This document shows, piece by piece, positions 1-64,000 of a stretch of DNA of 64,000 bases. Below the pieces are notes generated by a model that worked only from the letters and a program-made list of their open reading frames with translations, did not search any database and was not told the DNA's origin. Each line of letters starts with the position of its first letter. The stretch's first letter is position 1. A program made the translations under genes and the position numbers. The stretch comes from Vitrella brassicaformis CCMP3155 (lineage: Eukaryota > Protista > Chromerida), in the NCBI GenBank assembly GCA_001179505.1, contig CDMY01000738.1, forward strand, positions 62,001-126,000, in the 5' to 3' direction.

Positions 1-1007
1 TGCAGACACTGAATGGCGCTCTCCACACCAGAGCGGATGGACGTGCCGCCCTCAGCTCGGAGGCGCATGACTGCCACAAGCACAGAAAGACAAAGAGAAG
101 AGAGCGTCGGTGTGGACCGGACCACGTGCCGGCCTGTGTTTGTCTCGTGGGAATGCTGATACTGCGTGTGGTGGCGAGGCTCTTCTTGGCCTCCGTCATA
201 AGGGTGAATGGCAACTCAACCCGTGCAGCACTCGAGAACGATATCACACACAGCCTGCACACACAGCACAACACAAGACACATTGGCCGGCACTCTCACG
301 TCGCCCCCCCCAACCCCAACCCCATCTCCGCCCATCTCCACCTACCGGTCTTTGTCTGTCAGCTGCCCGATGACGAAGCGCATCGCGTCCTGCACTGAGC
401 CCAGCTTGGCACCTGACATGGAGCCTGATACGTCGAGGACCGTGACTAGATCGAGACCCACGCCGCCACCCTCAGACACCGACACAGCACCACCAGGACG
501 AGGAACGCTAATGTCAGCTGCCGCCACCGCAGCAGCAGCCGGAGATGGCTGGAAGGAATGAGAGAGCAAAGTATGTGTTATGTGTGCCTTTGTACGAGAT
601 GTGTGACGTACTTTGTCCCTAGTGTCGTCGCCTGGGTCGTCATCGGTGGTTGTGTGTGGCTTTTTGGCGACCTTGCACAGCACGAAGACGGCCATGGACT
701 GGTCCACAGGCAACGCAGAGTACTCCAACTTCAGCGACACACCCAACGGACCTGCCAGGCAGTCAGTCACACCAACGAACGACACAGACAGGCATCTTCT
801 CGCGTCACCCAACGCAGACCCAACGACACACGTGTACCCACCGGCATCCGGTGTGTCGTCATCTTCAAATTCCTCCTGCGATTCCGTTATCTCATCGGCA
901 GCGTCCACGCCCACATTCACACCATGGTCAAGAGGAGCAGCCACATCCCGCCGACAGGACTGCCCATGCGACGGCCGGTTGCCGCCCTGTGCTGTGCTGG
1001 GAGGCAT
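1..1007 (-). CDS. von Willebrand factor type A (VWA) domain protein, multi-exon, runs off the left edge of the window; 5' start uncertain (may extend to ~1350)
   Basis: MIDAS-type motif LDLVTVLDVSGSMSGAKLGSVQDAMRFVIGQLTDKDR (342-470), followed across introns by LCVISFSSAARVELPFTLMT (~200-265) and MRLRAEGGTSIRSGVESAIQCL (1-70), the usual VWA continuation. Confidence 0.85.
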
Positions 1008-1440
1008 GACGGGCCCGGGGGCGTCAGGCCTGTGTGGGAGCGACGAGGCTGTCAGTGGACGGACAGAACAATGATACCCACCTTCATAGACTCAGAAGTT
1101 CAATCCTTATTCGGCTTACGAGGCGAGTGTTCACTCTCTGGCTCGCTGCGAGGATTGGAATGCATTGCGGGAGGCCGCCCGAATGGTCTCATCGCTCGCA
1201 ATGCGATTAGAAAGGCTGCTTCTGCGAGGAAAGGGCAATGAACCAACGCTGTAGGGCTCTCTCAAGGCATCTCCCAAACAGAATGACGAAAAGGGATCAA
1301 TGACCGACCTCCGACGCCCGCGTTGGGCGTGATGAAAGAGGCTCACTTGTGCGAGCTGTCAAACGGTTCAACGGCTGGCGAGTCTACACCATGGTCATAG
1401 CTTCACTTGCTTACCCACGCAAATAGCCCACCGCCAGCAG

Positions 1441-4072
<2,632 letters not shown>

Positions 4073-4163
4073 TCCACAGGCCGGCCGGCGCGGCTGCAAT
4101 GGTGAACATCGACAAGTGCGGATTTTACAGTGGGTGGGCTGGAAACGAATCGCGTGTTCCCAT

Positions 4164-5087
4164 CTGTGCACCATCGCAGTGATCGCAGTGATTCTCATAG
4201 TATGTGTGCAATTTTCGCCACGCCAAGAAGAGACAGAGCAATTGAGTGCGAGAAGAGAGCTCAGAAGATCGAGACGACATGTAGTTGGATTGGGATGTCT
4301 TTATGGACAGTCAAGTGGCTTACGATGGCTGGGATTGTCAGTGCGTCATCAGTGCATTGCCATTGCAATGGTGACGATATGTGCAGTGTCACATACACAC
4401 ACGTGTGTGTGACTTGAGGGGCCAATGTGTGCGTGTGTCCGTGTGTACCTCTTGGCCTGCCCGAGTGTGTGTGTGTGTGTGAGTGTGTGTGTGTGTGCTA
4501 CGAGTGAAACACTCATTCACCCATGTCATGTGTATCCATCCGAGCGTAGGGCGGACACGAGGAGTGTTTTGTTTGTGAGAGGACAATAAGGAGTGGCGGC
4601 CTTGACAGACTGTGTGAGTGTGTGGTGAATTGAGAGATGGGTAGGTAGGTGCGGCTGATGCCACGCGCGTGAAGGATCTCGGGTGAGTGCTTGGAAAGAC
4701 GGTCCGCTTTGTATCCATCCATATGTACAGATAGAGAAACATGAAGTCAGTGTCTGTCCTGGCCCATCACGCATGTCGGTGGTGTCCGTACCCGTCATGA
4801 AATTGCTTGAAATAAAATAAGAACGCACGAATTGAATGGAGCGCTCTCTCTCTCTTTCTCTCTCTGTGAGGGGTGGATATATAAACGACCGATGGACCAC
4901 CGACTGACCGATGTGAACGATGTATATATGAAGCGTGTACACACGTGTGCTCTCTTCCTCTCACTCTCTTGCTACATGTTTTAAGTGTCTCTTAGGGGGT
5001 GTGTCTATGCTATTCGGGGTGATAGGAGTCGATCTTAGAATCCCCAGAGAGGGAACACACAAGAGACACACATTATCCATGAATTCG
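4164..5087 (+). repeat. ~0.92 kb direct repeat, copy 1 (copy 2 at 14136-15060)
   Basis: Colinear shared blocks, e.g. TGATCGCAGTGATTCTCAT, GGACAGTCAAGTGGCTTACGATGGCTGGGATTGTCAGT, CCCATCACGCATGTCGGTGGTGTCCGTACCCGTCATGAAATTGCTTGAAA, and CATTATCCATGAATTCG at the end of both copies. Confidence 0.95.
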
Positions 5088-6702
5088 TCCGTAGTGTGGT
5101 AGCTGACGGCTCGATGCTCACCCGACAGGATCTGGAGCTGTTGTTCGGCCATTGTGATGGAGTTAAGGGCCGCCTGCATGGTGCTCTTGGCCTGCTGCAC
5201 CTGAGCCGCTATCGTCGACAACGTCATGCCTGAAATCCACACACATATGCAAATATGTGCAGGGCGTGTGTGCGTCTGCGCGTGTGATGTGACCCTGCAC
5301 GTCGCGAGCGAGTTCCATGGCGGTCTGCACCTCTGCAGCCATACGCACAGAAGAGCAGTAAAAGACACAATTAATGCATACAAATGCACAGATCTGCCAT
5401 TATCCGTGTGCCCTCGGTGTGTTTGTGCTTCGAATTTGGCTGTGCTGCGTACGTCGGTCATATGGGTGCGCGGGGCTGTGTCGTACCTACCGGTCTGCAG
5501 GAATGATGCTTCAGCAGCGCTGCCCATCACACGGTTCATCACCTTATCCCACAGAAGATCCCCGTACCCGCCGAATGCGCCTGCACTCAACGGAAATCAC
5601 TCCCTGTTATTAATGTGAGTATACAGATAGGTATATTTGCCATTGCAGACGCACATAAACGTGACGTCTCTCCCTCTCTCTCTGTGGGGTGTGTGTGTGT
5701 GTGTGTGTGAGTGTTTGCGTGTGGACAGGCAACGAACCTGGAAAATAGAAAGTGTGGAATATGTCCCTGTCCATGAATTTGATAACTGTATACAAGTAGC
5801 CGGTGTAATGCACGTCAGCCTCCGCTGGCAGTTTCTTCCTGATGAAATGCTGAAGAAGCCACACGACCAGAGATATGTGGCAGCCAGCACAGCACACAGG
5901 TATCTTGGCGCCTGCTGGGTATGGATGCTCACCGTCCCCTGGGTAGTGCAGAATCTGTTCTCGGACCCCGAGATGCGCGGGGTGCCACCAGCCCGCCAGT
6001 AGCACGTATGCTGTTCTAATACTTGTCGGTGATTCTGATGCCTTTCTGGGACACGGCTGGGTTGGCGATGCACGTGCCGCCTCCTCCAGTGGTCCAATCG
6101 GCCGGGTCGTAGGAACCGTGCGCATCGAGGGTTATCGTGTTGACCACACAGACCTCGGCGTCGTTTTGGCACGCCTTGGCGTCATGAAAGTTCCCTCCTG
6201 CGTCGGGCTGCCGGGCAGTGACGTAGAATGCATCGTAATAATGCTCGAACGCGTTGCCGGCATATTTATTTTGCTGGTGATGGACCTTCTTGAACATGAC
6301 CGAGCAATCGCTGCATGCATCAAGGGGAGAAAAAGGCTACCTATGGATGGGCCCACACCTTTCTACTGCGCATCGCTTACGTGGGCTGCTCATCCGATTG
6401 CTGCCCAGTGGACGACGACGACATCCACACCTGGTCCCCTGCACACACAAGTGTGTCAGGGATAAAGACCTCCTCATGAGGGCCTTGAAGGTGGCTTACC
6501 TTGCTGGGTAGATCCACCTTCTGCAGCCACAGAACCGCAAACACGCAAAAAGAATGGGCAGATTTTCCCTGTTCGCAAGAGATCTTCCTCGCTCGTCAGC
6601 GCTGTGCGTCGGCTTACGTCGGGCATAGGTGTGCTGGGCCAGTAGGGGCTGCACGAGGCAGCCCAGGCCAGCCAGAAGAACAATGGCGAAGCCGAAACGC
6701 AT
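5005..6702 (-). CDS. Secreted hypothetical protein: signal peptide, Cys-containing middle region, SFLQ motif, C-terminal coiled coil
   Basis: MRFGFAIVLLAGLGCLVQPLLA leader; exons join in consistent phase (DCSVMFKKVHH...CIANPA; HTCYWRAGG...FCTTQGT; HFIRKKLP...HTFYFPG; AFGGYGDLLWDKVMNRVMGSAAEASFLQT; EVQTAMELARDVQG; MTLSTIAAQVQQAKSTMQAALNSITMAEQQLQILS). One junction near 6010-6055 needs a weak 44-nt intron or is a frameshift. Confidence 0.6.
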
Positions 6703-6825
6703 CCTCGCAGGCAGGGGTCAGACCTGTGAGTGTACCCGGCCGCTCTGTCTGCGCTGGCTCGATTAGAGATCTGTCCGCCCCCAGGCCCCAAAACTCGACC
6801 CGTAAAGTCCCCTGCATCCTCCCCT

Positions 6826-7125
6826 NNNNNNNNNNNNNNNNNNNNNNNNNNNNNNNNNNNNNNNNNNNNNNNNNNNNNNNNNNNNNNNNNNNNNNNNNNN
6901 NNNNNNNNNNNNNNNNNNNNNNNNNNNNNNNNNNNNNNNNNNNNNNNNNNNNNNNNNNNNNNNNNNNNNNNNNNNNNNNNNNNNNNNNNNNNNNNNNNNN
7001 NNNNNNNNNNNNNNNNNNNNNNNNNNNNNNNNNNNNNNNNNNNNNNNNNNNNNNNNNNNNNNNNNNNNNNNNNNNNNNNNNNNNNNNNNNNNNNNNNNNN
7101 NNNNNNNNNNNNNNNNNNNNNNNNN
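6826..7125. other. Assembly gap (300 N)
   Basis: Run of N; all four gaps in the window are 300 N, suggesting a placeholder length. Confidence 0.99.
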
Positions 7126-7139
7126 CCCCAACAACAAAG

Positions 7140-8569
7140 ATGGCCTCTCCCGTCGCACCCGTCACCAAGTTGAGTCTGCGTGTTCGCAACAAGGCCCTGT
7201 CGAGGGCGCACGTTCGTGTGGTGGAGGCGAGGGAGCGGCAGGTGGTGGAACAGGAGCTCGAGAGGGCCACCGAGAAGGAACTGAAGATGACCCTGGGGGG
7301 TGGGATCAGTGCTGAGGTCGGTGGCCTAGAGATTGGCCTGGAGGCCAAAAGGGGCAAAGAAACACGTACGTGACAGCATGCACCAGAATGCACGGCGGAG
7401 GTCTCGGCGGTAGGCACTCTTTTCTGGGGATGTTCAGGTGACAAGACGGAAGAGAAGGCTGTCGTCCGCATTCAGTACGGCAAGCTCAGGGAGTCACGCG
7501 ACTGGTGAGAGGGGAGCTAGCTCTTTGTCCCGTGAGACCACGCTTGTCCCTTCCTATCAGGATAACGATTGATCCCGGCGAGGAGGCCATTTTGTCAAGC
7601 TTCGACTCCCCGTACATCTCAATCATCATCGAAGACTCGGACTATCAGCTGCTCAATCAGCTCATACACCCAGAAGAGCACAAATATGCCATCGCACTCA
7701 GAAGGGTGAGAGAAGCCAGTTGAGAGGCGCCCTTTAGTCACCTATGGCTGCTCTCCCTTTTCTAGGCCAACCCTCCATTTGTATCTCTCGTGATTGATGC
7801 CGTCGAGGTTGCAAATGTCGAAGCCAAGCAGAAGGCTTTCCGTCTGAACAACATCGTGACGAAGCTTGTGTTGACCGCAGTCGAAAGCATGGGCCGCGGC
7901 ATGTCGGTGGGGGTGGAGCCGAAGAAGAAGCGGGAGACACATGAGGAGGCCGATGTCTCGCGGCTGTGGATCCGACAAATGGACACTCTCTGCCCCAAGG
8001 GCGCTTTCCGTTTGGTCCCGGTGGCATTTCCCGACAAGACGCTGGCGGTCAGCCCATTGCTGGGCAACAGCCTCGTCCTTGATGTGCCAACGGTTGAGAC
8101 AGATGCCAAGGACAGTAAAGAGGAAGCACGATACGAGCAGTGGATCATGCTCTCAGCTGAGACGCAAGAGATTGCCCAGCCGAGGACAGACAGAGGCTGG
8201 TGCAGTTCGTTCTGCTGTCAGCCCTCCAAAGATCAGCTGCTCGTGTCGCCCGACATGGAGTTCCAGCCCGCGAAGGAGCAGAGGAGGGGAAGCAGCAAGT
8301 TCGATGACGAGACAGTGACCATCAAGTGTGTTGGGCTGCCGGACCATGTGATGAGTGTCAAAACGTTTGGGAGAAGCAAGAATCTGGTGATGACGAAGGG
8401 AGACGAAGGAGTCCCCGTGGAGGCCCTGTGGCGCTGCAGCCAGCCGATTGTGACCAAGAAGGGTAGCAAAAGCAATGCCACAAACCGTATAAACGACATT
8501 GTTATCTTTTTATGCTGCCTCCTTGCTTAAGCTGCGCTCAAAGGGGCTACCGCGACGGACACTGAAGAG
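7140..8569 (+). CDS. Unknown ~400-aa region (5 exons), probably the N-terminus of the downstream ankyrin gene
   Basis: Exons 7140-7365, 7438-7504, 7561-7705, 7766-8486, 8532-8569 join in frame (1197 nt, 399 codons) with GT-AG introns and splice in phase 0 onto 8634. The start may lie in the upstream gap. Confidence 0.6.
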
Positions 8570-8633
8570 GTCGGTGGCATCGCACTCGTTAAGCACGGCA
8601 GCTAGCGTTTCATTGACCCTCTGATTGACCCAG

Positions 8634-11600
8634 ATGAGCCTATTCGAGGCTTCTGCGGAGGGCAATTTGGAGGCTGTCTTGCGGATCATTCAGACCAAAG
8701 GCGTCAAATGCCTGCAGGAGACCGACGAGGTGAGACACACCGCTTGACATGGCAATGATGGGAACGTGACTGGTGTTTCGTGGCTTTGCAGGAGGGCTTC
8801 ACGGCGCTGCACTTCGCCGCCCAAAATGGTCATGAAGACATTGTCAGAGAGATAGTGACCAAAGGCGGCAAAGAACTCATCAAAAAGAGAACCATCGTAC
8901 AGGTGAGCTGAGACACAGCATGGCGAGCGACATCCAACAGCAACAGCCATCTTCATGTTCATTAGAATGAGCCTACAGCGTTGCATATGGCGATTGAGAA
9001 GGGTCATACACCAGTCGTCGCCGCGCTTGTCGAGCTCGGAGGGGCCGATGTCTTGTTTTTTCAGAGATGGGGTGCGAAAGAAGCAGTGCTCCCTACATTG
9101 TCTTCACCATTCTATTGTGCGGTATCCTATCGAACTTTATCTTGACTGTATTTCCTGCAGAATAAGGACACGCCTTTTTACACTGCTGCGCGATGTGGTG
9201 AAGTCGATGCGCTGACGGTGATGCATGCGAAAGGAGGTCGAAGCCTGCTGGAGCAGCAGTCGGATGTAAAGAGGACATACCTTTGGACATACATGATTGC
9301 TTCCCGTGTGCATCTGTGTGTGGGATGCAGGGCGAATATGCCATTCATTCCGCAGTCGCAAAGGGCCATCTCACTGTGGTCAATCAGCTCTTATCGTGGG
9401 GCGGAAAGGCGCAGCTCGACAACCTCAACAGCGTAAAGCCCTGTGCACTGCGCATTGTCTTGGACATGATCTTGTTATGCTTTGCTTGGCGACTGCAGAA
9501 CCGTCACACACCCTTCCTTCTTGCTGCGTGGGCTGGTCATGTGGATGTGTTGCGAGCGATTTTCGCCAAAGGGGGTGGCAAACCCTTACTGGAACAACAG
9601 AATCCAGTAAGGGGAGGAAGCCAATATCAACAAGTGTCAAGTGCGTGTCTATGATTATGACCACAGTTGGGCAGCTATGCGGTCCACTTGGCAGCTATAA
9701 TGGGCCATGTTGATGCGCTTCAGCAGGTGCTGGAGTAAGGAGGAAAAGCCGAGCTCAACAAACGCGATAAGGTTGGCCAGTGGAGCATACATCGCACACA
9801 TTGCCTTTGTGTGTGATTCAGGATGACTATTTCCCCATCCATCGAGCAGCTGAGAAAGGCCATCTTGATGTAGTCAAGAAATTGATTGAGTGGGGAGGAA
9901 AGGCTGAGGTCTACAGACGCGATAGCGTAAGCCAACTTAGAAAATGCGACAGGCCAACTTGGATGAAAATGTAGTGTGGAGACTTCCCCATCCGAGTTGC
10001 CGCCAGGAGTGGCGACCTAGCTACGTTCAACTACTTGATCGATCTTGGCGGGATTCAGCAGATAGACGAGTGCAGCTTTCATGTGAGCGATAAGACCTTC
10101 AGTTATCGCATCTTCCTCTTGCTTTCTTTCCTATCCCGCGTATCCTTTTCCTCTTGCTTTCCTTCAGCTTTTCAACGATGCTGCAATGGGGGGCAATGTT
10201 GACATTCTGAAAACGATTCGCACCAGAAGAGGCCCGGGGGTCGTGAAAGCAAAGGGAAGGGTAAGAGAAAGAGAGAAAGCGGCGCATATGTGCATTGTAG
10301 GGTCCTTGGTTTTGGATGTAATGCAGTTTCTCCTCTCTGCGCTCCATTACGCAGCTTCGGAAGGTCACGCTGCCGCAGTCGCCCAGCTGCTCGAATGGGG
10401 ATGCGCTGACGAAATCGATAAGCCTGATTGTGTATGCTTTCATTCAAAGCTTCAAGGCCGTTGCGACTTTCTTTGCTTTTTCCCTTCGTGGCAGCGATCC
10501 CTGACCCCATTTCATCTTGGAGCTTTCTGCGGGCGTCTGGATGTGCTCAAAGTGCTGTACTCTAAATTTGGAGAGCGCCTGCTTGAGCAAAGAGACGAGG
10601 TCCTGGAAGCTACCGTGACGGTTGATGTATGTACTGGTTTCTGTTGTGGATGTGTGGACAGGCTGGCCAATTCGCCATCCACCTCGCAGCTGGGGAATTC
10701 AATGACAACGCTGATGTGGTCACTCAGCTGATCGAGTGGGGCGGCATAAAGGAGCTCGAAAAGAAAAGACACGTAAGTGTTCTTTGTGTCGGTCGAGAAG
10801 CAGGTGCCTGCACTTGATGGCTATGGCTGCAGGACGGTTTGACACTCTTCGGTGTGGCTGCGCTCTGTGGTCGCGCCGATGCGTTGAGGGCGATGCATGC
10901 CAAGGGAGGCCAGGCACTCCTGTCTCAGAAGGAAGAAGATGTAAGATCACAGGACTGATTCCCATCGACAGCATGATGGTTCAGATGCGTGTGTACGTGT
11001 ATCTAATGTAGTCGGGCAACTTCCCCATCCATGCAGCTGCTGGCGGCAGTTCGGGCGATGCAGGTCGTGATACTCTAGGTCATGTCGCTGTGGTGAGGCA
11101 GCTGGTGGACTGGGGCGGCCTTGAGGAGCTCGACCGCTGCGATGAAGTAATGGCATTCTCCAAATGCAATGCATTCTTGACTTTGCCTGACTATGGCTGC
11201 GATTTATTCTGCAGTACGGAAACACACCGTTCCATCTCGCGGCGTTGTGTGGTTGCATTTTTGTGATGGAGGCGATGTACGCCAAGGCCGGGAAGGCGCT
11301 GCTGGACAAGCAGAGAAAAGTGAGAAAACGCAGCTTACAACAGGCTGACTCGCTTGTCCTGTGCCATGTTTTCCTCTTGCCTGTGTATTCATGTGTGATG
11401 CAGGGTGGCTATTTCCCCATTCACTGGGCAGCCGACAAGGGTCACGTGGCTGTGGTCAATCAGCTCGTCGAGTGGAAGGGCACAAAGGAGCTCGACAAAT
11501 GCGATGTTGTCAGTCAACCACCTGAGATGCACTGACAAGAGGTGGCTGCCTGACTGTGTCTGCTGTTTATTCTGCAGAACGACAACACACCCCTCCACTG

Positions 11601-13419
11601 TGCTGCGTCGGGCGGTCACGTCTCTGTGATTGAGGCGATGTACGCCAAGGGCGGGAAGACGCTGCTGGACAAGCAGAACAAAGTGAGGATAGACACAGCT
11701 CGCGACATCGTTTCCTGTGTCGTGAGCTTCTTCCTGCTTGTGTGTATTTGTGTGTGTGATGCAGGATGGCTATTTCGCCATTCACTGGGCAGCCGACAAA
11801 GGTCATGTCGGTGCCGTGGAGCGGCTGATCGAGTTTGGTGGGACAGAAGAGCTCGACAAGCGTGACAAAGTACGGCACCCTCCCCCTCCATACAATGCAT
11901 CGAGATGGATTTCCTGGAATGTTTGGGTGTCCATGGTGCAGGACGATGACACACCCCTCCACCGCGCTGCGCTGGGCGGTCACGTCTCTGTGATTGAGGC
12001 GATGTACGCCAAGGGCGGGAAGACGCTGCTGGACAAGCAGAACAAAGTGAGAAGAAACGCAGCTCGCGACAGAGTTTGCTGTGCCGTGAGCTTCTTCCTG
12101 CCTGTGTGTATTTGTGTGTGTGATGCAGAAGGGCAGGTTTCCATCCACTTCGCAGCCGACAAAGGTCATGTCGATGCCGTGGAGCGGCTGATCGAGTTTG
12201 GTGGGACAGAGGAGCTCGACAAGCGTGACAATGTAACGCACCCTCCTCCTTCAAACAATACATCGAGATGGATTTCCTACCATGTTTGGCTGTCCATGCT
12301 GCAGGACGATAACACACCTTTCCACCAGGCTGCAATATGTGGTCGCGTCTCTGTGATTGACGCAATGCATGCGCATCGCGGCCAGTCGCTACTTGACACA
12401 TATGGAAACTACAAGGTGAGAGGTACACACTTTGATAGACATGGCTGCATGTGTCCTCCTGCACATGTGCAATGCAGGCTTTCCCTATTCATCTGTGCGT
12501 GGCCGGTACGGCAACAGAAGGCGATACTCCAGGCCATGTTGCTGTATGTAAACGATTGATGGAGTTGGGTGGAAAAGTGGAGCTCGACAAGCGAGATGAG
12601 GTAATTCTTGTCGCTACTTGATGCATTCGCAAACCCTTTTCTTCACACAGGGCTTGGGCACTACTCCCTTTCACACTGCCGTATTCAATGGCTACGTTGA
12701 GCTAATGAAGACTATGTTTGCGGTGGGTGGCAAACCGCTACTGGACGCGAGGAGCAATGTAAGGAAGACAGAATGTCATATTTTCTCACCTGAGTGTTTG
12801 AATGTGAGTCAGAAGGGCTCATTACCGATTCATCAAACAGAAGGCGCCCATACTGTTTCCAGCCGCCATATCGCAGCCATGAAGCAGCTGATTGAGTGGG
12901 GAGGCGTCAAGCAGCTGAAAGAGAAAACCAGCGCTGTAAGCAGTGCCCCCATCAGTCCATTCGTATGCCTTGATTTGTTGTGTGCGTGTGCGTCACAGGG
13001 CAACACTCCCTTTCACACTGCCGCGTTCAATGGTTCCATTGAGCTAATGAACACTATGTATGCGGTGGGTGGCAAACCGCTACTGGACGCGAGGAACAAT
13101 GTAAGTGAAGAAGAAGACAGAATGTCATATTTTCGCACCTTCAGTGTTTGAATGTGAGTCAGGATGGCGAATTACCGATTCATCGAGCAGCAGGCTGCGA
13201 TACTGTTTCCAGCCGCCATATCGCAGCCATGAAGCAGCTGATCGAGTGGGGGGGCGTCAAGCAGCTGAAAGAGAAAACCAAGGCTGTAAGCTGCATTCCA
13301 TGCCGTCAGCCTTTTCTCTGCCCTCATTCGTTTTGTACATGTGCGTCATGCAGGGCAAGACCCCGCTGGACCTTGCGCAGAGCGACGAAATGCGCAGGCT
13401 CCTCAGCAGCTACAAATAG
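8634..13419 (+). CDS. Ankyrin repeat array, 28 exons, about one repeat per exon; in-frame TAA in exon 7
   Basis: Repeated T(P/A)LHxAAxxGHxxVVxxL motifs (EGFTALHFAAQNGHEDIVREIV, DDYFPIHRAAEKGHLDVVKKLIEWGG, NDNTPLHCAASGGHVSVIEAMYAKGG) ending in GKTPLDLAQSDEMRRLLSSYK*; each repeat is bounded by phase-0 GT-AG introns. Confidence 0.93.
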
Positions 13420-14135
13420 GCAGGCTCCTGGTCACTGGTGTATAGGGCTGCCGTACGTCAGTGGGTCTTCTTGCATATGTCTGTCTACCTGAACAGAGAC
13501 ACCATTGAAATAGCCATGCACTGCCGTGCCCTTGGTGAAAAATCCAGTGTAGACTGGCTGTGGTGCACGGGTGGATAGAGGTTGGGGAAGAAGGCACGAA
13601 GCCAGGCTCAGGATGACCTGGAAACGCACATGAGAACACGATTTGCGACCGCCAACCCTCCGTCTGCGCCACTGCATACTTCACAGCCGAGTTCTGTCGA
13701 TAATGACGCTCAAGCACCAACACAAAAGTAATGCTTTGTCGGTGTCTCCTGTGTCTCTGTGTCTGCCTGTATGCTACTCTATGCTTGTCAGCAGCGGAGG
13801 ATTCCTTGGCAATCACATTCACAAAGACACATGATGTCTTGGCGGTCGCCAACGCGAGTGTGTCTGCCACGGTGCATGCTAGTCGTGCACACGTCAACGC
13901 ACAAAATACGTAAGCCCCACGCATCTTCAGGGTTTGTGGAAGGCTCCTCGGGAGGAGACACATCGCTTAAAGTCACGCCAGCAGCTAGTACCTACCAGAG
14001 GAGCCACTCTGTGCACTCACCGGCAGCTGCTCGGGTGGGGCGGGTAAGGCCTGTCATGGTTTTATCGACCTGATCGATAAGCAGATGTGAACTCCGTGCA
14101 TCGTGAAACACGATTTACGAGATGGTACCGTTGAG

Positions 14136-15060
14136 CTGTGCATCCACTGATCGCAGTGATTCTCATCCTGTGTGTGCAATTTTCGCCACGGCAAGAAGAG
14201 ACAGAGCAATGAGCGCGCGAAGAGAGCTCAGAAGATCGAGACATGTAGTTGGATTGGAATGTCTTTATGGACAGTCAAGTGGCTTACGATGGCTGGGATT
14301 GTCAGTACGTCATCAGTGCATTGCCATTGCAATGGTGACGATGTGTGTAGTGTCACATACACACACGTGTGACTGAGGGGCCAATGCGTGTGTGTGTGTC
14401 TGTGTGTACCTCTTTGCCCGCCTGAGTCTGTGTGTGTGTATGTGTGTGTGTGTGTGTGCGCTTCTAGTGAAACACTCATTCACCCATGTCATGTGTATCC
14501 ATCCGAGCGTAGGGCGGATGCGCGGGCTGTTTTGGTTATGAGAGGACAATAAGCAGTGTGGGTGTGGTGAATTGAGAGATGGGTAGGTAGGTGCGGCTGA
14601 TGAAGCCCTCGGCGGCCGGTCTCGGGAGCTAAGTCTTTTGTCGGGCTTGTTCACGTGAGCATAAGACGGTCCGCTTTGTATCCATATGTACAGATAGAGA
14701 GACATGCAGTCAGTGTCTGTTCTGGCCCATCACGCATGTCGGTGGTGTCCGTACCCGTCATGAAATTGCTTGAAAGAAAATAAGAACGCATGAATTGAAT
14801 GGAGCGCTCTCTCTCTCTTTCTCCGTGAGGGGTGGATATATAAACGACCAACCGACCGACCGATCGATGAATGTATAAAGCGTGTATACACGTGTGCTCT
14901 CTTCCTCTCACTCTCTTGCTACGCGTTTTATGTGTGTCTTAGGGGGTGTGTCTATGCTATTCAGGGAGATAGGACGCAATCTCAGAATCCCCCGTCGTGT
15001 CCCTTGCAGGTTTTGGCTATAAGAAGAGGCAACACACAAGACACATTATCCATGAATTCG
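14136..15060 (+). repeat. ~0.92 kb direct repeat, copy 2 (copy 1 at 4164-5087)
   Basis: Same colinear blocks as 4164-5087 with scattered substitutions and small indels. Confidence 0.95.
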
Positions 15061-15100
15061 GCTGTAAATTCAATTTGAAGAGCTGGTGGAAGGAAGGAGG

Positions 15101-16882
15101 ATGTACATTCGGGCTGCCCCAGCGGCCCCGGCCGCCGCCGCCGTTAAGGCGAATCGCAGTCGGTCAAGCCAGGTAACTCCTGCATGCACGACTCCTCCTT
15201 GCTGCACATGATAAGCAATGCCATTGGCTCTTCCTATCTGGACGTGATGCGTTGTTGTGCATTCACGAGTGCAGCCCCTGCCTGAGGTGGACCCAAAGGT
15301 GACGAACTTTCTGTCCGACATGGAGGAGGATGTGCCGGAGGACATCCTGCGGTGCCCCATCACGCTGCAGCCGCTTCGACGGCCCGTCGTCACGCCCAGC
15401 GGCAATGTTAGCTCATCACCGACATGCATCCATCGATGCGCATCACGCCGCTGGTTTGTACCTCTTCAAACGCATTCTGTGCCCTGAATGCAGACGTATG
15501 AGTACAGTCCGCTGAAGAAGCTGATCCGCGAGAACCCCCAGATGGCCAAGTCGCCCCAGACGCGCCAGCCGCTGAAGTTGAAGGACCTCCGCCCCAACCG
15601 CTACGCCGTCAACCAAATCGAACAGCGGGCCAAACAGGTGCGGACAAGGGAGGGAGGGGGGGAGGGATTGCGACGTTCTGATGGATCTGAGATTTTCTCT
15701 GTTATGCCGTTGTCAGCTGATGAAGGAGTATCAGGTGCCCGAGGAGGATGGGAAGGAGAAAGCGGAGGCGGCGACCAGCTCATCGAGCGCCATGCCAGGA
15801 CTCAACCAGACCATTCGTACGCACATCAGCACAAAGGGGAAGAACGACCGCAAACAAATGTGTCTGTGTCTGTGTGTCTGCAGGCGGCCTCAACCAGTGC
15901 CGCACGTATCTGAGCGACTTCTGGAAGGGCTATAATGGCACGGTGTACCAGCTCAGCGGCATAGCCAAGGAGTCCTTCGAGCCACCCCGGGCAATTGTAG
16001 ACTACGTACGAAGCGAAAGAGACACTCACACTCACAACAGAGGGAGAATTGCCCATCTCTGTCGTGTGTGTGTGTCTCCGTGTGTATGTGTTGGCTGCAG
16101 CTGGAGAGGGATAGCGAGTTGACGTTGCAGCTGCTCCAGTGGCACAAGACGGAGAGCAAAAACTACATACCAAAAGGGGTACGCACCCACATACCAAGGC
16201 GTAGACGTGCAGACGCATAAGACACATATGGTGGTGGTGGTGGTGTGCAGTTTACTCACCGACATCAGAGCATCGTCCCCCGCGAGTTGGAGACGGCCGT
16301 GGTGGCATGGCTGGACGAGCAGGACATCAGCAGAAGCATGTCAGGCTCCACCCGCCGGGCCAGGAGGGCCTCTCGGCCGCTGTCGAGCTTCGGATACGCC
16401 ATAGTGATAGACGCCTTCAATTCGAGCGGGTGTTTCAGTCCTCCGCGGGCGGGGCGGTGCGGGTACGCATACACAGCAGCCCATGTAGCCATTCGAGCCA
16501 CCATGAGCATGTTTTTGTGTGTCAGGTTGTGTTGTCGTTTAGTGGCTGGCGATGGGGGGCCCGGCACTGCACGGTGCCGGGCAACAAGGACGGCAACTAC
16601 CTCCTGGACACATGTGAGTGAGCAGACAGACAACAGAGAAAAAAGCGGGAAGACAAGTATGGTTGGTCTCTCTCTCTCTCTCTCCGTGTCTGTCTGTCTG
16701 TCTGTCTTCCTGTGGTTTCACAAGACCGTCCGATGTCGCTGCATCGTCAGTCGACCTATCTGACGTGGGATGGCGTCCACGAAGTGGACCCCAACCTGAC
16801 ATTGGCCGCCATGAAGGCCCTGAGGCGCACGAACGCAGAGGCTCCGGGAGACCTCCGACTCGAGATCAAAAAGAGGGAGTGA
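15101..16882 (+). CDS. U-box domain protein (putative E3 ubiquitin ligase) with unknown C-terminal region
   Basis: EDVPEDILRCPITLQPLRRPVVTPSGN|TYEYSPLKKLIRENPQMAKSPQTRQPLKLKDLRPNRYAVNQIE matches the U-box pattern (CPIT...DPV...G.TYE...SP.T..PL...L.PN); downstream exons stay in frame to ...LRLEIKKRE*. Confidence 0.85.
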
Positions 16883-17560
16883 GCCAGAGCTAGATAGACT
16901 GGGGGAAGGAAGTGTGGGGAGGGGGTGTCTGTCGAATCGATTGTGTGTTCTTCCCTGGTGGGTGCATTCAGTGCTGATGATGGATGGATGGATGGATGTG
17001 TGGAGTGGTGATGTCGTGGCAGATGGGATGTGTGCAGCGGGGTGGGTGGGGCACACAATTCACGCGAATGTTTGATGGAATGGACTGGTTTCTCTGTGTA
17101 TGTCTGGTGAGTCTGTCTGCACTGCAAATCTTGCTTTCGCATTGCTGGTTGACACATCAAACACATCAAACGTGTCGCACATTCCCCACAGTAGCCACAC
17201 GCTCGATGGCTGTCTCTCTCTGTGTGGCCTGCCGCGTCGAGGCCGGCGTCGAATCGATGACGGGTCCCCCGACACGTAAGGCCACACACAGATGGCTGGC
17301 TGTCGAGTAGCTCACACACACATGCAAGAGACCCGTTGTAGACACTCACACATCCATCCATTTATCCATCCATCGTGCCTGCCACCTATCGCAGCGTAAA
17401 ACGCACTCGCTCGCTGATGAAGCTGCCCGGAGCGCACAGCTAAGTGCACAGTACAAAAGCATCGATCGTACACCTACCTACACCAACAGGGAGGGACTCT
17501 TGAACAAATACATACATACCCGCATACGCACCAAGGCTGTCCATCTATCGGTGAGGTCAG

Positions 17561-19755
17561 TCATCCGATGATGCCGCCTCCCTCGTATTTCTTGGCGTTC
17601 TTGGCGTTGTTGCTCCAGTCGTACTTGGTGTACCTCACCCTGTACCCTCCGGTGGCCAGCAGCCCCTCGACGGCGGCCTTCTTGTCCCCCCTGCACCAGT
17701 CCGCCGCCTTGGTCAGCACCTCCTTGGTGTTCGCACCAAAGTCAGCCGCATACCTGACAAACGACACACGACAGACAGAAACATAACAAAAGGACTGAAG
17801 TGAGTGGAGGGACACACTGATGGGCAGGTGTGTGGAAGGTATGTGGCTCACGGGCGTACCAGTCGAATATTTTGGAGAGGAAGATGGTTTTGGCGGCCCT
17901 GTCGACGCTGACGTTCTCGTCCATCTCGCAGAAGGCCTGGGCCGCGATACGCAACTCCTCCTGACACACCACAGACACATTCACACACGCCCCCATCCAA
18001 ACACGTCATTCGCCTGATGTGGTGCCTGCGGCGTGTGAGTGCGCCTTTGCTCACATCGATGGCCTCAGCAGTGAAGTTCTTGACTGGCGGGCAAGACTTT
18101 GCACCGCAGTTGAGAGCAAAATGGATCCGACAATCCACCTGACACAAACCAACACACTCACTTGTGCGATTCCTGTTTGGTCAGGGAGGGGCCGTACCTC
18201 TGGTAGCGCCCAGTTTCCCCTCGGGTCGTTGGGCTTGAAGTGTTTGTTCAGGTGGGAGGGCGCCTTCCTGTTTGCGCGAAGGATGCCGTTCTCGAGCTCG
18301 CTCATGGTGAACCGATGACCGCCGATCTCATACGCCGGGTTGTCGAAAAACGACATCCGCGCAAAACCGCTCATCGGCACACCCACCTGTACACACACAC
18401 ACACAGGTCGAGAATGCCCTCTGTCTGTCTGTCTGTCTGTGTGTGTGTATGTATGTCTTCTTTACCTGTGCGAACGCGTGAATGACCATCATGTTGTAGA
18501 GGTTGATGCCGAAGGCGAGTTTCTCGTCGCGGCTGAGCTTCCCGAAGGGCACCTTCTGAATCTCACACGTCAGGTTCTGGAATTCGCGAAAGGCCGGGTC
18601 GGATGTCAGCTGCGCCAAGTCGAGCATCCCCTCGTTGTCGAGATACTTGCTCTGCAGACACGTCAAACACGCCCACACGATGGTGTGATTGTGATTTTGC
18701 GCTATCCCTTGCCCAGATGCGCACCTGCAGCGATGAGAGGGCGGCTTTGCAGCCCTTGATGACCTGCATGGCCGGCCGGGCCGTGGGCTCGTCCCACCGC
18801 TTGAGGTTGTTCAGCAGCTGGGGGTCCTCGTGCAGATGGAACCGATAAAACAGATAGTCGTCCTTGAAGTGGTGGTCCTTGCACACGTGGCTGAAGAAAC
18901 ACGACAGGAACAGCTGCTGACCCACCTGCGCACACACACCAACAGAGAGAGAGAGAGAGAGATCACCAGACACACGGGCCTGCTGTGTGTCCTACGTGAG
19001 TGTGTGTGAGTGTGTGTGTGCGTACCTGGATGGCCTCCTCACGTAGTCTGAGTTGGAATCTTCTCAAGAGGTAGTCGACAAAGTCCTGTCCGACGAAGCA
19101 GTTCTTGTAGGTCTTGAGGTGGTACATGCGGTCCTTGATGTCCACCTCCTTCAAGAAGATGTCCATCAGCTCCGTGTACGTGTACTCCCTCTCACCTAAT
19201 ACAACACACACACACACACACACATGCATTCATCGGCCGATTGATTGCTGCCTGCTTCCTCCCTCTTGTTGTGGCCTACCGATGAAGAACTTGTCTTGCT
19301 CTAGAGCGGGCGGGGGCGCTTCATCTTTCGGCCGGTATGCAGGCCTCTGCAGCCGCTCGTCTGAGGGGGCCTCCTCCGCCAACATAGCTGCAGACAGACA
19401 GTCGGGCATTGGAACACACAGAGTGCTCCTGGCGGGTGACTCACCGGTGTACAGGGTGTCGAGCGCCCCTGATCTGTCCAGCTCGTCGATGTCGGCCGCA
19501 CCGCCCAGGTGCTTGCTGTTGAAGAACACCTGAGGGACCGTCAGCCTGTCCGTCAACTGACGTAGGCAGACAGACACATGAGGCGGCCCGTCCATCACTG
19601 GCTGCCCGTGCGCTTGCCTGCAGCATGTCATTTCGCTTCTCGGGGTAGTCGGTGAGTGAGATCTCGATGAAATCCCATCCTTTCTCCTCGAACAAGCCCT
19701 TGACGCGCTTGCAGTGCGGACACGCTTTGAGCGAAAAGATAACGATGGCACCCAT
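17561..19755 (-). CDS. Glutaredoxin + DEP + DUF547 domain protein
   Basis: N-terminal IFSLKACPHCKRVK and TVPQVFFNSKHLGG (glutaredoxin); IKDRMYHLKTYKNCFVGQDFVDYL...FSHVCKDHHFKDDYLFYRF (DEP); EKLAFGINLYNMMVIHA, LENGILRAN, RIHFALNCGAKSCPPV, LSKIFDWY..DFG, YDWSNN (DUF547). Confidence 0.92.
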
Positions 19756-20089
19756 GATTCGAACGCCGTCAGCAGTGCTGCCGATTCAAACGCGCCGGCA
19801 GCCAGAGCTGAAAGGTCGAGCTCGCAATATTGCGAGCCCCGAAAATTGAGGGACGAAGGGAGAACAGCGATTTCAGCACTTTTGGAAGCTTCTGGCTACC
19901 GAATTGGTGCATTGGATGCTCGTCTGCTGCCGGGATGCCCATCGAAGCTTGAAATCTGTTCACCACTCACATCTGACTCAGCTGTCGACGTTTGCTCGCA
20001 TTGGTCGGTCTTTTCCTCGCTCGACGCCGTGTGTTAGGCTTTCCGGCCCTCTGAAAGGAGGCCCCTTCTTGCCCCCCCGCCAGCGGTTC
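19756..20089. promoter_or_regulatory. Short head-to-head intergenic region, probable bidirectional promoter
   Basis: Only ~330 bp separates the divergent starts of the DUF547 gene and the kinase; no specific motif identified. Confidence 0.3.
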
Positions 20090-23000
20090 ATGTTTCCCAA
20101 CAGGGGCTATGCCGGTGAGCGCACGCAACCAATCCACAATTCCGGGCATCGAAAGCCCACCGTGTGTTGTCATTTTGTCCCCTCCAGCTCCCCCGAGCGG
20201 CTCTTCTCGCCCCGGTGCGGGTGTCCCATTCATTCCCCCCGCCCTGCCCACTCTCCGCCCTGTAGCTCCTCCGTCTGCCTCACCCCGAGGCTCGCCAGTG
20301 GGTGCCCGTCCCCCCTCCACCCCCCCACCCGTTGCCAGCGGGTCATTCAGCCCGCCCGTCATGCGACACCCAACCGCCACATACCTGCCGGGGCAGGGCC
20401 GGACCGGGGGTGTGTTCGTCACGCAGTCGTCGCTCATCACTCATGGGAGTGGGCCGGGGAGTGGGCCTGGGTCAACGCACTCGAGCATCATACTGACGCA
20501 GGTGGGCGTGGTGAGGGATGAATGGATGGGTGGCTGGACGCTGCATTTTGTGGATCTGTTTTGTTGGTGCTTCTTCAGTGGCCTCCGCCTTCTGGTGGTC
20601 GCGGGATGGAGACGCTCGTGTCGCCCAGGGTGGCTGGCAGGCCACAGCCGCCAAGCAGGTCAGACACACGGGCACACTGCCGCCCCATCAGTCATTCGAT
20701 CGCGTTCTGCCACTGTTTTCTCTGTCTTCAGTGTGGTGTATTCGGTTCGCGGTCCCCCAGTGTTTGGCCCGCCATCGCCATCCCAGCGCAGTGTGGTGTT
20801 GTATGCACCCAGCCCCAGGGGTCAGGCTCCGATTCACATGGCTGCCGTCGCTGCCGCCCCGGCACAGCCGCATGTCGCTGCTGGATCGCCCGCACAGCAG
20901 TGAGCACAGGCGGAAGCGTGCATGGATGCGTGTATGCATGACTGTCTCTGTCTGTCTACGTCAGATATGCGTCTGCCTTCTCGAGGGTGGAGGCCACTCG
21001 CCAGCGGCTGGATGAGCTCATCAAGAGCCAACACGGCCTTGATGCTGCCGCCAGCAAGGTGAATGAGTCGCGGACAGAGAGCACGGACCATTGTCGAGGT
21101 ATAAGAGAGTATATGTTTTGTGTCAGGATTTCGCGGCGCATGATGCGAACGAGGACAAGACGTTGCAGCGGAGTGAGGTCGAGGCGATGGTGAGGGACCT
21201 GGCTGTCAGGTACCAGATTCCCATGCCCGACAAAACCACACTCGAACGGTAGGCACGTCCAACAGACACACAAGAGGGGAAATCGGCAGGAGCTCGTGTG
21301 ATGTGTACGTGTGTGTGGATCGATGGCTGTAGTCTGTTCAACAAGTTCGACACCGCTGGGACGAACGAGATCCCGCAGGCGTCGTTCCGCGACTTCTACA
21401 GAGAGATCCTGTGCTTTATCAAACAGTCCTACTACCCACCAGTCGTCAGGTCACAACACGCCGACGACCACACATACACCCATTCATTCACTCCCATTCT
21501 CTCTGTCTCTTTCTGTGTGTGCAGGTTTCGTCGTGAGTTCTTCATTCAGGAGAAGCAAGCCAAGCTGGATGACTTCTACACGCGCGAAGACAAGCTCGGC
21601 CAGGGGCAGTTCGGCATTGTCTTCAAAGTCAGGGAGAAACGGACCGGCACGGGCGAAATGGGTGGGTGGGTGGTGAGACACGACACGCAGATCAGCAAGA
21701 ACAGAGGGAGACACGGGAGAGGTGTTCGGTCATGTGGGCGTGTGCAGGTCTGTTTCGTTGCTGCAAAACGATATCTAAGAGCAAGACAACGTGTCCGAGG
21801 GAGCTCATTGCCAACGAGATCGACGTGCTGAGACGGCTCGACCACCCTAACATTGTCAGTCAGTCAGTTATCACACTCAACGCAGAGAGACATCAAGCCA
21901 TCTGTGAACATGTGTGTGTAGGTGCGTATGTACGAGGCGTTCGAGGACTACCAGAATCTGTACCTCATTTTCGAGCTCATCGACGGCAAAGAGCTGCTCG
22001 ACATCATTCTTGATCTCGCAAGGGCAGGTCCGTGTGTGTGTGGTGGCTGGCAAAAAATGGTGAGACGAATGGCCTGCGTCTCTCTCTCTCTCTGTCTCTC
22101 TGTCTCTCTCTTTCTCTCTCTCTTTGTCTGTGCAGGTCAGGCGTTTGACGAGGCGCGTGCAGCGCGGGTGCTGCGGAGTGTATTGTCGGCCATCGCGCAC
22201 TGTCACTCCAACAGGGTGATGCACAAGGACCTCAAGCCGGAAAACATCATGATCCTCAACAAAGACCTTGACGTGCTCGATGCCGGTCGGTCAGCCAGCC
22301 ACCCAGCCACGCGAGATGTCTCAGAAAGACGAAGCATTTGTTGTATGATTGCAGGCAGCGTGAAGATGATCGATTTCGGTCTGGCTGAGATGTTCACGCC
22401 AGGTCACGTGTCGACCACTGCTGCTGGCACGCCCTACTACATGAGCCCCGAGGTCACACAAACACACACTTTGCTGGTGGAGTGAACGTCTCTGTGTGTG
22501 GAGCTGCAGGTGTTCCATCACAACTTCAACTACAAGTGCGACGTGTGGTCGGTGGGCGTGCTGCTCTACCTCATGCTCACCGCGCACCTGCCATTCGACG
22601 CGCCCAACAAAGAAGAATACATCAAGGTAAGGCCGCCCACCACACAGACAGAGAAGACCTCCTGCACACCATCATCTCTATCTCATGTGTGTCAGGTGGT
22701 GACCAACCAGCCGGTGTCGTTCCCGGACCACCTCTTCAAGAACATTTCAAAAGAGGCTGTGGAACTCCTGAAGCGTCTGCTGGAGAAAAAAGTCGAGCTG
22801 CGCCCCACGGCCGCACAGGCGCTGGACCACCCATGGTTCCAGAAGTTCCCTGACAAAGCACGTGGGTCTAACAGGAGGCTGGGCGAGCTCACCAGGCAAG
22901 GCACCGTCTTCCAAGTCTATGCTCAGGTGGGAGAGGGTGGGTGTTTCTGCCTACACACATTCACGTCGCGTACATTTCTCTCTCCTTGTTTTTCTGTGTC

Positions 23001-23798
23001 TGCAGAAGGATTGCTTTACGCGGATCTGTCTGAATCTGGTGGCCATGCACATGGAGTACTCGGCTGTGCGCCGGGCCCCTCGTGTGTTCAAGGCCCTCGA
23101 TATCGACCACGACGGCATGATATCGGAGGAAGAGATGACCAAGGCACTCCAGGAAATTGGATGCCCTGAAGAGGTGAGAAGACACGAGACACCAGGCCAC
23201 ATGCACCATGTCTTCCTCTCTTTCTCTCTATCTCTCTGTGTCTCTGTGTGTGTCTCGTAGGACATCCCGCGGATTATTGATGCGTTGGACAGCGATGGCT
23301 CTGGGACCATTTCGTATTCTGAGTTTCTGGCCGCTCTTCTCAGCAAGGGTGACCTCCAGTTTGAGCAAAGCCTGTGGTCGGCTTTCAGGAAAGTACGCGA
23401 GACACCAAGAAAGGCACAGAGAGAGACACCACCTCACACAACACACGAGCCTCCTGGTATGTACGTCGGTTTGTCAGTTCGATTTGGATGGAGACGGTAC
23501 GATCAGCCGTGAGGAGCTGTACAAGCTGCTGACGAGCACGGACGCCGTGCAGATCGACAGAGACAGGGACACGATCAACAAGATCCTGGAGGACCTCGAC
23601 AAGAACAAGGACGGGCTGATCAACTTCGACGAGTTCAAATCCTACCTCATGAACCAGATCGGCAGGACCAGTACTGAAGACGACGTGCCTCTGCCGACGT
23701 CTGGCGAATCTTCTCCTGCCAAGTCGCCCAAGAGTACGTCGCCCAAATCTTCCCCAAAGGGGCAGCAGAAATCAGCAGGGGGCAGAAGGGGAAGCTAA
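20090..23798 (+). CDS. CDPK6: Calcium-dependent protein kinase, CDPK6-like: Pro-rich N-terminus, N-terminal EF-hand-like pair, kinase domain, four C-terminal EF hands
   Basis: LGQGQFGIVFKV, RLDHPNI, HKDLKPEN, DFGLAE, AGTPYYMSPE, DVWSVGV; EF loops DIDHDGMISEEE, DSDGSGTISYSE, DLDGDGTISREE, DKNKDGLINFDE; extra N-terminal loops DANEDKTLQRSE and DTAGTNEIPQAS. Subfamily name rests on architecture only. Confidence 0.9.
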
Positions 23799-25078
23799 CT
23801 TGCTGCGGTTAGGTGGGTGCTTGGGTGGTTGGGTGATTGATTGGTGAGTGGTTGGTGAGTGGTCTTTTCTTATTGGCCCCCTCTCTTTCCCGTGTACGTG
23901 ACGGCCTTTGCTGCGCTTGCACTTGTGTGTCTGTACACTTGTCCTTGACACATCGCTCCCTGTGAGCTTTTTCCGGTCAGCTGCTAGTAACTTTTTCGTG
24001 AAGGGGAGCTTCACATGTTGTGTGGTGGACATCGCGCCATTGTGTGTCACTGTCTGCTGGAAGGTGGGCGGATTGATGGACAGCATTGCCGCACGTCAGG
24101 TCTTATCTAATAAGTCGTCAATGTACACACAAGTGAGGGATTTCCGACCCGACCGGCCCGGCCGAATGCCTCACCCACTCGCCACACACAGCTGCCCGAC
24201 AGAAGCTTTGGGAAAGGCTCACACAATCAGGGCGAAAGAGGGGAGAAAACGCCACCGGCCAGACTGACTGATGAAGGTGCACATGCATCCATCCACGCGC
24301 GCACCCAAACGCACACAAACTTGGAGTGCAACGAGCCGAATCAAATATACAGTCGAATGGATCTCCCTCTCTCCCTCTCTCCCTCTCTCTCCGTCCCGCC
24401 ACTGTCTCTCTCTTTCTTTCCTTGTGTGTCTGTGTGCTTGCTTCTGTTGTTGTTGGTGTGAGAAAGTAGGGGTATGTGTGTCCGCCTTGGCTTGTGTGCG
24501 TTTTTGTCGATGAGCGTATGTGCTACGTTACGTTCCGTTGCAGCATGACAGATGCCGTTTCCGCTGTGTAATCGACGCCTGTGTGTCTGACATGACCGAC
24601 CATCGCATGTTCCACCGTCTGGTCCATTCATCTCAGCTCATAATCTGGTTCGTGCGCCACCAGAGCAAACAGAAGGATGCACAGAATTGTATATGGAGAG
24701 AGACACGGCTGCCCAGCCCCAAATTCATGAATCTAGTATGTAGTCGCATCGGCGCCGACAAAGGTGTGCTCTGTCTTGTCGCTGTAGGGACACTGAAAGG
24801 AAAAATAGCAGATCGCGAACGAAGGCGATTGCGGGAAAAAGACCCCAGAACAGCAAGGTTCGCATCTCATAAGCAGGTCAAAGCCTATGCTCTATCAGCC
24901 CCCCTCCCCTCCCCCGACCCCCATCCCAACCCCTTTCCTATCTGAACACACTCTGTTCGTGAGATAGAACACACTCTCTTCGTGAAATAAGAATCGGAGA
25001 TCAACAGATGGGAGATGGGAAAAATAGGTACCCACTGAGAATGCCATACGTGCGAAAAAGACCCCACATGCACCTGAA

Positions 25079-28000
25079 TCATGTGTGCCCCTCACCATAT
25101 GAAAGCCCTTGCTCACTCTCATCCAACTGGCCCTCACCCAACACCCCCTCGCTGACACCGCCCGAGACGTGGGCCGCCATCATGCGCTCTACACCCGTCA
25201 TCAGCCTCTCCACATCGACACCGCCTTCATGCTCCGACTCGTAGGTCTGCGCAGATGTCTGGACAGACAAAAAGCGATGAGTACTGTCAGCAAAGGCTTC
25301 ACATCAAGGTTTTTTGCCTACCGAGCGTGGTCTGCCGTGTCTTTCCTTTTGTTTCGCATTTTCGTAAGCCGCATATAGCTCACGCCATCCCCCAATGTGC
25401 TCATGCGTCTCAAGAACGTCATCTGTGCCAGTGACCGATTGCACAAAGCTCTTGTCTTCTTCTGAAAGACAGGACGACACACCTGGAAAATGCTTGGTCA
25501 CTATTGTGAAACCCACTTGCAACGTTGCGCCCGGATGGACTCCTGACTTTCGGGCTCCTTGTGCGCTTGCTGAGGTGAATGTTTTCTTCGTACATGTTCT
25601 GAAACGTGACCAACTTGTCCACGACAAGCAGCAGTTTTGACTTTGAAATGAAGACACACATATACCCACACAAGCTGTGTGGACAAGAATGGAGGAGTGC
25701 CTCTACCGCGTCTACACCTGTAGGTCGTGCAATGTCATGCCGCTCTTGGCACAGTCAGCCGCAAACCTTCATTCACCGAGGCAGCACCCTCGATTGCACT
25801 TTGCTTCTCCACTGCATGTGACTCTGTGCTGACCTTTCAGAAGCCACGAAGGATTTGTCAGACTCCGCGAGATCCCTTACCCAAACAGAGCCTCGCCTCG
25901 TTTCCATTGTGCTCTGCTGACACAGCTGGCTGTGCGAGCTTTGGATGACCGGGCGCTCCTGGATGGCGACTGTGTCCACGGACGAGACCAGAGAGACACG
26001 CAATCCGATTTCTGCCAGCATTCTCCGCTCTCAGCTGACTTACCGTCCCGCGGCTCATCGGGAGAAATGCTTGGTTCCCGTCGCAGAGTCTGAAAAGTAA
26101 GCCAGCCATAGCAGTCTCACTCCATTCACTCCGCTTGTCTCACTTCCTTCTTCATGTATGGAGAGTGGAGGACAAAGCAATAGGACCAGAGGAAATCTAA
26201 GAAGTCCGGCGGGACCTGGCACGATCGATCGAGATGCAGAGCTTTTGTATCACACAGATTTTGTATCGGTCTCTCTGACCTCTTTGATTTGCAGCAGGTC
26301 GACGGCTTCTTGCATAGCTGCAGTCAGCATCCGCATCACCAACTCACGCTTTCTTGCAATCCACCACTCTTCCGTGCCCCCGCCACGGTACAGTGATTTC
26401 GCGAAGCGGACGACACCAGAGAGTCTGTCATACTGCGTCTTGCCGTGAATGACAATGTCAGGTGATGAAGCAGTGTTGTGTGACATGTTGTCGGTTGCAG
26501 GCTGTTCCATCAGGGAGAGTTTGCCGGTGTTCCAATCTAGCCAGACTTTGCCGAGCCTCATGCGTCGTTGCTCCTCCCTCCTTGTGTGCCACTCCAACAG
26601 CTGTCTCATGAGCCGGGATAAGCATGAGGCTATGGGCACGCAGGCAAGCACGGGGGCCTCTCGTAGGGAAAGTAGGGAGGAAAAGGCAGTCAGGCCTGCA
26701 GAACAAAGATGGAGATAGACACGGAGGTTCAGAATTATGTCAATGAGACAATTGCACCGCCCCACCGAATGTCGTGCGAACTCGTAGCGTCCGGTCGACG
26801 TTTTCCTTCTTTTCAGCAACTTGGGAGAGGGCATGGCGAAAGATAAGGGACAAGAGACTGAAGTAGTGGTAGAGGTTGAGAACCATGGCCAGCATCAACA
26901 TCGAGACGTTGATGTACACTGCATCTCCGCGATTCACATCTCTGGGAAACAGGGGCACGTGGCACATGCAAGGGCATGACAGAAGCCCTCAGAAATATAG
27001 TCCGTCTTGAGTGATCACCTGGCCTCATGAAGGATGACAGACAGCAGCATAATTGACGCCAGCCAGATGATGAGACCTTGGCTTTCCATCCGATTGAGGA
27101 GGTTCATATGTCGGTGATCAAAGGGCGAGACGATCAGGTGGGCCGTGAGGCAGATAAATGCAACAATGGCCCAACAATGCAGCTGGAGGTTTGGGTCGTT
27201 CACCACCATGTGCGAAATGAGCAGCACCAACACGCGCCTGCATCCATCCAGTAGGAAGACGGTGATCACACAATAGAAGCGGTCTTCAAAGTTTACCTCA
27301 GAGCGAACACAGCGTCCTGCACGCCAAGAGGCAAAGGAAAGAAGAATAGACAACAAGTTCAGACAAAACATGCTTCTTTCTTTCAAGTGTTTGTGACCCA
27401 GTAGGCGTACGCCCGTTTATATCCCTGTCGGTCAACAGACACGTATACACATATTTGCATCGCTTGCCATTCCCTTACTCTGGCGTTGGAAACAGGTCTT
27501 TACCTGGTAGAGAAACCCAAATCTCTGCGGAATGCAGAGAACACAGAGATGCTTCTATACCGTGGAGCCTCTCTCGTTGTGGTTCCGTACCTTGCGCATT
27601 TTGGGGGAGTGCAGCTGGTCATGAATGCAGCAGAGTAGCACCACGCCGATTATGACTGGCGAGAAGCTCCACAACATAAGGCCCAAAACACCGATTCGGA
27701 AGAAATTGAGATGCAGGCCTTCCTGGCACCGCAGGTCCGGATTGACGTCGGGCCACGAAAGCAACTTGTTGCTATCTTTAATTTTGTGCTCCCGACATCG
27801 CAGCAGCATCAGCATGTTCCTTGTGACCGTCGGATGCGTGAAAGTCAGTATGATGATGAACAATGCCGCCCGCTGGTCCGCAGCTGTCTTCATTCTAGCA
27901 CAGCAGTCTCGTCGGCCAACGCGGGCCACGTCGCGGGCCACGTCACGAGCCGCAACGTCGCGGGGCGTGTCGCGCGACTCGTCTCTGGCCACGTTGCGAG

Positions 28001-31000
28001 TCGCATCCTCCTGTGACGATGACCGCCGCTCGGCAGCTGTGGGTCGCCGTCGCCGCCAACAGCGTTGCAGACGTTTGTGACCCCACACGAAGACGGCGCC
28101 GATGGCTGGGATGACGATAAGGCAGACGAGCGGCACGGCAATCCAAGCCGCATGTCTCCACAGCACGGCATTATCGTCGCGATCCCACCGTGCTATGATG
28201 CACTCCCTGCAACACATAAACCACACACCCACATGTACACACAAAAGCGAACGGACGCGTCACACAACACACCAGGAGCCGTAGGCAAAGGGCATCCCTC
28301 CGTCCCAGGTGAAGAGGCGAGAAGTTGGCACGATGACCTTAGAGAGGTGCTTGACGTCGTAGGAAATCGATAGCACCAGCATGGCCAGCACACTTATCTG
28401 AAGAGAAAAGGCATTTGCAGATGCTCAGCTATGATGCATCCGCCTGCCTGCAACTATACCGATGTAAGATGGTTCAGGCCTAACTTGAAGAGTGCCTGTG
28501 GCAACAGGCAAACATACAGTAGTGACATACCAATACTAATGGAGAAATGGATTTACCGGAATCACGTCGTCGCGAGGCCTTGTCCCAGCTCTGCAGAAAA
28601 GGAGAAACCCAGATGGGCAGAGACACGGATGTGTGTACTTCTATGCGTGCACGCACCTTTCTGCAAGCCATGCGAGGCCGAAGATGGCCACGAGGGATGC
28701 GACAATCAGGGCAATGGCGGCCAGAATGTTCCAGTGTACTTCACCGCAAGGATGACACGGCTGTGTCGGCCCTCTTCTCGCATATTCCTTCTCGCACAGG
28801 CCACATACGAATCCCCGGTACTTGGATCCCTTCTCTGACTGCAAACATGGCCACAAATATGAGTAAACGTGGCTTATGCGCATCCCAACTTTACCAGGCA
28901 TTTAGTCAGCCCTGTGTCTTCGTCCACGCCATCACATGCTTGCTTGAATGGACAGGGAATCACCACAGGAAGCGTCGTATTTTTGGCAGCATATCTGCAA
29001 ATGAACACATGTGAAAGCTCCAATGCCACATGCCATACATATTTCCACTAGGCGCTCCTCACGTTGTCATTTTGTCGTCGTAGCTTAGCAGGTAAAACCC
29101 CTTCTTCGTGGGCACAAGGGAGCGATTCTTTATGGGTTCCTCGCAGTCGAGGCCCTGCATATCCTCGATGCACTTCTCGCATTTAAGTTTGTTGCTATGC
29201 CTGCGAAAGAGACACAGACACACAACAAGGAGATTTGCACGTCGCCTGTCAACTTCGGCTTACTTGATGAATCCATTTGTACAGTAACACAATTCCTTCT
29301 CTGTGCTGCCTTCTGGCGAGATTAGGTCGGCACCACACTGTTCGCAAGTTGCCTTGCCGTTTTCAATTTTGCCGTACTGTCCTGTAGCAACACAAAGCAC
29401 CACGTTGTTTTTGTCTTTGTGGAACCAGATGAACAATCTACGGACATACCTGAAGGGCACTTCCGACATATGTCGTCGTCTCTTTCATACCCTATCTCAC
29501 AATTCTTCTGGCACATTTTGGAGGCGTTTTTGAAATGGTCCTCTTTGCAGTCACACTCGTCTTTTCCAGCTTTAGACGCTGAAAGTACACGAAAAATATG
29601 AAACGTGCATGTCTCTTTGCCTCATTGGCGCCCTCACTCATTCCGTCTGCACATTCATGCCGCCACGCATTTCGTTTTCCCGCTCACTCTCTGTGTCTCG
29701 GCAGGGGTGGCACATGTGCGTGCCGGCATCGTGGTTTGAGTAAAAGCCAGCGGGGCACTCTTCGCACTTGTCTCCAGCACCACCATATCCAGGAATACAT
29801 CGACAGAGCGCGGTCGGGTTGATGCTATGGTCAAGCTGTGAGCGCAGCAGATGACCCATTTAAGGGGAAGATCACGTTATTCAATGCTCACGTGTATATC
29901 GTTCAATCTACCGCAGACACTCGTGCACTCGGACCCTTGGCCATTTGAGCCCCCGTTCTCGTCATCTGAGTCAGCAGGGAGACATGCAATGGAAATCATG
30001 ATGTCTCGTCCTCGCTTGCTATCTGCCTACTTCGTTCAGGCCAATTTGGGTTCCGAACAAGCGCCTGAATCCCTCTGTCACGCATAGCGGTCAGCTCAGC
30101 ACAGTCCTGAACGGCCAAGCCGTAAAGCACAATGTCCGTCACTGTCTCATGTGGTCACAAAGCTGTCGCTCACACCTTGATTTCCATTGTCGTGTTGACG
30201 AAGAGCCGCAGATTGGTGTTGTTCTTCAGATTCACGTACGAGGGCCAATCGGAGGGAGAATCCGGCACATCGAATCGCTCCAGGCTATTGTTGCGCAGGT
30301 CGATGTCACGCGCCAATTTTTTCAGCGGTTCACCACTCGTGTCAACCGCCGTGATATGGTTGAAGGCGAGAGTGAGGATGCCAGTCGCTGAAATGTGACA
30401 TAGCATTATTTCTTTTGGCGGTTCTGCAGAACGGCAGAATCAAGGTATGCAGACCTGCCAAAGCTTCGAAGCTGTCTTTCAATGTGACATAGCCCTGCTT
30501 TAGGCAATACAGGGGACAAGAAATGTGCTGTGTTTGTGCGTGTGTGGGCGTGTCTTGAGCACTGCTTACTGCCGAGCCACTCCATTCCACGGGTCGGCTG
30601 TCGACCAGCTCTTGAACGTCATCTCTGTCGAAGTGATGGAGAACGGCGCACGTCAAATTTCCCTTTAGCTGACACTCAGTGCAGGTGAGATTTGATAGGC
30701 TGCAAGAATAAGACAGAAGACAATGGGCCAATGCACTGGATCCACTCATGTGTCCCATTCACCTTGGCAGAGCCCGGAACCCTTGGAGAAAATCGGTGAC
30801 GTCGATGTGCAGACTGTTGAAGCTCACGTCGAGCTCACGCAACACAGGCCAATCGGGCGGATCCTTGGCAGACAACCACTCTTTGGCTTCAGACAACGTC
30901 GCTGAAGAGAGCGACAAACATGAGTCAGAAAAAAGACTACACGAGCAGGCTATTCACTGTCTTACAGATCCGGTCATTAGCACAATATCCTTTGGCCGTT

Positions 31001-33197
31001 TCAAACCACTCTGGCCACGTGGTTGCAGTGAAGCTGTTGTTGCTCAAACGGAGCTTCTTTGCAGCAGGAAGGTAATGCCAGCTTGCTGGGATGATGGCAA
31101 GGGCGTTGGTGTCAAAATTGATATCTTCCAGGCTGAATAACGGAAATTCAGAAAAGGTCAACGTGCGTTTTTGTGTGTCTCCTTTTCCGTTGCTGACGTC
31201 TCGGGGAGGAATCCGTTGCCGGTGAAGCCCTCAATGCGATTGCAACTCAGGTCTACCGTTCTGAGTCTCTTGATAGGGGACAGGGATGGCAGCGTGCCGG
31301 TCATATTGTTGTTGCTTAACGAGAGTTTCGTCAGGTTTGTCCACTTGTCGAGCGAGGATGGAAGGGCTCCCAGACTGCCCGATACAGAGTTCAAAGCACA
31401 TGAGCAGTGTGTCGTTCGGTCGACGGAAAGACCGTACTTGTTGTTGTCAGCGACAAGCTCTTTCAGTTCTGCGCACTCCGCCAGCCCATCAGGGACTGGT
31501 CCATTAAACTGTTGGCAAGCAATGTCAGACACAAAATTCACATGCCCTGGTCCTGCTTTTCTAGACCTTGTTATGGCTCAAATGAAGTTTCTTTAGCTGT
31601 GGAGGCAATCCGAGGGCGTCCAAGGTCCCCGATAGCTTGTTCCACTCCAAATATAGCTCCCTCAGTTGCGAGAAGTTGCCCCACTGCTCAGGAATGGTGC
31701 CATTGAGGTTGTTGTATCCAAGATCCAGGTGGTCTAGGTTGGTCAGCAAGCCCCACTCTGGAGGAAGGCCGCCGGAGAAGCCCTCATCCGCCTTGCCTTG
31801 GCTGTGAAGGTCGATGCGACGTATGTTTTTTGCCTTGCTGAGAGATGCGGGGAGGAACCCTGACAGCTGCAATTAAAACAGCAGATCGCCTTTTGCTCTC
31901 CAAATTCATGTCTCTCCTTGCTCTACGCGTCTCTTGACTTGCCTGATTTTCTTGGAGCTCTAGCTCCTCGAGATCGGGCCAGTTTGAGCCAAAGCCGTCA
32001 GGCAGGCTGCCATATAGAGAATTGCTCTGGAGTCTGAGATGTCTTAAGCGGGTTAGATTTCTGAGAAACATCGGGATACGCCCAGAGAGATTGTTCCTCT
32101 GCAGATCAAGGGTCTCGAGATGGTGAAGCTCTCCCAATGAGTTCGGTATGAGACCGCTCAGACTGACATTCTCGAGCACAAGCGACGTCAGATTGTGCCC
32201 GAGGGTGGAAGGGATGCTGCCAAGGTGCAAACCGGCCCGCTCGAGCGTCAGGTACTTGATTTGCATCAGGTTGGCGACGGAGAACGGTCCATTAAGCGCT
32301 GCATCGGTGATACCGAGCAGCTCGAGGGAGGGAAGATTCAAATAAGGCAATTGCCCGGAGAAGCTCAAAGATTTCTGTGACGAGCCGATGATGTCGAGCG
32401 CCTTGAGAGAAGTCAGCTTGTTGATGGATTTGGGGATTGTTCCATTCATAATTGTCCTCCTGATGTAGAGCAGGCGTAGAGACGTCATGTTGCCGACTTC
32501 GTCCATCAGCTGGCCCTCAAAAGGCACGCTGGAAATCCACAGACCGAGGATGTGCTTCAGCTCATAAATGTCCCGCGGGAAATCTACCGTCGTCCTCAGG
32601 TTCGCCCGCCACTCTGTCACTTCAAATCCACCCCCACGGTTGCCCCACAGTAGCTGCGAGGAATCAATCAACAAACAAACACATGGGGGGAGAGAGAGAG
32701 ACAGTGTGCGACGCTGTGCGTGTGTGTGTGTTTGTGTTTGTGTGCGTGTGTGGGTTGCTGACCAGCAGATACCCCTCAGCCCCGTCAGGCAGGCGGATGC
32801 ACACAATGAACGAGGCATTACAGAAGTCCACCGCAAAGGCGCTCCTGTCAGTCTCGTTGACGAGACCAATCTTCGCTAGCAACCTGCTGAGTGCATCAGC
32901 ATCCGCCTGGCAAGGACCACACTCAGAGGTTGAGAGGTCTTCCATTTCGTCCAGTGGCAGGATGAGTGAGGTGCGGGATGAATTGCCCGTTGCGGTGACC
33001 GTGGGCCGGAAGACCACTAAATCAGAGAGCAGATCCCACTTGTCGCAGCGTGTCCACTTGCCGTGCCACTGGCAGCTCCCGCTCGGTTGCTGAGCCCGTC
33101 GTGTCAGCAGACCCCGACGACCCCTCGAAGGGGCCGCTTGGACACTGAGAAGAGCCGCGAGAAGAAGCTGCACAAGCCGAAAAGAACAATCCATCAT
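25079..33197 (-). CDS. Large receptor-like membrane protein: signal peptide, plant-type LRR ectodomain, Cys-rich CxxC repeats, multi-pass TM region, cytoplasmic tail; 3' end uncertain
   Basis: MMDCSFRLVQLLLAALLSVQA leader; LRRs such as LETLDLQRNNLSGRIPMFLRNLTRLRHLRLQSNSLYGSLP and LDHLDLGYNNLNGTIP; CRCIPGYGGAGDKCEECPAGFYS, CEQCGADLISPEGS; GFVCGLCEKEYAR...CHPC then hydrophobic segments (NILAAIALIVASLVAIF, WIAVPLVCLIVIPAIGAVFVW, LFIIILTFTHPTVT, GVLGLMLWSFSPVIIGVVLL, RRVLVLLI, MESQGLIIWLASIMLL). Confidence 0.85.
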
Positions 33198-33699
33198 CGC
33201 CAACCACCTGCCTAAGCCACTGGCAGAAGCATCATCTTGCCCCAAGCCCCCATCGCCCCCATCATTGTCTGGGTTTCATACCCTGCAACCCCAGAAACCC
33301 TGCTGCCAACAGTGAGTCGCCTCAAAACATCTTCTCCTGCCATTATCATCGGTACGCATATGCACTTAAGTCCATCAGCGACCAGCAATATGAAGAACAC
33401 TCAGTGACAAACCACTGGATGCAGAATTCGCTATATTGAGAAATGGAGTTTTATACTGAAGTCGGAGTTCTGACATTTGCTCCACGAAACGCTTGCAGTG
33501 CGTCATCAATCACTATTTCGACGTATGCCAATCATTCTATCGATCACGACATACCACATCCACAAAACTGCACGGAAGCCATGATTTGTATAATAAATGT
33601 ATGCAGCTAGCGAGCAGCATGGATGACACAGACAGACAGACAGACAGACACACCGGCAAACAGACAGGCAGACAGGCCCACAGGCCGACAGGCACACAG

Positions 33700-34576
33700 G
33701 CAGACTCTCACACGCCAACATAGATGAGACAGGAAACACAAGGCTAGCATCACACAGGGTGGCAGATTGCGGCACTCGGCAAGGCCCAGTGTGATGCCGG
33801 CACATGCAAGCGACCTTTCCCGGCCTGCGACATGGGTATCCGGACAGAAGTTCTGGTGGCACGACAGGAAGAAGCTGATCTGGGTGGTGGAGGCACAGGT
33901 CGTGTTTGACTCGCCGTTGATGCTGTTGATGTATGTGGAGATGTTGTCGGGGGAGACCTCTCTTGCGCCTGTCATTGCCTTGACGCCCTCCTTGACTTGC
34001 TCGTAGGAACGGATGAACTCGGAGCCGTCTCTTGCCTTCTCTTCCGTCTTGCCTTCTCCTCCATGCCTGCAGCACACACCACACATACACGGAAGACACT
34101 TCATGGTGTTTCTGTGTGCTGTGCATGAGCAAAAGAGTCGGAACACACACTGGAGGGGGGGCAGGTGGGCTGGTTGGCGCGGCCTCATCTACCCCCCCTT
34201 CCGCCGGGCGGAGGGGGGGGTAGATGAGGCCGCGCCAACCAGCCCACCGACCCCCCCTCCCGTGTGTGTTTTGACGCGTAGCTGTCTTCCCCGCATTTCT
34301 CGCCCACGTACCCATGCGCAGGGCCTGCACATCAGCCGCTGACTTGATGCCTTCCATCACCTTGACCGAGAAGTAGTGGAGCAGGTCGACCAGCTTGGAA
34401 GGAAGGGGCTTGCCGGCGTCGAGATACTTGAGGAACTTGCCGAAGACAACGAGGGCTGCGTGTCGGCCGTTGATGAAGTCGTAGTAGACCTTGCATTCGT
34501 GCGTCTGCTCTCGCTGATACACGACCGCGATGTAGCCGGGCGAGAAATTGCTGACGTCGTCCTTGATGAGGGAATC
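33700..34576 (-). CDS. Spliced hypothetical ORF or gene fragment inside the TIR element
   Basis: Protein-like exon 34576-34312 (DSLIKDDVSNFSPGYIAVVYQREQTHECKVYYDFINGRHAALVVFGKFLKYLDAG...) ending at a GTACGT donor; second exon from ~34066 (...SEFIRSYEQVKEGVKAMTGAREVSPDNISTYINSING...). Phases do not join cleanly. Confidence 0.45.
34142..34270. repeat. 129-bp near-perfect palindrome (64-bp arms, 1-nt centre, 4 mismatches)
   Basis: Left arm 34142-34205 aligns to the reverse complement of 34207-34270 with mismatches at arm positions 10, 21, 22 and 58. Confidence 0.95.
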
Positions 34577-35209
34577 CTTACTTCATCCAGATGCACGAGA
34601 GATGCGTCGATGCCCTTGCGTGAGGTTTAGCGACGGCGTAAAGCGTTGCTCAGAGGAAAGCCGTTGCTTTCGGCCATTTGCTCGTCCATCTCCGCTTGGG
34701 TCTCCTCAGCTTGGCGTAATGGGGCTGCAGAGAAGCGAGTGTCGTCATCTCCAGGAGGTCGGCATCCGGCCCATCCATCATGTCAGCAGCTGCACGTGAT
34801 GCTGAAAGGCGTCCTCTACCCTCGGTAAGCCGTTTCGAAGGCCGGAAGCTTCACCCAGATCTGCGAAGCTAAGCTCGCAGTCTGTGAGCTCGAGATGGAG
34901 AATGCAGAATGGAGAATGACTTCTGTCACAAAACGTCAAAACTCCGACTTCAATATAAAACTCCATTTCTCAATATAGCGAATTGCAGTCAGAAGGGCAG
35001 GCAGGTAGATCAGGCGAGGAAACAACAACAAACAAAAACACATGCCCTCCCATGTGTGTGGCCTCCCTGTCAGGTTTGGCGACGGCGTGAGTCACCTCGG
35101 CTTGTACTGTAGGAGGTGGGAGAGGAAGGATGGACGGAACAGCCGTGTTCATACGCACCTGTACTCTTTTGTCTGCAGGTAGTCTGCGGACGGCCGCGGG
35201 GTCAAGAAG

Positions 35210-36689
35210 ATGAACAGACTCGGTTGGCTGTTGCCCTGGAAATGCCGTCACGATTATGAGCGAGTGCCGGCCGATGCTGCTGATGAATGTGAGATGGTTT
35301 CCCTGCTGTCGGTGGCCATCGCTGGCGAAGATCAAACGCTGCCTGCAGACGTCCTGGGCCTGGTGGTGTCCTTCCTCCCTGTCGACGTCGCTGTGATGAC
35401 TCGGGCGGTCGGCAAGCCATACAGCTCTCAGCTGATTGACGAGACCTTCCTATGGCGCATCGACAGCTCCCTCGCCCAGCAGCAGCTCACGGGCCTCATC
35501 GACGTGGAGAGGGACCGCGGCATCGACCCCTCGGCCCCTCCGCTGCCGCCATCCCTCTCGCGGCTTGGGTATCTCGCTCGCTGCGCCTACGTCATCGAGC
35601 AGGCGGCTGAGTGGCCCACGATGGCCACACTCATCAAGGTCGCAGGTGTCTGCGGTGTGGCTGGCCAGCTGCCCCTGGTGCTGTCGGCTGAGTTTATGGC
35701 GGCCCATCTGCCGGACAAGGCCATTTTTCACCGGCTTCCGACTGCAATGGCCATCTACAACGCACTGAGCTACGCGCCGCCCGACGCCAACGACGGAGCA
35801 GCAGGAGGGTTGCAGCTGAGGGAGGTCGACAACAGAGTGGAGGCCTCCTTGTTGGTCGTGCCGGCCACGATACTGTCTCGGGTCCTGCTTGCAGCATTCT
35901 ACGTCATCTGCTTGGCGGCCCTCGCGTGTGTCATTGCCGAGACGGCTCTCAAACTATTTCTTCATATGTGAGTATTTCCTTGGTGACGTGGCCACGGGCA
36001 GTATCCTATTCTGGGTCACCTCTATCTGTGTGTCCTTGCTGGTACTCACCATGGCCTTCTGCGTCTGCTTCTTGGCCTCCATGGGGATCACAAGTCTCGT
36101 CCGGCGCGTCCACAAGCGTCTGAGGCTCGTCCAGCACTATGGCATCGGCTCGATGACATTTCGCATCATCGGCCGGGATGAGCTGCTCTGCTTTCGCCCC
36201 TTTCTCTGGCGGGCCTATCGCCGCCTCGACCCGCCCGTCACGCTGGTCAGCTTTGGTGATATCTACCCCTCCTTCAGCTCATTTGCGCTTCACACGCTGT
36301 TGTTAGAAGGCGCATTCGATACCACCCTGAGGGTGGTTCTCGAGGGCCAGGTGAACTCGTGGAATGCCAGGGGGGGGGGTTCCTCGCTCTATACTGACGG
36401 CTCCTTGAGCGGCCACAGCGACGTCCTGGTTATCGACAGGCGATGGAGCCAGGGAGTCTTATTGGAGATCGTAGATGACATTTTTTTGAGGCGTCGCTGC
36501 ATGGTTGTGGTCCTATTGCTGGGTGGTGGGTCTGTGGTGGCCTCCGTATCCCTTGGTGACAGGTACATAATGGTCAGGACCACCGAGGTGGAGGCGGCGG
36601 GCGGAGAGGCTGTCGATGAGCGGCTCCCTCTCACCATGGCTGCTGTGAGGCGATTCGGGCTGGAGCACCTCATTGATGGCCAACCGTGA
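35210..36689 (+). pseudogene. Lineage-specific family protein with internal hydrophobic segments, split by an apparent frameshift near 35940-35970
   Basis: Two overlapping protein-like ORFs (35210-35971 and 35889-36689) in different frames; N-terminal LPADVLGLVVSFLP motif; hydrophobic stretches on both sides of the frame switch. Confidence 0.5.
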
Positions 36690-37104
36690 TGAGCAAGCTG
36701 TTTGTGTGCGTGAAGGGCCGTCCAGTCTGACTTACGTGTCTGTGCATGTTTGGCTGAGTGGGTGGATGTGACTGACGACGATTTGTTTACTTGACGTCTC
36801 TCACGATGATGCCTTTTGATTGACGTGCCCCTCTCTCTGTGGGGGTGTGGGGGTGTCACGTCAAGAGACCGCGATGGACGAAGAGAACAGCAACGGTCCA
36901 GCTGCAGATGCACAGATGCACTGCCCGTGGCGTCATTTCGAGCTCGTGTGTATCGGAAAACGAATGTCGTTCGCTGTCGAGCTCGCGTGGGGGCGTCTCT
37001 GCTCGTCTATTGTTCTGCATCACTGAGTCTCAGACGCCGCTACAATACATTAAATCAAATTTTGTCGGTTCACTTTCTTTGTCGGTTGTCGCGGGAAGCA
37101 GAGG

Positions 37105-40100
37105 ATGGGCAAGAAGGCCACCAGGGCCTCCAACAAGGTGAGCGCCGTCAGGAATGGCTATGCATGCGAAGCTCAAGGCCGTCTGCAATGCCCAAATGCA
37201 TCCCTGCCATCGTCTTGTGTTCGTCTCTTCGTTCAGGCGGCCGATGAGCCGAGGCGGAGCCACACGATGAGCCGAGGCGGAGCCACACGATGACCCTACG
37301 CGCCAGCACCATCGCGAAGACGGAGGCCCAAGGCGCCACTGCAAAGAACAAGGAGAACCACAACGGCAGGACGGGCGAGAAGGGGCTGGGAGGGGGCGGA
37401 TGTGGGGATGAAGGGGATGGCCAAGGACGACGAGAGTGTGTTCGTACCCATGTAAGCAACATGCAGAGAGAGGGGGAGAGAGCGAGACAGAGACGTATGG
37501 GACACTTCTTATAGAGTCTTCCTCTTGGCTGCTTTATGTCTCTGTGTATGCCTGTTAGGTTGGTGCCTCGTGTTGAGTTGGAGAAGGGCATGCCGCTCGT
37601 AGACGAGCACACCGTCCAAAAGTAGGCACATACAGAGTGACAGCCGACGCAAAAAAACCCATACACCAACATACTTCAATGTGATGCCTGCCGGTTCAGG
37701 ACTCGGTCGGGTCGCATAAAGACCAAGAGATCCATCGACGGTGCTGCTGAGTCGAACATCGCAGCAAGCATCGCAGAGCCTGGTGTGCCCAAGAAGACGA
37801 ACAACAGTAGGGTCGCCGGGCTGTCAGAGAGTGCCATGGGTCTGGAGGTGTCGTTCGCCGGCGAAAGGGAATATCTGCGCGGTGGGGTCGGCCTGAAAGA
37901 CATGGCCATGAGTGGGAATGCGGGATACGGCAAATCGAATCTGAACAAGTAAGTAGGGAAGAAATTGACACGGACACAGAAAGACACACAGAATGGATGC
38001 TTTAATGTGTCTCTCTGTCTGCCTTTAGGTGCGCGTCACTGCTTGTCAATGAGGCTCCCGAGGCCGTCATACCCCAACCCGCCTCGCCCCGCAAACAGCC
38101 CCGCAGCCCCGACAGCAAATCGCCGGCGCACAAGTGCGACAGTGACAACACCAAGAAGGGAAGCCGCCTCGCCGCACCGGGTGGGATTTCGCTGCCACCT
38201 GTCGGCCATCGTAGCGAGAAGGGTCCGGGGGACTGTGTGGTTGGGGAGATGGCTGACAAGCAGCCACCCTTTCCAGTGGCTGAGGAGGCCAATGCGCGCC
38301 AGCAGATGGGCACGGCGCACAACCTGGGTGACCGCAGACGCACTGATGTGGCCGCCAAGGTACGTTCACCGCACCCGGTGGCACCCGTCACCCAGCCCCC
38401 TTCCCACCCACCCACACGCAACACACCTACAGTACCTGTGTGTATGTCTGCAGGTGCCTTGGTTTCTGAAGCTGAGTGAGGACGAGACGGCTGCGGCACT
38501 GCAGCTAGTGGACGAGGGACACGAGAAGGGCGAGAGCCTTACAGTGGCCAAAGTCAGCGGAATACCTGTGCTCGGGTACGCCACGCCACGTGTGTGGTAC
38601 GGTGCCAGCCAGTCAGTGTGAGAAATGTGACATACATGGCCGGATGGGATGGGATATCATATCTCGTCTCGTGTTCGCCTATAGATACGACATAGTGCGT
38701 TTGGAGGATCTCGCGTGGCTTAATGACGAGATCGTCAACATCATATTCGCCCCCGCCGAGAGATGGCTCAGGGCACAGGCCGCGGAGGGGAAATGGTACG
38801 CTGCCCCCACCCACCCACCCACACACCCACACACAACACACCACACCCTTCATCCACGCGCTGCTTTGCTTTGTGTGTGTGTTGCCTCCATGGATGGATG
38901 GATGGCTGGCTTGGCTTGGCTTGGCCAGTGTTCCGAAGGTGTAGATCCCGAACTCGTTCTTCTGGCACAAGCTGTCCAACCCCAGTGCGACAGGCTTCAA
39001 CTACGATTACCAGAACGTCCGCCGCTGGTCGACCGAAAAGAAGGTATGTGTGTGTGCTGGCTGGCTGATTGACCTATCTCACCTGATGATCACAACACGC
39101 AGCATACATATCCTTTGTTGGGTGTGTGGATGTCTTGTTGACACGAACGCAATCGATGTCAGGTCAATGTGTTTGAGCTGGACTACCTGCTGGTGCCCAT
39201 CAACGAGGGCTACGCCACCACGGGGGCCGGCTACCAGGGCACACACTGGGCCCTCGGCGTGGTCGACTTCAAGTACCTACTTAGCATACACACGGCACAC
39301 ACGAATGCCATCCACTTCCGTACCCTCACGTGTGTGCGTGTGTGTGTGTGTGTGTGTCTTTAGGGCCAAGCGCATCCGTGTGCTGGACTCGTTGGGTGGC
39401 GGGGGCACCAACTGGCGCAAAGAGGACAACTCCAAGTGAGATAACGAAAGACGGAGGGAGGGAGGGTGGGAGGGAGAGGCATGGCAGACGCACACAGACG
39501 ACTCCCATGTGTGTGTGTTGTGGCGTCTTGTGTTATGTTGCAGGTTCTATGAGTCCATTCTGCATTATCTCAAAGACGAGCACCAGAACAAACTCAAGAG
39601 GCCCATGCCGGATGCACACCTCTGAGACAAACAGAGCGAGGTAGCCGCTCACACCCACATACACGCACACCCATGTGTGTGTCTCCATGTGTGTGTCCTT
39701 TCATGTGTGTGCGCGTAGACCAACTTGCCGCAAGACCAATGGGCGTGACTGCGGCGTCTTCATGTTGCTCTACGGACTCTCAATCATCTGCAACTCGTAA
39801 GACTCACAGACTGATACCCACCCAGTCACCCACACGCTAATCGACCCACGGCGTGTTGTCTGTCCGTTGATGTGTGTAGGAGTTTCAACGACATCGACGC
39901 TCACCGGTGCGCGGCCTACACGCCCCGCCTGACGCGCGACCACACCACCGACCAGAACAACCTCTGTCTGATGTCTGTCTGTCTGTCTGTCTGATGTCTG
40001 TCTGTCTCTCTGTCCAGGACAATTGCATCGCTGCCTACATCTTATATCCCGATCGTAACTCTCTCAAGCAGCCGAGCCATCCAGCCAGCCGCAGTCCAGT

Positions 40101-40119
40101 CCAAGATCGTCAGCCTTAA
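37105..40119 (+). pseudogene. Ulp1/SENP-family (peptidase C48) SUMO-protease gene with multiple lesions; 5' extent uncertain
   Basis: WLNDEIVN, IPNSFFWHKL, LLVPINE...THWALGVVDF (His), RIRVLDSL (Asp), TNGRDCGVFM (Cys). In-frame TAG at 38942-38944, in-frame TGA near 39623, and a frameshift in the PQQxNG motif near 39730. Confidence 0.8.
37242..37293 (+). repeat. 23-bp tandem duplication (CGATGAGCCGAGGCGGAGCCACA x2 plus partial)
   Basis: Read directly in the sequence. Confidence 0.9.
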
Positions 40120-40254
40120 GATGCGATCGACATGCCCAAGCGCATCGACACACACTAACTCAGTGCGAGTAAAATCCATCCATCCACACGCAACAAGCGA
40201 CACATGCTTGCACGTCTCACCTCTTTGTCTGTCTGTCTGTCTGTATCCTTAGTT

Positions 40255-41166
40255 GTCAACCAACACCAGAAGACGAGTCTAAGTCAAGCTTCAACAGGAA
40301 AACCGCTCACCGAACAATCGCGAACGCCGACAGAACAGGAGACGTGGCACCTCTATCGTACGGAAGAAACTGGTGCGTGCGGACGGACGCACCATGACAC
40401 ACTCTTCATGTCTCTGTTTATGTGTGTGTGCAGATGGTGAGCATCAGGGACCAGTCTCTGCCACTCGAGTGGGGCGGCCAATGGGGACAGCCGCAGGGGC
40501 AGAGTGCCAGTGCGCAGCCGATGGACACTGCGGCGAAGGCCACCAGGTCAGACAGAGACACGCAGAGACACACACACACACACATCTATCCATCCACCCT
40601 TGCATGCAGCCCGGAGCCGTCACCCGGCCTCCCGTCGACCGTCGCCTCCCAGGATGATCGGCATCGTCTGTCTTCACCTCCCAACCCACAGCAGGAGCCA
40701 GACCCCTTTGCACCTGCAGGGGGCTGCGGCAGAAGTGCAAGAAGCGCGCCCGCAGCCCCTTCCCATCAGCCAGCCCCACAGACAGCGATCTCCAGCCCCT
40801 TCCCAAGGTCAAGCGCCGCCCGACGCCTCATGAGAAGGATGAGGCGCCAGCCGTCTTCGGTGGCGTGGGGGAGGAGGTGCTGTGGGGCCCGTTGAACAAG
40901 GCGCGGGAGGGCGAGATCGTCAAGGCAGCAGAGACAGCGTACGACCAGACCGGCCTGACCATGGGGAAGAGGGCACCTCGCGGCCAGGGAAGGAGTCGCC
41001 AGACGATCGTGTGGGGCGACCAGCGTGTGCTGGGCCGCGGTGCCGCCTGGCCCCAGAGGATGGTGGCGATGATGACAAGATGGATATCGATGAGGGTGCG
41101 GGTGCTGCTGGTGGTGATGATACGCTGGAGAGCCTGGCGGAGTGGCTGGGCGAGGGGCGCACATAA
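40255..41166 (+). CDS. Possible low-complexity hypothetical coding exons
   Basis: GT-AG bounded segments with protein-like text (KKRARSPFPSASPTDSDLQPLPKVKRRP...EEVLWGPLNKAREGEIVKAAETAY; DDDKMDIDEG...LESLAEWL), but frames switch. Confidence 0.25.
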
Positions 41167-41865
41167 TCATTATATGGATGAATGGATGCATGGTGTCTAT
41201 CTATTGTTTGGCGGGAGGGCGGCTGGATGCCCGGCTGGCTGCATTCACGTGTGGGCGATCTGTCGATGGGTAGGGACAGGGAAGTCGATCGAATGGCAGA
41301 AGCAGTGGCTCTCTCCGTGTACACTGAAATTTGCACAGACAGTCCTGACATGGGGTCTGTGTGAGTGATGGTTGTGCGCACGACGCTCGAGAGAAGGAGC
41401 AATATATATGAGAGAGAGAGAGAGAGGTTCTGCCAGCCTGACTGCCTGTACACTAGAGCCAGCCAAGTCAGACTAGCTGCCTCAGACACACGACGAGACA
41501 TCCATACGACGTGATGGAACAGACAAGAGATGGAATGGAATGGAATGACAGTCATCCATCCATCCATCCATCCACTTGCGGCGATGATCGAATAGATGCA
41601 CATCAAGCGTCAAGCCACGTGGGTCCACCGAGCATATATACCGATCATCATCAACACGACCGCACACATTTGCATCAGGCACCACACTTAAAGAGAGATA
41701 GCTATAACAGGGATCGGAAGCAGTCAGTATGTACATCGATCATATGTATGTGTATGTGTGTACAGACGGACGTACAAATACAAATACATACATAGACAGA
41801 CAGAGACACACACATAAGGATGGGAATGACATGAGACAGGCCATCAAGGCCCCCCCCCCCCCCCC

Positions 41866-42165
41866 NNNNNNNNNNNNNNNNNNNNNNNNNNNNNNNNNNN
41901 NNNNNNNNNNNNNNNNNNNNNNNNNNNNNNNNNNNNNNNNNNNNNNNNNNNNNNNNNNNNNNNNNNNNNNNNNNNNNNNNNNNNNNNNNNNNNNNNNNNN
42001 NNNNNNNNNNNNNNNNNNNNNNNNNNNNNNNNNNNNNNNNNNNNNNNNNNNNNNNNNNNNNNNNNNNNNNNNNNNNNNNNNNNNNNNNNNNNNNNNNNNN
42101 NNNNNNNNNNNNNNNNNNNNNNNNNNNNNNNNNNNNNNNNNNNNNNNNNNNNNNNNNNNNNNNNN
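41866..42165. other. Assembly gap (300 N)
   Basis: Run of N flanked by poly-C. Confidence 0.99.
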
Positions 42166-43311
42166 CCCCCCCCCCCCCCCACACACACACACACACATCA
42201 ACCCACCGCATCACATGTGTGCCCGCCTCGGCGACCGAGTGGCCGCGCACAACAGGACGACACACACAGGTCTAAACAGGAAAGGGGCCCACCAGCAGCC
42301 TGTCTGTATGTGTCTGTGTGTCTGTGTGATGATGTGCGAGTGGCTGGGCAACGAGTGAAACACACACCGCTATGCTTGTATGTTCGTGTGCATGGAGCAA
42401 GCAATGCATTACAGACGGACGGATGAACACACAGATAAGTGGTGTGGTGCATCGGTCGGCATGTGTGTGTGTGAACACATAGATGTGTGTCCGCACAGAG
42501 AGAGAGAGAGATGGCAGTCACCAGCCATCACTAGAGAGGGAGGTCTCGTGAGCTGGCCGGGACGTTTGTGTGTGTCTGTGTGTGACGAACTGACTCGAAC
42601 GTTTGTGTGTGTCTGTGTGTGACGAACTGACTCGATCAAGAATCAAGACAATCGACTGCAGGATGATGCCGACGTGTCCATTTCAAGTTCGTCTGTGCAA
42701 CCACCCACGCAGAGCCACCCAGCATCCAAAAGCAACCAACCACTCATTCATTCATTCCACCGTGTGCACACATGGCCGTCTGCTCGACTACATGCCGCCC
42801 TCATTCTTGGCGGGTGTTTCTTGTTTGGTTTGTGGCCGAGCCCATCTGGTATGCGCTGTGGGCAGCTGTGAGTGCATGCAGGCAGGTGTCTTTGTTTGTC
42901 TGTCTGTCTGTCTGTGTATGAGCGCAGGTGTTCTTTCACTGCCTGCCCAAGTGATCGATACCTCTTGGCTGGCCTGACTCAGTGTATCGACACTCATTCG
43001 ACATTCCCTCTCTGCCAACAATCGATTCACACGCCAGCATCAGGCAGCCCCCGTCCGTCAATTCTGTACACTACCCAGTCAGTCACACACACACACACAC
43101 GCACGACATGTAGCTATGCCATGCAGCACATAGGTGTCGTCAGCTGAGAATGGCCCCACTGCCCCTCTGCTCTGAGTGATCCACCACACACAATGGCCGG
43201 CCTGACAGATACCGCCAACACGCACACACACACAGAGAGAGAGAGCATACAGCAGATGCGAAAATGGTCACACAATCAGCCCCTCTTATCAATGAGTGCC
43301 ATTCCCTCACC

Positions 43312-45383
43312 TCAGGCATTGAGAACTGCAGTCATTGTCACCCACGTGCCTCCATACCCATCATGTCTGATGCTTCTGATGGTGAAGGCACCGATGTTGG
43401 TGCCGACAGCGACGGAGGCCTCGATGGAATCGCGTTGCTCAGCTGTCGTCGTGTCGCGGACAATCATCTCCACACACTGCAGGCCGCTGATGTGCGAGAT
43501 CACCGACGAGAGGCTGGTGCGGACGAAGCTGCCCGCGTCCTCCACATCATCGGGAACTGAAGGCGAACACACACAAGGCAGCAATGAGGACAAAACGACA
43601 GAAATGCCCCATCTCCCTTTCGGCGTACGTGTCATGGTGAAACGAAGTTCCCTGATCGTCGGCAGCCCGTCGGCCGCCCCCACCAGCAGTTGCTCTAGTC
43701 GATTGATAGCGATGTCCCCCATCTCCACCGTACCCACCTCCCTCTCCCTCCCCAGCGACGCCAAGACGCCCACCTTCTCCTCCTCACCCGACATCTCGCC
43801 GATGTCCACGCACTCCACCTTCTTTGGCATCTTGGCGGCCAGCAGCCGGCCAGCTGCACCACCCAGGTGGTTGCGGACAGACAGCCCTGAGGCCTTGGGG
43901 AACGGCTGCAGGTGGCTGATGATGGTGGGGTGGGGCGGTGGGGTGTAGGCCAAGGGGTGGAAGCCAGGGGCATTCTCGACCTCCACCACGTCGGCCTTGT
44001 CGAATGAGAGTGTCTTGGCCATGTCGATGGCCGCTGGGCTGGGGTCGGTGTGCGGGTCGGTCAGGCCGTCCTGAGTGAAGATGTACTTCACCGATGTGGC
44101 CTTCTGTGCCAGCTGCTTCATCATGGTCTGGAGTGAGGGTGAGGGGCGGTCGGGAAAGTTGGGGTGGTAGAAGATGGAGAGGTCGAGGTCGAAGCCGAAA
44201 AGGCCGCGGGTGGGTGAGTGTCAATGGGGCGTCTGGCAGGTAGCACGCGTCGACCAGTCGGCGCAGGGCCAGCAGTATGGGCGTGGTGAGGCGGTTGATG
44301 CAGAACCCGGCATAAAACTCCACGTTCAGCTGCTTGAGCGATTCTCGGCAGCCGCGGGCCATGAGCACTTCCTGAAGGCGACAACACACAAAAACGGGAC
44401 ATCATGAGCCACCCACACTGTGCATGTGTGTGCGTTGTGGTCACCTGAAGCCTGTCGATGCCCGCCGGATCGCTACCTTCGACCAGGATGGTGCCGATGC
44501 CCTCCAGCTGGGCGAGTGGCCCTCCCTGCCGCCCAACAGGTGCCGCAGGGATGCGCTCGAACACACTCGACCACTCGTCACCGTCAAACATCCCGTCGAC
44601 CTGCCGCAACGAGCGGGACGAGCCGATGAGCTTGCCCAGGCTGCCAGGGCGCCACCACCCCTGCCGCACGACGGTGGCGAGCGAGGGCATCAGCCAGCCC
44701 CGGTCGGCCAACTGCCGATGGTCGCCTCGCAGGTCGGCGATGGTCTTGAGTGCGTCGAGGGTCGGGGGCGGGTCGAGAGGGAGTGGGAGGAGCGGATGAG
44801 TCCTGAAGATGGTCTGCCTCGCCGTGCCGGTCAGCCGAACCCCTTCTTCGATGGCGATGGTCTGCAGGGTCCCGCCATGGACGTTGGCTGCCCGTCGGCT
44901 GACAATGTGGCCCTCGATGATGGCCACAAACACGTCCAAAGACCAGCGGGGGAAGCCGAGTGGGTAGTGGAGGGCGATGGACGTGAGCTGTCTGAGGTAT
45001 GTGGCCCATTCCCTGACGAGAGCGATGGTGGTCCTCTGCCAAAACGACCGCTGGTCTTCGTCGGCCGCGCTGATGGTGAGGTGGTGCTGCTTGCGGGCGG
45101 CGTGTTGCCATGTGAGGGGCGGCAGCTGCAGCTGGATGAGCAGATGAACGGGGAGGAAGGCCATGACGATGCTAAGGATACCGGGCTGCACACAACCACA
45201 CAGCACACGGGACGGCAAGGGATGTGGGTGTCCATCAGAGTGTGGATGCCCTTGTGCGTGTGGTTGGCTCACCGGTGCATTCCCCCAGAAGCGTCTTTCC
45301 CTCTCAGCCCGACGCGGCCGCTCCTCATCGCTCTCACTCGCACCACCACCACCAGGCTGAGCATCAGAGGAAGAGGCCGCCAT
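43312..45383 (-). pseudogene. Lineage-specific family protein, apparent 1-bp frameshift near 44205
   Basis: Long protein-like exons (GILSIVMAFLP...GIDRLQ|EVLMARGCRESLKQL...DAPLTLT) continue in a shifted frame (RGLFGFDLDLSIFYHPNFP...MTAVLNA*). GIDRLQEVLMARGC resembles GIDRLREVMVARGV of the 53541-56316 gene. Confidence 0.6.
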
Positions 45384-46783
45384 TGTGGTGGGTGAACCAA
45401 CCTGCTACCAACAGCACATACAGACATTCAAAGGAGGTTGCCTTGCCTTAAGAAATCCATCAGTCAGCACATTGGCACACCCACCGGCAACTGATGCGCC
45501 CTCTGTGTCTTCTGGTCGGCCTCGGTTAGCTACGCTCTCCGCCAGTGCACCTCGTGTGGTCGGGCGTGTCTATTGGCCTTCCTGCATCCCTCACATGGCC
45601 TCGTTCGCACGCTGAGCCCTCGCACCTTTGCCGAGCCCTCTAGGATGGAAGTGCCCCTCAGTCAGGAAAGATGCACCAGCTCTGCGTACCTAGACGATGT
45701 CAGCGATGGCCGGCCCTCCTTCACAGAAAATTGCGAGCTCAAATTCGGAGTCCGTTCGCCCCTTTTTTTCTTTCTTTTGTCGGCCTGTTTCACTGAAGGT
45801 GTGTGTAGTCTCACTGAGGAGGCATTTATGGGATAAAATCGCAAAACGAATTTGACAAAGCCGAGAAAAGTGGCAATTCGATCCTCACTCGATCCCGAGA
45901 AAGACCAAATGTTCGGCGGCCCCGAGGGCTTCAGAGGCCTCAGCGAAGAATATGGGTACGTCCACGCTGCCCCAAATCGCCGGGGATCTCTTCTTCTTTT
46001 GCGAGCTTGACGGCATCGCGCCAAAATTTGTCGAACAGAGTTTTGGTCCGATGACAGGACTGTCTGATGCCTCCACACTTCCTCTCGTCACCATCGGTGA
46101 GACCAAGAGACCTCTCGGCCCATTCATTCACTCAGTGAGCCGGTGCGCTTCGCCTTCCCATCAGCGAGGCCAACTGAGGGAGGGAGGCAGACAGACAGGC
46201 AGATGATGCATGACAGATAGAAGCGACAGGCAACACATTCCCTTCCCTCCCTGCGTGGCTGTGCGGTCTGTGGGCTGTCAGATCTGACGGTGACGGGCTG
46301 ACTTAGAGGTTCTGGACGGCTAGGGCGGGCAGCACTGAGTCGGGCTGCTTCTTGATGGCTGGCGGCAGTGTCGTTTTGATGGCTGACGCCAAAGCTCACA
46401 CACTGAGCAGTGAGTCGGCAGACTCAGAGCACAGGCACACCGATGACTGCATCCCATCTCGCTGTGTAGCTGGGCTGCTTCCATGGTGCAGGTGGTTGAC
46501 CGTGTTGTTCAGATGGACAGTAGCCACGACGCCCCGACTCCCTCCAGAGGTGGGCGATGGCGCACACAATGGACACACACAGCCGTCATGTGTGTGTGTG
46601 GTGATGGGGTGTGTGGTGCAGGTGGGCGGGGCGACCTGTCAGACGATAGCTTGCGAGATGTCATAGATCAGATCCAATCGGTGAGGGAGGGAGGGAGGGA
46701 GGGAGGGAGGGAGGCGCCACACCGACCATTCATTCACTGTGCTGTCTGCCTGTCTGTTTGGTTGCCTTCAGATCGCAAGTGAG

Positions 46784-48824
46784 ATGGCCGCGCCGGCTCG
46801 GCGGGCGAGGGAGCTGATCCAACGCAACCAACACAACGACACACAGGTCCGTCTGCACGAGTGCCGCATCCCTCTCTCTCTCTCTCTCTCTGTCGTGTGT
46901 GTTGCCGTCGACAGGTTTGTGCGTCGGCGGCTGGCCGTCGGCTGTTGGGTTTTCTGACGAACCTCACCGACACCCACTCGGCCCTCAGCAATGAGCTGAC
47001 ACAGACGCCCACTAACCACAACAAACACAAACGCGTAAGGCTCCACTGACCACTGGATGGCACACACAAGCCGGCCACTCCTCTGTGTGTCTGTCTAGGT
47101 GTTTGTTTATGTCAGCGAATGGATGTCGACGGCGGGGCGTCTCAGTGGGGGGCGGGCGGTGCTGTGGGACCGAAGGAGACCGACAGCAACAAACAGCATA
47201 GCAACGAGGTGCGCACAAGTCCACACCCACAAACAGACAGACAGAGAGACAAAGGAGCTCATTGGTGTGTGTCGCTGGTCAGGTGCCTGCTGATGACGGC
47301 GGCGCCAAGAAGCGTGGACGCATAGACATCAGCCATACTGCTGCTGCTGCTGCTGATGGTGGTGGTGATCGTGATGGACACAGTGGAGGTACGCAAAGCA
47401 TCGGCTGCTGTTGGTGGACTGCATATCATCATGACCCTCCTGTGATGTTGGTGCCTTAAGGTGGCTCGGTTGGTCCGGGTGGTGCTGCGGCAGCGACACA
47501 GCAGCAACAGGGAGGTGCCACCTCACTGCCGGCAGATCTGACGGGCCCCACCCAGTAGCAGCACCCCGTGTGGTACGTCTGCGCCCACCGCGGCAGCGAT
47601 TTTCTGCTGCGGGATGTGCTGCGTCTGAGGAAGACCTGCATATAGGCGAAAGGCCTCTTCGGAGCGCCTCAGCTGTGGCAGCGGCTCAGCCATTCGCTCG
47701 GCACACAGGCGGGGCTGCGGCGGACGGCCAACGGACAGCAGCTGCTGACATTCGCCGACCAGCAGCAGATGGGTGTGGCTGACCTGCTGGCGGCGCTGTG
47801 CGTGATGGAGGCGGGCGGCTGGAGTGAGATGAGCGAGGCGATTGAGCTGGCGGGGCAGTGCGGCAATTGCCAGCTGCCTGTGAGGCTCACTGCCGCTGAT
47901 CTGCACCAATACCCAAACAAGGCGGTAAGCCAACCGAGGGAGGGAGGGAGAAAAGGATGGCTTTCATTCGGTGTGTTGTGTGTGCAGGCGTATTCGGCCG
48001 CTCCCCGTGTCTTGGCTCAGCTCAAGATGGTCGGCCCCCACATCCACTTCGGCGACGGCGTGACCTTCCAGCTGTTCCAGCACGGCAACAGACTGAGGGC
48101 CATCAAGGACCAGATCGGCCTCGAGATCGACATCAATCCGCCTCTCCCTGCCAACCACCCCATCCAACAGCACAGACAGCTGCATGACCCGCCCGTCCAC
48201 AGCAACATGACATACGTCCCGCCACTGGGCTGGATGTCGCTGGCTGCTTCTCGGGTCTACTCATCTGTGTCGTCGTTTGTCAAGAGAATCGCCATCAACC
48301 ACTTCGCGGCCACTCATCAGTACAACAAGACTAGCGGTCGCATCGACAGGTCAGGGCGGGGCATCACTTTGCGTGTGCACTGTCACGACACACACGAGTG
48401 TATGTTATGTGTGTGTGTATGTGTGTGTGTGTCAGGGATGTCGACAACAGCCGGCTAATCACCTTCGTGACACAGTCCTCGCACACACCAGTGGAGGGAT
48501 GCACCACCACCTCCACATCGTACCGCTCCACTGACGGATTCACTTACCGCCGTCTCGTGCTGACCGACGCCAGCCACTCGTTCGTCGCATGAATCGCCGT
48601 CACAGAGAGCATTTACAACTCCGGTCAGCCAAGCCTAGCACGGCACAGCAAGGGGGAGGAAATGTGCTCCCTGTCCTTCGTTTGCAGTGAGTGTTGAGGT
48701 CTTCACCACCGAGCCGGCTGTGTCTGATGTCGTTGGTGCCTTCAAGGACCGCTTCCCTCAGACCACTCGGCTGGCGCGTGCGGTGCTGGGGGCCGAAATC
48801 TCAGCAATGGTATTCGACCGATAG
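46784..48824 (+). pseudogene. Paralog of the 50-59 kb gene family with three in-frame stops
   Basis: Shares VLAQLKMVGPHI.FG.GVTFQLFQHG..LRAIKDQ, TPVEGCTTT and FKDRFPQTTRLARAVLG with the minus-strand copies; stops at 47556 (TAG), 47643 (TAG) and 48590 (TGA). Confidence 0.8.
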
Positions 48825-50106
48825 ACAGCTTAGGTATGTCTGCATCAAACACGACTGAGACGAGGACAAGATGAGCACACGACGACTTCCACAATGGTGT
48901 GCTTTCTATCATTCGGTGTGTCTCAGGCCGGGCGGTGGTGCGGTGCTGACATTGGAGCGATCTGGCCGACATATTCTCTCTGGACGGATGTGTGGGCGAT
49001 AGATCGGGGGGGCGGGTGGGGACTTCCTCTCGAGAGGTGTGGTGGTGTGGTGCTGGTGCTATGGTGTTGGCTCATGGATAGATGGATGGCTTGGTGGAAT
49101 GCCTCTCCCTCTCCTCATGACACGTGAAGCTGTCAATCGTTTCCTTACACCTCTCTTCCCGTCTGTCTGTCTGTCTGTCTATCGTGCTGCTGTCCCCTCC
49201 CCTCCCCTCGGCTCCCCTCTCCCATTGCCCCCCTCATGTGCATTGGCCGACCAGACCGGTGAGGTGTGTGTGGGTCGGAGAGAGAGGACAGACAGAACCA
49301 GATGGGGGGGAGATGGGCGGACAGAAGGCTAGGCACACACACGGTGGGCGAACTGAAGTAGCCCCTCGGCAAGCCCAAACACACAAGAGTGACAGACAGA
49401 CAGACAGACAGACAGACCGACAGACAGACAGGGTGGACGTCTTTGCTCGCTGGGCGTGTTGCATTTTGTGTGCGTTTGATGGACGGCTGTGTGGGATGTG
49501 TGTGTTCGTATTGCTGACTGAATGCCTTGCTGTTGATTGCAATGAGTGAACACCCAAAGAAAGGAGCCACAATTGGGAGAGAGACACCCACAGAGATACC
49601 GATTGATAGCACAGCTCATTCGCTGCGGTCCATACACAACACACACTCACACACACAGATTCATCCATCCATCCATCTACACGCTGCCACGACGTCATTA
49701 AGGGCACCTGCGTCTGTGTTTGTGTGTGCGTGTGGGTCCGCCGTGGAGCCGACGCTACGCACAGCACAGCACAGATTCAACAACAATCGATCAGCCGAAT
49801 GGAAGGACGGTGTGTGTCTGTGAGTGTAAAGGCATGAAAGACGCAGCCAGACACTCACTGTATATAAACGCACACCACATTCAGCTGTATGTGTATCGGT
49901 CTGTGCGGTGTGTGCCCGCCGCCATAGCACCCGCCCGCCACTCAGCCACCCGGCCAACCAATAATTGTGTCCTGCATGGCTGTCTATTGGGCATGACACT
50001 ACTGCCCAGCCTGACACACACGTGGAAAGACAGACACCATTGTGTATGTCGTGAGCGCATTTGCTGCCCGTGTCAGTCGTGTTTGATGCAGACATACCTC
50101 AGCTGT

Positions 50107-51277
50107 CTATTGGTCGAAGATCCTGGCTGAGATGACGGCCCCAGCACCGCACGCGCCAGCCGAGTGGTCTGAGGGAAGCGGTCCTTGAAGGCACCGCCCA
50201 CATCAGACACAGCCGACTCGGTCGTGGTGACGTTAGCACACACTGCAGCCAAATGACAGGAGAGGACAGAGATGAGAGTGGCACCGCATTTCCTCCCCCT
50301 CGCCGTGCCGGCCTGGGCTGGGCTGACCAATGTTGAGATGTTCGACAACCTCGATGAGAATCCGTGCGACGAAGGGGTGGCCGGCGTCGGTGAGCACGAG
50401 ATGACGGTAAGGCCAGCCGTCAGGGGAGCGGTATGATGCAGTTGTGGTACATCCCTCCACTGATATGTGGGGTGACTGTGTCACAATGGTGTGGAGCCGG
50501 TTGTTGTCGATATACCTGACACATACATACATACACATAAGACAGACTCGTATGTCGTAGCAGTGCCAACACAGTGTGATGCCCCGCTTGACCTGTCCAT
50601 GAGACTGCTAGTGCTTTTGTGCTGCTGAGTCCGCAATATGTGGTTGATGACAAGGCTCTTGACCATCGATGACACATACGCGTAGTCACGAGCCGCCAGT
50701 CGCACCCGGCCCGTGTGCGGCCGATATCCAATCCTGCTGCGGACGGGTGGATCGTGCTCTTGTCGGTGCTGCCGGTAGAGGTGGTTGGGAGGGAGGGGTG
50801 GGTTGGTGTCCATCTCGAAGCCGTCTTCGTCCTTGATGGCCCGCAGTGTGTTGCCGTGCTGAAACAGCTGAAAGGTCACACCGTTGCCGAAGTCGATATG
50901 GGGGCCGACCATCTTGAGCTGAGCCAATCCATGGGGAGCGGCCAAATACGCCTACATGACCACACACACAGAGAGAGAAGAATGAACAAAACCCCTTCCT
51001 CTGCCCTCCCACCCCTTTGTGTGCGCCTTACCGTCTTGTTTGCGTGTTTGTTGATGTCGTCAGCAGTCAGCCGCACCGGCAGAATGCAGCGGCCGCAGTG
51101 CGCCGCCAGCCGCAGTATGTCGGCGACCTCGTCCCACGTCTGCTCCTCCACCAGCCACATGGCCGCCAGCAGCACACGTGGCTCAGACACCGTCTGGGCG
51201 TCGAAGGCCAGCACTGTGTCGAGCCATGTGCCGTCGGCGAGCCGAATTCGGTGCAGGGAGTGGGTGAGTCGGGTGCG
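50107..51277 (-). CDS. Lineage-specific family protein, copy A (5' end lost in gap)
   Basis: RTRLTHSLHRIRLADGTWLDTVLAFDAQTVSEPRVLLAAMWLVEEQTWDEV...; near-identical to copies B and C; ends ...QDLRPIDS frame equivalent with TAG at 50107. Confidence 0.75.
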
Positions 51278-51577
51278 NNNNNNNNNNNNNNNNNNNNNNN
51301 NNNNNNNNNNNNNNNNNNNNNNNNNNNNNNNNNNNNNNNNNNNNNNNNNNNNNNNNNNNNNNNNNNNNNNNNNNNNNNNNNNNNNNNNNNNNNNNNNNNN
51401 NNNNNNNNNNNNNNNNNNNNNNNNNNNNNNNNNNNNNNNNNNNNNNNNNNNNNNNNNNNNNNNNNNNNNNNNNNNNNNNNNNNNNNNNNNNNNNNNNNNN
51501 NNNNNNNNNNNNNNNNNNNNNNNNNNNNNNNNNNNNNNNNNNNNNNNNNNNNNNNNNNNNNNNNNNNNNNNNNNNNN
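51278..51577. other. Assembly gap (300 N)
   Basis: Run of N between tandem paralogs. Confidence 0.99.
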
Positions 51578-51678
51578 CTGACACACAGCTGGAACCGCAC
51601 AGAGAGACACCATTGCGTATGTGGTGTGGGATCTGCTTCTCGTGTCAGCCGTGTTTGATACAAACATACCTCAGCTGT

Positions 51679-53020
51679 TTATCGGTCGAAGGTCCTCTGT
51701 GAGATGATGGGCCCCAGCACCGCCCGCGCCAGCCGGGTGGTCACTGGGAAGCGGTCCCTGAAGGCACCACCCCTACCAGACACAGCGGACTCGGTCGTCT
51801 CGACCCACAGTAGCACTGCGAAGGAATGACAGGATAGAGCACAGCAGATGAGAGTGAGCGCTTTGTGTCTGTGCGCATGGGCTGTGCCGTGCTGGGCTGA
51901 CCGGTGTTGTCGGGGTACTGGGCATCCCTGATGGCGATCCATGCGACGAACGGGTGGCCGGCATTGGTCAGGACGAGATGACGAAAGGGTTCGCCGCCAA
52001 TGCTGAATGATGTCGTTGTGGTGCATCCCTCCACTGGTGTGTGGGGGGACTGTGTAAGCAGGGTGTCCAGCCGGTCGTTGTCAACATGCCTGACACACAC
52101 ACACAACGTGCACTCGAGTGTCATGACAATGCCCACACGGAGTGATGCCCCGCCTCACCTGTTGATTGTACGGCTGGTGAAGTTGTACTGGTGAGTGGCT
52201 GCGAAGTGCCGAAGGATGGTGCTCTTGACCAACGACGACACGGACGAGTAGTCACGAGCACCCAGCAGCCGCCAGCCCTCGAGCGGATCATATTGGATCC
52301 TGCTGCGGACTGGCGGGTCATGCGCTTGTCGGTGCTGTTGGTAGGGGTGGTTGGCAGGGAGGGGCGGGTCGATGTCGATCTCGAAGCCGTCCTGATCCTT
52401 GACGGCCCGCAGTGTGTCGCCGTGTTGGAACAGCTGGAAGGTCACGCCGTTGCCGAAGTCGATGTGGGGGCCGACCATCTTGAGCTGAGCCAACACACGA
52501 GGAGCGGCCAAATACGCCTACACGACCACACACGCACAGAGAAGAATGAATGAGGCCCTCTCGTTGCCCTCCCGCCCCTGTGTGTGCGTCTCACCGTCTT
52601 GTTGGCGTGGCTGTTGATGTCGTCAGCAGTCAGCCGCACCGGCAGGGTGCACCGGCCGCACTGCGCCGCCAGCCGCAGTATGTCGACGACCTCGTCCCAC
52701 GTCTGCTCCTCCACCAGCCACATGGCCGCCAGCAGCACACGTGGCTCAGACACCGTCTGGGCGTCGAAGGCCAGCACTGTGTCGAGCCATGTGCCGTCGG
52801 CGAGCCGAATTCGGTGCAGGGAGTGGGTGAGTCGGGTGCGGAGTGCATTGGGAGGGAAGTCGATGCGGCTGTGGTGGCGGGCCGCCACTCTGAGGCTGCC
52901 GACGTCCTTGACCTTGAGCAGCCGAACTCGCGAGTCACCGAAGATGCAGCGGACGGCCTCGCCGTTGATGACGGGCGAGTCCAGGTCGCTGCTCCTGCTG
53001 CTGGGCCGAGGCCGAGTCAT
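51679..53020 (-). CDS. Lineage-specific family protein, copy B (4 exons)
   Basis: MTRPRPSSRSSDLDSPVINGEAVRCIFGDSRVRLLKVKDVGSLRVAARHH...; later exons in frame to FRDRFPVTTRLARAVLG...FDR*. Confidence 0.8.
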
Positions 53021-53540
53021 GGCTGACACGAGTAACACGTAGAGTAAGTGAAACAGACACAGACAGGAAATAGCACACACACAACCGCTGCGACAGTGTG
53101 GGATGACGCATTCATGAATTGCTTTGCTGGTGGAATGCAGACGACCTACCGATCTGACGCAATGAAGCAAATTCAGCCGTTCGAAAGGAGGGAACCTGCG
53201 ATCTGCCGGGTTCATACCCTGAAGCCCCAGAAAACCCTATGAATTATCCTCGCACTCCTCGCACTCATCAATTTCTGCTGTTTTGGTGTTTTTGGTCACC
53301 TTTGTGGCTGAGGAGCGATTTGCCGTGGCTACTGACCAGGTGAGCGCATGGCGCGGGAGGGCTCGAGGGCTCACAGGGAGATGGCGACACACGAGCACAG
53401 AAATGAGAATTCAGACCGAGAAACGGCGCTTTCACAATACTTTCCGCCGGTCTGATTCGGTCCTGTGCTGTGTGTTATGGTTGCAGGCTTGTTAAGTTGT
53501 TCATGCGGACTGCTGCTGATAGCAACAAGTGATCGGCGCC

Positions 53541-56316
53541 ATGGATGTAGCTCAGGTGGGTGGCGGCCTGACGAACAAGACAAGCCAGCAACTCCCATCC
53601 AACAGCTGTTGTGTGTTGTGTGCTCTGTGCTGTGTTTAGTTGAAGGAGCAGGCGGCGCGTGTGGAGCAGGGCCTGGACCAGCTGCGGCAGCTCCACTCGA
53701 AGGTATGCTGTGATTGATGCCCCTGACAGGCCCAGCGCCACACTCTCTTTCGCTGTGTTGATGGTTCTTTCCCTTGATTTCTCGGCGGCTGCATCAGGTT
53801 GGTGCTCGTCTATCGAAGATCAATCAGCTGGACCCTGCCAATCACCCTGCCGAGGTACACGCAGAGTCCGCACTAGCCAGCAGGTCACGGCACATGGTTT
53901 GGTGCGCTTCGGTCGCAGGCATCGTCCCATGAGTCGCTGCTGGTGCACACTCAGCTGTCCTTTCTGGAGTCTTATGTCAACGCCGCCGTCACTCAGCTGT
54001 CGTCTGTCGAGTCGGGCCTCTCGGGAGCCGTGGATGCTCTGGCGGCCGCCCCCACGCCGCCACCAGCCAATAGCTCGGCAGCTGCAGGGACCGACCAACA
54101 GCCACAGGTACACATCATCCACCCGCAATTGTCAGACGAGAGCATGGTGTCCATTCCGTCTCGTGTGTTGGTCACAGGCGCGGCGATCATCGTATCGTCT
54201 GGTGCATCGGAGCAGCATCCCACCTTCCGTCTACGAAGGACCGGTAGGAATGACAACAGGATAGATCTCATACAGAAAAAAACTTAGCCTATTGATGCCC
54301 TCCCTCTTTGCCCTCAGGCCCGTCGCCGTCTGTCCCGTGATGAGCTCTCCAACGTGTTCGGCCACCTGCAGCCCTGGGAGCTGACACACTACCGCCGACC
54401 CCTCGGCACGCGCCTTTTCAACCAATCGGCCGCCAACTACACCAACCCGGTCATCGACTGTGAGGACGACAAGGCCAGGCGTATGTGGGCGGCCATGCCA
54501 CTGGCCGTGGCGCAGAGGTTGGGGCAGAGGGCGACCAACATCAGAGAGATCAAGCACCGCTACCCCGAGGATTGCGAGTGTTGGTGTCTGGGGACGTGGG
54601 TGGCGCTGGTAGAAGGCCACGCCAGCGGCCGAGCAGCCATCGCAGCCAAAAAGAAGCGCGAGAGGGAGGGAGGGGAGGGGACAGCTGCTGCTGCGGCAGG
54701 GCAAGCTGACGGCAGCGGGCAGTCGGCTGATGACGGCACATTAGAGGTGCTGTCATTCGAGGACGTCAAACTCGATGACAGCATTCACATCGCTTACCCC
54801 CCTCATTTGACCTTCCCCCCGCCCCCCCCGCCCCCATCCACCTCCCAGCACTCAAGACCGTCGACAACATCCCCCTCGAGTGCATCTCGGCTCGCGCAGA
54901 CCGCCAGTGGCGCACCCCTGCCGTCACGACCCTCATCGTCGGGACCGATTTGGATCTGTCATCGTATGACGAGGAGGAGTGGGACGGCCTGGAGGCGTGG
55001 GTTGGCGGGTGTGACGCCATTGAGGTGCTGGACCTCAAGCGCATCTACTTCACCACCACGGAAGGTCTGCTGAGCGCGCTGCCCGCCGACGGCAAGTCGC
55101 TGGCGGCGCTGCGCACACTGCGAGGTGTATCTATGGATGAGGCCGTGTGGATGGAAACTGACAAGGTCGGGATCGACAGGCTGCGTGAGGTGATGGTGGC
55201 GAGGGGCGTCAAGAGGTCTGTTCGCGAACTCAAGATCACCGTGAGGCGTATGCCGAGTCGTGACGGTGCTGTGACGTGGTCGGAGAGCGCTGCCCGGCTC
55301 ATGTAAGGATGCAGAAAGAGAGAGGGGTAATGACGGACGGTGCAACACATGTCTGTGCTTCGTGTACTATCAGTGAGGCCGTTGCGGCTCCCGAAGTAGT
55401 CTGGGAGGAGGTCTTCGCACCCACCGACGATTCCACATCTGGACGCATTGACGCGGAGCTTCTCTCGCTCAGCAGCAGCACCGGCACCCTCCCCGCCCAG
55501 AAGCTCATCGTCGACTACGCCAAGACTGCCGGCACCGTGACATACAGCGGGTGTCACGAGACCACCCCCAACGCCATCACGGACGACGCATTCGCCGCCG
55601 CCCACACCCTACGGCTGGTCGGCGATGCACTGGCCGACAGCGACAAGAAGAATCGCGCAGTCGATATCGCCTCCAAGATGCCCAACCTGGCGCGCATCGA
55701 GGCACCACATCGGTTGGGTGAGACCCTGACCGCACCAGTTCGTGAGGTGTGGCGGTTCCTCGAGCGGCTGCAGACGGCGCGGGAGAGCAGGGGGCGGGCG
55801 GAGAAGAGCCTGTCGTATGTGGGTCTCACCCTGCCGCCAGGGGCACTTGCAATATCTACGGACAATCCTGCGAGCCCCTGTCTGTGGGATCCGGACATCC
55901 ACCAGTTGCCGCCGATTGCTGAAGTGTGTGTTGACGTATTAGGTGAGGAGGAACTAACGGGAATGAGTGGGAGAGCTGGTCGGCGTGGCATCTGTGTGTG
56001 TACGGTGCTATGGTTTGTGTGTTTGCTTCAGGCATGGTAGCGGATGACCGGTTGGAGGCGTTTTACAATGGTGTGATGGCCACGGTGGTCTCGTTCACCA
56101 GCAAGCTCAAGGTGCCCGACACATAACATGCCGCGCCCGACGCATAGTATGCCTCTTGTCCCATGACAGGGCCACACGAAGAGCACAGTGCAGCTGTGCC
56201 CTGGCATGATGGATGATTTTCGCCAGCGCTTCCTGGTGAAAGGCCTCAACATCAATGCCGGCCCGTACCAGCTCAGCATATTCAGGCGCACCTTGTTAGT
56301 CGAGCGGCGCACCTGA
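53541..56316 (+). CDS. Lineage-specific family protein with N-terminal coiled coil; frame shift in the poly-C run at ~54812-54836
   Basis: In-frame exons MDVAQ|LKEQAARVEQGLDQL...|ARRRLSRDELSNVFGHLQPWEL...; the frame changes in a C-rich homopolymer tract (possible sequencing error) and then runs to ...LVERRT*. Confidence 0.65.
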
Positions 56317-57468
56317 CCGCCAGCTGTCTGTCAATCAGGTGAGGGAAGTGAGCTTCGAGAGAAGAGCAGGCCATCAGCAGCCAGACAACGTGACCAAAGT
56401 AGGTGCGCATCTCACCCTGTCTCTCTGTTGTGTATCCATCCTGTGTGTCAGATAGGCGAGTCTGGTGGACTTGCGGCCGATGTAGCTTGCTTGTGTGAGA
56501 GTGGGTGTGGTGTGATGATGGCTGGCATCGATTCATCCTTTCATGTGCACAGCTGTCAGTGGAATGACAGACATGTGTGTGATTGATTGATCCGCATATG
56601 ATCGGCATACGCATGCGTATGGTGCCGCCGACCCACCGGCATGCATATGGGTCCGCCGACAGGCCAATCATCATCAACGCGACCACATGCATCGCATCAG
56701 GCCACAGGCAACAATAGAGAGAGGATTGAGCCATGGATCGGATCGCATTGGATGCAGCGAGTGACTGTATACCTGTACAGGGAGGAGGAAGGGGCCGACA
56801 TGGGGCAAGGCACATGACATGGCTCCCACCCGCTCGCCCACCCACCACATGCATATGACGTTTGTCTGCACTGCACGAGAAAAAGGGATTGGAGCACATC
56901 GCTCCAGTATCTATGGATGTGTGTGCATGAAAGCGTTCAGCAAAAGCGCCTCGGCGACCGAGTGCCATGCATGGAGTCACACACAAACAGCATGATGTCA
57001 GGACGACACACACAGAGAGAGATTGTAAGGTAACCCTCCCGCCGACCCACCAGCCACCACCCACCAGCCACACGCATCAATCAACCGCCGTGCGCCCACA
57101 AGCAGGCAAAATGGCCGACTGCATGGGAACAGCCTGTCTGTCTGTGTGTCTGTCTGTCGGCTGTGATGTGTGGATGTGGATGGGCAGCGAGTGTGAAACA
57201 CACACCGCCGTGTCTGTATGTGTGTACGTCTGGATGTTTGTGTGGAGCAAGCAATGGGTCACGGCAGCCAGCCACTGACAATAAATGCACACACGCATAT
57301 CGTGCAGCGCATTAGCAGGCAGGCAGATGGACAGAGACCGGCCGGTGCGCAAAGGCTCCGCCCAGCCTGACACACACACGGAAAGACAGACAACATTGCG
57401 GGCGTCGTGTACGTGTGCATCTGTATCTGCGGCTCGTGTCAGTCGTGTTTGGTGCACACCTCAGCTGT

Positions 57469-58338
57469 CTATTGGCCGAAGATCCTGGCTGAGATGACGG
57501 CCCCCAGCACCGCACGCGCCAGCCGAGTGGTCTGAGGGAAGCGGTCCTTGAAGGCACCACCCCAAGCACCACCCACACCAGACACAGCCGACTCGGTCGT
57601 CGCAACTCTCACACCCACTGCAAGCGAATGACAGGAGAGGAAACACACTAAAGTGGTTTCTCACCCTCTTCCCCTTCTCTGTTGCGTGCTGTGCTGGGCT
57701 GACAGGCGGAGGCTTCCGTGATCTCGATCCATGCCAGGAATGAGTGGCTGGCGTCGGTTAGGACGAGACGACGATAAGCAAAGCGGTCACGGGAGAAGCG
57801 GCCTGATGCCGTTGTGGTGCATCCCTCCACTGGTGTGTGTGGGGACTGTGGCATGATGGTGTGCAGCCGGTTGTTGTCGACATGCCTGACCGGTGAAGGA
57901 CACACACAGATGACAATGCCCACACAGGGTGATGCCCAACCCTGACCTGTCGACAGAACGGTAAGTGCTGTTGACCTGGTGAGTCCACACGAAGTGGTTG
58001 AGGACGATGCTCTTGACAAACGACGATACAGACGAGTAGTCGAGAGGACCCAGCAGTCCCAGCGGCTGCGGCCGCCAGCCCGCAGACCGATATTCTATTC
58101 TGCTGCGGACGGGCGGGTCATGCGGCTGTCGGTGCTGCTGGTAGGGGTGGTTGGGAGGGAGGGACGGGTCGATGGTCATCTCGAAGCCGTACTGGTCCTT
58201 GATGGCCCTCAGTCTGTTGCCGTGGTGGAACAGCTGGAAGGTCACGCCGTCGCTTAAATCGATGTAGGGGCCGACCATCTTGAGCTGAGCCAACACACGA
58301 GGAATGGCCAAATACACCTACACAACCACACACGCACA

Positions 58339-58376
<38 letters not shown>

Positions 58377-58854
58377 AGAATGAATGAGGTCCTCTCTATG
58401 CCCTCCCGCCCCTTTGTGTGCGTCTCACCGTCTTGCTGGCGTGTCTGTTGATGTCGTCGGCAGTCAGCCACACCGGCAGCGTGCAGCGGCCGCACTGCGC
58501 CGCCAGCCGCAGTATGTCCGTCACCTCGTCCCACGTCTGCTCCTCCACCAGCCACATGGCCGCTAGCAGCACCCGTGGCTCAGACACCGTCTGGGCGTCG
58601 AAGGCCAGCACTGCGTCGAGCCGTGTGCCGTCGGCGAGCCGAATTCGATGCAGCGAGTGGGTGAGTCGGGTGCGGAGGGCATTGGGAGGGAAGTCGACGA
58701 GGCTGTGGTGGCGGGCCGCCACTCTAAGGCTGCCGACGTCCTTGACCTTGAGCAGCCGAACTCGCGAGTCACCGAAGATGCAGCGGACGGCCTCGCCGTT
58801 GATGACGGGCGAGTCCAGGTCGCTGCTTCTGCTGCTGGGCCGAGGCTGAGTCAT
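57469..58854 (-). CDS. Lineage-specific family protein, copy C (4 exons)
   Basis: MTQPRPSSRSSDLDSPVINGEAVRCIFGDSRV..., same exon layout as copy B; upstream noncoding block GCATTCATGAATTGCTTTGCT also shared (53108, 58932). Confidence 0.8.
58325..58378 (+). repeat. Intronic (CA)n(GA)n microsatellite, representative of many in the window
   Basis: Direct reading; similar (CA/GT)n, (GACA)n, (GGAT)n tracts occur in most introns. Confidence 0.9.
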
Positions 58855-59204
58855 GGCGGACGCAACAGTAACTGCAGACAAGAAAGAGCACACACACACA
58901 CACAACTGCTTACAGTGTCACAGTGGATGGCGCATTCATGAATTGCTTTGCTTGTGGAAGGCAGCCGACCCACCGATCTGACGCAGCACCGCTTCTGCCC
59001 CATTCGCTTAGGGCAGGGCCAAAAGATGTGCTGCAAGCTCACGATGGGGGAGAGGAAGAACGTAAAGCAGGAAACTAGCATACCATCCGCCCTCTATCGG
59101 CCCTCGGCCACAAGGCCATCCAATAAGTGCATTCTTTGCACATTTCGTCGCCCCTGCCTCGTCGCCTACGGGAACCCACTCTGCATCCGGAATCACACAG
59201 TGAT

Positions 59205-59645
59205 CATATAGAAACCGGCTCTGATTTCTATTGTGCAGCACCTGGAATCACGGAATCAGAAATCGAAATCGTTACCCCCCACTGGCGAAGTGATTTTGGT
59301 TCTGATTTGACCTCTAGGGTTTAAGAGAGCGGTTTCACGAAATAAGACCCTAATTCCTAACCCTAAACCCCAGAGAGAAATCATTGAATCAGAATCAGAA
59401 ATCGAAATCGTTAACCCCGTCTGAGAGAGGTGATTCCGGCCATCGGGTGATTCCATGATTTAGGGTCATGCACTGATTCATATCTCGACAACCAGTGATT
59501 CCAGAGAGTCAATCGGGGGCGCAAAAACACGGCCAAAGGCCACTCTTTACGTGTGCCAAACGACGTCCTCTCACTCTCAATGGTCAGCGCGCTGTGACGA
59601 CAACAAGGTCTGATTTCTATGCTGTGATTTCGTGATTCCAAAAAA
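59205..59645. repeat. AT-richer island with AATCA/TGATT motifs, a 22-bp direct repeat and telomere-like hexa/heptamers
   Basis: GAATCAGAAATCGAAATCGTTA at ~59253 and ~59392; CCCTAATTCCTAACCCTAAACCC at ~59348-59370; TTTAGGG at ~59459. Confidence 0.6.
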
Positions 59646-59700
59646 AAGTGAGTTCCCGTGGCTCGTCGCTCGACGTCCGAGCCCCCTCCCCACCCCCCCT

Positions 59701-60924
59701 ATGGCCCGCCTGCCGGCGGACGCCGGCAGGATAGCGGCCCGATGCCTGGCGAGGGTCGCCAACCATCCAGATGCCTTCCCGCATCTGGACATGGCGACCA
59801 GCACTGGGATACGGCTGACGCCGGGCATCGTGTTTCACCACCTGCTGTGGTTTAGCGTTCGAGACCATCACGAAAACCTCCACGTAAGCCGGGCGGGTCG
59901 CACACAGGGATAGGAGGGAGGGTGGAGGGGCCAGGATGCGTTTGATGCATCTGTGCATCTGCCAATGTGTCTCTGGTGTGTTTGTGTGTGGGTCTTGTGT
60001 GTGGTGCAGTACACCGTGCTGCCCGAGTACTACATTCCCATCGTCACGCAGGACCTCCAGTTGACCAACAACGAGTTGCGCACCACAGCAGAGTGGAACG
60101 TAAGCACAGAAACGACGCACCAGATACACACATGCATGCACTCTGATCACTCCCTGTCTGTGTGTCTGCTGTGTGTGGTCCCTTTCTCTCTGTCAGTACG
60201 AGTGGCTGTATATCCACACGCTGATCCCCATCTGGGCCCCCCAGCCGGAGCTGCGCATCCGACTGCACGTGTGGACCAAATGCTGCATCGTGCCCATCTG
60301 CCGGCTCATCCAGGCCGCACCCGGCCAGCCGCTCATCAACAACGGGACCGTGAACCTCTACCAACAAGGCGGCAGGTGGCACGTGCGCATGAGGGTGGCC
60401 CGGACCTCCGCCTGCCCGGGCCGATTCGGGACGGTGCAGCAGCTGTTCGGCCTCACCAACGCGCAGCGGCGGGCATTGCGGCCCGTGGGTATGGGGGCGT
60501 ACCCACACGAGCCGGCGCAATATGGCCACGGCTGAATGGCAGCCAGGTGGACAACGCGTACAGGGCGTTCGTCCAGAATGTGATCAACACCTGCACCCAT
60601 CCGTAAGTGGACGGCTGTGTTGCACACATGGGGAGAGGGGAGGAGGGCCTTAATTGTGGCCACTCGTGTGATGTGTATGTGTGTGTGGATGGTTTAGGGG
60701 GCCGAGTTCTACTGCCGAGTTCAGTAGAAGGCACACACATCACCCTACAGCACAGCCCACCACACCGTATGGTGTGTGTATCATGATGTTCGTTGTCAGC
60801 CTGGAGGTGCGCTGGCCGCCCGACGGATGGCGACCGCATCACCCAGGAGAGGCTGCGGCGCACTCTTGGGCGGCTGCGGCTGTCCGACGACGTGAGGGAG
60901 ACCAAGGTGATAATGGGGTACTAG
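59701..60924 (+). CDS. Hypothetical multi-exon protein, possibly frameshifted
   Basis: Exons MARLPADAG...HHENLH|YTVLPEYYIPIV...TAEWN|YEWLYIHTLIPIWAPQPELRIRLHVW... with GT-AG boundaries; frame inconsistencies after ~60510. Confidence 0.4.
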
Positions 60925-62278
60925 GTGGTAGTGGTGGATGCAGATCGGTTCTAGGCTGGAGGGATGGACGGATGTGCATATGAGGTGATGCGTAGGCTTG
61001 GTTGGACGTTTGTGCGTGTGTGTCCGTGTGGGGACGGTTGCAAGGCGTTCCAATCAAGCGGACAACAAGGACAAAAACTGAGTTGAAGAGGTAGAGAGAG
61101 TGTCTGTCTGTTGGTCTGGCGATTCGTGTCTGATTGATGGGCCGATACGCGCAAGCCCCGCCCCGCCCGGCACACCACACCCACCTGTCTGTCTGTACAC
61201 ACACTCACAGACAGACAGACAGACATATTGATAGATTGATCCAGTCGACAAAAGTGCCCTCACTGAAAATGACCCATGTCGCCCACCCCTCACCCATGGC
61301 AGGGAGGCAGGCAGGTGAGCGCACGGCCGGGAAGAAAATGTGAATCGATGCATAATTGCCCTTACGTATGTATGTATGTTATGCGGCAACGATAACTCAG
61401 AGATAGGGGCGGAAAAATACGTCTGTGTGTCTGTATGTGTGTGTGCCGATCTTCTCCCACCCACTCCCCCCTCCCTCCCCTCTTTCACTTCCACTGCAAA
61501 AAACAATAATCCCTCCCCCCGTCCCTCTGCCACACTTCCTTCAGGTGTCAGTTCATCCATCGGCCCATCGATCGATCGCTCCAGTAGGCAAAGCCAGCAA
61601 GCCCCGCATTGAGGCCGTCCATCCATCCATTCATCCATCCGTCCATCCAGCAGTCGATTGTACAGGCAAGGCTATGGTTACCGCTACAGACAAGTGCCAT
61701 GGTATTCCCTGTATCCGGGCCCACCCACCCCTCCCACACGCATACACGCATACCCGCATACGCCTTTTTCTATACAGCCGGCTCACGCCGGCAAACACTA
61801 AGACGACCACGGACGGGCGGAGAAAGGGGCGAGGGGAGGGGAATCGTCAAACCGCACACGCGCACACACACGCACACGCACACGCACACGTATTACAGTG
61901 GATGGGGTGGGCCAAGAAACGAGGTGCCTGCCATTCTGCCTGCCTCTCTGTGGATGAGTAAGAAATTGATGAGCAATAGCCTGACTGACTACTGCAGACA
62001 GAGGGACTGAGAGAGGGTGGATGGATGGATGGATGACCACATCGCTGCACATAAATAGAAAAAGACGCACGGAGGAACAATTTGCGGCCGCGCCACCGAC
62101 TGGGCGGGCCGCCAATCCCTCACCTACCCAATAGCATGTATACCTGTAGGGGAAAGGGAGACAGACAGGCAGACAGACAGAGCCTGGCAATCAGGCAGGC
62201 TGGGCGGCTGACGCATCCGTCAGTCAATCTCTCACAGCGGATACACGCAACACGCAACATGTAACTACACTTTTACGC

Positions 62279-62578
62279 NNNNNNNNNNNNNNNNNNNNNN
62301 NNNNNNNNNNNNNNNNNNNNNNNNNNNNNNNNNNNNNNNNNNNNNNNNNNNNNNNNNNNNNNNNNNNNNNNNNNNNNNNNNNNNNNNNNNNNNNNNNNNN
62401 NNNNNNNNNNNNNNNNNNNNNNNNNNNNNNNNNNNNNNNNNNNNNNNNNNNNNNNNNNNNNNNNNNNNNNNNNNNNNNNNNNNNNNNNNNNNNNNNNNNN
62501 NNNNNNNNNNNNNNNNNNNNNNNNNNNNNNNNNNNNNNNNNNNNNNNNNNNNNNNNNNNNNNNNNNNNNNNNNNNNNN
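62279..62578. other. Assembly gap (300 N)
   Basis: Run of N. Confidence 0.99.
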
Positions 62579-63426
62579 GCCCTTGAGCGAGTCTCACCGG
62601 CACACACGTGTGTGCGCTGCCCTGTGACGCACCGACGCACGCAAAAAGACCGCCGAAACGGCGCTCTCGCCCTCCCCTCCTTCCCCGCACACAAACCCAC
62701 CATTTCCCACCTTTGGGCGTGCCAGGCAGGCAGGCACCACACGCAGCCGGCGAAGACCAATTCGTTCTCTCATTTCATTTCATTCACCACCACACATGAG
62801 TGAGGGAAAAAAGAGCGTGAGGAAAGACATGGATGGGGTCATCTCTCCGGAGGGAGAGAGAGAGAGAGAGAGAGGATGACCATGGCACGGCAGTCAGGCA
62901 GCCACAGACGAGGCACGGCGAGCAATGCGGGCCGGGCTCTACCTGTCTGGGCGGCTCAAGGCAGCGGTAAGCTAGTATACATGAGCCAGGCCCCAGACGC
63001 ACACTCAATGACCCGCCCATCCGCCCACCGGCCCACCTCGCCAATTAATTGAAGTACTGGACTGACAAACAGCAGCGAAGAAAGTGAGTGGCTGACTCAC
63101 TCACAACAATACGCACCCACCCTCCCTCCCCCCCATCTGTCCATCCACCCACCCATGCCACGTCCAGGTCTCTCTGAGGCGGACGGGCGGCAAACGCCAC
63201 ACAACACAGCCGACAATACCCTCCCCCACCCCTCCCTCCCCGATATTGCTCATCGTTCCACAAGCCATCTGCCCTTCGTCAGCACGCCCACAGAGAGAGA
63301 TGTAGAGCACGATTGCAGCACGGCCCAGCAGCCACACCCGTAGCAAGATGCAGCCGGGACCGTGAGTGCATCGCAGCTCAGGTCTTTATGTGGACGGCTG
63401 TTAGCGACTGAATTCCTCCGACTCAA

Positions 63427-63972
63427 TTAGATATATAGAGTGGGTTGGTCTCTCCTCCTTGTTGATGGTGATGCTGACGTTGCTGTTGGGTGGCTGGCGG
63501 CTGGTGCTGGTGTGGGTGTTGGTGTAGGGTGGAATGGCTGGTCCATCGACGGGTAGTAAGCTCCACGTGTGTCGTTGAGGGGGATCATCCACCTGTTGCA
63601 ACACACACACACACACACACACAGATACAAGGGGACGGTGGGTACCGCTGTGTGGGTGAGGGCGTGTGTGTCGCTTACACATGGTCCATGTTGCCGATGA
63701 AGAGGTAGTTGTTGTTCCAGCCACCGAAAGACAAATTCGACACTTGAGCTGCCGTTCACACAAACCAATCACACAAACAGCACATGTGTGTGCAGATAGC
63801 AGATTGCGCGTCTCAGTGAGCTGCCGTTGCTCACTTCCAGTGTAGAATTTGCCGAGCAGCCGTCCGTCCGGTGCGAAGACCTGCACGCCATCGCCCGCCC
63901 CAACGTACAGCCGTCCCATGGTGTCGACCTTGATGCCGTCTGGGATGCCCCACTTGTTGTCAGGCGATTCCA
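63427..63972 (-). CDS. SMP-30/gluconolactonase/LRE-family protein, C-terminal exons (gene continues beyond window)
   Basis: GIPDGIKVDTMGRLYVGAGDGVQVFAPDGRLLGKF followed by SNLSFGGWNNNYLFI, the typical last beta-propeller blades. Confidence 0.85.
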
Positions 63973-64000
63973 CTACACACACACACACGGCAGACAGGCA

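Follow-up and report, generated by a model that had tools for sequence, protein, structure and literature searches.

The window, a 64,000-nt stretch of the Vitrella brassicaformis CCMP3155 genome, carries an intron-rich head–ankyrin gene on its forward strand. Read exon by exon, this gene begins with an ATG at 7140. A 300-N assembly gap (6826–7125) ends 14 nt 5′ of this codon; despite this, the start is probably placed correctly, because six paralogues begin with the same MASP.. N-terminus. The head exons, 7140–7365, 7438–7504, 7561–7705 and 7766–84xx (the last depending on the donor discussed below), have GT-AG borders and compatible phases throughout, and they agree letter for letter with P0015, the 588-aa NCBI protein of V. 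brassicaformis CCMP3155 that is the public model for the locus. Exon 1 opens with ATG, MASPVAPVTKLSLRVRNK.., corresponds to P0015 residues 1–75 and encodes two strands, a charged helix and a Gly-rich hairpin before a phase-1 GTACGT donor. Exon 2 (67 nt), exon 3 (145 nt, ..WITIDPGEEAILSSFDSPYISIIIEDS..) and exon 4 (697 nt when read as 7766–8462, up to a conserved donor G/GTAGCA at 8463) are found in the paralogues as well as in P0015. Exon 4 contains the region of a ricin-B-like beta-trefoil with QLW, EQW and ALW motifs (7838–8452), in which the Cys cluster CSSFCC (8201–8218, alignment A3) opens a long loop of low confidence (pLDDT <50). A 38-nt linker mini-exon (8532–8569, ..ALKGATATDTEE), present in P0015 and with homologues in paralogues C243, C466, C379, C965 and C743, is followed by a 64-nt intron with a GTCGGT donor (8570–8633), a string that also stands at 22286–22291 of the window. 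The first ankyrin or cap exon, known from the paralogues, has an ATG at its start here (8634–8729), and 27 more phase-0 ankyrin exons with one repeat each (8792–13419) lead to the C-terminus ..DLAQSDEMRRLLSSYK, which is the same in P0007.

By comparison of exons and proteins, the head of about 391 residues and the ankyrin array are joined in frame and belong to one spliced gene. The preliminary description had deduced this join from the DNA; it is not new, since P0015 already reads ..IVTKK/AALKGATATDTEE/MSLFEAS.. through the mini-exon, across the GTCGGT intron and into exon 8634–8729, so that both of these predicted elements are confirmed as well. The intron in front of the mini-exon had been placed at 8487–8531, with a length of 45 nt. 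Two candidate donors, 8463 (AAG G/GTAGCA) and 8487 (GTATAA), are both phase 1, and the predicted phase and frame therefore stand; the position probably has to be revised. Because it is conserved in the paralogues and used by P0015, 8463 is most likely the donor after exon 4, and GTATAA at 8487 appears less likely. With 8463, the intron measures 69 nt and the head 391 aa instead of 399.

For the array, dynamic programming over phase-0 GT-AG exons, scored on similarity and splice sites, yields a chain that starts at 8634, ends with the TAG 13417–13419 and counts exactly 28 ankyrin exons. Single window exons score 22–31 bits against Pfam Ank PF00023 (cut-off 21.1), P0015 and the paralogues match Pfam Ank_2 and Ank, and the C-terminal part of the structural model superposes on DARPins with an rmsd of 1.3–2 Å, placing the repeats in the ankyrin family (Pfam Ank, PF00023/PF12796). 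The 28 exons of the preliminary description thus do chain, but a continuous product does not follow, as the seventh ankyrin exon in its family-typical form (9667–9771, 105 nt) holds an in-frame TAA (9736–9738) at the usual W/L/F codon, and P0015 terminates there. The chain stays open only if exon 7 is skipped or if GTGCTG at 9727, a weak cryptic donor, is used. In addition, ankyrin exon 8966–9085 is without a good donor and is absent from P0015. Recent cassette duplicates show 19 nonsynonymous versus 4 synonymous-only codon differences, and 15 of the 19 fall within the first 14 repeat positions (p ~4e-4). This hints that the binding face of the array has diversified, which would fit the idea of a sensor.

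Two other readings of the gene structure have to be weighed. Head and array might be adjacent genes, one head-only and ending at the TAA 8528–8530, the other an independent ankyrin gene from the ATG at 8634. The exon-4 frame indeed continues to the stop at 8530 and the following coding exon opens with ATG; moreover, P0004, a paralogue MMETSP ORF of 369 aa flagged as ‘complete’, comprises the head only. However, merely ~100 nt would separate the two genes, and the cap exon of 6 of 10 paralogues opens with GTG, GTC, AAG or CTC in place of ATG. The order E1-E2-E3-E4-A1 is common to the paralogues, all of which have frame-preserving GT-AG introns of differing length; one open frame spans the junction in paralogue C982, and a 49-nt GT-AG intron is needed for frame in C302. 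MMETSP transcript ORFs of two paralogues, P0007 and P0011, also run across the junction, as does the fused public P0015, and we regard two separate genes as highly improbable. A more serious competitor is a damaged copy, in which translation yields only the 588-aa product (head plus ~6 repeats). The 21 ankyrin exons beyond it would then be left untranslated as a remnant or be used as a unit of their own, and the ‘28-exon array’ would not be one protein. The TAA in an otherwise regular exon and the end of P0015 at that point argue in its favour, as do the poor donor of exon 8966–9085, skipped in P0015, and the failure of any transcript ORF to cluster with P0015 (a cluster of one member). Yet in each of the 21 exons past the TAA exon the phase-0 frame is open and the GT-AG borders are intact, and the family C-terminus is conserved, which would be unexpected if the array had long been disused. 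All exons are symmetric, hence skipping exon 7 or using donor 9727 preserves the frame, and the TAA, a single step from TTA, may have arisen recently or be an error in the sequence. We hold damage to be possible, although short of probable; the present copy may make only the 588-aa product unless exon 7 is skipped or shortened.

The head belongs to a family of 15 paralogous loci. Every one of them has same-strand ankyrin HSPs downstream, and at none is the head paired with another repeat type. The cap exon adjoins the trefoil head in all of its 10 occurrences and is found nowhere else. This fixed pairing together with the private cap exon speaks against modular swapping of effectors and sensors. 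A profile search of 1.84e9 representatives returned 8 matches, 7 of them from Vitrella; P0008, a 3348-aa bacterial Big_9 protein matched in 14 short stretches (profile E 1.7e-5), was judged spurious. Neither Pfam nor PDB-sequence nor PADLOC searches matched the head, the PADLOC matches being confined to the ankyrin part, and Pfam gave nothing at E ≤1 with each head exon and with intron-free paralogue ORFs. A thaumatin at E 0.52 in the PDB sequence-profile search was taken as a chance match, and a word-based protein search with exon 4 returned nothing, since the relatives all exceed the length window applied. Judged from these searches, the head family is limited to Vitrella, and a literature search found nothing on a trefoil-headed ankyrin family. 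In these analyses, spliced proteins (P0015, P0002, P0003, P0004 and others) were database records, window exons were searched singly, and alignments A3 and A5 were used, since MAFFT misplaced exon-1 fragments without a full-length close relative in A1 and A4. Comparison of five paralogues gave a dN/dS of 0.09–0.31 for exon 4, showing that the head is under purifying selection.

The head had been called an undescribed domain, and it is indeed foreign to sequence databases; as a fold it is not new, because about 60% of it folds as a ricin-B-like beta-trefoil with threefold pseudo-symmetry, which is a binding module. A fold is thereby assigned to ~60% of a protein region without Pfam match. The trefoil spans residues ~165–385, includes a long Cys-rich loop and, where R-type lectins have a (QxW)3 signature, carries a conserved W in each third (SQLW, EQW, xLW). 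Pfam PF00652/PF14200 does not match at E ≤1, and since the ricin-type lectin models fail to match, sugar binding is not implied. The CC pair of the Cys cluster is kept across subfamilies (alignment A3). Structural matches have 7–23% identity, and many of the best ones in VIA serve to target toxins, pore-forming or other (Cry35/Tpp, BinAB, LSL, VCC, MTX); on fold alone, a toxin-like role is hence conceivable. A linker of 13 residues connects trefoil and repeats.

Residues 1–146 stayed below a pLDDT of 50 in two AF2 runs, and the second run, on head-only P0004, modelled this domain no better. They weakly resemble beta-sandwiches among ESM Atlas models (TM 0.40–0.47). The region probably forms a small beta-sandwich into which a charged helix is inserted and which includes a Gly-rich amphipathic hairpin that is conserved. 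The alternating Gly-rich stretch noticed earlier, TLGGGISAEVGGLEIGLEAK (residues 51–70, 7290–7349), is conserved in the paralogues, with its pattern kept in both subfamilies. It corresponds to a short hairpin of ~7 residues per strand, disordered and with pLDDT ~30 in both AF2 models. Amyloid-signalling motifs are marked by an N/Q pattern; such an assignment was considered and set aside for this acidic stretch, in which the pattern is absent.

Among known systems, R-type (ricin-B-like, CBM13) trefoil lectins, such as MTX holotoxin 2vsa, botulinum HA33 3win and ThreeFoil 3pg0, share the beta-trefoil. In contrast to them, the Vitrella head has no Pfam Ricin_B_lectin match at E ≤1, its trefoil has an inserted Cys-rich loop of 30–40 residues, and the protein is ankyrin-fused and, as predicted, cytosolic. 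The N-terminal ligand-binding region of IP3 and ryanodine receptors, with beta-trefoils followed by an alpha-solenoid, is alike in domain types; however, a global rmsd of 14–19 Å means that the arrangement differs, the Vitrella repeats are ankyrin rather than armadillo, and there is neither sequence similarity nor a channel part. Toxin_10/Tpp proteins (Cry35, BinAB), Laetiporus LSL and Vibrio cytolysins form pores by means of a distinct module of at least 200 aa, of aerolysin or leukocidin type and usually C-terminal to the trefoil, whereas the sole other domain of the Vitrella head has ~146 aa, is N-terminal and has no family match.

These comparisons bear on the proposal that the head is a membrane-attacking, beta-pore-forming death or effector domain released by the ankyrin sensor, in the manner of an NLR-like or HET-type protein minus the NTPase. 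The amphipathic Gly-rich hairpin is conserved in all subfamilies, beta-trefoils are frequently found alongside modules that form pores (Cry35/Tpp, BinAB, LSL and VCC are among the top VIA matches), the binding face of the ankyrin array seems to diversify, and the first 146 residues have yielded no confident model. Nevertheless, an aerolysin-type module was defined as an elongated one of at least 200 aa with an insertion hairpin of ~10 residues per strand. Measured against this, the strands of ~7 residues, disordered in both models, are short, and a ~146-aa domain that includes a 23-aa helix is too small for the known aerolysin, MACPF or gasdermin modules; for the aerolysin type, the negative is one of sequence and size. 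In Pfam, no head piece and no paralogue matched aerolysin, ETX-MTX2 or Toxin_10, nor was there a MACPF match or, at E ≤1, one to HET or HeLo; Pfam and PADLOC found no toxin or death domain. Ordinary purifying selection on the head and a fixed architecture, in which neither repeats nor heads have been exchanged, also stand against the proposal. We thus consider it unlikely, and a pore-forming or membrane-active role of the head is unsupported. The absence of an NTPase, noted from the outset as setting the protein apart from canonical NLRs, was corroborated: in P0015, P0002 and P0003 Pfam finds Ank alone, and no NB-ARC or NACHT P-loop NTPase of the NLR/STAND class. A related speculation, to which we give even slightly less credence, is that the 146-aa domain is a new membrane-active or death module, restrained by the trefoil–ankyrin body as long as the diversifying ankyrin surface has not encountered its target; if true, a chromerid alga would have a private repertoire of NTPase-less immune-type receptors. 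The protein might also be a cytoplasmic defence chimerolectin as in fungal fruiting bodies, its trefoil binding glycans of grazers or pathogens after ingestion or invasion and its ankyrin array adding avidity or specificity. The ricin-B-like trefoil without signal peptide recalls CNL, CCL2, MOA, SSA and RSA (among the VIA matches), and the lineage-specific expansion to at least 15 copies is in line with this; however, there is no ricin-lectin Pfam match, and fungal chimerolectins are not known to carry ankyrin arrays. This role is improbable in our judgement, if marginally less so than pore formation.

On balance, we somewhat favour a cytosolic two-surface recognition or adaptor protein that forms no pores, encoded by an intron-rich gene in which a Vitrella-only head is joined by a short linker exon to an ankyrin solenoid with one exon per repeat. 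No signal peptide, TM helix, NTPase, enzyme or toxin family was found in the protein; hydropathy over 19 residues reaches 1.3 at most, and there is no hydrophobic N-terminus. The trefoil, perhaps together with the beta domain, could bind a small ligand, a glycan or a membrane component, and it may be lipid-anchored via the conserved CC loop, where palmitoylation is pure inference. The ankyrin array would bind variable protein partners, and the protein as a whole would not assemble into pores.

For the locus itself, the gene model is corrected by the donor at 8463 and by flagging the stop in exon 7. Vitrella brassicaformis is a coral-associated alga, and chromerids are free-living relatives of apicomplexan parasites. 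In this organism, a species-restricted family of 15 copies sets a lectin-like trefoil and a beta domain on an ankyrin array that appears to diversify. If its members are recognition molecules, the family would supply a non-enzymatic head, and glycan or lipid arrays could reveal its ligand.

The window gene that starts at ATG 7140, 14 nt behind a 300-N assembly gap (6826-7125), is intron-rich in a typically eukaryotic manner. Its non-repeat N-terminal part, here termed the head, is encoded on the plus strand by exons at 7140-7365 (donor GTACGT, phase 1), 7438-7504 (donor GTGAGA, phase 2), 7561-7705 (phase 0) and either 7766-8462 or 7766-8486 (phase 1). A linker mini-exon of 38 nt (8532-8569, donor GTCGGT) and the first ankyrin or cap exon (8634-8729) follow on the same strand. 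All of these exons agree letter for letter with P0015, the public Vitrella brassicaformis CCMP3155 protein model of the locus (588 aa, "unnamed protein product"), which at the junction reads CSQPIVTKK, AALKGATATDTEE and MSLFEASAEG. The in-frame fusion proposed in the preliminary description was hence already present in public annotation, and paralogues and transcript ORFs agree with it. In contrast, the exon-4 donor proposed there, 8487, is not the one used in this model: P0015 splices at 8463, where paralogues conserve the position AAG G/GTA, and the head accordingly comprises 391 aa. The earlier frame argument holds nevertheless, as both donors are in phase 1. The unusual donor GTCGG(T/C) behind the mini-exon (8570-8575) is conserved in four paralogues, including those in regions L011, L012 and L016; the hexamer GTCGGT also occurs at 22286, inside a gene previously named CDPK.

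Head and ankyrin array might alternatively be two separate genes. A search of the 72.7-Mb assembly (1064 contigs) placed exon 4 matches at 17 or more sites, spread over 14 further contigs, and tblastn of fetched loci showed the order of the four head exons and the cap exon repeated in close paralogues. Ankyrin-coding HSPs lie directly downstream on the same strand at 15 of 15 loci, and at none of these upstream of the head or on the opposite strand. The cap exon begins with ATG in four of ten copies, otherwise with GTG, GTC, AAG or CTC. In the paralogue on contig C982 (L013), a 54-nt in-frame intron (3708-3761) leaves a single open frame from trefoil into ankyrin cap, and on C302 the frame is restored only via a 49-nt GT-AG intron. 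Two MMETSP transcriptome ORFs cross the junction, P0007 (CSRPTKK followed by MSLFEACAEG), which matches C302, and P0011, a match to C965 that begins at the start codon, covers the head in full and extends into the repeats. No transcript support was found for the copy in the window, and the P0015 cluster has one member. Taken together, paralogue order, downstream ankyrin sequence, non-ATG caps, the C982 and C302 frames and both transcript ORFs make two separate genes very unlikely compared with one fused gene.

Several paralogues carry short, stop-free introns with lengths in multiples of 3 (the C982 intron in L013; the head ORFs on C249, L025, and C297, L026), so that one open frame runs through head and cap or through all head exons; judged from these sequences, retained-intron isoforms would keep the frame. 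At C297:3489-4694 (L019, minus strand), the MMETSP ORF P0004, flagged "complete" with 369 aa, stops right after the trefoil, and genome model P0012 (454 aa) runs on past its end, with ankyrin exons about 0.9 kb downstream. P0004 may represent an isoform with the head alone or a transcript that retains an intron.

Pfam searches with head exons, intron-free paralogue ORFs and full proteins gave no family except Ank. When a profile of 17 paralogue sequences was run with HMMER against 1.84 billion cluster representatives, seven of the eight proteins found were from Vitrella, and the eighth, a giant bacterial Big_9 protein matching in short stretches only, was treated as spurious; hence no head relative outside Vitrella was detectable in this set. 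The cap exon is restricted to loci of the head family (10/10), and at no locus of 15 is the head paired with a non-ankyrin repeat type. The copies of this family hence arose by multiplication of one fixed architecture and not by exchange of interchangeable modules. Among five paralogues, exon 4 evolves under purifying selection (dN/dS 0.09-0.31). One paralogue (L015, C541:1-10000, minus strand, 6775-8376; P0001/P0013) has two trefoil-type modules in tandem, joined by an acidic low-complexity linker; the second is only 26% identical to the window's, and ankyrin exons begin about 2.4 kb beyond.

Most of the head is predicted to adopt a beta-trefoil fold. AlphaFold2 modelling of P0002, the C466 paralogue with 65-70% identity to the window's head, yielded pLDDT ≥90 over most of residues 160-375 and <50 at residues 52-94, 124-151 and 288-318. 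Foldseek matches were beta-trefoils, namely IP3R and RyR N-terminal regions, mosquitocidal toxin MTX and ThreeFoil (TM 0.74 by target), and DARPins for the modelled ankyrin part. In the alignment, each third has one conserved W (SQLW, EQW, xLW), and a CC pair is likewise conserved where a long low-confidence loop begins in the model.

Residues 1-146 reached pLDDT of only ~30-65 in this run and in a second one with P0004. Common to both are two strands, a helix of 16-23 residues, a disordered Gly-rich stretch and four or five further strands; ESM Atlas models of P0015 and the database protein P0003 weakly resemble small beta-sandwiches (CarboxypepD_reg, VHL beta, HYDIN-type Ig; TM 0.40-0.47). 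The Gly-rich stretch, present in both subfamilies with the approximate pattern G-G-[IVM]-x-[AVG]-[EG]-[FVL]-G-[GD]-[VLI]-E-[IVL]-G-[VLF], is a putative amphipathic hairpin, and the preliminary description had suspected a pore-forming effector. However, its strands would have about 7 residues each, which in beta-barrel pores is short for spanning a bilayer. The head contains no hydrophobic N-terminus or TM-like segment (maximum 19-residue hydropathy 1.3), and PADLOC matches were confined to the ankyrin part. With size, family matches and models of the head all failing to support it, we regard a pore-forming effector, for which residues 1-146 would be the candidate region, as highly improbable.

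A splice- and similarity-scored chain recovered the 28 phase-0 ankyrin exons described before, from 8634 to TAG 13417-13419 (2964 nt, 987 aa), each encoding one repeat; single exons exceed the Pfam Ank threshold, and the last, ending in DLAQSDEMRRLLSSYK, carries the conserved family C-terminus also found in P0007. The 28-exon array is thus chainable, but in the seventh exon, taken at its regular length of 105 nt (9667-9771), an in-frame TAA (9736-9738) occupies the position where other repeats carry W, L or F, and P0015 terminates there. An open chain requires a weak donor at 9727 or skipping of this exon, which would preserve the frame because all ankyrin exons are symmetric. Since 21 intact ankyrin exons and the family C-terminus lie downstream, the TAA is a recent change, bypassed, or an error. 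Ankyrin exon 8966-9085 (NEPTALHMAIEKGH..), left out of P0015, lacks a canonical phase-0 donor where one would be expected. Two-exon (A+B) cassettes are duplicated in tandem at 11404-12415 and 12651-13285, where the identity of introns reaches 89-93% (73/82 and 50/54 aligned bases). Most differences between the cassette exons are amino-acid replacements close to the N-terminal face of the repeat: codons with nonsynonymous versus only synonymous changes number 4:1, 8:2 and 7:1 in three recent duplicates, and 15 of 19 replacements fall within the first 14 repeat positions, the face formed by hairpin and first helix (binomial p ~4e-4 in this small check).

Gene and fusion are already public as an uncharacterised protein. 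New are the fold assigned to most of the head, a head family of at least 15 copies that is invariably linked to ankyrin arrays and for which no relatives could be detected outside Vitrella, and two gene-model corrections, donor 8463 instead of 8487 and the TAA in the seventh ankyrin exon. The locus is a single gene for a cytosolic multi-domain protein with a constrained head, in which a beta-trefoil module is joined to an ankyrin solenoid. Such a protein might act as a recognition or adaptor molecule, in which the trefoil, perhaps together with the beta domain, would contribute an anchor or one of the binding sites and the solenoid would provide a variable protein-binding face; acylation of the conserved CC loop is conceivable.
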